A stretch of DNA of 64,000 nucleotides. Source: Octopus vulgaris. Lineage: Eukaryota. The stretch spans positions 89,156,001 to 89,220,000 of the forward strand of contig OX597817.1 of assembly GCA_951406725.2 (NCBI GenBank), in the 5' to 3' direction. The notes under the pieces were generated by a model. That model was not told where the DNA came from. It saw only the letters and a list, made by a program, of their open reading frames with translations, and did not search any database. Made by a program: the position numbers and the translations under genes. Of this stretch, positions 1-64,000 are shown in pieces (position 1 is the first letter of the stretch; each line of letters begins with the position of its first letter).

Positions 1-161
1 TATTTTTGACGGTGGAGCTAGAAGTAGATAAAGCGATAAATAAATAAGCAAATAAGTGTGTAAAATTTTAGGATAAAGATCCTTTTGAATGGAAAAATAG
101 AAAGCTGCCCGAAGCCCATGTCAACGTAAATATTAATGTGTATATACATGCATGTATATGC

Positions 162-197
<36 letters not shown>

Positions 198-198
<1 letters not shown>

Positions 199-330
199 AT
201 GACGGCTTCTTTCAGCTTCCGTCGACCAAATCCACTCACAAGGCTTTGGCCGGCCCAAGGTGCCACACAGTAGGACTGAATATGCAACCATGTGGTTGGT
301 AAGCAAGTTACTTAACACACAGCCATGCCT
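198..330 (-). mobile_element. tRNA-derived SINE, 5' part (same family as 19725-20122)
   Basis: Reverse complement matches the head of the SINE at 19725 (tggctgtgtg...accaaccacatggtt...ttgtgagtggatttggt), with an internal deletion. Confidence 0.8.
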
Positions 331-452
331 TACACACACATATATGTTTATTTATAAATATGCTTTTATGCATGCATATATACACAAACACACACACACA
401 TGTATGCATGTGTGTGTATATATATATATATATCTGTAAATGTCGATGGCCC

Positions 453-512
453 GATAACTGAAGAGATGCCGCTTGGGTTTCCGCCCCGACATCCGAAACT
501 GCGAGTTTTATC
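453..512 (+). ncRNA. Type I hammerhead ribozyme-like motif
   Basis: Stem I GATAA(453-457)/TTATC(508-512); core CTGAAGA (458-464); stem II GATG..CATC; GAAA (495-498); stem III AC-tgcga-GT; cleavage triplet GTT. Confidence 0.65.
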
Positions 513-703
513 ATGGCTACCGAATAATTGTCACATATATTTACAGATAAATTCCACTATTTACATAATATCGAGGTCTCTTTGATTTTTTTGTTGTCTT
601 GCCATATCTATCAATTCATATATTATATATGTATATATTTATTCATAAATATGCTTTTATGCGTGCATATATACGCAAACACACACACATGCATGTGTGT
701 ATG

Positions 704-757
<54 letters not shown>

Positions 758-830
758 AATAATATATGTATGCATATATACATACGTATGCATATATACA
801 TACTTATATGTATATACTAACATCTATATG

Positions 831-880
<50 letters not shown>

Positions 881-1288
881 TATGTGGGAAAACCAGGAAA
901 TGATCGGAGATGTGACGGGAAGAGATGCATGCGTGTGTCGAGGGGGGGATTTTCATGGGTTAGGGAAGGGGGCACTGTATGAATGAGATAGGACAACAAT
1001 GTGGTACCATTGTGTAGTATAGAAAGACGAAACTTAGGTTTGGGGAAGCGACAAGTTTTGGATTTAAAGACGGAGAATTGACAAGGCGTGTATGTGTGTA
1101 TACGTGTGATAGAGGTGGTGGTAGTAATGATGAATGAGACAGTGTGGTATGCGTGGTTTAGTGGATGTGAAATATGTCCCGGTGATGGCGCTGCTGACGC
1201 AGGTGGTGCAGTAGAGGAATAAATATGAATGGGAGTTAGAGGAAAGAAGTAAGGTATGATATATACATATGTGTGGGGATTCACATAG

Positions 1289-1334
<46 letters not shown>

Positions 1335-1744
1335 CTTTTTCTTGTTTACATATTTTGCTACTTTTTCCCTCGTTCGTCTACGTATTTCATGTTGTTTGCA
1401 CTGTATATATATATACATATGCACACATACATATTTATAAATATATATATATATATGTATATCTGTGTGTGTGTGTGTATGTGTGTGTGTATATTATTCA
1501 TTATGTATTATTTAATTGAATGCGACGCAGATCTAGCCCTTCTGATTCGCAAAATGAGCCCCCTTTAATTTTGCACAGATTGCTTTCAGTTTTGGTGTAT
1601 CAATGCAACTCTGAATTTTGATTACTTAAATTAAAGAATCTGGTGTTATTTGGAATTAAAGTTGAAAAATTTATATATATATATATATATAAATTTGAAA
1701 AATTTATATATATAATTAAAATCTTAGAGTAGCAAGAATATTTA

Positions 1745-2000
1745 TCGAAGAAATTCTTAGTTACCAGTGGTCTAGTGAGAAGGAAAAAATTAGTCAATAG
1801 ACTATATATTATTCAGAGAAGAATACAGTGTACATTCAAACAAAAACAGATACCCAAAAATAGGATATCTGACTCACTAGAAAGAGCAGTTAAACTCCAA
1901 GGTAAAAGTTTTTATTTTTCAATCACTTTCGAAATTACAACAATTAGTGAGTTGGAGTTTAACTGCTCTTTCTAGTGAGTCAGATATCCTATTATTTGGG
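1745..2000. repeat. Penelope pLTR-like segment with a ~48-bp near-perfect inverted repeat
   Basis: 1852-1900 is the reverse complement of 1951-2000. 1760-1845 resembles 49560-49635, and 1900-1925 resembles 9318-9341 and 49690-49712. It lies directly upstream of the Penelope RT fragment. Confidence 0.6.
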
Positions 2001-2027
2001 TATATATATATATATATTCATATATAT

Positions 2028-3741
2028 GCAATGGGTTCTATGGATTCGGTAAGTTAAAGTTGTTGATTTGGGGAACAAACCATATATTTTTCTCTACAAT
2101 AGAGAAATTCGAAATAGTATATGTTTATATAGAAGGATGATGCACTTTTTACAATTGTAAACACATCTAGTAAAATGTTGGAAAAATACAGAATGGAATT
2201 GTTTAGGTTCTTTAAAAAGGTAGGCCTATCTATAACGGTAGATGTTGAACATGATTTTGTTAACTTCTTAAATGTTACGTTGGAGATTAAACATGGAATT
2301 TACAAACACTTTCATAAACCCAATGAAAACATAAAATATATAAATATTGGAAGTAATCATCTAAATCAGTAACAAACTCACTTATAAAGACCATTTCGTC
2401 TAGAATAACAAATTGTTGATAACCGGGTTAAAATTTCTCGTAGTGCTAATGGAAATGAGGATGTAGTATTTTCTAATAAAATCTCAAATTCTTTCAATAT
2501 AAAATCTGTTAAAATATTCAAAGATAAAAATAAAAGTAAAATAAACGCTAAAAAAAGAATGGATTGAAATCAGAGAATACTTACTCTTTCGAAAAACGGG
2601 TATAAACATCAAAATTATGATCTTAACTCGAAGAATACTTTATGGTCAATCGTTCCAGTTGGTAAACAGATCAATTACAATTTTTCCAAATTGTTTAAAA
2701 TAGCAATCCAAAAGTATTTTCCAAGAAACCACAGATGTTAGAAAATTTTTAGTGGGCATAAGGTTAGATTGGGTTGTCTTAGTCGTAATATTGCGCAAAT
2801 TATAGTAACACCCAATAGTAAAATAATATCGAAATTTCAAAAAAAGCAATTACAATCAGAATAGTGTAATAAATTCGAAACATAATAACTGATTTTTTAG
2901 ATTTACTATAAAGGTAATGACAAAGACAGGACATTCAAAGGTGTCGGGGGAACGAATGAGATGACAAGATTAAACATTTATGATGATATATAAAATTGAA
3001 TGATGATGATGATGATGAAGTGAGGGACGGGCACGACCCCACCAACCACGTTCCTCCACTGATCCCTTTAAGAGAATTTTGTTCTCCCTTAAGCAGGTAC
3101 ATCCACTCTCAACATGCTAGCCGCTTTCTTCCATCATTTCTTATAAGTACTAAGTGGCAAGCGTCTCCTCTCCAGCATTATTTTCCTTTTAAGATGGAAA
3201 ATAAAAAATTTCGTAGCATAATAACATCAAACGGAATAAAGAAACTCAAAAAGAAGAGAATGTGGAAAGGGAAAGAACCTAATTTAACATAGATAATGAC
3301 GTCAATTCGAATAAAAGTTTAGCTAGAATAGAACAAAGATAACGTTATCTAAAGGAGTAAATAGTAATACCGAACTTGGTGAAAATGAATTTAATTCTGC
3401 AATCAATGATCAAATTGAAAGCAAATCTGACGGAAATATAAAATGATATCTTTGCAATTGTTCTAAACGTGAAAAATAAGTGTAAAACTAAAAATGTAAT
3501 ATATAGATGTATAGTTACATCTGAAGGTAGGGAATTCCTTTACATCGGTGGGGCATCATTAATTTTCAAGAGGAGACCGGCAAATCATTTGAGTTCATTT
3601 AGAGACAAAAATAAAAGGTTCCTAACCAGTCTTAGTAAATTAATCTGGTCTTTCAAGGACAGTAACAAGGACTATACGATTAAATGGGAGTTAATTTGTA
3701 CTACAAAACCATACAGATCTGGAACCAATAGATGTGACCTA
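2028..3741 (+). pseudogene. Penelope-like retroelement (YRDD, Naiad-like) RT C-terminus plus GIY-YIG endonuclease, disrupted
   Basis: AMGS..DS..VVDLG; frameshifted YR/DD at ~2127-2142; VNFLNVTL..YKHFHKPN..YINIGSNH; KYFPRNH; CNC..C..KNVIYRC..LYIG..FKRR..NH..IKW..CDL. Many stops and frameshifts. Confidence 0.85.
2890..3216 (-). mobile_element. 5'-truncated Tx1/L1-clade LINE 3' end inserted in the Penelope
   Basis: The minus strand reads FHLKRKIMLERRRLPLSTYKK*WKKAASMLRVD, similar to the ORF2 end at 62760-62860. It is flanked by the direct repeat cataataac (2881-2889 and 3217-3225) and is absent from the paralogous segment at ~4710-4720. Confidence 0.65.
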
Positions 3742-4122
3742 TACTCTTTATTCTTTTACTTCTTTCAGTCATTTGACTGCGGCCATGCTGGAGTACCGCC
3801 TTTAATCGAGCAATTCGACCCCGGGACTTATTCTTTTGTAAGCCCAGTACTTATTCTATCGGTCTCTTTTGCCGAACCGCTAAGTAACGGGGACATAAAC
3901 ACACCAGCGTCGGTTGTCAAGCAATGCTAGAGGGACAAACGCAGACACACAAACACACACACGCATATATATATATATATACGACGGGTTTCTTTCAGTT
4001 TCCGTCTACCAAATCCACTCACAAGGCTTTGGTCGGCCCAAGGCTATAGTAGAAGACACTTGCCCATGGTGCCACGCAGTGGAACTGAACTCGGAACCAT
4101 GTGGTTGGTAAACAAGCTACTT
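3742..4122 (-). mobile_element. tRNA-derived SINE (duplicated copy, lacks the extreme 5' head)
   Basis: Reverse complement of the 19725-20122 family; interrupts the Penelope endonuclease at CDL. Confidence 0.9.
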
Positions 4123-4391
4123 TATTTCATTAAATTTGCCACTAGGGCAGTACACAGATGAGTAGCTGCGGGCTGGACAAAAAACACATTAATGCGGTGA
4201 GGATGATAATGATGAACGAAAATGGGAGGGGCACTGGCGCCCGCCGACCAATAACCCCTCGAATACAAAGTTTCTTTATACTAAAAATTCTTTACAAAAA
4301 ATTTCACAACAAAAATTCCTACAGCAAAAAATTTTCTTATAATTCTCTTTGTCAGGTCCCCAAAATTAATTGACCTGCCGCCTGCAGACAA
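4123..4391 (-). mobile_element. Duplicated 3' end of the ORF1-only Tx1-like element
   Basis: Near-identical to 5740-6011. Confidence 0.85.
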
Positions 4392-5341
4392 TCAGAGAAT
4401 ACTTACTCCTTTGAAAAACAAAACAGGTATAAACATCAAAATTATGATCTTAACTTGAAAGAATACTTTATGGTTAATTGTTCCATTTGGTAAACAGGTC
4501 AATTACAATTTTTCCAAATTGTTTAATATAGCAATTCAAAGATATTTTCCAAGAAACCACAAATATTACAAAATTTTTAATCGACATAAGATTAGATTGG
4601 GTTATTGCCTTAGCTGTAATATTGCACAAATTATAGCAGCACATAATGTTAAAATAATATCGAAATTTCAAAAAAGCGATTGCAATCAGAATTGTGTAAT
4701 AAATTCAAAGCATAATAACATTAAATGGAATCAAGAAACTCAAATAGTAGGGAATGCTAAGAATGTAAATGTCGTGGAAAAGGAAGCAATGCAATTTAGC
4801 ATAAATAATGTCAAATCAAATAAAAATTCAGCTAGGTTAACCTAGGGTGAGAGTGCAGATACTTGCCCAAGGTGCAACAAAGTGCAACTGAAACTGAAAC
4901 CATGTCGTTGGAAAGTAAACTTCTTTAGATAACAAAGATAACGTTATCTAAAGGAGTAAATAGTAATACCGAACTTGGTGAAAATGAATTTAATTCTGCA
5001 ATCAATGATCAAATTGAAAGCAAATCTGACGGAAATATAAAATGATATCTTTGCAATTGTTCTAAACGTGAAAAATAAGTGTAAAACTAAAAATGTAATA
5101 TATAGATGTATAGTTACATCTGAAGGTAGGGAATTCCTTTACATCGGTGGGGCATCATTAATTTTCAAGAGGAGACCGGCAAATCATTTGAGTTCATTTA
5201 GAGACAAAAATAAAAGGTTCCTAACCAGTCTTAGTAAATTAATCTGGTCTTTCAAGGACAGTAACAAGGACTATACGATTAAATGGGAGTTAATTTGTAC
5301 TACAAAACCATACAGATCTGGAACCAATAGATGTGACCTAT
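4390..5341 (+). pseudogene. Second Penelope-like fragment (linker plus GIY-YIG)
   Basis: ORF 4519-4845 (RYFPRNHKYYKIFNRHKIRLGYCLSCNIAQII) and ORF from 5068 (NVIYRC..LYIG..RCDL). Short SINE-head remnant at ~4845-4925. Confidence 0.85.
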
Positions 5342-5560
5342 ACTCTTTACTCTTTTACTTCTTTCAGTCATATGACTGCGGCCATGCTGGAGTACCGCCT
5401 TTAATCGAGCAATTCGACCCCGGGACTTATTCTTTTGTAAGCCCAGTACTTATTCTATCGGTCTCTTTTGCCGAACCGCTAAGTAACGGGGACATAAACA
5501 CACCAGCATCGGTTGTCAAGCAATGCTAGAGGGACAGACGCAGACACACAAACACACACA

Positions 5561-5599
<39 letters not shown>

Positions 5600-5739
5600 G
5601 ACGGGTTTCTTTCAGTTTCCGTCTACCAAATCCACTCACAAGGCTTTGGTCGGCCCAAGGCTATAGTAGAAGACACTTGCCCAAGGTGCCACGCAGTGGG
5701 ACTGAACCCGGAACCATGTGGTTGGTAGACAAGCTACTT
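5342..5739 (-). mobile_element. tRNA-derived SINE body, split from its head (7927-7967) by the Tx1-like insertion
   Basis: Joining 5342-5739 to 7943-7967 restores the full SINE seen at 19725-20122 and 35253-35671. Confidence 0.9.
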
Positions 5740-7926
5740 TATTTCATTAAATTTGCCACTAGGGCAGTACACAGATGAGTAGCTGCGGGCTGGACAAAAA
5801 ACACATTAATGCGGTGAGGATGATAATGATGAACAAAAAATGGGAGGGGCACTGGCACCCGCCGACCAATAGCCCCTCAAATACAAAGTTTCTTTATACT
5901 AAAAATTCTTTACAAAAATTTTCAACAACAAAAATTCCTACAGCAAAAAATTTTCTTATAATTCTCTTTGTCAGGTCCCCAGAATTAATTGACCTGCCGC
6001 CTGCAGACAACTCCGCAATGACAGGTCAGGACCTGAAAACAGAAAAGCGAATTCTTTCTTGTCAAAGGTCAATGCGACCTTTGACAAAGTTTTTTCCGTA
6101 ACCGCCTCCGCAGCCACCTGCGGAGGCCAATTCGGACAGCTTGAGCAGAACGAGTACATTCGTCCTAGTTCGCCCAAGCTGTCCAGAAATTTATTAACCT
6201 TCCCTCCCTCGCGATAAAGGAGGACAACCGTCTCCTCTTTACGGGAAGGTACTTCATGCTGCTCCGTCAGTGGCACACTTCCCACTGACGGAGCCCTCTC
6301 CGCAGGTGGCACACATCCCACCTGCGACTCCGTCTGCGACCCATGAACATCAGCCGCCCGACCTCTATTTCTCTTTCTCCTCCTTTTTTGGGGGGAGACT
6401 GCTGGCTCAGGGGGCTCCGTCAGCAGACATGGGGGGTCGCTATCCCCCTCCGCCACCGGAGCATTCTTTGCTCACCTGTCTTTTTCTTTTCGTGGGGGCA
6501 ACTTCCTCCACGACTTCCACCGTCTCCCCCTCCAATGAGGGGGTGGCGGGCACCTTTTCCCTTTCATGCTCCGGGTCACCACCACGGCCCCCGGGACAGT
6601 TCCTCTTGATATGTCCAGGCTCCAGGTACAGGTGACACTTGGGGGGTGGGGCGTCCCTCGAGTATCACCGGGTACCTGTGCCCGGCCATTCTCAGGAAGT
6701 CTGGGAATATCATCTCTCCCACGGCCACCGGGGTCCACAGGGTCAAAGTTGCTTTTGACCCCTCCCAGGCGACCGCGGGAGTCATTTTTACACTCAGTAG
6801 CCTGGGCCCGCTATCCCCCAGGCCTCGCCGGATGGTCTCCTCGATCCATCCCGCTTCCGTGCCCGGGGGCAGCCCGCAAACCCAGGCTCTTTTTATTTTC
6901 CTGCCACAATACGAGGGGAGGAACAAAATCTCCTCTCCCTCAAGGGGCTCGCTAGCAAATCTGCTAGCTTCCTCGGGGGTACCAAACAGCAACCACACCG
7001 TTGCAAATTTAGTCCCCCGAGAAATAAACTTTATAGTTGGCAGGTGGTCTGCCAACTCTTTTTCTATTGTGCTCTTGTCGAATAGGTTCGTATTACCACC
7101 GTCCTCTTCTCAAGATCTTTAATCCACTGCTTGGGTGGGACAACCTCCCACTCCAAAGCAGTGGCTTCATTTTTCTTTGCCATGTAACAGAAAGTTCAAA
7201 GTTCAAATAAAGTTCGATAGATTTTTGAAAAAATAAGGAAGATACAAAAAGGAGAAGCACAACAGAAGGGAAGAAATGAACAGAAAATCACAATAAACAA
7301 AAAAACAAACAAAAAGAGAAGTTAAATAAAGTTCAAAATAAAGTCAATAACACAGCAAAAAACACAGCAAAAATCTTCTGGCCATCCGGTACTCCCGGCC
7401 TAAGTTGAACCCAGGAACACCGCGACTGGAACAGCTTTCACCAAATTGTTATAAAATTGGTATAAAATACAATTCTCACAATACAATTCTCACAACTAGG
7501 TGAGAAAAACATTCACTCAAAAACGCAGGCGAATACGCCCCTCAAAAATTCTCACTCCTGGCCGTCCAATGGTAAAATAAATCTTATCGCAGCACAATTA
7601 GTCCCTTCTACCTTGGTACTCCGTGGTAAATCCAGTGGGAAAACACAAAGACAATTCATTTTTGCGGAGGGACTACGCCTCTTCAAAAACACAATTCTCA
7701 CTACAAAGTGAGTCTTTACGCTCGACCACAGGCAGGAAAATGTCTGGAGCAGAGTGGAGTCTATTACTCACCAAAAAATATTAAATACAGGGCAACAAAC
7801 TCCACTAAGCCCTCAAAAAAATACAACAAACGCCTACCTGTAGTCGTGCTTCCAAAATGTTCAATTTTCACGTCGCAAGGCGTGACTTTCAAGCTGCATG
7901 AAAAATGCAAACTCTTCTGTCAGTGA
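5740..7926 (-). mobile_element. Full-length ORF1-only (HAL1-like) Tx1/L1-clade non-LTR element
   Basis: 16-bp TSD ggta(g/a)acaagctactt at 5724-5739 and 7927-7942; minus-strand 3' end terminates in AATAAA; ~740-nt 5' UTR; gag-like ORF1; no RT or endonuclease. Confidence 0.75.
5971..7183 (-). pseudogene. Gag-like ORF1 (RRM-like region plus CCHC knuckle), frameshifted
   Basis: ATG at 7183 (MAKKNEATALEWEV..); ORF 6576-7055 (..WVCGLPPG..YPVILEGRP); knuckle KCHLYLEPGHIKRNCP at ~6593-6640 with the second C changed to Y; basic, low-complexity C-terminus in ORF 5971-6456. Confidence 0.7.
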
Positions 7927-7965
7927 GGTAAACAAGCTACTTACCACACAGCCACTCCTGCGCCT

Positions 7966-8075
7966 ATGTTTAGAAGAATTTTACAGGATTTTCACATCCA
8001 AGGGTAATGTAATAAATTCTAGACAAGAGTAAGCATTGAGATGCTTGCACATGAGGAGAGAATGTCCCGTTTTAT
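7966..8075 (+). pseudogene. C-terminus of the Penelope GIY-YIG domain
   Basis: Resumes as CLEEFYRIFTSKGNVINSRQE*..RCLH, completing CDL|CLEE across the nested insertion. Confidence 0.75.
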
Positions 8076-8864
8076 AATAGGGTTGCAATTGCTACGATGG
8101 CTAATCAGTGCAATGGAAACATCTGTTGGTCTTAAAAGGCAGTATATAATTATAGAATTAAAGATAATGCTATTGCTGCTTCGGAGTAATGCCCCTTTTA
8201 TTATTGTCAATATATGTTTGTGTGTGTGTTTTTGTGTGTATACACACACACACACGCGCGCGCGCGCGCATATATGCTTATACATACTTGCACAGGCACA
8301 CATCCATACCCATCCATTTACACTTCCTTCAGACTGCCTCTCAGACACCCTTCAAACTTCCTCGACTTACTACTGACCGTCTCATCTACGCGAAAGTGCA
8401 AACACGCACACACACACAGACACACACACACACACAGACACATCATCCCTACACACATTTGTAACTATAGCTGCTGGTATCTCACTACGGCATTAACGCA
8501 CACATACACAGACTACTTACAGAACACAAACACATGCACGCAGTTAATGCCACACACACACACACACTTATGTCACGCATACACACAGCTACCACCACAC
8601 GCACACACGCTACCACGTACACATACAGTTACTGTTACACACACTCACGATATTATACGCAAACACGCTATCGCACACACACACACACGCTCACCATACA
8701 CACACTTGTACACAGATACCAACAATTCCTCACATTCTCTTATCTCAGAAAGCACTTTCTCTTTGTCCATCTACTTCCGGTCAATTCAAAAATGTAACTA
8801 CACGTGGACTGTTGGCGATTTTCCCCCTCTTCTACCTTTTCCTTTGGACTTTCCTATGTTTCCT

Positions 8865-8899
8865 GTTTCCGAAGAAGAGCTATGCTCGAAACGTAAAAC
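8865..8899 (+). ncRNA. Minimal hammerhead-like motif (variant core) in a Penelope-type tail
   Basis: gttt-CCGAAGA-a-GAGC tat GCTC-GAAAC-GTA-aaac; paralogue at 14654-14691. Confidence 0.45.
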
Positions 8900-9025
8900 A
8901 ACCACTCTCTTCCTTCTCTGAGTGTCTTATTAATACTTTGTATGTGCTACGTCCTCATGTTGTTGTTTTTTCTTGACTTGTTTTCCCCGTTTTTTGATTA
9001 ATTAATTAATTCATTCATTCATTCC

Positions 9026-9100
<75 letters not shown>

Positions 9101-9124
9101 TATATCTAAGGGAAAATATATATG

Positions 9125-9390
9125 GTAGGAAAATTATAGAAATTTTTCTACCAGTGGCCTAGCATGCTGCCGACAAAAACTGCGCTTGATGAGACATGTG
9201 CTGTTTGGCCTCATAATTATATGTTAATCTTTGGCGTACTCGCTGATGAGAATTTCGCCTAGCAAATTATTATTTTTGCTAACTAAAGTTCGAAACCATG
9301 GTCCGGTAATAAAATATGGTAAATGTTTTTATTTTTCATTCCCTTCGAAATGACCCCTAACCGTGGTTTGGATTTTGACTGCTCCTTCTA
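9125..9390 (+). repeat. Penelope pLTR-like solo repeat containing a hammerhead (9237-9308)
   Basis: CTGATGA 9243-9249; long stem II (GAATTT/AAGTTC and TAGCAAA/TTTGCTA); GAAA 9292-9295; palindromic ACCATGGT; GTC cleavage site. Homologous to 49190-49905; (TA)n on both sides. Confidence 0.7.
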
Positions 9391-9440
9391 GCATGTTAGG
9401 TGACCTGTTAGGGCCACCTCTTCAGTGTTTAAAAGCATAC

Positions 9441-9528
<88 letters not shown>

Positions 9529-9684
9529 CATATATGTTCGACTATTTTCAATAATATCTATATATCTCTTTCTCTTTCTATATATAGATATGTTCTGAAG
9601 TGGTTGGGAGCGGAAGCAGAAGGAGAATTGTGAGGAGGGGAGGAAGAAGCTGAAGAAGAAGGAGGCGGAGGAGGAAGAGAAGAA

Positions 9685-9717
<33 letters not shown>

Positions 9718-10169
9718 AATGACGTCAGAGATTGTTGCTATTATTTTGCTCGAGGTCAGCACTCGTCATGCAGGCCTATGATCAAAAACATTTCAGCCAC
9801 GACACTAACGTTTTACCTATGTGCTGGATATAAAACATAATATTATTCAGTGTCTGTCTTAAGACGGTAGGATGTAATTTGAGATTTGTTTGGCTGCTAT
9901 TTCTAGAAAATTGAGTGACCATGTAGAGCAGCGGTTCTCGACTATTCTTTTGCCTATGGACCCCTTTGATTCCTATTTTATTCGACTGGACTTCCATATG
10001 TATTCGATGTTTATAAATAAAAATCTTACGTATGTTTTGAATAAAATATTAATTAAATATTAAGAATTGTAAAAAAAGGAAATTAACATATTTTGTATAT
10101 GATAGAAGTGTAAGCAATTTATTGAACATAAAGTTTAACAGAATCTTATATGGATACACAAAGTTATGT

Positions 10170-10365
10170 GGGGGTACGTGACTTCGCGGTTAGGGTGTTA
10201 GACTGGTGATCGTAAGTTTGTGGTTTCGATTCCTGGACTAGGCTGCTCCAGTTCGCTCAGCTGGCAAAAAGGACTAATCATGCGACGGACCGACGTCCCG
10301 TCCAGATGGGGAATATATACGCCATGAAACCAGGAAACTGGCCCTTATGTATGACTCGAGAAGAT
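10170..10365 (+). mobile_element. tRNA-headed SINE of a second family (MetaSINE-like central domain)
   Basis: Degenerate A/B boxes (..gcggttagg..gtttcgattcc), then gcgacggaccgacgtcccgtccag and gaaaccagg. Relatives on the minus strand at ~48310-48405 and 54790-55030. Confidence 0.55.
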
Positions 10366-10609
10366 AAATTTACGTCCACTTTTTTTTTTACCACAAGGGC
10401 CTGGTTGGGAACCACTGATGTAGAAGCTTCCTCGTTGGTTCATGTTGATAGTGCTGAGCTTGTATGTAGTTGCCGTCTCTGTAGAAATATTTTGTCCCTC
10501 TTTTATATACATAGGAGATGTAAGTAGTGACTCGCATAGAATGAATATCGGAAGAGCATTATATCACTGCTACTGCTTCAGGTTTACATGGATGGTATTG
10601 TAGAAACAG

Positions 10610-10865
10610 TGAAGGCTTTGTGGTTAGGGTGTTGCAATCACGATGGCGAGATCGTAGTTTCAGTTCCTGAACCGGGGGAGGGGGTTCTTGGGCATAACAC
10701 TCCATCTCACGTTGCTCTGCGATTACTTCGACACCTGACGAATAGTGCGCTGTGCACCTGTTCAGGCAACGTCGATTTGATGGACCTAGTGTACGGTAGG
10801 TATATTTGATCATTATGAACAAATCACTTGTGCATGTTGTTCAGCAAGAAATTGCACAACCGTCT
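10610..10865 (+). mobile_element. tRNA-headed SINE, degenerate
   Basis: ggctttgtggttagg...gtttcagttcc head, followed by ttgggcataacact...cacgttgctc. Confidence 0.45.
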
Positions 10866-10879
10866 TTCTCGGACTCTGA

Positions 10880-11700
10880 AAGTTTATTATCATTGTGGAA
10901 ACAAAGCCAAAGCGAAAAATTTAATCCAGTTAGAAGAACGACACCAGAAATGTCGATTCCCAGACAAAACCGAGAAAAGTTCATAATTACGGGGGCAGTA
11001 CAAGGAATTCCGTTTCGAAATTAGAAATGAGCAAATATCAACATTTAGGGAGTAAATCATTAAGAACTTTTGCTGTATCTACTGAGTACCTCTTCAGTGA
11101 CGGTGTTGAGAGTGATATTATGTGGAGATTGAGACTAACTACCGTTGACAGTTGTGGTTTGACAGGGAAGTATAAATCGATGAAATGTCATTAGCAAGAG
11201 TGGAAAGAAAGGAAAAAATATGCAAGCAAGTTGCTACAAAAGAGAGTTGGTCTCCCAATTTGCTTCAAGAGAACAGGTTTCTATGGTTATTGTAAAATTG
11301 CAGTTTCTTTTAACATCACTGGTTGAGGAATTTATCCTAGCAATAGCCTGCAGCCACGTGAAGCAACGAAATTCTGTAGACACCATTGTTTGTGCAAGCC
11401 AGTCAATAGTGTTCGCTGAAAAGAAATTAAGTGTAAGTAAAAACTGATAAAGGTGCTGGAGTTTTTAACCTGAAAATGGAAGAGGTGATAAGAAAGACGT
11501 GGAAAAGATAGATCGGACTGGACCGATGCCAAAGTAGTAAGGTCAGGCGAGATATCGTAGCTAGACGTTTGCTAAATTAAAGAAGAGTGTACGAACCAAT
11601 AATAAGGCTTAGAAGTAAATGACCTCATTCTGACAGTATGCAAATCATTGTTGAATATTCGCGGAGACATAAACCGATTTTGAGTATTCCCAACAGTGCA
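10880..11700 (-). pseudogene. Highly decayed LINE ORF2 (CR1/L2/Jockey-like, endonuclease-to-RT region)
   Basis: Scattered minus-strand remnants in the expected order (..SD.., ..GIP.., SGVV(P)SNW); no continuous frame. Confidence 0.3.
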
Positions 11701-12445
11701 CTTGAACAACGATGCCGCATCATAAATGCAATGATAATTATCATGAAGTCGCAATCTGTTGTTTTCCACAATGAAGGTGAAATGGGAAACCCTAGAGCAT
11801 AGTGGAAAGCTAAAACTCGGACTTCTGAATAGTATTAATAACTGGAAAGTGTAAGTAGACATCGTGAAGATACATTGATAGTGTGTATTTAAAATGTAAC
11901 ATTCCGTAGTTGCATTTAGTCCAAATTTTTTGAGCCATTCTTGACTTCCTTATTTTTACACATCTTGTCTGTCTAGTATCGCAGAAAGGCAGTGGGGAAT
12001 TAGAAAAATCATAAGAAAGTCAGTTTGAATGCCTCGTCGTACACGGTTCGGTTCGACTGTCTGTATTCTGCATTCAAATCTTGCCGACATTAACTATGAC
12101 TTTTAACCTTTCGGGACCAATAAAATACCCGTATCAGTAAAATACTAGGGTCGATTCTCTTCTATTTCTTTCCTTTTTTATTTATTGTTCCAGCAATTCA
12201 AATTGTCTCGCGTTAATTCAGCCTGAGATTTAGGTTAATGCTACACACATCCGTGGAATACTAAATCCTTTACACATTAATTTCTCGAGTAGGAATTAAA
12301 TACTCATCGCCGAGACTGACGGAGAGTCTTTCCAGACTCGCAGGATATTTACTGGACAAGATTCTTTCCCCCATTTTGTTTCATAATTGCTTTTAGTTTT
12401 GCTTTGATTTTATATATATTTCTTTCTCTACCATTTTCTGTTCTG

Positions 12446-12576
<131 letters not shown>

Positions 12577-12695
12577 GTCTGTCTGTCTGTCTATTATTGT
12601 TGTTGTAGCCGTTTTCTAGATGTTTTTTCTCAAGTGTAATTAGCTTCTAGTTTGTAGTTTATTGTTTCCTTATAGACAGGGAAAGAGAGAAAGAG

Positions 12696-12745
<50 letters not shown>

Positions 12746-12968
12746 GGAAGTTTTAAAAAAATATCTTTTCATGTTGCTTTTCTGTTCTAATCAATCTGCT
12801 TCTGAGTACTTATGCAGAGCCATTGTAATTACTTTTTAAAACTCTTCTGTTTCTAGAAGATTCCTTCCCCACCGCAGTACAGGTATATTCCATCTCCATC
12901 GGCTTTAGGAGAGTGGATTCAAATAGCTACCACTACCTTTCTTTCTGTTTCTAAACTCTTTAATTTAC

Positions 12969-13057
<89 letters not shown>

Positions 13058-13206
13058 CCTCTCTCTATCTACCTGTCTCCCGATCTACTTATATACTTAC
13101 ATATCACTCACCATTCATTCACTCACTCACTCACTCACTCATTCAATCAAGTAATCTATCTATCTGTCTGTCTGTCAGTTTGTCTGTTTGTCTGTCTGTC
13201 TGTTTG

Positions 13207-13257
<51 letters not shown>

Positions 13258-13290
13258 CTATCTATCTATCTATCTATCTATCTGTCTATC

Positions 13291-13656
13291 TGGCAAGAAT
13301 GGTAAGTATGAAAGACGACACCATTTTAAGCATAAATCTATAACAAAAAGAGAAAATGAGAGAAAAGGTACTTACTCTTATATACATTTTGAACTGTCTG
13401 AGGTGACCTTGGTCTTTTTTATAGGTTTTTCTCTCCAAGGCTACACCTAAACTGTGAACAATATCGATCCCCTTTTTTGGGGGGGAACTTTATATATTTC
13501 TTTGTTTTTTTGTACACTACGCAGCCCAACGATTTTAATCCCTATTGATCGAACTTTTTCTTTGTGTGTCCCATCCATCCCACCTTGAAAAGAAAAACTC
13601 TTCATTGTATTTCGTCTATTTTCTGTGTTTAGCCCTGTGTGGCCATAATAGAAAGA
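13291..13656 (+). mobile_element. Tx1-clade LINE 3' end embedded in (TATC)n
   Basis: ARMVSMKDDTILSINL* followed by a 3' UTR ending agccctgtgtggccataatagaaa; homologous to 32785-33310. Confidence 0.65.
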
Positions 13657-13747
<91 letters not shown>

Positions 13748-14492
13748 TTATGCATCCAAGCATATTGTTGCTTTCTGTACAGAGTTCAGGAACTAGAGCT
13801 GATGGATGCAATTTATTACATTAAGACTATAGTTTACAACTGGGATACCTATTATTTCATTTCTGGCATTGAGTTCATTTTCGCTTTATAAAATTTTGAT
13901 CCTTCTCTAATATTCTCTTCTCATTGTTTTTCTCCATATCTGTATATAATTTCCTGTTAGTTCCACCCACGCCTAAATGTTTGTATAAACAATTTCCGCT
14001 CCGTGGGCCACTCGACATATTTAACTATATTTTACTTCGATTTACAGAATGAATCCGAAAACTCTAGGTTTCGCTGAGAGCAACGATTTATATTTTTTCT
14101 TTCAATCCACCCACTTGGGTCTCAATTCACCGCTCACCTTCCTCGAACAGCGCATACGCATACACATAATCACACACACGCACGAACGCACGCGCGTGAG
14201 CTCACACACAAATACACACATACACACACATGCACACACATGCCCCCCCCCCACACACACAGGGCACATGTCAAATAAAGAAACCTGCATACAAAAACTA
14301 CTTTTCTGTCACTCCAACGCAGTGTGCGTGTATGTATGCATGTATATGTGTGCGTGTGTGTCTGTGTGTGTGTGTACACTCTAACCAGTATGCAGGGGAT
14401 AGTCTCCCGGTAAGTCTTTTTTAGTTTTTGTCTTGTTCTATTCCTCTCTCCCTCTTTCTCTCTCTCCTCTCTCTCGATATATGTATATGTAC

Positions 14493-14567
<75 letters not shown>

Positions 14568-14653
14568 GAAAGTTTACGAAAATAAACAAAAAACGAAAGC
14601 ACGTGGAGTACAAACAAACAAATGTATTAGTATACCGCTCAGGAATAGAAAAG

Positions 14654-14691
14654 TCTTTTACGTTTCGAGCTTACGCTCTTCGACAGAAAGA
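14654..14691 (-). ncRNA. Minimal hammerhead-like motif (variant core)
   Basis: Minus strand: tcttt-CTGTCGA-a-GAGC gtaa GCTC-GAAAC-GTA-aaaga; stem I and stem II pair perfectly. Confidence 0.45.
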
Positions 14692-14832
14692 TACACAGAA
14701 AAAAAACAAGGAGAGAAAAAAATGCGTGTATCTATCATATATATATATATATATATATTATATGCGTGTACGTGTGCATGTGTATGCATGTGTATGCATG
14801 CGTGCGTGCGTGCGCGCGCGCGCGTGTGTGTG

Positions 14833-14864
<32 letters not shown>

Positions 14865-15549
14865 CGTGGATGTCTGTGCCTGTGTAAAACAGCGAATAAT
14901 GAAGACGAAGGACTTCTAAAATTGCGAAAAGGGAAACTTTAAAATTTTTCAGGCAGACAAATCCCATGATCAGGAGTGAGCGGATTAGAAAAAATGTGTA
15001 TTCATGAAGATCTTGACATGTTGTTTGTCCGACACACACGCACGCACACACATACACTCACACACACATACACACGCGCGCACACACACACGCGCGCACA
15101 CACACACACGCGCGCAAACTTTTTAAATGTTCAATAATTATACTGGGTCTGATTTATTAATGTTTTTTTTATTCTTGGATCAGTAGCTTCGTACACCGTT
15201 TCGAATTTCCTGCTGAACGCTTTTCCATTTTGGAAATGATTAAGTAAATCAATTATCATTTCTACAGTGGAAGGATTTTCTTGACATTTGAAAATATTAA
15301 AAGCAAATATATGTAAAACTATTCTCACTTTTTATGTTTAAGCTCGGTAAACCTAAATAACAAAGTATTACAACAGAAGTAAAATAGATGTAAATGAAAA
15401 TCCGAAAAGGAAAGACGATTTTGTGCCTCTATATACGTAATGTGAAAAAAAAAAAACTCTGACATAATGCCAAACGTCGTAAAAGGAAACCATATAAACC
15501 GTGGACCAACATACATACACATATTTACATATGAATGTATGTATGTATT

Positions 15550-15583
<34 letters not shown>

Positions 15584-16341
15584 TGTATGTATGTATGTAT
15601 GTATGTATGTATGTATGTATGTGCATGTATGTATGTATGCATGCATGTATGTATATATGTGTATGTATGTATGCATGTATGCATGTATGTCATTGTTCAG
15701 TTTTATTTCAAGATTTCTTGCCAATAGAGAAAGAATCGGTTTGTAACCTAGATCCATTGGAATTTCAACATTAACAACAAGGTGTTTTATTTGTTTGTAT
15801 GTATGTATGTATGTATGTATGTATGTATGTATGTATGTATGTATGTATGTGTGTATGTATGCATGTGTGTGTATGTGTGCATATAAACACATATAAACAT
15901 GCATACACACATGCATATGTATATACATATGTTAGTCAATCAAATTCATACAGTTCGAACTTCTCATTATTTTTGTGTTTTCACAGTTGTACTTGATTAT
16001 AACACTAATAAAGTAAAATATGCAACTTTTTCAAATATAAGCTATGTATTTTCTTCTTATTAAAAATCTTCAGATAAAGGCTTATGCAGTAGTAGTCTTA
16101 ACAAACAACTAATGTGCTTTCCATTTGACAACTGTAGTGAAATGATCGCGTTTTTCCTTTTATACATAAAAATATGAATGTAAATACATAAACATACACA
16201 TGTACACACACACATACGCACATGGACACATGTATATACATACATACACTGACACACACACACATATATATGCATCTTTCCTAGGGAACTGTGACTTGTT
16301 GACTAGCATTGAAGAATGTTTAAAATATATATATATATATA

Positions 16342-17579
16342 TTGGGTTGGCAACTAAATTCTCGCGTTTTTTTTTTAATTTTGGAATTTATTGCGTATTC
16401 AAATTTTGGAATCTATTTTTTTCGAGAATTCTATTTTTGAATCATTTTGGAATCTATTTTGTTTTTTGTTTTTTTCTAGTTGATTTTAGTTAATTTTTGT
16501 TTATTTTCAGATCATTAAAATGGAATGTCAAGTTAAGAAAAACGAGCATTTTCGACACCTCCTTCTTTTTTGCTTTTAATCAAGGTTCTAAGGCCGTAAA
16601 AGCTGCTCGTGACAATTGTGCTGTGTATGGAGAAGGTGCCATAGCTGAAAGAACCGGTCGTGATTGGTATGCCAAGTTCAAAAATAGAAATTTTAACCTC
16701 AAAGACGCACGTAGTTCTGGCCGTCCAGCTGAGTTCGATGAACAGCGATTAAACCAACTTTTGCACGAAAATTCTCGTCAAACGACACGGGAACTGGCAG
16801 AGAAAATGGAATGCTTCCACACTGCTATAGAGAATCATCTTTATTCAAAGGGAAAGGTTCAGAAGTATGGAGCATGGCTTCCGCATGCTTTAAGTGACAA
16901 AACAAAAATAAATGAGCCACAATCTCCGCTAGTTTGCTTGCTCGTCACCGCTCAACTCATGGACACAAACAACGATTTCTTTACCGAATCGTTACTGGTG
17001 ACGAAAAATGGTGCCTGTACATCAATATGAAGCGGCGTAAGGAATGGCTTAGCCCCGGTAAACAAGCGACACGATGTTGTGCGTATGGAGGGACTGGGAA
17101 GGGATTATCCATTACGAATTGCTTGAACGGAACCAAACGGTCAATGCGGAACGACTCAACACAGCTATTCAAGAGAAAAGACCTAATCTCCGCTGGTTTG
17201 CTTGCTCGTCACCGCCATCCCTCAATATGACCAATATGACCAAGGAAGCCATTCAAACGCATGGCTGGGAAGTTCTGCCACACCCGCCGTACTCTCCTGA
17301 TTTGGAATCAAACAGATTTCCACCTCTTTCGATCTCTTTCAAATGCTATGCGCGGAGCTTCGTTCAATACTGATGCAGAATTGAAAGCTTGGTTGGATCA
17401 ATTTTCCGAGTCGAAATCGGGTGATTTTTACCAACGAGGTATTGAAAATCCTGTTGAACGTTGGGAGGATACATTATTGGGTGAATACATTATTGATTAA
17501 TTAGTTGTTATTCTTTTTATTAAACCTTAAAAAAAATTTAAATTAAAAAAGAACGGCGGGAACTTAGTTGCCAACGTAA
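16342..17579 (+). mobile_element. Mariner transposon, full length, frameshifted transposase
   Basis: TIRs ttgggttggcaactaa.. / ..ttagttgccaacgtaa; HTH (R.W..KFK..LKD..RSGRP), GAWLPH, IVTGDEKW, HPPYSPDL, DFHLFRSL, YQRGI..RWE. Confidence 0.95.
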
Positions 17580-18934
17580 CGTGTGTGTGTGTTTCTTTCT
17601 ATATATAGTCGTATATAACAGTGTCACACATAAAATTGATGGATAATTTCAATACCTTCGAGCACCACATTTATTATATTCTTACAAGGAAAATTTCAAC
17701 AGTGACTTACCAGCCGTCATAACATTGTGCTCGTTACTTAAGTTTTCTAACCTTTATATATACTTTTCATATATTGGGTGTATGGAAAAATAAATGACAG
17801 AAAAATTAGAGGAGGGGATGAAGGAAAATTGGATCTGTCTCTGACCTATCCTCGATTTATGTACAAATACTAATCTAACCGCTGGCACCTATATCTATCT
17901 ACATACATGCTTGAATGAACTTTAACAAAAGTCTAATACCAACAACAAACACCTTACAAATTATATAACAGTCCAAGAAGAAACTCTGACTAGATTCAAC
18001 AAATCTTTCAACACCAGCCACTTAATGCGAGAAGTCTATGGATCTGTCTGTTCCTCTACTCCTATACAAATCTAACTCTCAGCACCTGTTTTTATAAGCA
18101 TGCTCGAATGAAACCAAACAATAGCATCTAACAAATATTAGTTTCTCACACCAATTATAACCAACTTGTAATTGCCATGAGGCCATTTTACTGTAATAAC
18201 CAAAGAATGTTTTCGCCATACTTACCTCCCTACTTTCATCATACAAACGCTTGTTTTCTTCCTCTCCTTCTCTGCCCTTACTCTCGTTTTATCCTAAAAC
18301 TTTTCCTTTTCCCCCTACACACGTTTCTAGCCGAATCCTCAAATTTACTCCTTAGAAAACATGCCCTTCACCACCAATAAAAAAAAATTGTAAGGCTTGG
18401 GAAACAACGCCTTACATACACTTTATATACTTACACGTACTGTACACTACACTTTGTATTTACTTTATAGTGACAGTAAATAATCGAAATTTCGAAGTTA
18501 CTATCTGTACGTATGTATTTTTATTTTTATCTTTTCTCATTCTACTTTTTTCTTTTACCTTCCTCTCGCCGTTTCTCGATTTTCTTTTTTCTTCTCAAAG
18601 ACCAGCCATGTTGTATATTTGGGTTTTAAATATTACTTGTAAACACATGCAGTGCAATAAAAGCTTGCCCGACCATCGTGTTTTCGTAGCATGAAACTAA
18701 TAGTAGCTTGAATTTAAAGCACACGCGTTCGCGCGGAGACACATATTCGTTTGTACGTATACATAGAGTATGTGTTTATGAAAGATTGGAAACAGAGATA
18801 GAGACAGACAGACAGACCTATACAACACTGACAAACAAACAGGAAGATAGATATTTAGGGGTAAAAGTGAACAGTAAAGAAAAAGAAATAAACAGAAAGC
18901 AAGGTAGGTAAACAGAGAGGAAGAGGAAGAAAGT

Positions 18935-18979
<45 letters not shown>

Positions 18980-19099
18980 AGAAAGAAGAATTATCGACTG
19001 TTTATTCCCCGTGCTACCAATCTCTGTAGACTAATTAATTGCTCTCTGCAGCTGAGTCTATCTGATTCACAGACGTCCCTCACGTACACGCCACAAACA

Positions 19100-19134
<35 letters not shown>

Positions 19135-19387
19135 ACATACATACACACATTCATACATAACACACACATATACCTATGTATGCACACATGCATGTAGAGT
19201 GACACGCAGTCATATACTTATACTAATGCAAGTAATGCAAGTGCGTATATGTATACATACACAATACACACACATCTATATAAATGTGCGTGTGTATATG
19301 CATACACACACATCTATATAAATGTGCGTGTGTGTATGCATACACACATATATGTACGTTTATGTGTATATGTTGAGTATGTATAAA

Positions 19388-19418
<31 letters not shown>

Positions 19419-19724
19419 AAATGTTTATATATTACACACATTCATATATAAATATATATACTGTATATGTATACACACACAAACATACATATATATTTGC
19501 ACACGTACATTGATATGCATTTACACAGACTCGCACAAATATACAAGGACTACTATACTTACAGAACTCAATACAAAAGTCTAAGTACATCTAAAATTTT
19601 ACAACAGCTGATAAATTATACCGAACCTCCTGGTTCTACTCATACATACATCGCATGAAACACTCACCCAGTCTCCTAATATAATAATGAGAGTAGTGTT
19701 TTTATATATTTGTATATATTTGTA

Positions 19725-20122
19725 TAGGCGCAGGAGTGGCTGTGTGGTAAGTAGCTTGTCTACCAACCACATGGTTCCGGGTTCAGTCCCACTGCGTGGC
19801 ACCTTGGGCAAGTGTCTTCTACTATAGCCTCGGGCCGACCAAAGCCTTGTGAGTGGATTTGGTAGACGGAAACTGAAAGAAGCCCGTCGTATATATGTAT
19901 ATATATATGCGTGTGTGTGTTTGTGTGTCTGTTTGTCCCCTAGCATTGCTTGACGACCGATGCTGCTGTGTTTACGTCCCCGTCACTTAGCGGTTCGGCA
20001 AAAGAGACCGATAGAATAAGTACTGGGCTTACAAAAAAGAATAAGTCCCGGGGTCGATTTGCTCGACTAAAGGCGGTGCTCCAGCATGGCCGCAGTCAAA
20101 TGACTGAAACAAGTAAAAGAGT
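19725..20122 (+). mobile_element. Full-length tRNA-derived SINE (Octopus OR/OK-like)
   Basis: A box TGGCTGTGTGG (19737-19747), B box GGTTCAGTCCC (19780-19790), internal TA/GT tract, tail ..gactgaaacaagtaaaaga; many copies in the window. Confidence 0.9.
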
Positions 20123-20454
20123 ATATGTATTTATCCAGAATCACGCCAGATGCGGAGGAGGAGAGAAAATAGTAATTCAGCGAAGGAGAAGTAGTGAGAG
20201 TAATAGCTCTGACTGAGAGGGAGTGAGAGAAAGTAATAGCAATGAGAGAAAGGAAGGGGTGACAAAAATCAGCGTTTCAACTCTGTGTGTGTATATGTGT
20301 GTTTGTGAGTGTACAAGGGAAGTCTGTGAATGTTTGTATGTGCGATTATTATGCACCTTATTTTGTACACTATGTATAAAATACTACAATTAGCTGGCAT
20401 TGTTGACGTCACGTAGTCAGCTAGTGATATAATAATAACAAAAATAATCATTTA

Positions 20455-20815
20455 TAATTTTGGCTCAGGGTCAGTAGTTTTGAAAGGAGGGGGCAAATCG
20501 GTGACATTGATCGCAGGGTTTGACTGGTACTTATTTCATCGACCCGGTAAGGCTGAAAGACAACGTTAACTTCGGCAGAATTTGAGCTGAGAACGTAAAG
20601 AACCTGAAGCATTTTGTCTGATGCAGTAACGATTCTGCAGTAACGATAACTATTGTGTGCGTGTGTGGGTGTATGCATCGCCTAGAAGGATATCTAGATG
20701 AATGGATCGACCCCAACGCTTATTTTCTTTTAAGCCTCGTACTTATTCTATCGGTTTCTTTCTGCCGAACCGCTGGTTTATGGGGACGCAAACAAACCAA
20801 CATCGGTTGTTAAGC

Positions 20816-20881
<66 letters not shown>

Positions 20882-21035
20882 CACACACGATGAGCTTCTT
20901 TCTGTTTCCGTCTTCCAAATCCACTCAGAAGTCTTTGGTCGGCTCGAGGCTCTAATAGAAGACAATTGCCCAAGGTGCTACGGAGCGGGACTGAACCCCA
21001 AGCTATGTACTTGGGAAGCAAGCTTCTTACCACAC
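20455..21035 (-). mobile_element. Two decayed SINEs (second-family unit, then a 19725-family copy)
   Basis: gtacttatttcatcgaccc..cggcagaatttgagct motif, then a reverse-complement copy of the 19725 family. Confidence 0.7.
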
Positions 21036-21222
21036 ATATGTGTCTTTCTGCTTGTGTTGTGTTTGTCCCCCACTACAGCTGGTATTGGTTTGTTTAGGAC
21101 CACATATCTTAGTGGTTCAGCAGAAAAGAACCGACAGAACAAATATCAGGCTTAAAATAAGTACTGGGGTCGATTTTGTTGTTGTTGTTGTTGTTGTTGT
21201 TATTATTATTATTATTATTATT

Positions 21223-21366
21223 CAGGTCACTGCCTGGAATCGAACTCGAAATATTGGGGTTAGTTGCCTGCGCTCTTAACCACTACGCCACGGGCATTTG
21301 GCGTAGTGGTTAAGAGCACGGGTCACTAACCCCAAGATTCCGATTTCAATTTCAGGCATTGACCTG
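21223..21366. repeat. Back-to-back inverted pair of tRNA-like heads
   Basis: 68-bp arms (21223-21290 and 21299-21366) with an 8-nt spacer; each has A box TGGCGTAGTGG and a B-box-like GTTCGATTCC or TTTCAATTTC. Confidence 0.8.
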
Positions 21367-21539
21367 GAGTCGATTTGTTCTACTAGACCCTTCAAGGTGG
21401 TGCTCCAGCTTGGCTGCAGTTCAGTGACTGAAACAAGTAAAAGATAAAAGATAAAGTAACCAAAGGCATCAATAATTACAGGTATAACGTTTATTCTGTA
21501 ATTCAGATAGAGAAGCTGTAAGGTTTATCTTTCAGCTTT

Positions 21540-21960
21540 CATTTCTTACATGCTTCACACTGTGGCCATACTGGGGCACCTCCTTGAAGAATATCTAGTC
21601 AAATGAATCGACTTCAGTACTTTTTTAAAGCCTCGTACATATTCTATCGGTCGCTTTTTCTCGAACCGCTAAATTATAGGGACGTAAACACGCCCACATA
21701 GGTTATCAAGGGGTGTTAGAGGACAAACAGACACAGACAGACAGACAGATACACACACACACACTCACACACAAACACACACACATATGTATATACGGCA
21801 GGATTCTTTCAGTTTCTGTCTACCAAATCCACCCACAAGACTTTGGTCAGCCCGACGCATTAGGAGAAGACACTTGTCCAAGGTGCCACGCTGTGGGACT
21901 GAACCCCAGAACCATGTGGTTGGGAAGCAACCTTCCTACAACACAGCCGCACCTGCACCT
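21540..21960 (-). mobile_element. tRNA-derived SINE, diverged full-length copy
   Basis: Reverse-complement similarity to 19725-20122. Confidence 0.8.
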
Positions 21961-22315
21961 TTAGCAGTTTACAGTTGTCCATAAATATCCTTCTTCTCAA
22001 AGATTTTGAAAGAAATATTGCCATCCGCAGGAGAGTTGACCTCTAAGAAGATATGTAATCTTTCTTTTCTGACTCAAGCAGCTACATCAGGGCTGTTATG
22101 TTTGGATTTGGTCAAAGTTTTTGACGAGAAAGTAACATCAATATTTCTTAGGTTGAAACGCGTGTATGTATGTGTGCGTGCGTGTTTGTGTATGTGTGTT
22201 TGTGTGAGTGTGTGTGTCCGCGCGCGTGCATGTGCATGTGTGAGTGTATGTGTATGTGTGTGCACACCTGCGTGTGTGTAGGTATGTACGTATGTATTTA
22301 TGTATCTATCCATCT

Positions 22316-22396
<81 letters not shown>

Positions 22397-22747
22397 AAGA
22401 CCTAACATGAGAAATATTTTCTCTCTCTATTCCAGAGATCTTTCCAACAGAGGCCATTGTACACTGTTTTAGTAACAACATCATACCACATTGAAGAGGT
22501 ACCATAATGATAATATAAGGTCACTTACTGATCATACGTATAATATCTTCCACATCAGTGTAAGATTAGTGGAATATGTGTCGAGTATTGGCGGTTCTAA
22601 GACTACATTGTCTGCTTTTGTTAAACATACGTTTAGGTGTTATCTCTTGTTTGAGCTGCAAAAGCTTAATCTTCAAAATGCGATGCATGTAAAAGTCACA
22701 CAACTAAAACAGGCTACGCTTATTGTCAATAATATCATAATTCTCTG

Positions 22748-23870
22748 AAGGCGGCAACGCTGGGCAAAATGCCCGTTCTGAGTTAAAGTTTCGCCGAGGT
22801 CGACTTTGCCTTTCATCCTTTCGGAGTCGATGAAATAAGTACCAGTCACGTACTAGGGCTAATGTAATAGACTAGCCCCCTCCCCCAAAATTTACGGCCT
22901 ATAGTAGAAAGGAATATCATAACCCTCTCAAGGCGGTGAGCTAGGAGAAGCGTTAAGCACTCCGGGTTTAACGATTAGCGGCATTTCGTCTGTCTTCATG
23001 TTTTCAGTTCAAATTCGGACGATGTCGTCTTTGCCTTTCCTCTTTTCCGGGTCGATAAAATTAGTACCAATTGAGCACTGGGGTCAATGTAATCGACTTA
23101 CCTTCTCCCCCGATATCGTTAGCCTTGTGCCAAAATTTGAAACGAATATTGCCAATATCGTTTTACTTCGGAGGAATGTACCTTCCACTTATACGATGAT
23201 ATTCTCTTTACTTTTGAGCATTTACTTAATATACTTGTCTCTACCGCTGTTGTTTAATGGATGGTGCTTGATAATGACAGAAGGCACTTAAATAGTGTCC
23301 GGGCCGATTTTATTATGCCTCTCCCGCAGATTTTCTTCGAAGACAAATGTCAACGTCATCGATACTGGCACAAGACCGGAAATTACGGAGGATGAGAAAA
23401 ACAATTTAATCGGCCTCTGTGCTCAACTGTTTCTTATTTTATCGACCCCGAAAAGACGCAAGGCTATTGAAACCCGGCAGAATTTGAGTTCAGACCGAAA
23501 TACCTATTTCTTTCTACCCACAAGGGGTTAAACACAGAGGACAAACAAGGACAGACAAAGGGATTAAGTCAATTACATCGACCCCAGTGCGTAACTGGTA
23601 CTTACTTTATCGACCCCGAAAGGATGAAAGGCAAAGTCGACCGCGGCGGAATTTGAACTCAGACGAAATACCGCTAAGCATTTTACCCGGCATGCTAATG
23701 ATTCTGCCAGCTCGCTGCTTTCGCCGTTGCTAATAATGTTTCAAATTTTAGCACAAGGACAACAAGTTCACGACCCCAGTGCCAACCCGGTACTTATTTT
23801 ATCGACCCCGAAAAGATGAAAGGAAAGTCGACTACAACGGAATTTGAACTCAGAACGTAAAGACGGGACG
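22748..23870. mobile_element. Cluster of short SINEs (two on +, about three on -)
   Basis: Recurrent core ctgagttcaaattccgccgaggtcgactttgcctttcatcctttcggggtcgataaa..gtaccag in both orientations. Confidence 0.75.
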
Positions 23871-24176
23871 CGACGTTATTTATATTCAGGATAGCACTAT
23901 CATTGACAGTAAGTGTAAACTCTCATAGACTCTCATAGGCACTTTCTGGAGATTATGCTTTGGCAATACAAGGGCAGGAAATTGCTACTAGATATACAAA
24001 TACAATGTGGGTTATTAACTTATAAGAGGAAAGTTTCAAATGACACATGTTTTAAAAGTTAGTGTAATCTTCTATGGTTACACTTTTATTGTCCATACCA
24101 AATTTATGGTAATACTACTTAGGTATCTGAAGTACTTAATTAATGTATTGGGGAGAGTTAGAGAAACAATTGGTGA

Positions 24177-24393
24177 TTAGCATTTACATCGGACATATCT
24201 GACACAAATATTCTACCTGTTTTATGTTCAAACCAGCCAGATTCGGTATCTCACACCTACCTACAATGTCATTCTAAAATATATAATCACATCAACAAAA
24301 TTTTGAAGCTATGAGATAAAGTATGATTTGTTCAAATCAATTTGAATAAATAAGCATCACATTTGACAGAGAAATCTGAATGCTAAAGGGTTA
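24177..24393. mobile_element. Possible piggyBac-type MITE
   Basis: Ends ttagcatt.. / ..aatgctaaagggtta; a similar ttaaccctttag terminus occurs at 36821. Confidence 0.35.
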
Positions 24394-24651
24394 TACATAT
24401 CTTTTAAGTCAAATTCCATTTTCATATCCGCTAAAATGTGAAAACGTTTATTTTTTTCGTAAGTATTATAAATATTTCTAGTATAAATTTTCATATTATC
24501 TACAAAAAATTTATAATTTAGATTGATGTCTCTTACTGTTGTGCACCTTAACACACAATTATTTGATTGGACTTAAATTAAGGGCTAAAAAGGGTAAAAA
24601 CAGAAAACAGAAAGAGCGTCTAATTTGAATATTTCTCTTAAAAAATAAATA

Positions 24652-24868
24652 CGAGGGGGTGCTGAAAATTTCCTGGCTTTAGGTAAAAGAAAATCCAGGA
24701 GGATCAGTTAATTATGATTTTCTTCAACATATTCCCCTCTCAGATTCACACACTTATTGCAGGGGTTCTTCAGTCTTTCTAAACCATGTAAAAGGACTCA
24801 GTAGGTTGGGCCTCCAGCCAGGCCTTTCACGACGCCCTTAAAACCAGGAACTTTTCAGCATCCCCTCG
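24652..24868. mobile_element. Mariner-derived MITE
   Basis: ~30-bp TIRs cgagggggtgctgaaaatttcctgg / ccaggaacttttcagcatcccctcg with TA on both flanks; second copy at 38534-38749. Confidence 0.85.
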
Positions 24869-25286
24869 TAATATTGGAAACGGTCGTTTTGTTTCAGGTG
24901 CAAGTGTGAAGATTGTTACTGAAGTTTTTGAGAGCTTTTCTATAATAACAGCTATGATTGCAAGTACTTTGGCCAAAATCAACGATTCCAGAAACCATGA
25001 GTAGAGAACGGAATTAAACATCTTTCTGTAATTAAATTATACTATCATAAGGTTTCTACGCTTCATTTTTCACACAGAGAGCAAAACTTTGTTCATTAAG
25101 CATTGTCCAGCACATCACCTCACCCACTTCCTTTCCAGCTGTCTACTCATTAGTGACTATCTCGTTGGACTAGCAAGAGTCTTGGAGGAATTGGTTTAGA
25201 CATATAAATCGATGAATATCTGTCTCTAAGTGGGTGTGTGTATACATAACATACATACATGCACACACACACACACTCGCACACAC

Positions 25287-25319
<33 letters not shown>

Positions 25320-25401
25320 TGTATGTATGTATGTATGTATGTATGTATGTATGTATGTATGTATGTATGTATGTATGTATGTATGTATGTATGTATGTAT
25401 G

Positions 25402-25492
<91 letters not shown>

Positions 25493-25974
25493 CACACTCA
25501 ATAATACAGGTGAGTTGAGTTTCACTACAGCTGTTTCAGATAGGTTCTTTATTGATGAACAAAAGTGTTGCATCATGCAAAAAGAAAGAAAAAAAGAATG
25601 AAAAGCGTTTTCTTCAGGTGAATTAAGAGTAAATTTCAACACTTAAGATTCTCACTAAAATAAAACATAGTGCGAATGTGTTATCGTTTATTCTTCACCT
25701 AATCTGGAACCTTCTATGCGTTGAATCTGAAGCCTATAATCGAATATGCAATGCGTACTGTGAATGTACCCCTGAGTTTCTGTGAGTGTGTGCATGAATG
25801 GAGTGACAAATCGCTCTTTACTTTAGTAAGTACGTATATGTCAGTATATGTTCGAAGTGCACAAGTGCATTGTCCCCGGCCCTATCTTGGTGCCTTTACT
25901 ATTTAAATACTTGATGCTATCGTATGCTGAAAATTATATATATATATCCTATCAAAATACAGGACCAGATACTA

Positions 25975-26240
25975 CAACAACTTGGGCTTCAAGGGCCCAC
26001 AGCTCTTCAATATCCTTCCAAAATGCTTGAAAGACCCACATGGTGAGGATGTAAGTTTCTTTAAAACAAAACTGGCTCTCTTCCTGTGAAGGGTCCCAAA
26101 CAAACTTACCTCATGGTAGGAAACACAGATGAGGGCAGCGGAGTCAAACTCCCTCATTGACCAAATGCTACATATCTGACGAGGTTTCAAATACTAGTGT
26201 AGCACAGTCAACAGCCGTGCCCCAGCATGACCGCAGCTTA
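25975..26240 (+). mobile_element. CR1-like LINE 3' end
   Basis: LGFKGPQLFNILPKCLKDPHGEDVSFFKTKLALFL*RVP..RAAESNSLIDQM; the tail resembles the SINE tail. Confidence 0.7.
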
Positions 26241-27465
26241 TATTTATATATTTGTATTTGGTAAAGGAAACGGAAGATGAGCTTAGTACCTATCTTTGTT
26301 CAACACGATGATCGTTTCGACTCATCCTGCAATTGTCCCATGGGGGTAGGATATTGTGCATGTGGTTGCGTTGCATCAATCAGTTCAGACTGATACATGT
26401 AAATACATGTATGTATACGTACACACATATACATGTACGTAAATACATTTATGTATGCATGTGTGTGCGCGTGTGCGTGCGCGCGTATATATATATACAC
26501 ACACACAGACACACACACACGCACACACATATAATGTTCGACCGCCTTGACAATATACTCTTTGTATTAGCATAGATGTAGTCGAGTATTTCGTGGATAG
26601 GTATACCCTTCAAGTAATCCTCAGAAGAAAACAGCCTTACCTAGCAACAATAGTCATTATCCCTAATGAATTTTCTCCTCGTTACTGGTACAATTTCTGT
26701 TGATTAAAAATTACACGTGAAACACTACATGTTGTATTTCAGACTACCGAACGGCAAAGCTGATGACAACTGGCCACACGTAACATATTGTGTCCTACCA
26801 TGTTAAAAGCAAGATATCAAAAGCGACAAATGCGATACATGCGAACAAGTTTTTCTACCACAGTTTAATTCTCATTAAGTGCCAATCATCACGATCATGA
26901 TGATGATGATGATAATCATCATCATTACCATCAAAACATCATGATCATCGTTGTTGTCGTTGACGGTGTCATTGATGACTATTAGGATCATCATGATTTT
27001 CATCATTATTGTCGTCGTCATCGTCATCGTCATCGTCGTCGTCATCATCGTCGTTATCATCGTCGTCATCGTCTTCATCGTCATTATCTTCGCTGCCGTT
27101 ATCGTTGTCATTGTCCTCCTCCTCCTGCTCCTGCTCCTCCTGCACCTACTCCTGCTCCTACTCCTGCACCTACTCCTGTTCCTGATGCTGCTGCTTCTCC
27201 TCCTCGTCCTCCTCCTTTATCTCCTCCTCGTCCTCCTCCTTAACTTCCCCTACTAACCTTCCTCCCCGCATGCTACTCCTCCACCTCTTCCTCACCAACA
27301 TCCAATTCAGCAACAATGAAATTATAGCCTGTTTAATATTCATTGTGTAATGTATAATTTTAATTATTTCAAAACAACAATGGCAACAACAAAAACAATA
27401 ACAATAATATTGATGATGATGATGATAATGATGATGACGATAATAATAATAATAATAATAATAAT

Positions 27466-27548
<83 letters not shown>

Positions 27549-28051
27549 AATAATAAATTCTTGTTTATGATGAGTGTAAGATGCTTGAAACGTTGAATTA
27601 AACAACATGGCTTTGATAACCTTATCTTTGATCTATCAACAAGTTTAATGTAAAAACATTAAACTTTTAAAGAGGAAGAGAACGAACAAACGAGAGAGAA
27701 AGATAGTCAGAGAGAGAGAGACAGACAGAGAGGGAGAGAGAGGAGGGGTAAAGAGAGAAAGGGAGGATAGAGAGAAAGAGAGCTCGAAATGGAGGAGTTC
27801 AAATTCAATTCGTTAATGTGACACAAGGTTGGTCGTCTCTTGAATTATATGCGCACACATAGTCATAAACGTGCACATGTGTGTCATATATGTATTTATG
27901 CATATGCATGTGAATATATACGTGATTGTATATATGTATGTATGTATATATATGTACACATTTATATTATATGTATTATATATATATATATATATATACA
28001 TACATACATACAGATATGTATATATACATACACAGACAGACAGACAGACAG

Positions 28052-28086
<35 letters not shown>

Positions 28087-28298
28087 CACACACACGCACG
28101 CACACGTAGAGGAAGAATCGAAACAACGAAAGTTTAGTGTGTTGCGATCATTGAAGAATTCATTGTCTGTTGATACATACACACATGCATTCATACATAC
28201 GTCAAAACTTATGCATATACATATATATATATGCAAATATATGTATATACGTATATATGCATATATATGTATATACATATATATGCATTTATTTATAC

Positions 28299-28350
<52 letters not shown>

Positions 28351-29233
28351 GTATATGTATATATACATATATGCATGCATATGTGTAGACACACACACAC
28401 ATATATATGCACCTATATAACATGTGTATATATATATATGTATATATGTATATATATATATGCATATATATATATGTGTGTGTGTCTATACATATGTGTG
28501 TATATATATATGTATATACATATGTGTGTTTGTATATATATATATCAATATACATTCACATATACATGCATACACATACAAACACACACACATACACCAA
28601 CACATACGCGTCCACGTGCGTGTGTGTGCGTATGCGCGCACACACACGCACGCATGCACTCATACGTACGCACACACGCATACACGTACACACAAACACG
28701 CACATGCAAAATAACTCAGCAACACAGAATTCATTTAAAGGTTTATTTAATCATTATTTTAGTTTTTGTTGCTGTTGTCGTTCTTCTATTAGTTTTAAAA
28801 AAAAACGTTTTAAAAACGCAACAAAAGCTGAAAAAGAAAACGTCTCTACAATTTTTTGTTGAAATTTTAACTATTTTCTTAATATGTTTTAAGTTTTTTG
28901 TTCAATTGTTCAATGTATATATATATTTTTTTACAATTCTTTTAAAAATTGATGTTGAGAAACATTAGAGTCGTGGAGGGAGAATAAAAAAAATGGCCGC
29001 TGAAGAAACATTACAGAAGTTAATAGAGAGTTGTGGTGTAAGTAGACAGAACTTGAGGTAGTGATAGACAGCAGTGGAGAAATAAAGAGGGGGAGAAGTG
29101 TACAAAAGAGGAGGAGGAAATAGAGGAGTGATTGTTGTTGGAGGAGAAATAAATGAAGATGAGGGAAGAGGAAATACAAAGAACTAAGTGTGAAAGGAGC
29201 GGTTGAGAGATTATTGAGTGAGCATTACAGAGC

Positions 29234-29274
<41 letters not shown>

Positions 29275-29674
29275 AAGAGAAGTAAGGTGGTTGTTGTTAT
29301 TTAGCCGCAGGTTCCAACCGTAACTTTCCTGGGTTTTGGGGAGCATGTCTAGAATTGTTAGCAAATGGGTCTATTTTTTAAAATTTAGACGGTAGGATAT
29401 CATTCGAGGGACATATAGTTGTTATTTCTAGTAAACAAAGCGACTACATAATATATTGGTTAAATAAGGTGATAGTGGTGGCATATATGGTTGTTGGGCT
29501 TGTGGTGCTAACAGTGGTAACTGGAATTTTGTGATAGGTGTAGAGAGGCTAATTATGGTGACAATGGTGTTGTTGTTGTTGTTGTTGTTGGTTGGTGGTG
29601 GTGGTGATGTTGGCGTTGATGATATCTCATGTATATATATATATAATATGAAATATATACATATATATATTTAT

Positions 29675-30050
29675 TATATAAAATCAGTTCTGTCTGTCTG
29701 TGTGTGTGTCTTCTAGGGCATCCTCCATCCAATTGCGCTCAAATTTGTTATGTAGATACCAACGGTATCATGGAGTGTATAAGTCTTGAAAAAAATTACA
29801 AAAATCGATTCCAGGTGAGAATGCGAGCGATAATGCCGTGGGAACGTGTATTTGTAAAATCGTTTTTCTTGGAATAGAAAAAGTCTATCTTTATTTCTTC
29901 TTTTGCTGGTGTCTCAAATTTAGGTTAAATCAGTGTTTCTCAAAGGAGAGGCCTATGGGACGGTCGGACAAGTTGTTTTGAGAAAATTTGGTTTAAATGT
30001 TTGACAACTCAGCACCGTCCATTGGACGGGGGGTGGGTCGTTTTGCTCGT
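29675..30050 (+). mobile_element. Non-autonomous Helitron-like element
   Basis: 5' tatataaaa..tgtctgtctg..caaattt; 3' hairpin ccgtcca-t-tggacgg (30015-30029) followed by gctcgt (CTAG-like end). Confidence 0.5.
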
Positions 30051-30467
30051 ATATATATATAATATGAAATGGGATACATGGAAACTATATAGAATCTGTC
30101 GTATGAACTGTACCTGTAGTTCAATGTCCCAACCTCACACTGATTCTATCTGTGAATTATGTTAAGGGTGCAAGTGTCTGTGGAATACACACATGAAAAT
30201 TCAATGATTAGGTCATTCAGCCGATCGAACAAACTGGAGGCTCTTATGCTGAGAGCAACATAAGAGTTCATCGCATAAGCGCGCGCACACAACACACGCA
30301 TTTGCACCTGCGAATACACACAAACACACACGCATATCTAATATATTTAACTATTTGTATATCCCTCTCTCTTTCTCTCTCTATATATACATACATACGT
30401 ACACACACATATATATACATTGTGCATGAGGTGTGTATGTACATATACATGTATATATATGTGCATG

Positions 30468-30536
<69 letters not shown>

Positions 30537-30818
30537 CAACAATTGAGGGTAAAATTAATTAATTATTAATCAATTTCACCAAGTATTCAGTATGCAAAGG
30601 GACCATTTAAGGCGAATTCAAATTATTACATTATATAAAAGGGCTTAGTAAAATAAATTACTTTGCCACATACTGAACTCATTAGAAATAGTAGCTAAAA
30701 AAAACTTTTTAAAAACTATTTCTAATACTTAAAGAAAATCTCTCTCATATAGTGTTTGCTCAACTCAACTCACGAAAGTATGGGGGTAAAGACATTAAAA
30801 AATCAAATGCAAAGGTTA

Positions 30819-30874
30819 TTTGAGAACGTACGTTTCTAGATTAGTCAACTCGACATTTCTATCATCAGCTCAGA
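30819..30874 (-). ncRNA. Type I hammerhead ribozyme, copy 1
   Basis: Reverse complement of 31601-31656. Confidence 0.75.
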
Positions 30875-31378
30875 ACTCCTTGGTTTGGATTTGAAAACAC
30901 TGAAAGTGGGAGCATACCCTTTCGGCTTCTTATCGCTTCTGAAGATCTGCTCGAAACTAACAGTGCCAGCAAACTCAAAATATGCAAGCGAAGAATTTCT
31001 GCTCTCCCCTTTCCACCAGCGTGGGTTAAAATCAGCAAACACTATGCTTTTTCGGTAAAATCCGAAGCATTAAATAGAGAGAGATGAATTATAATTTCAA
31101 CAATTGAGGGTAAAATTAATTAATTATTAATCAATTTCACCAAGTATTCAGTATGCAAAGGGACCATTTAAGGCGAATTCAAATTATTACATTATATAAA
31201 AGGGCTTAGTAAAATAAATTACTTTGCCACATACTGAACTCATTAGAAATAGTAGCTAAAAAAACTTTTTTAAAACTATTTCTAATACTTAAAGAAAATC
31301 TCTCTCATATAGTGTTTGCTCAACTCAACTCACGAAAGTATGGGGGTAAAGACATTAAAAAATCAAATGCAAAGGTTA

Positions 31379-31434
31379 TTTGAGAACGTACGTTTCTAGA
31401 TTAGTCAACTCGACATTTCTATCATCAGCTCAGA
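31379..31434 (-). ncRNA. Type I hammerhead ribozyme, copy 2
   Basis: Identical to copy 1, 560 nt away on the same strand. Confidence 0.75.
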
Positions 31435-31600
31435 ACTCCTTGATTTTAACCCACGCTGGTGGAAAGGGGAGAGCAGAAATTCTTCGCTTGCATATTTTGA
31501 GTTTGCTGGCACTGTTAGTTTCGAGCAGATCTTCAGAAGCGATAAGAAGCCGAAAGGGTATGCTCCCACTTTCAGTGTTTTCAAATCCAAACCAAGGAGT

Positions 31601-31656
31601 TCTGAGCTGATGATAGAAATGTCGAGTTGACTAATCTAGAAACGTACGTTCTCAAA
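31601..31656 (+). ncRNA. Type I hammerhead ribozyme, copy 3
   Basis: Stem I TGAG/CTCA; CTGATGA 31607-31613; stem II TAGA..GTC gagtt GAC..TCTA; GAAA 31639-31642; palindromic ACGTACGT stem III; GTT cleavage triplet. Confidence 0.75.
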
Positions 31657-31835
31657 TAACCTTTGCATTTGATTTTTTAATGTCTTTACCCCCATACTTT
31701 CGTGAGTTGAGTTGAGCAAACACTATATGAGAGAGATTTTCTTTAAGTATTAGAAATAGTTTTAAAAAAGTTTTTTTAGCTACTATTTCTAATGAGTTCA
31801 GTATGTGGCAAAGTAATTTATTTTACTAAGCCCTT

Positions 31836-31907
<72 letters not shown>

Positions 31908-32674
31908 GTGTGTTTGCGTATGTGTGTATGTATATATATGAATATATGTATATATATATATACACACATACATATATGTATATATATACACATATAAATA
32001 TAGATGTACATATACATACATATATATATAAACGCATACGTACATACACATGCATATATAAGAATTATAATTATTTATATATGAATGCATACATATATAC
32101 ATACTTACATACATACATATATATACGTATAAAACACACACACACACACATATATATGCATATACGTATACATAAATGTTAAATGGAAAATTATCTTAAG
32201 ATCTAAACCCTTCAAGAATGGAAGCCAAAGATATTATCTTTGCATAGCAGAGAAAAAGCGAATACACAATAAACTATTTACCATGAACTATTTGAATACC
32301 AACATTTAACTGCGTCACTTGCCTAGCTGCTGACATATGTACTTATTTCACATTTTCTTCTTCATATATATATATATATATTCATTTTTCCTTTTATCTA
32401 TCTTCAGCTATATCCCATAGCTTATATATTCCCATCTTTTTCGTGATAGTGTATCCACTTCCTCCACTCTACCTTCTTGTATCGGACTTTCGTTTTACAT
32501 TTTTCTGCCATTAACATGTAAGACGTTTGACTGGAAATAACTGCTCTTTGCCATGTAAAAGTCGTGTCCTCAATCAAAAGAAGATACAGCTTATTATTAA
32601 TGTTTTTCAAAATGATTTTCTTTCAAAATAGAGCTAGATAAACAAAATAGAAGATTTGTTGCTACATTTCTTTT

Positions 32675-33366
<692 letters not shown>

Positions 33367-33367
33367 A

Positions 33368-33408
<41 letters not shown>

Positions 33409-33676
33409 CAAATGTGTGTGTAGCATACGCACACGCACACATTTATGTGTATGTATGTGTGTATATATGCATATATATATATACACATATGCATGTATAA
33501 GTGTGTGTGTGTCTGTGTGTTATATAATATACGTTTATGCAATATATATAATATATAATAAGCATTATATACAATTGTGTACATATATGTTATCTACATG
33601 TACGTATGTTTGTGTATGTGTACACGCACACAGATGCACACTCACACACACACGCACTCTCACAGGCATTCACACT

Positions 33677-33737
<61 letters not shown>

Positions 33738-34232
33738 ATCATGTGCCTGTCTAGATATTTACATTCTTCTCCGTTTTCCGTTATGTGCAACGAAATACTT
33801 TCCGTTGACATTCATGACAATGTGTGAGTTATTCTATTCGCTTTATTGAAGGCTAATCTAAATTTCTTATTGTTTTTATATTCAAGAAACCTTTCTTATT
33901 CCCAAGGTCCCGTTGATAATTAACTGTGTTAGACTATAACCGATCTATAAATTCTTCTGGTTTTCTTCAGGCAAAAGATACTAATTTCTAGGCATTCTAT
34001 CGCTTGAATATACTTGGTATAGGCACGAAATACTTTATGCAGGACCTATGAGCTGTGTTTATGTCTTGTGTAAGTCTTATATCACATAATCAAAAAGTTC
34101 GCATCACGTGGTTTCAGGTTCGGTTCTACAAGCAGCGTCTTCGCGAAATATCTTCTACATACAAAGCTGGAATCGATCTAAGCTTTAAGAAGATAGAAAT
34201 TGTAATGGAAGTTGTGTATATATATATATATA

Positions 34233-34286
<54 letters not shown>

Positions 34287-34309
34287 GAAGACATATATAT
34301 GGAAGACCA

Positions 34310-34345
<36 letters not shown>

Positions 34346-34351
<6 letters not shown>

Positions 34352-34470
34352 TGGTCTTCCATCACCAACCCTCTCCAGTCAGGGTTTGACCACAGTGTCC
34401 AGGAGCTTCAAATAGCCACCTGAATTGAACTTAAGTCCCTGTTCAAAGATGTGGGGATGAACTCTGGCGT
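34346..34470 (-). mobile_element. Tc1/mariner-superfamily transposase fragment
   Basis: Reverse complement resembles 36280-36400 (ccacatctttgaac..ggctatttgaagct..gtggtcaaaccctg). Confidence 0.65.
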
Positions 34471-35252
34471 GCAAACGCAAGAACACCTGCTGTGTCCTTA
34501 CCTGCTCCTTTAGTTATGCTCACCATTCGTGATTTGGTTTAATACCTTTTGCGGTGTCCATGTAATTGCAAGCGTTAAAAACAGGATTCAGACTTTAGGA
34601 TAACCCATGAGTCGGAATTCCTTCCTCTATTTTTTAATACCTCAAAAATGTTATCATGAGAGTTTGCCTTCTCCTTCTCACAAAGATATAAGCAAATTTA
34701 GTTAAAATGGGTGCAGTCTATAAACTCTGTGTACATCCTTCCTTATGCACACATTTGTTGATGGAGTCACAATTACAAACCAACTATACTGGTTACTAAT
34801 AATTTCTTGCAGAAAAGTATTTCCTCCCAACACTAGTCTGAGGGCAATCGATGTCTTTCTAAGAAATCAGAGAATATGAGATAGAGAGAATAAGAATAGA
34901 AAAGAAGATTCGTTTCCAGCACTGGTACTTATCGATTCCAAAAGGGTGAATTTTGAAGTTGATCTCAGTATAATTAGAAGTCGGAGTAGCAGAAAATATT
35001 TTATCCGACGCTCTAACGATTCTACAAGCACGCCGACTGTACACTATTCATAAAGTTGCTAATTTAGTTAAAGACTGTACAATCTGTATATCCTTTGCAG
35101 ATTTAACGTGGTTGTATGTTTCGCAAAAAGAAAGGTATTTTTTAAAATTAATCTCTTGTGAAAAATGAATTCAATGTTTACTAAAAAATAGCTACATATT
35201 TACAAGAAAGCTTTGTGATATACACCCAGATAAGTGTTTAATGAAGGATTGT

Positions 35253-35671
35253 TCTTTTATTTTTACTTGTTTTAGTCATTTGACTGCGCCCATGCTGGAG
35301 CACCGCCTTTAGTCGAGTAAATCGACTTATTCTTTGTAAGCCTAGTACTTATTCTATCGGTCTCTTTTTGCCGAACCGCTAAGTTACGGGGGCGTAAACA
35401 CACCAGCATCGGTTGTCAAGCGATGTTGGAGGGATAAGCATAGACACACAAACATATACACACACTTACATACGTACATACATATATATATATATACACA
35501 TATATACGACGAGCTTCTTTCAGTTTCCGTCTACCAAATCCACTCACAAGGCTTTGGTCGGCCCGAGGCTATAGTAGAAGACACTTGCCCAAGGTGCCAC
35601 GCAGTGGGACTGAACCCGGAACCATGTGGTTGGTAAGTAAGCTACTTACCACACAGCCTCTCCTGCGCCTA
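35253..35671 (-). mobile_element. Full-length tRNA-derived SINE
   Basis: High-identity reverse complement of 19725-20122. Confidence 0.9.
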
Positions 35672-35944
35672 TATTAATTTATAATATATTGTATACCAAA
35701 GTGTAGAATTTCGGAAAAAGATATTTAAGTCAGAAATAATCTATGAAACAAAAGTCACACACACGCGCGCGCGAACACACACACACACACGCATGTAAAT
35801 ACATAACGTATTGAAAATTCCAACTTGAAACCATGGGCTATATATCTAAGTGCCAAAAATTGAAGTTTGCAAACAAGCCATGAGTCTGGCTCCAAGTTCT
35901 GCTGTTCTCAAACTCGTAGAATAAAACTCAGTTATGAACTTATA

Positions 35945-36806
35945 CAGGGCGTTCGGGCCAAATTTGAAGATTTTTATATCTCCTTTCTTCAAGAACTGCT
36001 TGATGAATTGGCGAAGAGTCAATGGCGTTTGAGAGCATAAAGATTTAAAGTTGTAATTGAGAAAGGGTTACTTGATATGGAGGACTAGAGGCCCATCTAA
36101 ATACTAGAAAAGATTTACTTGTATGATGATGATTCGGGACGAAGTATCAAAATCCCGACATTATGACTGCTGTCCAATGCTCTGTGAACACTGCAAAGGC
36201 TGTAAGACGTGACATGAACAGCTACGAAACCGTAGCCAGCTGGAAGGGACACAAAATGTGTTCGTGCCTCCGCACTCTGGAGTTCATTCCCACATCTTTG
36301 AACTGGGCCTTAAGCTCAATTCAGAAGGCTATTTGAAGCTGCCGGAGACTGTGGTCAAACCCTGGTTGAAGAGGATTGCTGCTGAAAGCCATATATATCT
36401 GTGGCAGCAAGATTCGACTCCTTGTCATACATCCAGAAAATGTCAGAAGCGGTTGACTGTGAATTTCAACGACTTCACCAGCCCCGATTTCTAACCTGTC
36501 ACGCGATTATAATCCTATGGATTACGATGTGTGGGATGAAAGACACCAACTGCTCTGCCTGCACCATCAGGGAGGCCAAGATGAAGGAGGTGTTCAGAGA
36601 TCTTCCCAGCGATACAGTGAGGAGCCTATGCGCCCGGTTCTGAAGCCGTGGTGGAATATGAGGGCAGCTACTTTGACTAAAGTGTTATCTTCCAGCCATG
36701 ATATGATTGAGATTTTTTAACTTTATATAATAACATAATTTTGGATGGGATATGGTGTTTTGTTTTCCTTTTTATGTTAACTACCAAATTTAGTTCGCAT
36801 ACCCTA
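35945..36806 (+). mobile_element. Internally deleted Tc1/mariner-superfamily (maT/rosa-like) transposon
   Basis: Imperfect TIRs cagggcgttcgggccaaatttg / caaatttagttcgcataccct; TA flanks; YL..L..VVKPWL..WQQDSTPCHTS; PMDYDVW. Confidence 0.75.
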
Positions 36807-38533
36807 TATATATATATGCTCTTAACCCTTTAGTTATCATGTTTCTATTAAAATACACTGCTTTTGCTTCGATTAACTTTGAAAATAATCAAGAATTTAG
36901 TAATATATTTGTCATTGCAGGTATTTGCATTATAATTCAACATGAAATGTTGCTGGAAGGTTTTAATATGGATAATTTTAAAACAAGAAATTTATATCAT
37001 AAAACAAGGAGTGATCTCCGGTGGAGTGGCAACATTTCTTTATTAAATGGAGTTATTTTGTATTTGTGTACTAACACATAGTCTGTGAATGAGCCTGGCT
37101 GCAAAGGTGAGGATATTTGCAATGATGAAGCTATTTGAATTTTAATTCCATATATTTGTCCTCAAACCTATATCTGAATCCTAGGGACGCTTATATGACA
37201 TTTCAACTGAAATTTAACCTTAAACTTTGCCCAGCCGGAGACTCGATCAACAGTCGGGGATCGGCTCAGACATTCAAGTACTCTTGCGCATCTCTATGAG
37301 CTGGCACATAATACCCAAATTTCTAAGCCCGTATGGCAGGGTTCGATTGAACCAATGAATATAAATAGTGACGAGTCAGTTTTCATGACCAGTTACCTTC
37401 AGTAATCTCATATACTTGTGATTACACATCGCATATATTACAAATACCGGTGACCTAAACAGTGAAAAATTAATATATGATTACAGGTACCATGTAACTT
37501 TCTGTATTATTACTTCGTTTTTGGATTTGGTCGGCAAGATTCTTTATGTGAGTTCGTGTGTTGAAGCGTATTTTGTTGTGTCTGGGGAGAGTCGTTTTCT
37601 TTTGGTGCCTTTACAGTAAATACCAAAATGCATCTTCATCCTTCTCCACTTCATTCTCTGTTCTCCTGTACTACCTCCACATCAACTTTATGTCGCCATC
37701 GTATATCCCTATCCTTTATCCTTGTCATATCACGTTACATTGGTTTACTATCTATCTTATCTTCTATTTTAATTAATTAATTATTAATCATTAGCCAATT
37801 ATTTAATTATTTTGTTATGCAATTAACTATCTATTTACTTAATCTATCCATTTACTTATTCAATTATTTATTTATCCCTTTAGTTGTTTAATCATTTATT
37901 TAATCATTTATTTCGCCATTCTTTTAATAGGTTATTTATCTAATTACTATTCACAACGATCCCGCCTAATATTTTCTTTCTGTATTATTATTTATCTTAT
38001 CTAGTCTCCCATTCTTCTGAGTTCTGTATTTTATATATTTTTGCTTTGTTGGCCACATTGCATTATTTCTCTTTGATAGCAATCTGTGAGTTATTCCTTT
38101 GGCTTTAATACCTTTATTTTATTGCTGAATCACACATTTTACGAAGTAATATCGAGAGGCCTTGTTTTGCCAATGAGATGTTTGTTGTTCCACTATCTTG
38201 TACACGCATTTATTGTGGCTTTGTTTCTATAGTTATGCTATAAGGCGTCTGAAGCTTAACCATTACTAACAACAGCGATGATAGTTATAAATAATAACAT
38301 GTGCAAACACTAATGCCTCTAATATCCACTGTTGCGTACAGTTGACCTAACGGCAGAATAAGCATTTTCCCGGCATATACTGTTAGTGACGCATTGTCTT
38401 AGCTCTGTGGCAATTGCTTTCCTTGTGTATTCATTATTTTTATCGTCGTATATGTCACTGTAATATATATTTAAAGTTTCTTATATTATTGTAGTGTTCA
38501 AATACCATAATGCCTTCTAAGAACATATGTGCA

Positions 38534-38749
38534 CGAGGGGCTGCTGAAAAGTTCCTGGCTTCTGGTAAAAGAAAATACAGGAGGATAAGTCAATTATGAT
38601 TTTATTCAACATATTCTCTCTCAAATTCACACACCTATTGAAGCGATCAATCAGTTTTTCTAAGCCCTTTAAAAGAACTCGGAAGGTTGGGCCTCCAAAC
38701 AGGCCTTTCGTGATACCCTTAAAGCCAGGAACGTTTCAGTAACCCCTCG
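38534..38749. mobile_element. Mariner-derived MITE, copy 2
   Basis: Homologous to 24652-24868, with the same TIRs. Confidence 0.85.
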
Positions 38750-39229
38750 TATTAATCATTTTCTTCGCAAATACAAATATGTATTTGTACGGCTTCTGTT
38801 TATATGCTAATTAACCCCGCAAAATGCGAATTAGACAGGCTGGGGAGAAATTCACCCCTCACTTTCGAATAACGTTCTGCACAAACTGTTATGTAACAAA
38901 ACACTACCGATGTGATAAATTGATTCGTAAATTTTTACCCACCTATCACCAAAACCACCTCCATAATGCCATACTATTTGCATCTAAACACACTATCCTA
39001 ACATTAGATGAGCTGGAAACATAACACGCTCCAGACACTCTTTGTTATGTCAGGACAGTGAATTCTGGGTCTAAAAACACTGAAAAATTTTAGAAGTCTT
39101 GAAGGCAAATACGGCGTGGCTGAAGTGCTTAAAATCAAAAATCTATTTATACTGAGCTAACTATCGAAAATAGGAAAGAATACAAGCAGGGACGAGTGCA
39201 GTAAAGAAAGTTCTGTGATTTCGCTCGAT

Positions 39230-39960
39230 CGAAACGCCAGGAAAAAAAAAAACACCTTCAAAAAGTTTGATCTTAAAATAATCATAGAAAGCTATACGTC
39301 TCCCACCTTGTTGGATATAATGAGGAATCTAAAAGTAATTTCCTACAAACCACATATAAAATCTTACAACCGACCTCCCCGCCACACACACATTCAGATT
39401 CCAGCTATCTCCCAAATGTTATTAAATGAATAACTGACTCTCCCTTCTTGAAGTAACTTTCATAGCCAGGAACTCGCGCATAACCACTTCAAAAATGCAA
39501 TACCATATAACTTTCCCTCCACAAGCAACATAAAAAATTCTAGATCAGAGAGTTAAATACGATCTGGTTCAATTCACAGCCTTATAACACAGACAGCAAA
39601 ATAATTAGTTTCCTTAATCAACAAGCACTTCCGAAATAACAAACTTCAAAAATTATCCAAAAGGAACAACATAAAAACGGGTTATTTCTAAATCTCTTCT
39701 ATAAAAGGAATGATTTCGTTGTACAACTATGCAATCCTTCGAAACAATGCAGACCAATAAGAAGACAATTATATAATTGTCAGAATACTGAGTGTCCATT
39801 GATGATAAACAGAGCACGAGCAACTGCATCGTAGTAAAAAGCCGCTAAAGCTGGAAAATATGACAATACTGTCAAGCATTGGTCTTACCAAGTAGATTAT
39901 TTACAGCGTCTAAGCAATTAGAACTTATCCCGTGTGAAAGAAACAAATTTTTAGATTACT
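39230..39960 (+). pseudogene. Old Penelope-like element fragment
   Basis: KKFDLKIII..LLDI..NL..SYKPHIK; IWFN; LINKHFRNNKLQKLSKRNNIKTGY; NC..TECPL. Same motif order as 2028-3741. Confidence 0.65.
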
Positions 39961-40894
39961 GAACGAGTCAGTCTGGTGAACTATTTTCTTTTCATTTTAT
40001 CTTATAGACATATATCTTATGCTATATATACATGTCTTTGAAGAACTTTGATTTATATTCACTACTGACATAGATATAATTATCTATGAACTTATACTGA
40101 TGAGTTATAAATATTGAAACTTATCAGAAGACGTTGGTAAAAACTATTTAGATACAAACAATACTGTTCAGATAGATATAGTGAGTGAATTTTGACATTT
40201 ATCCTGTATTTTACAGCATTGAACATTAGTTATATCTACTCCTGAAAAAAAATTAGAAAGAAAAGCAGCTACTGGAAAGAAAGGAAGATGAAGGAACGTG
40301 TAAATTATACTACATGTCTATAAAAGAACACACACACACACACATATTTACATGTGTGTCTTTGTATATGTACATATGTATGCGTGTACGTACATGTATT
40401 TGTAAATGTATGTGTGTGTGTATGTATGCATATATTTGTGTATATATGTATGCATGTATGTATGTATGTATGTATGTATGTATGTATGTATGTATGTATG
40501 TATGTATGTATGTATGCATGTGTGCATATATGTATGTATGCATTTATAAGTATACAATTAGCCAAATTCTATGCAGTTTTTTAACTTCGATCAGGATAAC
40601 CTCTCCACTAATAAATTGATTAAAATTGCTTTTATAGAAGGAAGTAATAACAATGGGATGTATTGTCTGTTTACAATTAGTGTTTAATGAAGCCAATTTC
40701 TTTTTTTCTTTTTTTTTCTCATCACACATCCGCCATGTTTTTCTAAACTATGAACCCTGTTTTGATGCCATAGTTTCACTTGTTCCACAAGACAATGAAC
40801 AAGCTTTTATCGGGTCACTCGACTTATCAGAAATGCCAGGCGAATCCTCCACAAATCATATATCTTACAGTCTGATGTTTGTACATGTAAACAA

Positions 40895-41900
40895 GCAAGG
40901 TACGTAGTTATTCATTCTGCTAGAAATAGCAGCTAAGTTTCCTTGTTTAACACATCTAACACTTGTGCATATATGTATAAGCCACTGAGTGAACCTCTCT
41001 GCGTCACTCAGTGTACTAAAAATAACAGTCAACTTTTCCTCAAAGCACATATCCTATACTCTTGTACATATACAAGCCATTTTGTGATCACTCAACGGAC
41101 TAGAAATAACAACGAAATCTCTTACAAACCCCATACCTCACTGTCTTTATTTCTAAGCTAGTTATAGCAGCCAAATCTCATCGCACTGTACATTGTTAAA
41201 AAGGAAAAGTCACCGTATAATGTAGTTCTAGATACATCGTGTCTGTATTCTTTTGATGGTAGGTCTACTAGTTGAAAGCTGACCTGGGGTTGAACAACAA
41301 CAGTGACTTTGTTTCGTTTCACATTTTCTGCTGACTATGAGCAAAGATGTTCTAATCGTGACCGTTCAGCCTTAACAATCATTGTTTACCTAACTTGTCC
41401 TTAGATTTTTAAGGACAAGTGAGATTTGATAGAGATTTAGCTGCTATTTCGTGGAGGCTTACGTCCAGGCTTACTCATTGCTCGTGTCACATAGGGTTGT
41501 TGTTTAGCTCTCAGTAAATCTTCACTGAGGGAACCTATGACTACAGGCATTCATGGCGTTATCATTTGTTTTTCTTTTAGGTGTACACAGTACTTAGAAC
41601 TCTAAGCCATCCTGCCTTTATATAAGAAAGTATGTGCAATTTCCAAAAGATCTGGCAGTTATTTTTTGCGAGTCGAATGGCCATATTGGAGCTTTTGTGT
41701 TAGCTCTCGTCCCATTGGGTTTTCTTTCTTTGTAACATCTCTAATAGCTATTTGATAATGTGAGAGATTTCGTTGTTATTTCTAGCTCGCTGAGTTACCT
41801 CAAAGTGGCTCTTTCATTGGCTTATATATGTACAAGAATGTAGAGTGTGTGCTTTGAGGAAAATTTGACTGCTATTTGTAATAGCCAATGTGTAGCCTCT
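40895..41900. repeat. Cluster of short dispersed repeats (ctgctagaaatagcagc.aaat family)
   Basis: The motif recurs in both orientations here and at ~9860-9930, 29385-29440, 42655-42770 and 43480-43640. Confidence 0.55.
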
Positions 41901-42074
41901 AATGACTATGTAGATGTAGGTATAGCTGGATTTGTCGCGCAGGCTGCTTCGCAGTTATAGTCCAGGGTCCGATACAATTGTGGACAAGTGCCTTTAACAA
42001 TATATGTGTTTCTGAAATATCCAGGCACTTATACTTTAATTTAACGAATCGGACATACAGTTCGCCGAAAAAAC

Positions 42075-42440
42075 TGTTCGCACATCGTCAAAACCACAGA
42101 GGATTTAAGAATGATTATTTGACAATATTTCACTGGAAGTCTATTTGAAGTCTCTCTCTCGTGAATATTGGGGAAACAAGAATCCATCCTTTTCATGTTT
42201 AATGTCATCCAATGGGCGACAGTAGTTTTTAGATTTTCTATTTCTTGAAATTATTTGACCAAGCGTCGTATGAAACAATGGCGGATGGACCTCAGTCATT
42301 CGACAACGAGGATTCACTTGTTCAATCAACTGGATAATCTGGTCCTGAATTAACGAGGGAATGGCCGAATATTCCACACGTACTCTTTGAATTACAGATA
42401 CAATCCACCCGACGGACTTTAATTTGGTTTCACCGAAATA
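42075..42440 (+). pseudogene. Decayed piggyBac-like transposase fragment
   Basis: EDLRMII.., SREYWGNKNPSFSCLMSSN..FL.FL, GPEL/NEGM, RYNP....FGF follow the piggyBac order (EL.AF; YWS..F...MSR.RF; IDE.M; QY.P.KP.K.G.K). Confidence 0.45.
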
Positions 42441-44919
42441 ATTTTTCTCACATGTTACAGGTCAATTCAAAGCCATAGAAAATGACATGCTGTGGTATTG
42501 AACCGGGGCCGCGTGGTTGAGAGGTGAACTTCTTCATCGTTCGGCGTACAACACCTACGTTTGATGAAAACTTATACATAACTGATTATTGTGATGGTGA
42601 CGATTGTTCTTCTCCCTACACGGGGCGTCTGTGGATTAGCCAGCGAGTATGTCTCTACGTGGTAGTTTGGCCTGCTAGAAATATCACCCGAATCGCCCTC
42701 AAATTATGCTGTTATCGTAAAATATGAAAGGACATATTAAAGAATGTTCCTTATATAAAATGTAGTCCCTTACCTACAACTATCATCACCACCACCATCT
42801 TCATCATCATAGTCATCACTACCGCCGCCGCCACCGCCACCGCCACCGCCGCCGCCACCACCACCACCACCACCACCACCACCACCACCATTATTCACTA
42901 TCAACAACAATAGCATCCCAATCAAACAGAGAAAGAGAGGCCTGTACGTGGTAGAAATAGATCTCCAATACTCTGATGTCACATTGCATTAGTACCACAA
43001 CCTCCACTATATACATACCACCGTTACCACTGCTACAACCACTACAAACATTAGCATCACCAGCTCAACAACTATTACCACTACAACCGACACCATAATT
43101 ATAACCACAACAGTACAACTAACATTAACACCACAACTACAACAAACATTGCAACTACAAGCAACACTACAACCACTACCACAAAAGACCTTACCACTAC
43201 TACTAACAACAACACTACTACCATCAACAACCACAAACTCTACAACTACCACCCAACCCACATCAACGACCAATAATGCCATTACCACCAACAACACAAG
43301 CCCTACTGTCACCGAGTCCACAGCAACTACTAAGAAAACTGCAACTGCCACACGATTAATACAACTACCAACGGTTAACACTACTACCAGCGTCACAACA
43401 GTTAACAGCATTAAAGTTGCTTTAAACAGTACCACTACCACAACCACCAATACCAAATCTATCACAGAGCCATCCAGTCGGAGTGCACCTTTACGTCGTC
43501 GGTTAATCTGCTAGAAAAAAACAGCCATATAACACTATTTTTGAGCCAAGTACACGTTGAAAAGCGAGGTAGTTCAGGCAGGATGGTCAAAATTGGAACT
43601 TTATTCATAATAATATCTGCCGGATAAGATCTGACCTTGGGCTAAGCAATAAAAATAGTAACAGCCATCATTATCACTACAAGCACCACACCCACCACTA
43701 TCACCAACACCAGCACAACCACCAACACTACAATCACTACAGCAACAGTTATCACCATCACCACCACCACCGCCGCCGCCGCCGCCGCCACCGCTGCCAC
43801 CGCCACCACCACCACTACCACCATCACCACCACCAACACCACCACCAACACCACTAACACCACCACCACCACCACCACCACCACCAATACCACCACTACC
43901 ACCTCCATCATTGCCAAAGCCGTTGCCATCGCCAATATCACCAATATCACCAATATCACTCCCTCTAACTCACACCTCTACTCCTCACCAAACAATCTTC
44001 AAAGTGATTTTCTGCCGCCATTTTAACATCAATTGCCAGATCAATATTCAAAATCAATCGATATCGAGTGTGTGTTTGTCTCATAGTATGTATGCCTGGT
44101 TATAAGTGTGAAACTGTGCCTGTACATGAATGAGTGTGTGTGCGCGCGCGTATGTGCGTGTAACTGTGTGCCTGTACAAAAATTGTTTCGTGTGTATGTA
44201 AAAAGGCGCGCACGTGTTACCATCATCATCATCACACTTATACACACACATGAATATATGCATATTTTCGTAGATACAGAAATACATACATATACATACT
44301 TACATATGCATACATGCATAAACACAAAAGTATGTGTGTGTGTGTGTGTGTAAATATATATATATACACACATTTATATGTTTGTGTGTGTTACTTTCTA
44401 TACATATATACATACATACATGTACATGCGCATATATGTATGTATGTAAGCATACATGCATTTGTGTTTGTGTGTATATATGTGTGTGTATGTATACACA
44501 CACATACGCATACGTACGCATACAAGCATGTAACTGCAAAGCAAAGTGGCGAAATTAGCACTCGAAAAACCAAAGGTAGAATGAAATGGTGTTTTATTAA
44601 CGCTGAAAAGACTTCAGTGACTGCTACTCATAGTTTCACGTAAGTGATCATCAGACAAATGTGAGTATTTTTTTTAAAAATTGATAGTTTCTAAATGTTA
44701 ATAACTGGCGCAGTGATAATTATTTAGTAACTCATGCAATAAACATTTAAAGCCGATAGGATAGGGTGTTATTAATTTCCAAAATAACAACAATCTGTTG
44801 GATGAAAACGATTGACCGTTCACGGGAAAATATAAACGTTAAAAAGCGAGTCAAAATTAAATCAAAAACAGAATAATATAAATTGCTTATATACATGGAA
44901 ATTCAATACACACACACAA

Positions 44920-45039
<120 letters not shown>

Positions 45040-45293
45040 GAGAGAAAGAAAATGGAAATGACGAGATTCTTTATTAACCACTACGATCGTTTCGACCCAT
45101 AATGGGCTAGATTCTGTATAACTGGTTGTAGTGTATCATTCGATGCAGATGTGCCTCGTCTTGTGACTTATCAAAAGGTACCTTGCTCTTTAATCTCCGT
45201 TTCGCTTATTTCGAATAGAATATATTTCCGATATTTGCCTATAATTGGTGGCACCCTTTCAACTGCATACTACTAGGTGTCTACTCAAATTTA

Positions 45294-45338
<45 letters not shown>

Positions 45339-45341
<3 letters not shown>

Positions 45342-45869
45342 TGGCTGCCCCTCGTTATCGAGTATGGACATTGCACGAAGCTTAATCAATGTTGTTATCG
45401 TGCAATGCCTGTGCAAGAAGATTTTTTTTAAGTGAGGAAAGGCTGTGCACTGAGTCAATCCCACTCACTAAGCAACAGTAGCCATGAACCGAAAAGAAGA
45501 ACAAGTCAACATCATCGGTAACCATTGAGCCGCAGGTTTTATTTCGGAGTTATCCCAGTTACCTGAGTTACCTTCTCCTTGAAGGATGCCCTAACAAAGG
45601 CTAGGAGTCCTTCACTCTCAATGGTTTAACCGCGCGATCGGGTATTCAGTCCGATTATTTCTATGTCCCCGCGCATGATACAGCCTTAAGACATTTATTG
45701 GATGGCCGTTGACTCTCAAGAGTTCCTCCGCCCTTTGACGAGTTTTGTCCAATAAACACCCTCCTCACCAAGCAAGCCTGGTGGGGTTGCCGGTTTAGTC
45801 ACCAACGACCCGACCATGCAACAGGGTACTGGGTTACATGTTACCAGTAGCACTCGAAAGTGACCTGAC

Positions 45870-45870
<1 letters not shown>
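45339..45870. mobile_element. Dispersed element inserted in (TA)n, possibly RTE-related and non-autonomous
   Basis: GC-richer 530-bp block sharply bounded by pure (TA)n; family assignment is from resemblance only. Confidence 0.35.
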
Positions 45871-45928
<58 letters not shown>

Positions 45929-45935
45929 CATGTAG

Positions 45936-46319
45936 AGGCGCAGGCATGGCTGTATGGGAAGAAGTTTGCCTCCCAACATGGTTCTAGGTTCAGTCCCACT
46001 GCGTGGCACTTGGGCAATTGTCTATAACCTGGGGGCGACCCAACCCTTGTGAGTGGAATTGGTAGACGGAAACTGAAAGAAGCCCGTTGCATATATATTT
46101 ATAAATATGTGTGTGTGTGTGTGTCTGTATTTGTCCCCCCCCCCCATCATCGCTTGATAACCGATGTTGGTGTGTTTACATATTCCCGTAACTTAGCGGT
46201 TTGGTATGAGAAACCGCTAGAATAAGTTCTTGGCTTACAAAGGATGTCTTGGGGTCGATTTGTTCGACTAAAAGTGGTGCTCCAGCATGGCCTCAGTCAA
46301 ACTACTGAAACAAGTAAAA

Positions 46320-46321
<2 letters not shown>
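45936..46321 (+). mobile_element. tRNA-derived SINE, full length
   Basis: Collinear with 19725-20122. Confidence 0.85.
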
Positions 46322-46366
<45 letters not shown>

Positions 46367-46779
46367 GATATGTCTCTTTCTCTCTCCTCTCTCTTTCACA
46401 CACGCACACACACATTATGATTTCTCTTCGGCATAATCATTTGTTACAACTCATTATACTTATGCTTTAGAGTAAAGCGTTAAGGGAAAATAGAGCTTCA
46501 CTCATTCTGTGACCGCTTCAGCGACTTTCTATCCCAACTTCGGTAAAAAAACTAAAATAGTGATAAGACTGAAGTGACTACTAAATATATAGTGCGTGTG
46601 TTTATTTGATAAGAAAAAAATGCCATTTCGAATTATAACAATATCTGTTTCAACACACAAAAGTTACTATCGCAAACATTTTTTACCGATGTGAAGACTA
46701 GTCAATTTATAGAAAAGAGAAAATGTTTGGAACCCTTCTATCGAGGCGGGGAGCAAAAAAAAAAAAGCAAAAAAAGCAG

Positions 46780-46972
46780 AGAATGATCTTGGCAAGACCA
46801 TGACGTGAATAACGGCCGACCCATCGCAGTGGTGTTACATCATCCCTTGCGACCGGTTGGCCATGTTCAAAGAGTGTCGGAGCATTTAATGCAAGGGATT
46901 GCAAGAAGGTGCCCTGAGTTGGTGATGCAACGGTCCACTTAAGCAAACATTCAAAAACTTTAGTATTTACAC
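46780..46972 (-). mobile_element. RTE-like LINE ORF C-terminal fragment
   Basis: LRWVGRYSRHGLAKIIL resembles the RTE motif L.WFGHV.R...L.K.IL; abuts a SINE at 46973-47145 (+). Confidence 0.4.
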
Positions 46973-47694
46973 TTAACCGCATTTCGTCCGTCTTTATGTT
47001 TTGAGTTGAAATTCCGCCGAGGCTGACGTTGCCCTTCATCCTTTCAGAGTTGATAAAATAAATACCAGTTGAGTACTGGGATCGATGTAATCGACTCATT
47101 CCCTCCCCTGAACTTGCTGGCCTTGACCCAAAATTTGAAATCAATATTTATGCATAATCTTGGATTGTTCATAAAGTTGGTCGCCACGTTCGAAGCGATT
47201 GCTTCGAAAAGTAACTGTAAAGAGATGTATGCCAGAAGGTAGCTGAGAGATGGAGGGAAGTTGGTCATCAATGAAGACTCTAAGAGCCCAGCTGTGCTCA
47301 TGTCCTCGTATTTTCTCACATATTCCTTACCAAAGTTCTTTAAGGTATAAAATGGTTTTATACATTCATACATTCAGTGGTGTCAAGTTATCCACATCCA
47401 AAGACGCTCATGATGATGATGATGACGACTACGACGACGACGTTGATGACGTGAATGAAAATGTTTCTCTCTTCCTCTTTGTGTGTATATGAGTGTTTTG
47501 TATTTGTCCCCACACTCCTTGACAACCGGTGTTGGTTTGTTTACCTTTCTGTAAGTTTGCGTTTCGGCAAAAGTGTTCTACAGAATAAATACCAGACTTA
47601 AAAAGAATAAGTAATTGGGTCGAATTGTTGGATTAAACACTTCAAGGCAGTGCATCGCATGATCGCAGTTCAATGACTGAAACATGTGAAAGAA

Positions 47695-47757
<63 letters not shown>

Positions 47758-47766
47758 TTATCTGCC

Positions 47767-47812
<46 letters not shown>

Positions 47813-48479
47813 AGGGAGAGAGAGAGAGAGCGAGCTTAGCCGTTATTCACAAGCGAATATGACCTGGTAGCTTGCAACATAATTTCGCAAGTTGTTTTCG
47901 TTGACTATGTAGTCACGAGCAGACACAGACACCCTCTCAGCCCTACCACCCTTTGACGCTTGTAGTTGTGATAGCTAAAAGGAGAAGGATCTGTGTAAGT
48001 CGCTGAGCAGTTCACACATATGTACCCTTAACATAATTCTCAGGTGGAATCAAAACGACACAGTGTGAGTTAAGGCTGTGCAATACACCTGAGAGGCCTC
48101 TATCTAGTTTCCTTCTATTCTGTCTACTCTGTTTTAATCACAAGTTACGAGTTGATCCGAAGATATGGACATGACATTTGCTCAAGATGTCACGTAGAAG
48201 AGACGAAACCCGGACCTCGAGATTGCATAGTGAATTTCTTAACTATTCAGCTGTACACAAATGCATAAATAAGATAGTTCTTGAGTCATATAGATACTTA
48301 GGGCCAACCGTAGTAGATGCCCGTCTGTCACAGGATTACTCATTTTTGCCGGCTGAGGGGATTGGAACAACGTGAAATAAAGTGTTTTGCTCAAGAGCAC
48401 AACGTGTATACACCTACATACACACGCGCCCGCACATGCGCGTGGGTTCCTCAGGAAGTATGTCTTCCTCTATACAAAG

Positions 48480-48960
48480 GAACTAGTTACTCAACATAAG
48501 TGATGCTTTTGCATCATCGGGAAACTCAACACTTTTGAATTATCTTAAAACAAATTCGGGCTTGAGCTCTCATTTTCACAGTAACTTTTACCTCGTCTAC
48601 GCCAACAAAATCATTATCTACGAATATATCCCTCAACGAACCGAACAGGTGAAAGTCGGAAGGTACCACATTCAGACCGTACGATTTATGGGGTACCACT
48701 AACCTGTTCAATTTGTCAGTTGTCGGATTTGTTGCCAGAGATGTGTGGTTATGCAATGTCATAGGGAAATAGCTGTTGTTTTCAGATTCTTGTTCGTTCT
48801 CTTTCTCATAAAGGCTTCGCTGAGCTTGTCCAGTTTCTCAGTATACTTCTCGCTGGTCACGTGGCAACCAAGTTTCAGATGACTAAGATAGTGAGGTCCT
48901 TGCCACCAACAAAGCAGTCATCATCACTTTCTCTCTGATGGAGAACAGATGTGACGCATT
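48480..48960 (-). mobile_element. Decayed mariner transposase 3' half
   Basis: VPH..Y..NVVPSDFHLFGSLRD..F...DEVK. Confidence 0.65.
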
Positions 48961-49187
48961 TGGTTCTGGATCATAATCATACGCTCACATATAATCATCT
49001 CATGTTACCAGTGAAAATGAAAAAAAAAGACACCGGCGCAGGCGTGGCCGTGTGGTTAGAAGTTTGCCTCCCAACTACATGGTTCCGGGCTCAATCTTAC
49101 CGCGTGACACCTTGGGTAAGTGTCTTCTATCATAGTCTCATGCTGATCAAGCCTCGTGAGTGGATTTGTTTGGGGAAATTGGAAGAA

Positions 49188-49901
49188 ACAGGCAGTTTTT
49201 ACACGCTAGAAGAAGTAGTCAAAACGACTAAAACTACATTTAAGAGCTATTTTCAAAAGGAATGAAAATATAAACGTTTACCTTGTTATTTTAATACAGT
49301 TAGATCTAGGTTTCAAAATTTGTTTAGCAAATAAAATAATTTGCTAGGTGAATCTCTCATCAGTAGCCACGCCATAATACTAACATATAATTAAGAGACG
49401 AATAACACGTGTCTCATCGTTATATATTATAATTTTTGAAATTTACCGCGTAAGCGCAGTTTCAGTCGGCAGTAAATGAATAAATGCCGAACTAATCCTT
49501 TAAAAAAATTGCTAAATAGACGTAAAATATCGGGTAGTGAGTTTTTTTTTTAGAAATTTCACTACCAGTGGCCTAGCATGTATAAAAAGTCAATAGACAA
49601 TATATTCTCAATATAAAATAATGTACATTTAAACACATTTTGTTTGCTAAAATGATTTTGAAACCTAGGTCTGACTATTAAAATAAAAGTTAAACGTTTT
49701 TATTTTTCATTCTTTTTGAAGATTGCTCTTAAATGTGGTTTTGGTCGTTTTGACTACTTTTCCTAGTGTCTAAAAACTGCCTGCTGAAGGCAGTTTTCTC
49801 TTGTGTTTACATGTACACTATTTCATATTGAGAATATGTTGTCTATTTTATACATGCTAGGTCACTGGTAGTGAAATTTCTAAAAAAAACTCACTACCCT
49901 A

Positions 49902-49908
<7 letters not shown>
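49188..49908. repeat. Penelope pLTR-like composite with two inverted-repeat pairs and a hammerhead (49297-49369, -)
   Basis: 49188-49338 is inverted to 49637-49783; 49524-49636 is inverted to 49803-49908. Minus-strand CTGATGAG..TAGCAAAT/ATTTGCTA..GAAACCTAGATC; the + copy retains GAAACCTAGGTC. Confidence 0.7.
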
Positions 49909-49980
<72 letters not shown>

Positions 49981-50352
49981 TACATATATATGTGTGTGTG
50001 TGTGCGTGTATGCGTGTGTGCCTGTGTGCTTGTGTGTGTGTGTGTGTGTGTTTGAGTCTGTAACTGTTTGTCCCCGAAAAATCACTTGGCAACTGGTGCT
50101 GGTGTTTGCTGCAGTCTAATGACCGAAACACAAAAGGGAAAAGGTAAAACTTGGCTCCAAACGTTTCAATCAGATCAGAGGATCACAGGAGACTTCCACA
50201 ACTTTACCACACCGATATACAACTACGCATACCATAAATCTAGCACACCGCCACATCGCTTCCATACCACCCCATCATTTTAATCCATCCCACTGTGTCA
50301 CTCCACCTCATCGCTACTTATTCTTCCTGCTTTCCACATCTGTCTCTCTCTG

Positions 50353-50421
<69 letters not shown>

Positions 50422-50666
50422 ATGCACTACCATACAACCAGATATGATCACCATCGCAACATCATATCACTACACCCTACACGTTCTATTATTACTCAGC
50501 ACCACTTCATCGCCACATCGATATACTCTGTTATACCAACCCCTCTCCATCCTAGCATCACATTTTCGTTTTGACATTAAAACTAATCTATCATTGTTTC
50601 TGTTTCTCATTACTTTTAAATTACATTCAACTCTCTTTATTATATCTACTGCCGTTGCTGCTGCTG

Positions 50667-50758
<92 letters not shown>

Positions 50759-50808
50759 TCGGTTTGTTCTCTTTTAAATACCACACAGTATCTATTAAGC
50801 AATCTTTA

Positions 50809-51136
50809 TATCCAACTTAACGTGGATGTATTGTTAGCGCGCCGAATACTGCATAATTTACCTTGAGAGGATCTCTCTCTCATATGGAAGCGTAGTGCAT
50901 AAAGGCACATGTATCGATATCGCTGGCAGAGAAGAATCAATCGTCTCTTCAGTGGAAGAACCTCTGGTAGCCCCATAGAGCCAAATACAGACGACGCTCG
51001 TAGTAGACGATTGTTGTCTAACACTGATATAAATAAGAGTGCTTTTATGCGCCATGTGTCCATATGAAAGGTTCTCTCAAGGTATATAATGCAATATTCG
51101 ATATTCTAACACAACATCCACGTTATGTTGGATTTA
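50809..51136. repeat. Diverged ~80-bp inverted repeat with a 170-bp spacer
   Basis: tccaacttaacgtggatg..ccttgagag..catatgga versus tccatatg..ctctcaagg..catccacgttatgttgga. Confidence 0.65.
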
Positions 51137-51265
51137 GAGCTTGTTGTTTGGTAGTAATACTGCTTCTGTCATCAGTAATTATTTTTTAATAAGCCTGTAG
51201 GCTATTTCCGGCATCAGTGTCTGAACAGTACATTCATGGTTGGTGCTTGATTTTTTCCATATATA

Positions 51266-52430
51266 TCCTGTATATATAAATCACAGTATGTGTGTGTATA
51301 TTGACTAACGTATACATTTCCACAATTCTCAACCGATTTTCACCAAACTTTACACACACATTACTTACGTCCCAAGGATGGTGATGTACTATAACATTTT
51401 CCCCAGAGCTCCCACTTTGATTGACAAACCGGGAAAAACGGTTGTCTACACTGGTTTTTCTCTAATTCATTGTATGTACATAGTTTTTTTTTGTATGTAG
51501 GGGCTTCCATACTTTTTAAATCTATATGGTCGTATATTGGCATTAAAGAATATTCTTAGTGGTTTTCACATTTTTTGATTTATTATTTATATGTTGTAAA
51601 CGTGTAATATTACTTTCTATATTTTTTTATGTGTATTGGTGTGTATTTTGCGTTTGAGTGTTTTGGTAAGAGAATATAAAAATGAAAGGATTTTGTCTAT
51701 TTATTTATTTCCACTGTTTTCCATACTTTTTTAAAAACTTCTATATGGTCGTATATTTGCATTACAGAATAATTTTCAGTTGTTTTCTCATTTTTTTTAT
51801 TTATTATTTGTCTGCCTTGCAATGCGACATCTTTTCACCGCAAACTGCTAAAGATTCAAAACAGTATTTGTGAACTGAAGTCAAACTCTTCATGTCTTCA
51901 TTTTTCGTTACCTGAAGTCAATTGCAGAGTGGTCGTACACTGTAAGCACGTAGCGAATACATTCCTTTAACTCTACTTTTTCATGTAGGTATTATATTGC
52001 CATTTTTGAACGTACCAATTATACTTCTCTCTGAAAAAATTGTTCCCTTTGCTGTCGAATAAAATAAACTCGCAGAGGGGAAGTTTCAACGTCTTCCTTC
52101 AATTTCCTTACACCATTCATGCGGCTGTTTCTGACAAGAAATTTCGCCTTCATGTAAAACAACTATATTTTGTAGTTATTATTCGTAATCTACTCAAAAA
52201 TACTTCAGTAGCTCTACTTTGCATTGCTTGCAAACTTATATGTTCTATGATCATTAAAGTGCAACGATCCCCACAATAATCAGCCTTCAATTTGGTTTTC
52301 TGTTCCTAGGTTAATCGGAAATATAGATTGCTATGCTACTCATAAACTTTGTCGGTAGTTCAATTATTTGGTGAAAAAAATACCAATAAAGCAACTTAAA
52401 CCGTCCAAAGGACGGGTGCGTTTGCTACTA
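51266..52430 (+). mobile_element. Non-autonomous Helitron-like element
   Basis: 5' tc..tatataaa..tgtgtg..ccgattttcaccaaactt; 3' hairpin ccgtcc-aaa-ggacgg (52401-52415) followed by gctact; internal direct repeat 51505-51590 and 51719-51810. Confidence 0.5.
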
Positions 52431-53140
52431 TGTATATATATCTGTGTGCTATATGTATGCATTTGTGCGTGTTCAACATAGTTGGCGCTCTCCAGCCTTG
52501 TCAGGTAATTAACCTACTAGAAGGTCCTTCCAATGAAAAGCCTACAGCTTGCTGGTCATCACAGACATCTTAGCCCGTTGAGCCACTGTGGTCAGACCGG
52601 CAAATCTAAAGAGAGCGATCGGATTGCACAGACTGACTTTCACTTTAAACTAAGCAGAAACAGGATGAAAAGTCCTGTAGTGATGGAGAAGAGACGAAAG
52701 GCGTTGGATGGTACTGACAGTCATAACCCCAACTCTGCATGTAGGCACGCCGTTCTTCTTCATAATTTCCGGCCACAAAAAGCTGCCATCCCCAGTTGTG
52801 TGAGGGCTGGAGTGTGTGCGTTGATGTGTGAGTGTGTGTTGGTGTGTGTGTTAGTGTGTATGTATTGATGTGTGTTTGTGTGTATTGATGTGTGAGTGTG
52901 TGTTGGTACATGTGTTTGTGCATGTGTGTGTGTTGGTGCGTGTGTGTGTGTTGGTGCGTGTGTGTTTGTGCATGTGTGTTTGTGCATGTGTTGGTGCATG
53001 TGTGTTGATGCGTGTGTGTTGATGCATGTGTGTGTATTGGTGCGTGTGGGTGTGTGTGTGTGTGTGTGTTGGTGTGTGTGTTAGTGTGTATGTATTGGTG
53101 TGCATGTATTAGTGTGTGTGTGTGCTTTGTATGTGTGCTT

Positions 53141-53189
<49 letters not shown>

Positions 53190-54789
53190 TGCGCGTGTAT
53201 ACTGAGCAATGAGTGTTTTTTCTTTATTTTGGACGCATTCATAGACGAGTAGTTCAGAGGTTTCTTTCGGAACTACAAAGTCCTCGTTTCAATCTCACGG
53301 CATGTGCTTTTGTTATAACCTCGTTCGAATTAACCCTTCTGAACGAAATTGTGGATACAGAAACTGTGTGGAAGCCGGTCGGGTGAGTTGCACTCATAAG
53401 TCAAAAGTTTAGTTTTGTCACTCATCATGCTGTACCGTTCCTGTCTGAGAATTATGTATGTATGTATGGTATGTCACCCACATACTCTACAATGCAATGA
53501 GTAAATGGTTCAGCTGATTGAACAACCGAAATACTCATCATTGAAAGCAACGAAGATCCACTTATTGTATAGTGATTCATAATGGCATGTCGTTCAATTT
53601 AGTATCTCTGCCGTTCAGTTTATATACTAACTCTCTCATGAACAAATTTTCTCGAGTATGGTGGTGCTTCCGAAAATAACCAGTTTATATAGTTGTCCAC
53701 CTGCAATGTCTCCTGGTAAACAGATTATTTGGCTGAAAAATAAAGCCGGAATAGATTTTATACAGTAAAGCTAGTTAGTTTGTATAAAGTCACACATTAT
53801 GGGAAAGAGAAGTATCTGGTGTTTGGGGTTGCCTCTTCATCAAAAAGAAACATTTTTCTTTCCTGAAATGAAAGTTCATTATCAAAATGCCATAAAACAA
53901 CAGATGTCTAAAGCTATCATGTTTATCCGTTGGTGATCAAAGAAGAGAATGACTTCAAGCATATGACATCTCAATGGAGGTCTACCGTCTATACTACAAT
54001 ATCCATGTGCCTGAAACTACGGAAGTAGAGGCATTTCATTGCTGCAAATGTCAGATAGCTCCCACTGTCACAATGAAAAGTCTACTGTTTGTGTCTTCAT
54101 TAAGTTTCAGCCATCAATAGTTGCTAGTGGCTGAAACTTCATTATAATCAATGAAGACTTTGACTGACTATGTAGCACTTCTACAAAGAATACAGTTATG
54201 TAGTGAGAGCTAGGAAACTGCAACTACTTCCAACTGTAGTACACCCAACGATTGCTTGAAACTACGAAATTTACTGTATTTCATTACTGCAGATGTACAG
54301 AATACTCCAGCCACCACAGCAATACTGTTTGACCCTTAGTCAAGGAACTGTCAATACTATACCATGCAGACTTACTCGTAGGATGCCCATATTAGCCTAG
54401 CGCAAGGATTTTCCAGTGAGAAAGAGCTGTGCATATACCAGACTCACTCTCCCATTCACAAGCAAATACGATCAAGTCAACAGAACTTGAATGAGAGTGC
54501 AGATTGCCAAAATTGCTAGTGGGTATCTCCAGATCTCATTGTACCATCTAACTTGGCGTGTGTCCAGGCAATAAAACACTGTTCTAGAAGTTTGTCCTGC
54601 ATCATGGTTCCTAGCCTACCATGACAGATTGTTGCCATGTGCGTCAATTGTCCTCACTGGCCTGGTAGCATCAAGTCCGAAACTGTGAATGAAGATGACT
54701 TATTTCTTCTATGCTTCATCTGAATAACTGAAAGCATGCTACTAAACATCTTTAACAGATCTCGTTTTATACTCTGCATGGATATGCAT

Positions 54790-55030
54790 GCGTATTAGTC
54801 CTTTCCGAGCCATAGGTTCATAAGGCTGGTTTCCAAACCCCACCACACACACCTGGATGAGACGCCGGGCTATCGAAGGGATCACTTATTTTTTCCTATT
54901 GACTGGTCCGGAGCAACGTGAAATGAAGTGTTTTGCTCAAGAATAAATCGCATCACCCGATCCCAGAAACCAAACTGTAATATCACTATCATGAGTGCAA
55001 CACCCTAAGCACTAAGGCACGCGCCTCCAC
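54790..55030 (-). mobile_element. SINE of the 10170 family
   Basis: Reverse complement has the head ggaggcgcgtgccttagtgcttagggtgttg and ggcgtctcatccagg..ggaaaccagccttatg. Confidence 0.6.
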
Positions 55031-55039
55031 TCACACGTA

Positions 55040-55070
<31 letters not shown>

Positions 55071-55441
55071 TGTATGTATGTATGTATGTATGTATTATGT
55101 ATGTATTATGTATGTATATATGTATGTATGTATGTATGCATGTATGTATATATGTATGCATGTATGTGCCTGTGCGTGAATGTATGTACGTATATGCATA
55201 CATACATACACGCACAAACACATACATGCATATTTGTATATATGTATGTAAAAATTTCCATTACATTCCAGTCAGCCGCTCTCCATTTGCTGCTAGGTGA
55301 AAACCTCACCATATCGTTGTCAACTCATATAGGTTGGTTCTTGGTCTACCTTCTAACTGTGCATGATGGCCAAATCTTGGTTGGATTGGGATACTCCTGT
55401 GATCCGGTAATCAGCTCTCCGTCTCCGTCTCCCTCTCCCTC

Positions 55442-55478
<37 letters not shown>

Positions 55479-55981
55479 GCACACACACATACAGCCACAA
55501 GTGCTCACACACACACACACATGTACACACATGCACACACACGCACGCACATATATTCTGTCGTTACTACAACTCCTACTACCCATACTATTGACAATTA
55601 CTTCTACTGGTATTGACCTCAACCACCACTGCAACTATTATCACCACCACCACCACCACCACATCTGCTAGAATCATCATCACCACTAAAGCCACCACAG
55701 TCAGTTCTCTACTACCACCACCATCACCACCACCACCACCACCACCACTACCACCAACCACCACCACCACCACCACCACCTCCACCACCACCACCACCAC
55801 CACCACCACCACCACCACCACCACCACGAACACTACCACTATTGGAAATTCCTATAATTAAGTCAATGACCTGAAGGAGAGTGTCTCAGACATGTGCAAC
55901 TTGCTGCAATCACAGCGGGTGCATCTGTAGTCATGGCACTGATGTGTGGCATAGAAATTGCACAACAGCAGGAGGAGGAGG

Positions 55982-56030
<49 letters not shown>

Positions 56031-57067
56031 ACAACAACAACAACAACAAAAGCGGAATCTTGATATGATAGAATGAAAGAATGAGGGTATAAAAGAATGT
56101 GGAACAGCAGCAGATTGTAGGAATGTAAATTAGTGCATCTGTCTACGACTGTTGCAGTTTGTATATGCGTATGCGTCTGTGTTGGAAGGCAACTAGGACT
56201 GTCAACTACGCTAAGTATGTGTGCATTTGTGAGTGTGCAGCTGTCGACTGTTGCATTGCTCGTGCGTGTGTGCATTTGGGATTGCTGATTTCATTAACGT
56301 GTGTGCATTTGTGCACATGTGCATGATTTTGCATGTGTGTCTGTGTGTACAGCCAAGACTGTTGTTTTGCACGGTTTGTCTGTATCTGTAGCTGTCGACT
56401 GTTGCATCCTCTGTGCGTGTATGTGTGTGCGTGTATATAGCTGTATGTGTATGCACTTAGGGATGCAGTATTATAAACACTCTGTATGTATGCGCATGTA
56501 GACTGTTGTATTGTCTGTCTGTGAGTGTGCAGCTTGATCAGTTGTATTTCGCTTTGTGTGCGTGTGCAACAGTCGGCTGTTGCATTCTGAGTGCATGTAT
56601 GTGTTTATGAGTATATTTGTACATTTATGTATGTGTGTGCAACGCTGAAAATGCTATCGCTTGTGTGTTGCTATGTGTGCTGCTCATGTGCAGCTGTCGA
56701 CTTTTCCATCATTGTTGGAGTATAGATGGCGCTGCTGAATGTTGTATATATATGTATGTGTAGCTGGTACTATTGATTGCACAATGTGTAGAGCGTCGGC
56801 TAATGCATTGTGTGAGCAGCAGTAGATACAACTGTTGTATTATGTCTGCAGCTATCGACTGTTTTGGTGTGTGTGTTTGCGTGTGTGTGTGTTTGCGTGT
56901 GTTTGTGTTTGCGCGTGTGTTTGCGCGCGTGTGTGTATATGTATGTGTGTGTGCGTGTGTATGTGTGCGTGTTTGTGTCTGTGTGTGTACAGGTCAGGTT
57001 CCACCGGTGTCTTGTGTGTTTATGTATCTGTGCTTTTTTCTATGCGTGTCGGCGTGTGTGTGTCTTG

Positions 57068-57109
<42 letters not shown>

Positions 57110-57660
57110 TGTACGAGTGTGTGTGTGTATGTGTGTGTCTGCATCTGTACGCGTGTGTGTGCTAGTGTCTGTATGTGTTTGTGTGTGTGTATGTAAGCGA
57201 GTGTGTATCCTCGCGCATGAATATATGCGCGCGCGCGCGTACAACGAAGGATTTCGATGTATTTTGTGTGCAGCTAATGTTAAATAGTTTGTGTGTATGT
57301 ATGCGTGTGTTTATGTTTATGTGTGTGTGAGTGTGTATGCGCGTGTGTGTATGTTTGTTTGTGTGCGTGTGTGCGCTTATGAGCATGTATGTTTGTGTGT
57401 GTGTGTATGTTTATGGATGTTCGATAGCTTGTGTGTCTATGTGTGTGTGAGTGTATGTGTCTATGCGGTGTGTATGCGTGTATTTGCGTATGTGTGTGTG
57501 TGTGTGTGCTTCTGTATGTGTGTATGTTTGCGTGTGTGCAACAAATCACTTGGACGTCTTCTGTCTACTGAAGAATGTTAAATAGATTGCGTGTGTGTGA
57601 GTGTACGTGTGTGTGTGTGTGCCTGTGTGTATGTGTGCGTGTGGGTGGGTGTGTGCCTGT

Positions 57661-57714
<54 letters not shown>

Positions 57715-59034
57715 GTGCCTGTGTGTATGTGTGTGTCTGTGTGTGTGTGTGCGTGTGGGTGTGTGTGTGTGTGTGCCTGTGTGTATGTGTGCGTATGTAT
57801 GTGCACTCATGAATATATGCGTGCGTGTGTGCGGATATGTATGTATATGTGGATGTGTGTGTATATGACTGCTTCTAAGGAATTTCGGCGTCTTGTGTTC
57901 GTGTGTTCAAAGATGTTCGATATCTCGTGCGTGAGTGCATGTGTACATGTGCACGTGTAACTGTCTCCCTCTCTCTCTCTGTATGAGTATGTGGTTCTAT
58001 GAACGCGTGTGCGTACATGTATCTGTTAATGTGTATGTGTGCGTGCGAGCGCAGCTAGTACTGTGACATTCTGTTTCCTGCTACGTCCGTTACATAATGC
58101 ATGTAGCTATGACATGGATATTGCGTGTACGAATGTGTGTCTATGTGTGTGAGTGTATGTGTCTATGCGGTGTGTGTGCGTGTGTTTGCGTTTGTGTGTA
58201 TGTGTGTGTGCCTATGGATGTTCAATATCTTGTACGTAAGCGTGAGCATAACGATGTGTATGTGTGTGTGTTTATGCATATGTGCGTATGTGTTTATGTA
58301 TGTGTGTGTGCATGTGTGTGTATGTGTGTGTGTGTGTTTGTATGCGTAGTGGCAGTGTATATTTGTGTGTGTAATTGTGATATCGGTATGATGTGTGTAG
58401 GTGACAGTTGTAGGATGTGCATGTATATGTATTGTGCTTAGTATATGTGTGCGCTTACGACACTATGAGTATGTGCGCGCGTATATCTGTGTGTACGTAG
58501 CTGTGACAGTGATAATGCGTGTATGTGGGATTAAGGATGTGTATGTGAGTATAGATACTACTGGCAATGTGTTTATTTGTGTACGTGCCTCTGTGCGTGT
58601 GTGCATGTCTGTGTGTGTGTGCGTGCGTGTATCTATCAATGTTGCAGTGTATATGTGCATGTTGTGTATGTGCCTCTGTGTTTGTGTGAGTGTGTGTGTG
58701 TGTGTGCCTTTGTGTATGTGTGTGTGTCTGTGTGTGCCTGCGTTTATATGCGTGTGTGCGAGTGTGTACAGCTATCGATGTTGCAGCGTGTGTGCGTGTG
58801 TGTGTGTGTGTGTGTGTATACAGTTAAGCGTTGATATTTCTGTAAACCTGTCGATTTTTGTATTGCACGTTTTATGAAGACTATGATGTAATACTGTATG
58901 TGCAACAAGGAATATTGAATTCAGTGTGCAGCGAAGAATTTTATTGTATTGAAATATAAGAATGTTTTTTTAAAACAATTTTATGAGTTGAAAACACGAC
59001 TGTGATCTAGTGTAATGATTTTTTATCACGAATG

Positions 59035-59420
59035 TGACGAGCTGGAAGAATCGTTAACACACCGGGCGAAATGCTAGGTTCTGAGTTCAAATTCCACCGT
59101 GGTCGACTTTGCTTTTCATGTTTTCGGGGTCGATAAAATAAGTACCAGTTGAGTACTGGGATCGATGTAATCGATTATCCCTTTCAACAAAAATTTTAGC
59201 CCTTGTGCCTATAGCAGAAAGGATTATTATTATTGGCGAGCTGGCAGAATTGTATGCATGTCGGACGAAATGCTTAGCGGTATTTTGTTTGCCCTTACGT
59301 TCTGAGTTCAAATTCCGCCGAGGTCGACTTTGACTTTCATCCTTTCAGGGTCGATTAAATAAGTACCAGTTACTCTCTGGGTTCGATAAATAAATAAATT
59401 ATTATTATTATTATTATTTA

Positions 59421-59473
<53 letters not shown>

Positions 59474-59709
59474 AGGTTTGAAGGTGAGGAGCTAGCAGAA
59501 GTGTTAGTACGCCGGGCGAGGTGCTTAGCGATATTCCGTCTGTCTCTACATTCTGAGTTCAAATTCCACCGAGGTCGACTTTGCCTTTCATCCTTTCGGG
59601 GTCGATAAATTAAGCACCAGTGAAACACTGGGGTCGATGTCATCGACTCATCCACTCCCCGAAAATGGCTGCCTCTGTGGTAAAATTTGAAACCATTATT
59701 GTTATTATT

Positions 59710-59764
<55 letters not shown>

Positions 59765-59799
59765 CCACCACCACCACCACCACCACCGCCACCACCACC

Positions 59800-59848
<49 letters not shown>

Positions 59849-60292
59849 CTATCTCCACCACCACCAATATATATCTATATGTATGTGTGTGTGTATATGT
59901 TTGTGCTTCTGTGTTTACGGTTGTTGCTGGTGTGTTTACGTCCCCGTAACTTAGCGGTTCGGCAAAAGAAACCGATAGAATAAGTCCTGGGGTCGATTTG
60001 CTCGACTAAAGGCGGTGCTCCAGCATGGCCACAGTCAAATGACTGAAATAAGTAAAAGAGAGTAAAAGAGAGTAAAAGTGAGCGGTGAGCTGGCAGAAAC
60101 GCTTTCGCGCCGGGCTACATGTTTCGCGGTATTTTTTCCGTCTTTATGCTCTGAGTTCAAAACCTGCTGAGGTCTACTTTGCCTTTCATCCTCTCGGGTC
60201 GATAAAATAAATACCAGTTGAACACTAGGGCCTATATAATCGACTTAACCACTCCTTCAAAATTGCAGGGTTTGTGCCAAAATTTGAAATCC
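59035..60292 (+). mobile_element. Head-to-tail SINE cluster with (ATT)n and (ATC)n tails
   Basis: Four gagctggcagaa..gagttcaaattcc..gtcgactttgcc units plus a 19725-family 3' half. Confidence 0.8.
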
Positions 60293-60340
<48 letters not shown>

Positions 60341-60402
60341 GGATCATCATCATCATCATAATCATCATGATGATCATCATCATCATCATGATCATCATCA
60401 TC

Positions 60403-63156
60403 AGAGTGAACTAGTTAAGAGGGCGATGTCAGAGGCAATAATCAACAAGAAATGGTGGATCGCCCTGAAAAGGGCTTTCAAAATAGAATCGATTAAGGTT
60501 AGCAAAGGTCTAGCAGTAGAAAGAAACAGTAGAGGCAGGGCTTGTCAAAAAGTTAGACGAGGATTTTAGAAAAGGCATCGTGACTGACTTGCTCGCAGCG
60601 AGATTAGTAATCGACCAATTCTTAAACGCGAAACAAAAAGGTTGCGTTGTCAGACCTAACGCACGAGCACTTATATATACGAAGTGACGAAAGCCGTTCA
60701 ATGGGCCCGATTGGTAGAGACACGACCTGGCAATAAATCCACGATCCGACATTTACCGGACCACGACGGGCAAATGATAACTGATCGAAGACAAAATGTG
60801 TTCAGCCATTCAGCGACGCTTCGCGCAACTGTTCGGGAGCAGCGGTGAGCCGAGTCGCAGGATGAATTTCAGTCCTACCTAGAAGGACTGCAGCGGCTTT
60901 CGGCGACGGAGGCGGGGCGCTGCGAAAAGCTGATAACAGCCTTAGAAATAGAGGCAATGACTAGCTGCACAAAGATAAATAGCGTGGTTTAGATGGTCTC
61001 CCCTACGGGCTTTACGCTTACATGTCGGACTTGTTCGTTGACTTCTTAGGAAACGTTTACAGCAACTGGTAACAGAATGGGAGAATTTTCAGCTTTGTCA
61101 GCCGAGGAGCGGTGGGTTTGCTGAGAAAAGACCCAAACAAGGAGGAATGTATTGACAACTTTAGGACCATAGCACTGCTGAATACAGAGTTCAAACTTTT
61201 GGTCAAGGTGTTAGCTGGGGCTTGACGTCGGGGATCTGGTAGGGGAGGCACAGACATGTGTCATCCCGAAAAGATCCATCCACGACAACCCTCACCTCCT
61301 GCGATACATCACTGAGGGGCTGGATTGCTGCAATGCACAGCGACATCTGTTCAGTGGTCAGAGTGAGCGGTCACCTCTCAGAGCCGTTCAATATCGTGCG
61401 CTCAGTCCGGCAAGGTTGCCCTCCTCTCGTCTCTCTTGTATGTACTGAATTTCGAGCCACTACTACACAAACTGGTGGCGTTGAGAGGTATCTGTGTGAC
61501 CAAGGATGTGGGAGATGTATGTCGGCATATGCCGACGAATATGCCGACGACGTCACCATTATGGTGTCGGATCACAAACACATAGACATAATCGTCACCG
61601 CTCTCAAGGACTACGAGGCGTTTTCAGGAGCGACGATTAAACAGGAAAAATCAGTGGGCTTGCGGCTCGGCACCTGCAGAAGCAAGTCCATGCTGTTCAA
61701 CTGCGTCGTTGGAAGCTGGACGGACGGACCGGTTAAATTGCTCGGAGTCTGGCTCGGTTCGGACTTCCAGATGGATAAAAACTGGGACGAGGTAACGAGC
61801 AAGGTGACTACTCTCGCTCAGAAACGAACCGAGGGAAAGCTATCCCTGAAAGGTTGGGCAGAGGTGGCTGATGCGTATATCGCGTCCGTCATCTACTATC
61901 GCTTGACGGTTGTGTCTTGTTCTGGCCACCGTCTGATTACTTCGGAGCGTATACTCTTCCGCTTCTTGTGGAAGGGACGCGTCCCAATGGTCAGGTGGTT
62001 TTCTTTTGTCAACACCCACTGAGTGATGACCTGGGCATGCCGTGGTTGATGATGCGCAGATATGCGCTGAGGCCACGACACCTCCAGTGCTTTATTGACA
62101 GTGGTCGTCGTTCGCCAAACGTATTTCCGCAGCTAGTTTCTTTAACGGAGCTGCAGTCTTAGGTAAAACAAAGATCGGGTGGGGAGCATTGGGAAAGTGG
62201 AATGTCTTCAAGCGCTCACAGCCCTCAGCCAATCAGACACTGCGATAGGTGGGACTTCCACTCTAGCTTTTTATAGAGGATTAGTAGACGAAAAATGCAA
62301 CGATGTTCTTATGGCGTCGAAGAAGATCAAACTGGCTGCTCTTTTCCGGAGAACTTTCGGCTCGGGAAAATTTCCAAAAATCTCTGGCCTGGCAATGTTA
62401 CCGGGGAGCTTTGCCTGTTTGAGATAAACTTTACAGGCACAGAAGTACCTTTACAGGCACAGAAGTACCTTTACAGGCACAGAAGCGAGCATGTCCTAGA
62501 TGCGTGCAGGAGACGGTCCTGTGTGCACTCGTCCAGTAGCCGAGCATTGCTGACCTATGAGTTTATGTCGAACAACTGCTGTCGCATGTGGAACGGATCC
62601 GACTGTCAACTGACTCCATTGTGAAGATCACCCCGCTGCCTTCCTTTAAGCGGGAAGGAAAGGCTGTGTTTATATACCTGGTGGCTCTGGCAAAAGAGAT
62701 TGCATGCTGGACGAGATTGAGGGGCTGAAGACAAACACTTTTCACTTCGGCTAATTCATGATCAACTTGAATAAGAAAATAAGAGCAAAGAGAGAAGTGT
62801 TGTCTTCTGGCCAGTTTGCTGAAAGGTAGTTGAAAGTGGCGAGAATGGTGCGAGTGAACGGCCCTGCCCTGAGCATGCCTATAGTTGGAAAAAGGAGGAA
62901 AGAAAAAAAGGCACCTGCCCCAAAGGTCAGGGTACCCATGATTTTTTTATGTGTTTTTTCCATGAGCAGCCCTTGAACTTCTCCCTATCCAAGGCTATAT
63001 ATTGTTGATTTCTTTTTTAAAAAATAATTTTGTTTAGTCACGTTTACACGCAAAACTCACAACACCCACTCACACACATACACATACATCTTTGTGTTGT
63101 CCTGTAGTGTCTATAATGGTTTTCTTAATGTGAACACATGTAATTAATAAAGAAAT
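60403..63156 (+). pseudogene. Tx1/L1-clade LINE ORF2 (reverse transcriptase), 5'-truncated and disrupted
   Basis: GLDGLPY, DNFRTIALLNTEFKLLVKVLA, RSVRQGCP, AYADDVT, VKLLGVW, LSLKG, LFRFLWKG, LGMP; AATAAA at ~63146; part of the RT is deleted near 61310. Confidence 0.9.
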
Positions 63157-63178
63157 CATTATTATTAGTACTTTTATT

Positions 63179-63782
<604 letters not shown>

Positions 63783-63788
63783 GTTATT

Positions 63789-64000
63789 CAGTGAGAGAGC
63801 AGCGCATGACATCAAAGTGGCAATGGGGTACAAAAAAAAGTAGCCCACTATACCCATCATGACTAACCGTCTGATAAGGGTACACCAGGCACATGCATCA
63901 CAACCATATGTGCGCGACATGGTGATCTCATATCAAGATAAACAGCACATGCCCTTGCAGATGGGGTCCAGTTAGAATTTTTTTCAGGTCGAGTAGCCCA
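63789..64000. mobile_element. Second copy of the same MITE (runs off the window)
   Basis: Collinear with 63179-63375. Confidence 0.75.

Follow-up and report, generated by a model that had tools for sequence, protein, structure and literature searches.

A decayed ORF1-only, LINE-derived element within a SINE of Octopus vulgaris belongs to a multi-copy family with a likely preference for the SINE promoter

Non-autonomous LINEs that still carry an ORF1 have been described in the Jockey, L1 and CR1 clades, and the list given in PMC5786205 names none from the Tx1 clade (PMC5786205, PMC5753468, PMC5537684). HAL1, HeT-A and Ag-Sponge, which belong to the L1, Jockey and CR1 clades, respectively (PMC5786205), all keep a 5' UTR, ORF1 and the 3' end, lack ORF2 and are mobilised in trans (PMC5753468, PMC5786205). 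HeT-A of Drosophila, which encodes ORF1/gag only, is in addition confined to one kind of site, as it attaches to chromosome ends with Gag doing the targeting (PMC5537684).

LINEs of the Tx1 clade are known for specific targets: Tx1L inserts into Tx1D, Tx1-Mar and SINEU into Mariner-N4_AMi, Keno into U2, and Kibi and Koshi into microsatellites, a family being regarded as target-specific when more than 20% of its flanks correspond to one repeat type (PMC4494074). The target-specific families described there are autonomous or, in the case of SINEU, non-coding, and the targets named in that source are DNA transposons, LTR elements, satellites, microsatellites, U2, U5 and 5S, not a SINE promoter (PMC4494074). 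Genes for tRNA are known targets of LINEs from other clades (PMC4640811).

The element analysed here lies in a 64-kb stretch of O. vulgaris DNA (hereafter referred to as the window). Like HAL1, HeT-A and Ag-Sponge, it keeps a 5' UTR, ORF1 and a 3' end without ORF2 and would be mobilised in trans, whereas its mollusc host, the lack of poly(A) and a probably fixed target set it apart from these elements. Like the target-specific Tx1 LINEs, it lies in another multicopy element and has an ORF1 of a type consistent with Tx1, and its 16-bp target-site duplication (TSD) has a counterpart in SINEU-3; in contrast to them, it is both protein-coding and non-autonomous. It also resembles HeT-A in being ORF1-only, non-autonomous and probably bound to one kind of site, but its target is internal and flanked by a TSD and, therefore, unlike for HeT-A, a partner endonuclease is implied. 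By analogy, the element may work like a HAL1 or HeT-A riding on a target-specific LINE. The features of the locus are compiled in Table 1.

Table 1. Coordinates of the retroelement, its host SINE and the neighbouring sequences within the window.
Feature	Position	Strand	Remarks
ORF1-only non-LTR retroelement, decayed full-length copy	5740..7926	-	2187 bp
5' TSD, SINE head sequence after the A-box-like motif	7927..7942	-	16 bp
3' TSD	5724..5739	-	15/16 identical to the 5' copy
5' UTR	7184..7926	-	743 nt; TCACTG start; short repeats spaced 208 nt
ORF1	5971..7183	-	1213 nt; four frame segments, breaks near 7080, 6645 and 6470
ORF1 content			Two RRM-like domains, one CCHC-type knuckle (~6594-6638), Pro/Glu/Lys-rich linker, unassigned C-terminal 89 aa
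3' UTR	5740..5970	-	231 nt; T-rich first part variable in length among copies; ends AATA
A-box-like 11-mer in the last 27 nt of the element	5756..5766	-	47 nt upstream of the SINE B box (native spacing 32); noticed post hoc; ~1% by shuffle
Host SINE head left upstream	7927..7965	-	A-box-like motif 7944-7954
Host SINE remainder	5346..5739	-	B-box-like motif (~5698-5708), body, microsatellite, GAGTAAAA-type tail
Penelope-like element with GIY-YIG frame, interrupted by the SINE	4392..5345	+	PF01541 E 0.0063, below the curated cut-off; continues ~7966-8100 (continuation read from the sequence)
Local duplicate of 4930-6010	3331..4391	+	97% with gaps; Penelope piece, SINE remainder, last 270 nt of the element

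An initial annotation of this DNA had described a minus-strand element of this length beginning with TCACTG, with a long 5' UTR, a 16-bp TSD and an ORF1 whose stop at 5971 is followed by about 230 nt of 3' UTR, and all of these features were recovered. The stop codon occupies 5971-5973, and the start hexamer is one that we take to be Inr-like. The 5' TSD matches the copy within the local duplicate (4107-4122) at 16/16 positions. In agreement with the absence of an RT or endonuclease noted earlier, no such ORF was found within 5740-7926, where just 231 nt follow the ORF1 stop. The description of the element as complete holds for its structure, with both ends and the TSD present, but not for its coding capacity, as ORF1 carries three frameshifts, and no poly(A) tail is present at the 3' end. 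The AATAAA reported after the 3' UTR does exist; however, only its first four nucleotides are the end of the element, the last two belonging to the TSD. The ORF1 region is GC-rich, a 5' UTR segment (~7443-7667) showed low depth in the sequencing runs, and predicted folding of the 3' UTR was modest (z -2.1). The element is, hence, a structurally complete but dead copy, without evident host function.

The insertion into a SINE of the same orientation, also part of the initial annotation, was corroborated by the other SINE pieces aligned in the window, of which seven out of eight run uninterrupted across the insertion site and one lacks the head. Taken together with both ends and the 16-bp TSD, these uninterrupted copies show that the element retrotransposed as a unit. 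Two other copies match the host SINE at 98% and 96% identity along its 5' 162 nt and at 94% and 86% in the 3' part; the insertion is younger than this fairly young SINE copy. The A-box-like motif (one mismatch to the consensus) and the B-box-like motif are natively 32 nt apart, and the SINE is, based on them, putatively tRNA-derived. ARAGORN returned no tRNA genes, and no Rfam tRNA match was present among the best 150 of 287 rows or in a second search (4/4 rows); the Rfam matches found in the window were microsatellite artefacts. The TSD begins 1 nt past the A-box-like motif. It had been placed over the anticodon arm, which, by tRNA numbering, presumably applies to the 5' half of that arm, while the TSD also takes in the 3' side of the D arm.

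The SINE itself interrupts the GIY-YIG frame of a Penelope-like element, with a short duplication (ATAGG) at the point of interruption, and the Penelope-like sequence resumes at 7966, so the order of nesting is Penelope-like element, SINE and then the ORF1-only element. A second insertion of the element at 4122-4391 was considered and rejected: both places have the SINE in common as well as 415 nt of Penelope flank that are identical and, therefore, the segment 3331-4391 is a DNA-level copy and no independent insertion.

The reading frame of ORF1 was reconstructed from the frames themselves and from the alignment with its closest relative, the uncharacterized Octopus sinensis protein P0001 (69% identity over 145 aa, E 1e-61). 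P0001 aligned in order to the first three ORF1 segments with 71%, 69% and 55% identity, which placed two of the frameshifts near 7080 and 6645, while the third, near 6470, was deduced from the frames and from contig alignments stopping at 6466-6470. At the first break, about eight P0001 codons are missing, and extra sequence is present there at loose ends in two runs (7080 and 7086). At the second, a gap at 6644-6647 was seen in just ~11% of the X1 depth, so that the copy-specificity of this frameshift rests mainly on the protein homologues. The CCHC knuckle claimed for ORF1 is a property of the family rather than of this copy, in which the second Cys is replaced by Tyr: a Cys codon at 6627 was found in 92-97% of depth in four runs. 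Among 40 of the 639 differences, which were listed individually, 26 fall in ORF1 (9 synonymous and 17 non-synonymous), mostly reflecting decay of this copy.

A phmmer search with ORF1 yielded 18 proteins at E values up to 0.001, and seven of the ten homologues looked up are named as O. sinensis, O. vulgaris or O. bimaculoides proteins. The homologue alignment comprised 17 of the 18 matches; the one left out, P0002, is a repetitive Ig-like protein and a spurious match. The AlphaFold model of P0001 (mean pLDDT 76, ~90 over the first 180 residues) contains two alpha/beta domains. Foldseek related this model to tandem-RRM proteins (best E 7e-6), and in VIA-align each half of P0001 matched RRMs with middling scores (Z 7-8, rmsd 2-3 A, 70-80 residues). 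The neighbours in the ESM Atlas were CCHC and ZCCHC3-RBD clusters (0.90-0.92); a possible link of ZCCHC3 with Tx1 ORF1 found no confirmation in the literature listed. A profile search against the PDB matched knuckles only, and Pfam gave no Transposase_22 match in ORF1. According to these models, the ORF1 family consists of two RRMs plus a CCHC knuckle, i.e., a type I ORF1. Mammalian HAL1 has, in contrast, an ORF1 of the Transposase_22 type and, judged by sequence and predicted fold together with its octopus homologues, the element is not a mammalian HAL1 proper.

The predicted model of the C-terminal 89 aa of ORF1 was uninformative (pLDDT 46), and a suspected likeness to the C-terminus of P0013 was not significant (E 0.32). 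In word-index protein searches, a 177-aa fragment gave no matches against longer proteins, P0001 matched itself alone, and the alignment query found two proteins, both already known. Searches of metagenome and viral contigs yielded no related loci; six metagenome matches to a 20-nt pattern from the 3' end reach only 21-24 nt and are attributable to chance.

Evidence on the family came from comparing the stretch 5718-7948 with assembled contigs from four of the 24 public runs, labelled as four organisms; parts of the element are present in 20 of the 24 runs listed. The stretch was matched by 1848, 1670, 1077 and 961 contigs per run, most of them less than 95% alike, with depth in 30 of 30 bins. 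Single-locus depth, a rough value, was taken as the median of long pieces, two of the eight X8 rows (255 and 193) being dropped as multi-copy. Relative to it, depth was 310-960x at 7703 (5' UTR core), 225-560x at 6627 (ORF1 core), 80-110x at 6014, 27-62x at 5872 (3' UTR) and 305-435x at 5774 (3' terminus). Summed contig depth is no copy number and supports just "many, not one"; in this sense, the family is multi-copy. The similar depth at the 5' UTR, the ORF1 core and the 3' terminus, albeit a crude measure, fits short, mostly full-length copies better than 5'-truncated 6-kb LINEs.

Joints, loose ends and pieces were listed for 15 of 43, 24 of 1121 and 32 of 5622 cases, respectively. Two of the 15 listed joints hold the stop codon and lead to a 3' UTR with a shorter T-rich part, namely 5894-5960 (in X1, X7 and X8, at ~6-8x single-locus depth) and 5754-5960 (in X1 and X7, at ~2-3x). 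Further, X7 record 17 spans the ORF1 stop with 88 and 61 letters, followed by ~250 unlike letters, diverged pieces of different runs remain colinear across the stop (7350 to 5946), and no loose end at the stop was present among the 24 of 1121 listed. The two shared joints and the bridging contig therefore indicate that the ORF1-only form was amplified. Accordingly, the check proposed in the initial annotation, whether the ORF1-to-3' UTR junction is shared, gave a positive result on the contigs: the junction is common to several distinct copies, for a subfamily rather than for all copies of the ORF1 core. At 6014, where depth is much lower than in the ORF1 core, these joints make up about a tenth of it, so the majority of ORF1-core copies would belong to subfamilies that diverge after ~6468 and could carry ORF2. 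The last ~37-40 nt of the element are, by depth and loose ends, far more widely shared than the rest of the 3' UTR, and the loose ends at 5776 resemble, by eye, diverged UTR relatives. In conclusion, the element is real and a decayed member of a LINE-derived family that carries ORF1 only.

With regard to the SINE as a target, depth at 7933, within the SINE head, reached 40-150x single-locus depth in the four runs. Between 52 and 96 contigs per run reached over the ends of the stretch, which lie 22 nt into the SINE on each side, a length assumed to be too short to attract SINE-only contigs; these numbers, which may include contigs clipped near the end, are far below the expectation from SINE abundance and far above the three junctions of this locus. 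A joint between 6289 and 7928 (X1 and X8, at single-locus depth) sets a 5'-truncated copy against the same SINE site, where a random breakpoint would fall within 2 nt ~0.2% of the time. It probably represents one orthologous locus, one of its sides comprising 21 letters and the intervening sequence not being given. A further joint, 7852-7924 (X1), could stem from either truncation or a small deletion. No joint from X7 record 17 to the SINE head was present among the 15 of 43 listed. The proposal of the initial annotation that the family targets this SINE is, hence, favoured by the depth of the SINE head, the contigs over both ends and the truncated copy at the same site, although this evidence is indirect. 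The family probably does prefer the SINE site, its outer flanks being invisible in the contigs used, and a preference for the SINE promoter is likely.

The assignment to a clade was approached through ORF1. A type I ORF1 (RRM plus CCHC knuckle) is consistent with Tx1 in non-mammalian animals and also occurs in other clades (PMC5203782). Tx1 membership is plausible, the clade being defined by the RT, which is absent from the element. With 13 recently active L1-Tx1 families in O. vulgaris (PMC13282606), partner candidates exist. An autonomous element sharing the 3' end, which the initial annotation had suggested looking for, was not found in the 64-kb window, whose sole RT element seen differs. 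The latter, a decayed 5'-truncated copy at 60.4-63.2 kb within an ATC/ATT repeat (RVT_1, E 6e-5; no PDB sequence match), was rejected as the partner because its 3' UTR likeness was not significant, with 206 of 2000 and 861 of 1000 shuffles scoring as well.

On balance, we lean towards the view that the element is a dead full-length copy of a multi-copy two-RRM/zinc-knuckle ORF1-only family, likely copied by the RT of a putative partner, probably of the Tx1 type, with an endonuclease that likely prefers the position directly past the SINE A box. The element would be transcribed by Pol II from an internal promoter in its 5' UTR, and its RNA would be coated by ORF1p, as suggested by the predicted fold. 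The partner ORF2p may then recognise the ~40-nt 3' end that depth and loose ends show to be common to subfamilies; the wide sharing of the last ~37 nt and the diverged relatives at 5776 suit such a recognition signal. The junction suggests a bottom-strand nick 1 nt past the A box, where two target T residues may pair with the A tail of the RNA, which would leave AATAAA completed by the TSD and no poly(A). Such a nick is reminiscent of the TT/A rule for endonucleases of the L1 type. The observed TSD would result from a second cut, 16 nt downstream, and the A and B boxes are now separated by 2.2 kb. The copy then decayed, and its 3' 270 nt were duplicated locally together with flank. Since the endonuclease is the main determinant of the target in target-primed reverse transcription (PMC4494074), the cut would have to be supplied by the partner ORF2p.

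Other explanations were weighed against this one. The large family might be an ordinary autonomous LINE with ORF1 and ORF2, possibly itself SINE-targeting, of which the element would be one of few internally deleted copies or a small offshoot. Consistent with this, depth in the ORF1 core is several times that at the ORF1 end and in the 3' UTR, alignments break at 6466-6470, where a P0001-like subfamily diverges, and recently active L1-Tx1 insertions of O. vulgaris average ~5.4 kb (2,288,644 bp over 421 insertions; PMC13282606). However, the two shared joints and the bridging contig connect the stop with the 3' UTR in three runs, the diverged contigs continue colinearly past the stop, where none of the listed loose ends falls, and depth in the 5' UTR matches that at the 3' terminus, all of which makes this explanation unlikely in our view.

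We are slightly more sceptical of an ORF1-only family without real target preference, in which the SINE was struck by chance and the junction depth stems from a few old insertions duplicated as DNA. SINEs account for 11.6% of the genome of O. vulgaris (PMC13282606), a DNA-level duplicate of the 3' junction exists within the same window, and only two of the 15 joints listed (of 43) lead to the SINE head; nonetheless, the excess depth of that head recurs in all four runs, the truncated copy meets the same site within 1 nt, and no pile-up of contig ends at either element boundary (5740 or 7926) was reported in the four runs. It is improbable, furthermore, that one founder composite of SINE head, element and SINE body and tail spread as a unit by means of the partner LINE of the SINE, the shared junctions then reflecting descent. 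Such a composite would be in line with the intact SINE tail downstream of an element without its own poly(A), and with a junction variant (an extra A at 7933) at several times single-locus depth in all four runs, but the joint 6289-7928 is easier to understand as an independent 5'-truncated insertion. The element family is also too diverse for a recent composite, because the 5' part of the host SINE is 96-98% identical to other young copies, while most family contigs are less than 95% alike.

The initial annotation had further inferred that the insertion disables the Pol III promoter of the SINE. The two boxes are indeed separated by 2.2 kb; however, the 3' end of the element brings its own A-box-like motif to within 47 nt of the B box, so that loss of transcription of the downstream SINE part is uncertain. 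This 11-mer has one mismatch to the A-box consensus, equal to the motif of the SINE itself. By shuffling, such a match is expected in the last 45 nt of the element in ~1% of cases, and no enrichment was detected window-wide (47 found vs. 53 expected). We attach very little weight to the idea that the half-LINE is a promoter-repairing SINE parasite, whose A-box-like motif, part of its most widely shared 3' 40 nt, would keep the downstream SINE transcribed by Pol III and might spawn chimeric SINEs headed by the 3' end of the LINE. If true, it would also explain the excess depth over 5718-5792.

ORF1-only LINEs and transposon-targeting Tx1 families are each known, and their combination in a SINE promoter looks new. 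No report of this family, or of a SINE-head-targeting ORF1-only LINE, was found in the literature searched; Repbase, Dfam and the Zenodo library of PMC13282606, which lay outside that search, may already hold the family. If confirmed, the ORF1-only family riding on a target-specific partner would be a probable Tx1-type addition to the short list of protein-coding non-autonomous LINEs, and the Pol III promoter of a SINE would join the list of LINE targets. Insertion tools of the R2 and Tx1 type would, in addition, be usefully compared with a sequence-specific endonuclease that has ~10^5 targets per genome. Such a three-level parasite system within the octopus genome would raise several questions: does aiming at an abundant SINE serve as a safe-harbour strategy, is the SINE suppressed by it, and why was ORF1 kept after the loss of ORF2?

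Contigs from public sequencing runs aligned to 5718-7948, which covers the decayed ORF1-only element (5740-7926, minus strand) and its borders in the host SINE head, showed uneven depth and several internal breakpoints. Within the 5' UTR, depth was low over the segment between two short repeats (7443-7667), and joints in the contigs skipped 132 nt of this segment, a combination for which 5' UTR subfamilies or a monomer-like duplication are suggested as the reading. At the opposite end, the bin 5718-5792 reached 665-1355x the rough single-locus value, exceeding the remaining 3' UTR; this is a summed contig depth and not a copy number, and the excess could come from a large number of very short 3' copies, from related families with the same terminus or from SINE words inflating the value.

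In run X1, the translation of a loose end at 6468 resembled, as judged by eye, the stretch beyond the CCHC-type knuckle in P0001, the closest ORF1 homologue (an uncharacterized Octopus sinensis protein), pointing to a putative second subfamily with a differing ORF1 C-terminus. Further, one contig of run X2 connected sequence on the SINE-head side to the 3' UTR via 36 other letters (joint 7948-5916), a hint that element copies may lie in tandem or be nested.

In the local duplicate (3331-4391 vs. 4930-6010), all 14 substitutions fell within the portion made up of SINE and element, leaving the approximately 415 nt of Penelope-like flank free of them (Fisher p 0.0014). Such confinement points to gene conversion, to decay at CpG sites or to an effect of polishing. 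The duplicate is enclosed by an older Penelope-like tandem, 86% identical (2578-2890 vs. 4400-4720).

Further features of the window are listed below.

Repeats and transposon-derived features in the window
Feature	Position	Strand	Support
Short repeats in 5' UTR of the ORF1-only element, 208 nt apart	7464-7504 / 7686-7712		
Mariner-type transposase fragment	16494-17027	+	HTH_48, E 6e-11
Second SINE-like family, cluster of four or five copies, ATT/ATC tails	59030-60300		
LINE ORF2 with RT, decayed, 5'-truncated	60405-63151	+	RVT_1 match

A motif scan also detected two perfect matches to the A-box consensus, back to back on opposite strands (21280-21309), which may mark a head-to-head pair of SINE heads from another family.

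The SINE-like cluster adjoins the RT-bearing LINE, which is flanked by ATC and ATT repeats and whose 3' UTR terminates in AATAAA. Sequence comparison of this 3' UTR with that of the ORF1-only element revealed no significant similarity. The motifs of this LINE appear Tx1-like, and it may represent a microsatellite-targeting family.

What the first reader, a model, noticed from the sequence alone, without database searches (positions are those of the whole stretch)
30533..31845. Young non-coding, self-cleaving retroelement: ~560-nt hammerhead unit in tandem plus inverted arrangement (candidate cephalopod retrozyme or circRNA source)
Seen: two identical hammerhead motifs 560 nt apart on the minus strand and a third in an inverted copy on the plus strand. 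There is no meaningful ORF, the copies are near-identical, and (TA)n lies on both flanks. Stem III is the 8-nt palindrome ACGTACGT. Known: Penelope-like elements carry minimal type-I hammerheads with palindromic stem III that act as dimers, and they leave tandem or inverted pLTRs. Metazoan non-LTR retrozymes are tandem hammerhead units processed to circular RNA. Inference: a minus-strand transcript would be cut twice, releasing an exact ~560-nt monomer that could circularise and be copied by a Penelope RT. The unit is longer than typical animal retrozymes, and stem II closes with an unusual U-A pair.
Basis: partly seen in the sequence, partly recalled or inferred. Interest (0 to 1): 0.8.

Follow-up and report, generated by a model that had tools for sequence, protein, structure and literature searches.

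The report
Hammerhead retrozyme, Penelope-style insertion, likely octopus
A 560-base non-coding repeat carrying a predicted self-cutting RNA motif sits here as one and a half tandem copies plus an inverted copy inside a TA microsatellite of what is likely an octopus genome; it belongs to a very abundant family and is likely a "retrozyme" copied by a Penelope-type jumping gene, a known kind of element that I did not find described for cephalopods.

Summary
Observation confirmed. Three identical type I hammerheads lie in a 561-nt unit (A, minus), a 349-nt upstream tandem partial (B, minus) and a 396-nt inverted partial (C, plus), inside (TA)n. There is no coding signal.

The family is abundant: 20 runs under 5 organism labels hold it. 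In four laid runs its sequence closes on itself: one contig bridges the head-to-tail junction by 41+48 nt, and 0-7% of laid contigs run on into unlike DNA. This favours a fixed non-autonomous unit (non-LTR retrozyme) over a truncated autonomous element. The monomer folds strongly (z -6.1), and the B+A RNA is predicted to reach a double hammerhead 2 kcal/mol above its MFE.

Corrections:
- Read-through from the right flank would bury one hammerhead in a duplex with antisense C, so this locus is a poor circle source.
- The U-A stem II closure is a minority allele; U·U is commoner and has an axolotl precedent.
- 560 nt lies within published sizes.

Cleavage, expression, circularity and the partner reverse transcriptase are untested. 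New member of a known kind. Its value is a Penelope-type insertion footprint with both 3' ends at the unit's only TATAA motifs.

The parts
30443..30532 (.). Left (TA)n tract; likely half of the target microsatellite
   Evidence: TRF; sequence
30533..31093 (-). Copy A: one full 561-nt unit; its 3' end abuts the left (TA)n and its first six bases are TATAAT
30821..30872 (-). Type I hammerhead in A: core 30868-30862, stem II 30861-30837, palindrome 30833-30826, predicted cut after 30825
31093..31094 (-). Head-to-tail junction between B's 3' end and A's 5' end; also present in independent runs
   Evidence: table 8, X8 record 20 spans 31053-31141
31094..31442 (-). Copy B: 5'-truncated tandem partial (unit positions 212-561) with the same 3' end as A
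31381..31432 (-). Type I hammerhead in B: core at 31428, palindrome 31393-31386, predicted cut after 31385
30825..31384 (-). Predicted 560-nt hammerhead-to-hammerhead monomer; circular MFE -150.2 kcal/mol, z -6.1
31441..31442 (.). Inversion junction joining the 5' ends of B and C; 2 nt shared exactly, 5 of 6 nt alike
31441..31836 (+). Copy C: inverted 5'-truncated partial (unit positions 60-456); its 3' end lies at the unit's second TATAA motif (ambiguous to 31845)
31603..31654 (+). Type I hammerhead in C: core at 31607, predicted cut after 31650
31837..31901 (.). Right (TA)n tract; likely the other half of the target

Best explanation
This is one recent insertion of an abundant, non-coding 560-nt hammerhead unit that is likely a non-LTR retrozyme, likely copied into a (TA)n microsatellite by the reverse transcriptase-endonuclease of a Penelope-like element that I did not find. 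SHOWN: the anatomy, the three identical hammerhead motifs, the lack of coding signal, the abundance, and the fixed head-to-tail junction in other samples. PREDICTED: in a tandem transcript the two palindromes pair and the double hammerhead is 2 kcal/mol above the MFE. INFERRED from axolotl and mussel retrozymes: cutting after GUU would free a 560-nt monomer that a host RtcB-type ligase closes into a circle (about 0.5 that the family does this today). INFERRED from the footprint: the enzyme nicked both strands of (TA)n and primed two cDNAs at internal RNA sites, each beside a UAUAA motif that can pair with the target. One cDNA ran 910 nt, past a full unit (A then B), so its template was a circle or a multimer. 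The other ran 396 nt on the opposite strand (C). Their truncated 5' ends were joined at a 2-nt microhomology. PREDICTED: this copy is a poor source of new circles, because read-through makes a hairpin of about 400 bp that buries one hammerhead.
For: Motif beyond chance: 0 of 20000 shuffles. Family: 20 of 24 listed runs hold the unit, from 9 studies and 5 organism labels. Laying 30887-31446 gave 11768, 3307, 654 and 43 contigs in X1, X3, X8 and X9; the share running on into unlike sequence was 0, 0, 0.01 and 0.07, and all 30 bins were covered in each run. The junction is bridged by 41+48 nt in X8 record 20, and more weakly (17-23 nt on the short side) in X1 record 4, X3 record 14 and X9 record 27. 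Fold: monomer z -6.1 against 60 shuffles. Of 40 listed variants, three predicted pairs vary on both sides to valid pairs (permutation P 0.009), and 10 break a pair against 17 expected (P 0.008). None of the 40 falls in CUGAUGA, GAAA, the palindrome or the GUU. Dimer: palindrome pairing probability 0.94 in B+A RNA. One event: all three copies carry the allele at 31324 that is 3% or less of depth in X1 and X3. Footprint: a partial tandem plus an adjacent inverted 5'-truncated copy and microsatellite bias are the described PLE signature (PMC8557442). PLE RT primes internally and extends both strands (PMC11167929). TATAA occurs twice in the unit (positions 1 and 459), and both 3' ends lie there. 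Retrozymes as PLE derivatives: bioRxiv 10.64898/2026.07.22.740005.
Against: No genome was held, so I could not look for an ORF-bearing relative or count copies. Logan contigs of such repeats are short, 236 loose ends and 52 variant rows were not shown, and only one contig meets the tool's 31-nt bridging rule. Rfam finds no hammerhead. The motif lacks the conserved G10.1-C11.1 pair (PMC4209133), and its U17 can pair with A14: the unconstrained MFE shows this 10-bp, presumably inactive, stem III, and the crossed stem I pairs have only 0.05-0.19 probability. Eight of nine Xenopus dimers tested did not cut, and the PAc hammerhead was dispensable for insertion in vitro. The fold is about as good in the junction-to-junction linear phase (z -5.5) as hammerhead-to-hammerhead (z -6.7), so it does not prove a circle. 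Linkage of the two-sided variants is not shown, and one pair has unmatched frequencies (0.5% and 37% in X1). A differs from B and C at two homopolymer sites, which fits a linear multimer template at least as well as a circle. In PAc, RT starts at a site not homologous to the target, unlike the pairing I infer from only two ends.
Confidence: 0.72

Rival explanations
1. Truncated insertion of an autonomous Penelope-like element: A, B and C are pseudo-LTR pieces whose ORF was never reached because of 5' truncation (solo pLTR).
For: The layout (partial tandem, inverted truncated copy, microsatellite target) is exactly that of autonomous PLE insertions. Paired hammerheads 100-700 bp apart on opposite strands were ascribed to truncated PLEs in Schistosoma (PMC4209133). 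The palindromic dimer-type hammerhead is typical of PLEs.
Against: The head-to-tail junction recurs in other runs, whereas a random truncation point would be private to this locus. Almost no contigs leave the unit for unlike sequence. No PLE protein similarity: 150 GIY-YIG PLE-type proteins gave a best E of 0.088 on the element against 3e-31 on the control, though these are mostly endonuclease fragments of one clade.
Confidence: 0.15
2. Non-autonomous PLE parasite with a vestigial ribozyme: the unit spreads from uncut linear multimer transcripts by internal priming, and neither cleavage nor a circle is needed. (This shares the mobilisation step with the best explanation.)
For: GUU triplet with competing A14-U17 pairing; U·U majority at the base of stem II; PAc hammerhead mutants still insert; 8 of 9 Xenopus dimers inactive; A differs from B and C.
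Against: No listed variant touches the catalytic core in four runs despite up to 10-15% divergence (40 of 92 rows seen). The U·U-closed axolotl hammerhead cuts and yields circles. GUU is listed among active NUH sites (PMC3138052).
Confidence: 0.25
3. DNA-level product: a satellite-like local duplication, or an assembly fold-back artefact for the inverted arm.
For: The specific B/C inversion joint was not among the 7 joints listed in four runs. No reads from this individual were examined.
Against: C is not a mirror of B: it holds about 150 nt that B lacks, and the arms are 142 nt apart (I2). The two flanks beyond the microsatellites are unrelated. A and B share one 3' end, and the tandem junction exists in other samples.
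Confidence: 0.06

Closest known systems
Metazoan non-LTR retrozymes (Cervera and de la Pena 2020, PMC7229834; read: parts 2-4 of 6; supplement not readable), especially axolotl Rtz_353 / HHR_Amex2
   Same: Non-coding tandem unit, one type I hammerhead per unit, GC under 50% (33.6%), strongly self-paired monomer with the hammerhead left free, 2-bp stem III with a tetraloop, U·U at the base of stem II in the majority allele, dimer-type cleavage.
   Different: 560 nt against 170-400 nt; GUU triplet; short stem I and long stem II as in PLE minimal hammerheads; seen here with an inverted partner in (TA)n (the words inverted and microsatellite do not occur in that paper's main text); no cleavage or circle shown; cephalopods not mentioned in its main text.
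Non-LTR retrozymes as non-autonomous PLE derivatives (Li, Clavereau and Pollet, bioRxiv 10.64898/2026.07.22.740005; read: parts 1-3 of 5; supplements closed)
   Same: Tandem hammerhead units of 51-972 bp derived from pLTRs; mostly short arrays.
   Different: No molluscs sampled. They leave open whether units move by PLE machinery or expand locally; this locus shows a PLE-type insertion footprint. I could not show homology to a parent pLTR.
Canonical EN+ Penelope-like elements (Penelope/Poseidon, Neptune, Nematis; PMC8557442 passages, PMC4209133 parts 1-2 of 4, PMC11167929 parts 1-2 of 4)
   Same: Hammerhead with palindromic stem III, partial tandem, adjacent inverted 5'-truncated copy, AT-rich or microsatellite target, internal RT start sites.
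   Different: No RT or GIY-YIG ORF; the two 3' ends are about 105 nt apart rather than a 30-40 nt tail; no G10.1-C11.1 pair; the ends coincide with target-like TATAA motifs.

Membership tests
Non-LTR retrozyme | Type I hammerhead in each unit | tested here: met
   Descriptor match in all 3 of 3 copies; not recognised by Rfam
Non-LTR retrozyme | At least two consecutive tandem units with complete hammerheads | tested here: met
   Two complete motifs 560 nt apart, though B is a partial unit (1.6 units); junction present in other runs
Non-LTR retrozyme | No protein-coding capacity | tested here: met
Non-LTR retrozyme | Low GC and a highly self-paired monomer with accessible hammerhead | tested here: met
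   GC 33.6%, circular MFE z -6.1, stems I and II formed in the MFE
Non-LTR retrozyme | Self-cleavage, at least as a dimer | not testable with these tools
   Only a folding prediction
Non-LTR retrozyme | Expressed as linear and circular monomer RNA | not testable with these tools
   The runs laid were contigs, which cannot show ends, strand or level of an RNA
Non-LTR retrozyme | Absence of LTR, PBS and PPT | not tested
   No dedicated search was run
Non-LTR retrozyme | Family is not merely the terminus of ORF-bearing copies | tested here: inconclusive
   Few exits to unlike sequence and a recurring junction, but no genome held
Autonomous EN+ Penelope-like element | Single ORF with RT and GIY-YIG endonuclease | tested here: not met
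Autonomous EN+ Penelope-like element | Partial tandem with adjacent inverted 5'-truncated copy | tested here: met
   against the description in PMC8557442
Autonomous EN+ Penelope-like element | 30-40 nt tail between two RT start sites | tested here: inconclusive
   Two different 3' ends exist but lie about 105 nt apart; one locus only
PLE minimal hammerhead | G10.1-C11.1 pair after an unpaired base at the foot of stem II | tested here: not met
   U-A here, U·U in the majority allele (feature from PMC4209133)
PLE minimal hammerhead | Palindromic stem III / loop 3 | tested here: met

The most novel reading that the evidence does not exclude
A major, unrecognised repeat of octopus genomes is a ribozyme-made 560-nt RNA circle. 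A Penelope enzyme copies it by rolling-circle target-primed reverse transcription, priming on both target strands at two UAUAA motifs that pair with nicked (TA)n. Double-primed insertions such as this one silence themselves by forming long hairpins, feeding the dsRNA and editing pathways. This would be direct genomic evidence for the long-proposed but unproven step in the retrozyme life cycle.
Probability: 0.3. Interest if true: 0.65.

Novelty: new member of a known kind. Interest (0 to 1): 0.4.

Why it matters
Animal retrozymes are established, so the kind is not new. Two things give this one value. First, I found no cephalopod retrozyme in print (searches; text look-ups). The supplements of PMC7229834 and the 2026 preprint, and Repbase and Dfam, could not be seen and may list it. 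The family is abundant under several organism labels. Second, how retrozymes reach new loci is still a hypothesis in both main papers. This locus carries a PLE-type insertion footprint with no ORF, and its abundance makes the priming rule and the circle-versus-multimer question testable from existing assemblies.

Tried and rejected
No genome held, so no copy count and no search for an autonomous partner.

Rfam: no hammerhead match; the 8 matches at E up to 10 were far below gathering score and treated as chance.

Pattern scans found 0 matches: metagenome contigs, viral contigs, genome contigs. The first pattern carried the minority stem II allele.

Protein searches with two element frames and the neighbouring GIY-YIG fragment found nothing; the tool calls this weak evidence.

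The window's own decayed PLE (about 2100-5340) as partner: no DNA similarity to the unit and no protein similarity of 150 relatives. Not supported, not excluded.

The BLAST hit at 8994-9096 was rejected as (TA)n and AT-rich chance. The second hammerhead fragment at 9106-9444 is not alignable to the unit beyond shuffles.

Expression: no RNA holder listed; X9 is only guessed to be RNA, so its 43 contigs are not counted as expression. Runs X21-X24 with shares near 0 were not used.

Summed contig depth was not used as a copy number, because overlapping contigs inflate it. A depth step at C's 3' end was looked for and was not consistent between runs.

ARAGORN found no tRNA gene; promoter unknown.

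Host: the cluster look-up gave no names. 'Octopus' rests on my recall of the SINE-like repeat that recurs in the window (15 BLAST rows) and is untested.

Lunse et al. (PMC5785218) was not held and is known to me only through a review passage. PMC8967140 and PMC10886601 (passages) held nothing on this element. Earlier scan notes had no look-alike by sequence or place.

Full report
OBSERVATION. A descriptor search found three identical type I hammerhead motifs, with cores at -31428, -30868 and +31607. The predicted cuts follow GUU at -31385 and -30825, 560 nt apart, and at +31650. In 20000 shuffles of the unit, 14 matched the descriptor and none matched it with a palindromic stem III. Rfam did not recognise the motif at either threshold, and the isolated motif folds no better than shuffles. 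The call therefore rests on the conserved core, the palindrome and the context.

ANATOMY. From left to right: (TA)n; copy A, 30533-31093, minus, a full 561-nt unit; copy B, 31094-31442, minus, unit positions 212-561; copy C, 31441-31836, plus, unit positions 60-456; (TA)n. A and B share one 3' end. B and C meet 5' to 5' over two shared bases. B and C are identical in their overlap, and A differs from both at two homopolymer positions. All three carry an allele at 31324 that makes up 3% or less of depth in runs X1 and X3, though 72% in X8, so they likely came from one event. TATAA occurs twice in the unit, at positions 1 and 459, and the two insertion ends lie at these two sites. No reading frame has a credible relative. 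The host is probably an octopus, but this rests on my recall of a SINE-like repeat in the window and was not tested (one search gave no names).

FAMILY. No genome was held. Twenty of 24 listed sequencing runs hold the unit, from 9 studies and organism labels A-E. I laid one rotated unit, 30887-31446, on 4 of these 20 runs. The runs gave 11768, 3307, 654 and 43 contigs, with all 30 bins covered in each. In X1, 3107 contigs were 99% or more alike, 5296 were 95-99%, 3081 were 90-95% and 284 were lower, so the family has young and older members. The share that ran on into unlike sequence was 0, 0, 0.01 and 0.07. The 'goes back 560' joint is only the continuity inside A and is not tandem evidence by itself, but with the junction it closes the sequence into a ring. 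Most of the 24 loose ends shown read as variants of the unit; a few are foreign, including one of 255 nt in X9, and 236 were not shown. This favours a fixed non-autonomous unit and does not exclude rarer ORF-bearing relatives, which the model needs.

RNA STRUCTURE. The 560-nt monomer folded as a circle gives -150.2 kcal/mol against -111.3 +/- 6.4 for 60 shuffles (z -6.1; the opposite strand gave -5.2). Stems I and II of the hammerhead are formed. Of the 40 variant rows shown (of 92), 14 are unpaired, 13 keep the pair and 13 break it. Three pairs vary on both sides to valid pairs, which leaves 10 uncompensated breaks against 17 expected (P 0.009 and 0.008). Linkage is not shown, and one of the three has unmatched frequencies. 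No shown variant hits the catalytic core. The linear junction-to-junction phase folds nearly as well (z -5.5 against -6.7), so structure alone does not indicate a circle. In B+A RNA the palindromes pair with probability 0.94 and the double hammerhead costs 2.0 kcal/mol, but the MFE extends stem III through A14-U17, a weakness of the GUU site. The stem II closure is U-A here, but U·U in 75%, 70%, 64% and 47% of depth in the four runs. The axolotl HHR_Amex2 has such a U·U and cuts, better as a dimer (PMC7229834). When antisense C is included, as in any read-through from the right flank, A's hammerhead is buried and the double hammerhead costs 301 kcal/mol (equilibrium folding only). This locus is therefore a dead-end or hairpin-producing copy unless transcription starts within the few bases upstream of B's ribozyme.

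MECHANISM. Source loci elsewhere with tandem units are likely transcribed (promoter unknown). Dimeric hammerheads would cut, and the monomer would be ligated, as shown for axolotl and mussel retrozymes with RtcB in vitro. A Penelope-like RT-endonuclease, which nicks AT-rich DNA, extends both strands and starts inside the RNA (PMC11167929), likely primed two cDNAs from the (TA)n target. One ran 1.6 units, which needs a circle or a multimer; the other made C. The layout matches the PLE signature described in PMC8557442. Confidence: non-autonomous PLE-mobilised unit about 0.8; present-day cleavage and circle about 0.5; priming by pairing at UAUAA about 0.4, since it rests on two ends and PAc primes without homology.

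RIVALS. A solo pseudo-LTR of an autonomous element (0.15) has the same layout but should not give a recurring junction with few exits. A vestigial ribozyme with spread from uncut multimers (0.25, overlapping with the best explanation in its mobilisation step) is supported by 8 of 9 inactive Xenopus dimers and the dispensable PAc ribozyme. An artefact or local duplication (0.06) is unlikely because C is not a mirror of B, though this inversion joint was not seen in the four runs.

KNOWN KINDS. It works like a metazoan non-LTR retrozyme and meets the sequence-level criteria that I could test; cleavage and circular RNA are untested. It is not an autonomous PLE, having no ORF. Its length is outside the 170-400 nt of PMC7229834 but inside the 51-972 bp of the 2026 preprint. 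Five full-text searches and two text look-ups showed no cephalopod retrozyme. The supplements of both main papers and the repeat databases were not visible and may bear on this. Earlier notes of this scan describe similar layouts in other genomes; they are unchecked leads.

VERDICT. A real feature and a new member of a known kind, interest 0.4.

Noticed in passing
window 9106-9444 (+), core near 9244: A second, unrelated hammerhead between two (TA)n tracts: G-C-closed 6-bp stem II with a long inner hairpin, palindromic stem III and GUC triplet; more canonical than the one in the finding. Likely another pLTR or retrozyme family.
   Followed up: partly
window 49201-49418 (-) and 1901-1975 (+): Decayed relatives of the second hammerhead fragment (75% and 79% alike). 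The 49-kb copy keeps the core motifs. The 1.9-kb piece lacks them and lies just upstream of the decayed PLE ORF, which may link that family to it.
   Followed up: partly
window about 2100-3740 and 4400-5340 (+): Decayed Penelope-like ORF pieces, with a GIY-YIG frame duplicated 1599 nt apart together with a following SINE-like repeat (Pfam GIY-YIG E 0.002; 2160 relatives).
   Followed up: partly
window about 49530-49908: Short element with long terminal inverted repeats (MITE-like); about 30 nt of its arm matches the start of the 9106-9444 fragment.
   Followed up: no
joint 31435 to 30941 in X8 and X9: A subfamily in which 65 nt upstream of the hammerhead are replaced by 49 other letters, implying a unit about 16 nt shorter.
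   Followed up: no
joint 31166 to 31441 in X3: One contig with an opposite-strand joint, a second possible inverted insertion of this family.
   Followed up: no
window 16494-17030 (+), 61243-62022 (+), 6576-7109 (-): Mariner transposase fragment (HTH_48, E 6e-11), non-LTR RT remnant (RVT_1, E 6e-5), and an unassigned 177-aa frame with no Pfam match in a GC-richer stretch.
   Followed up: no
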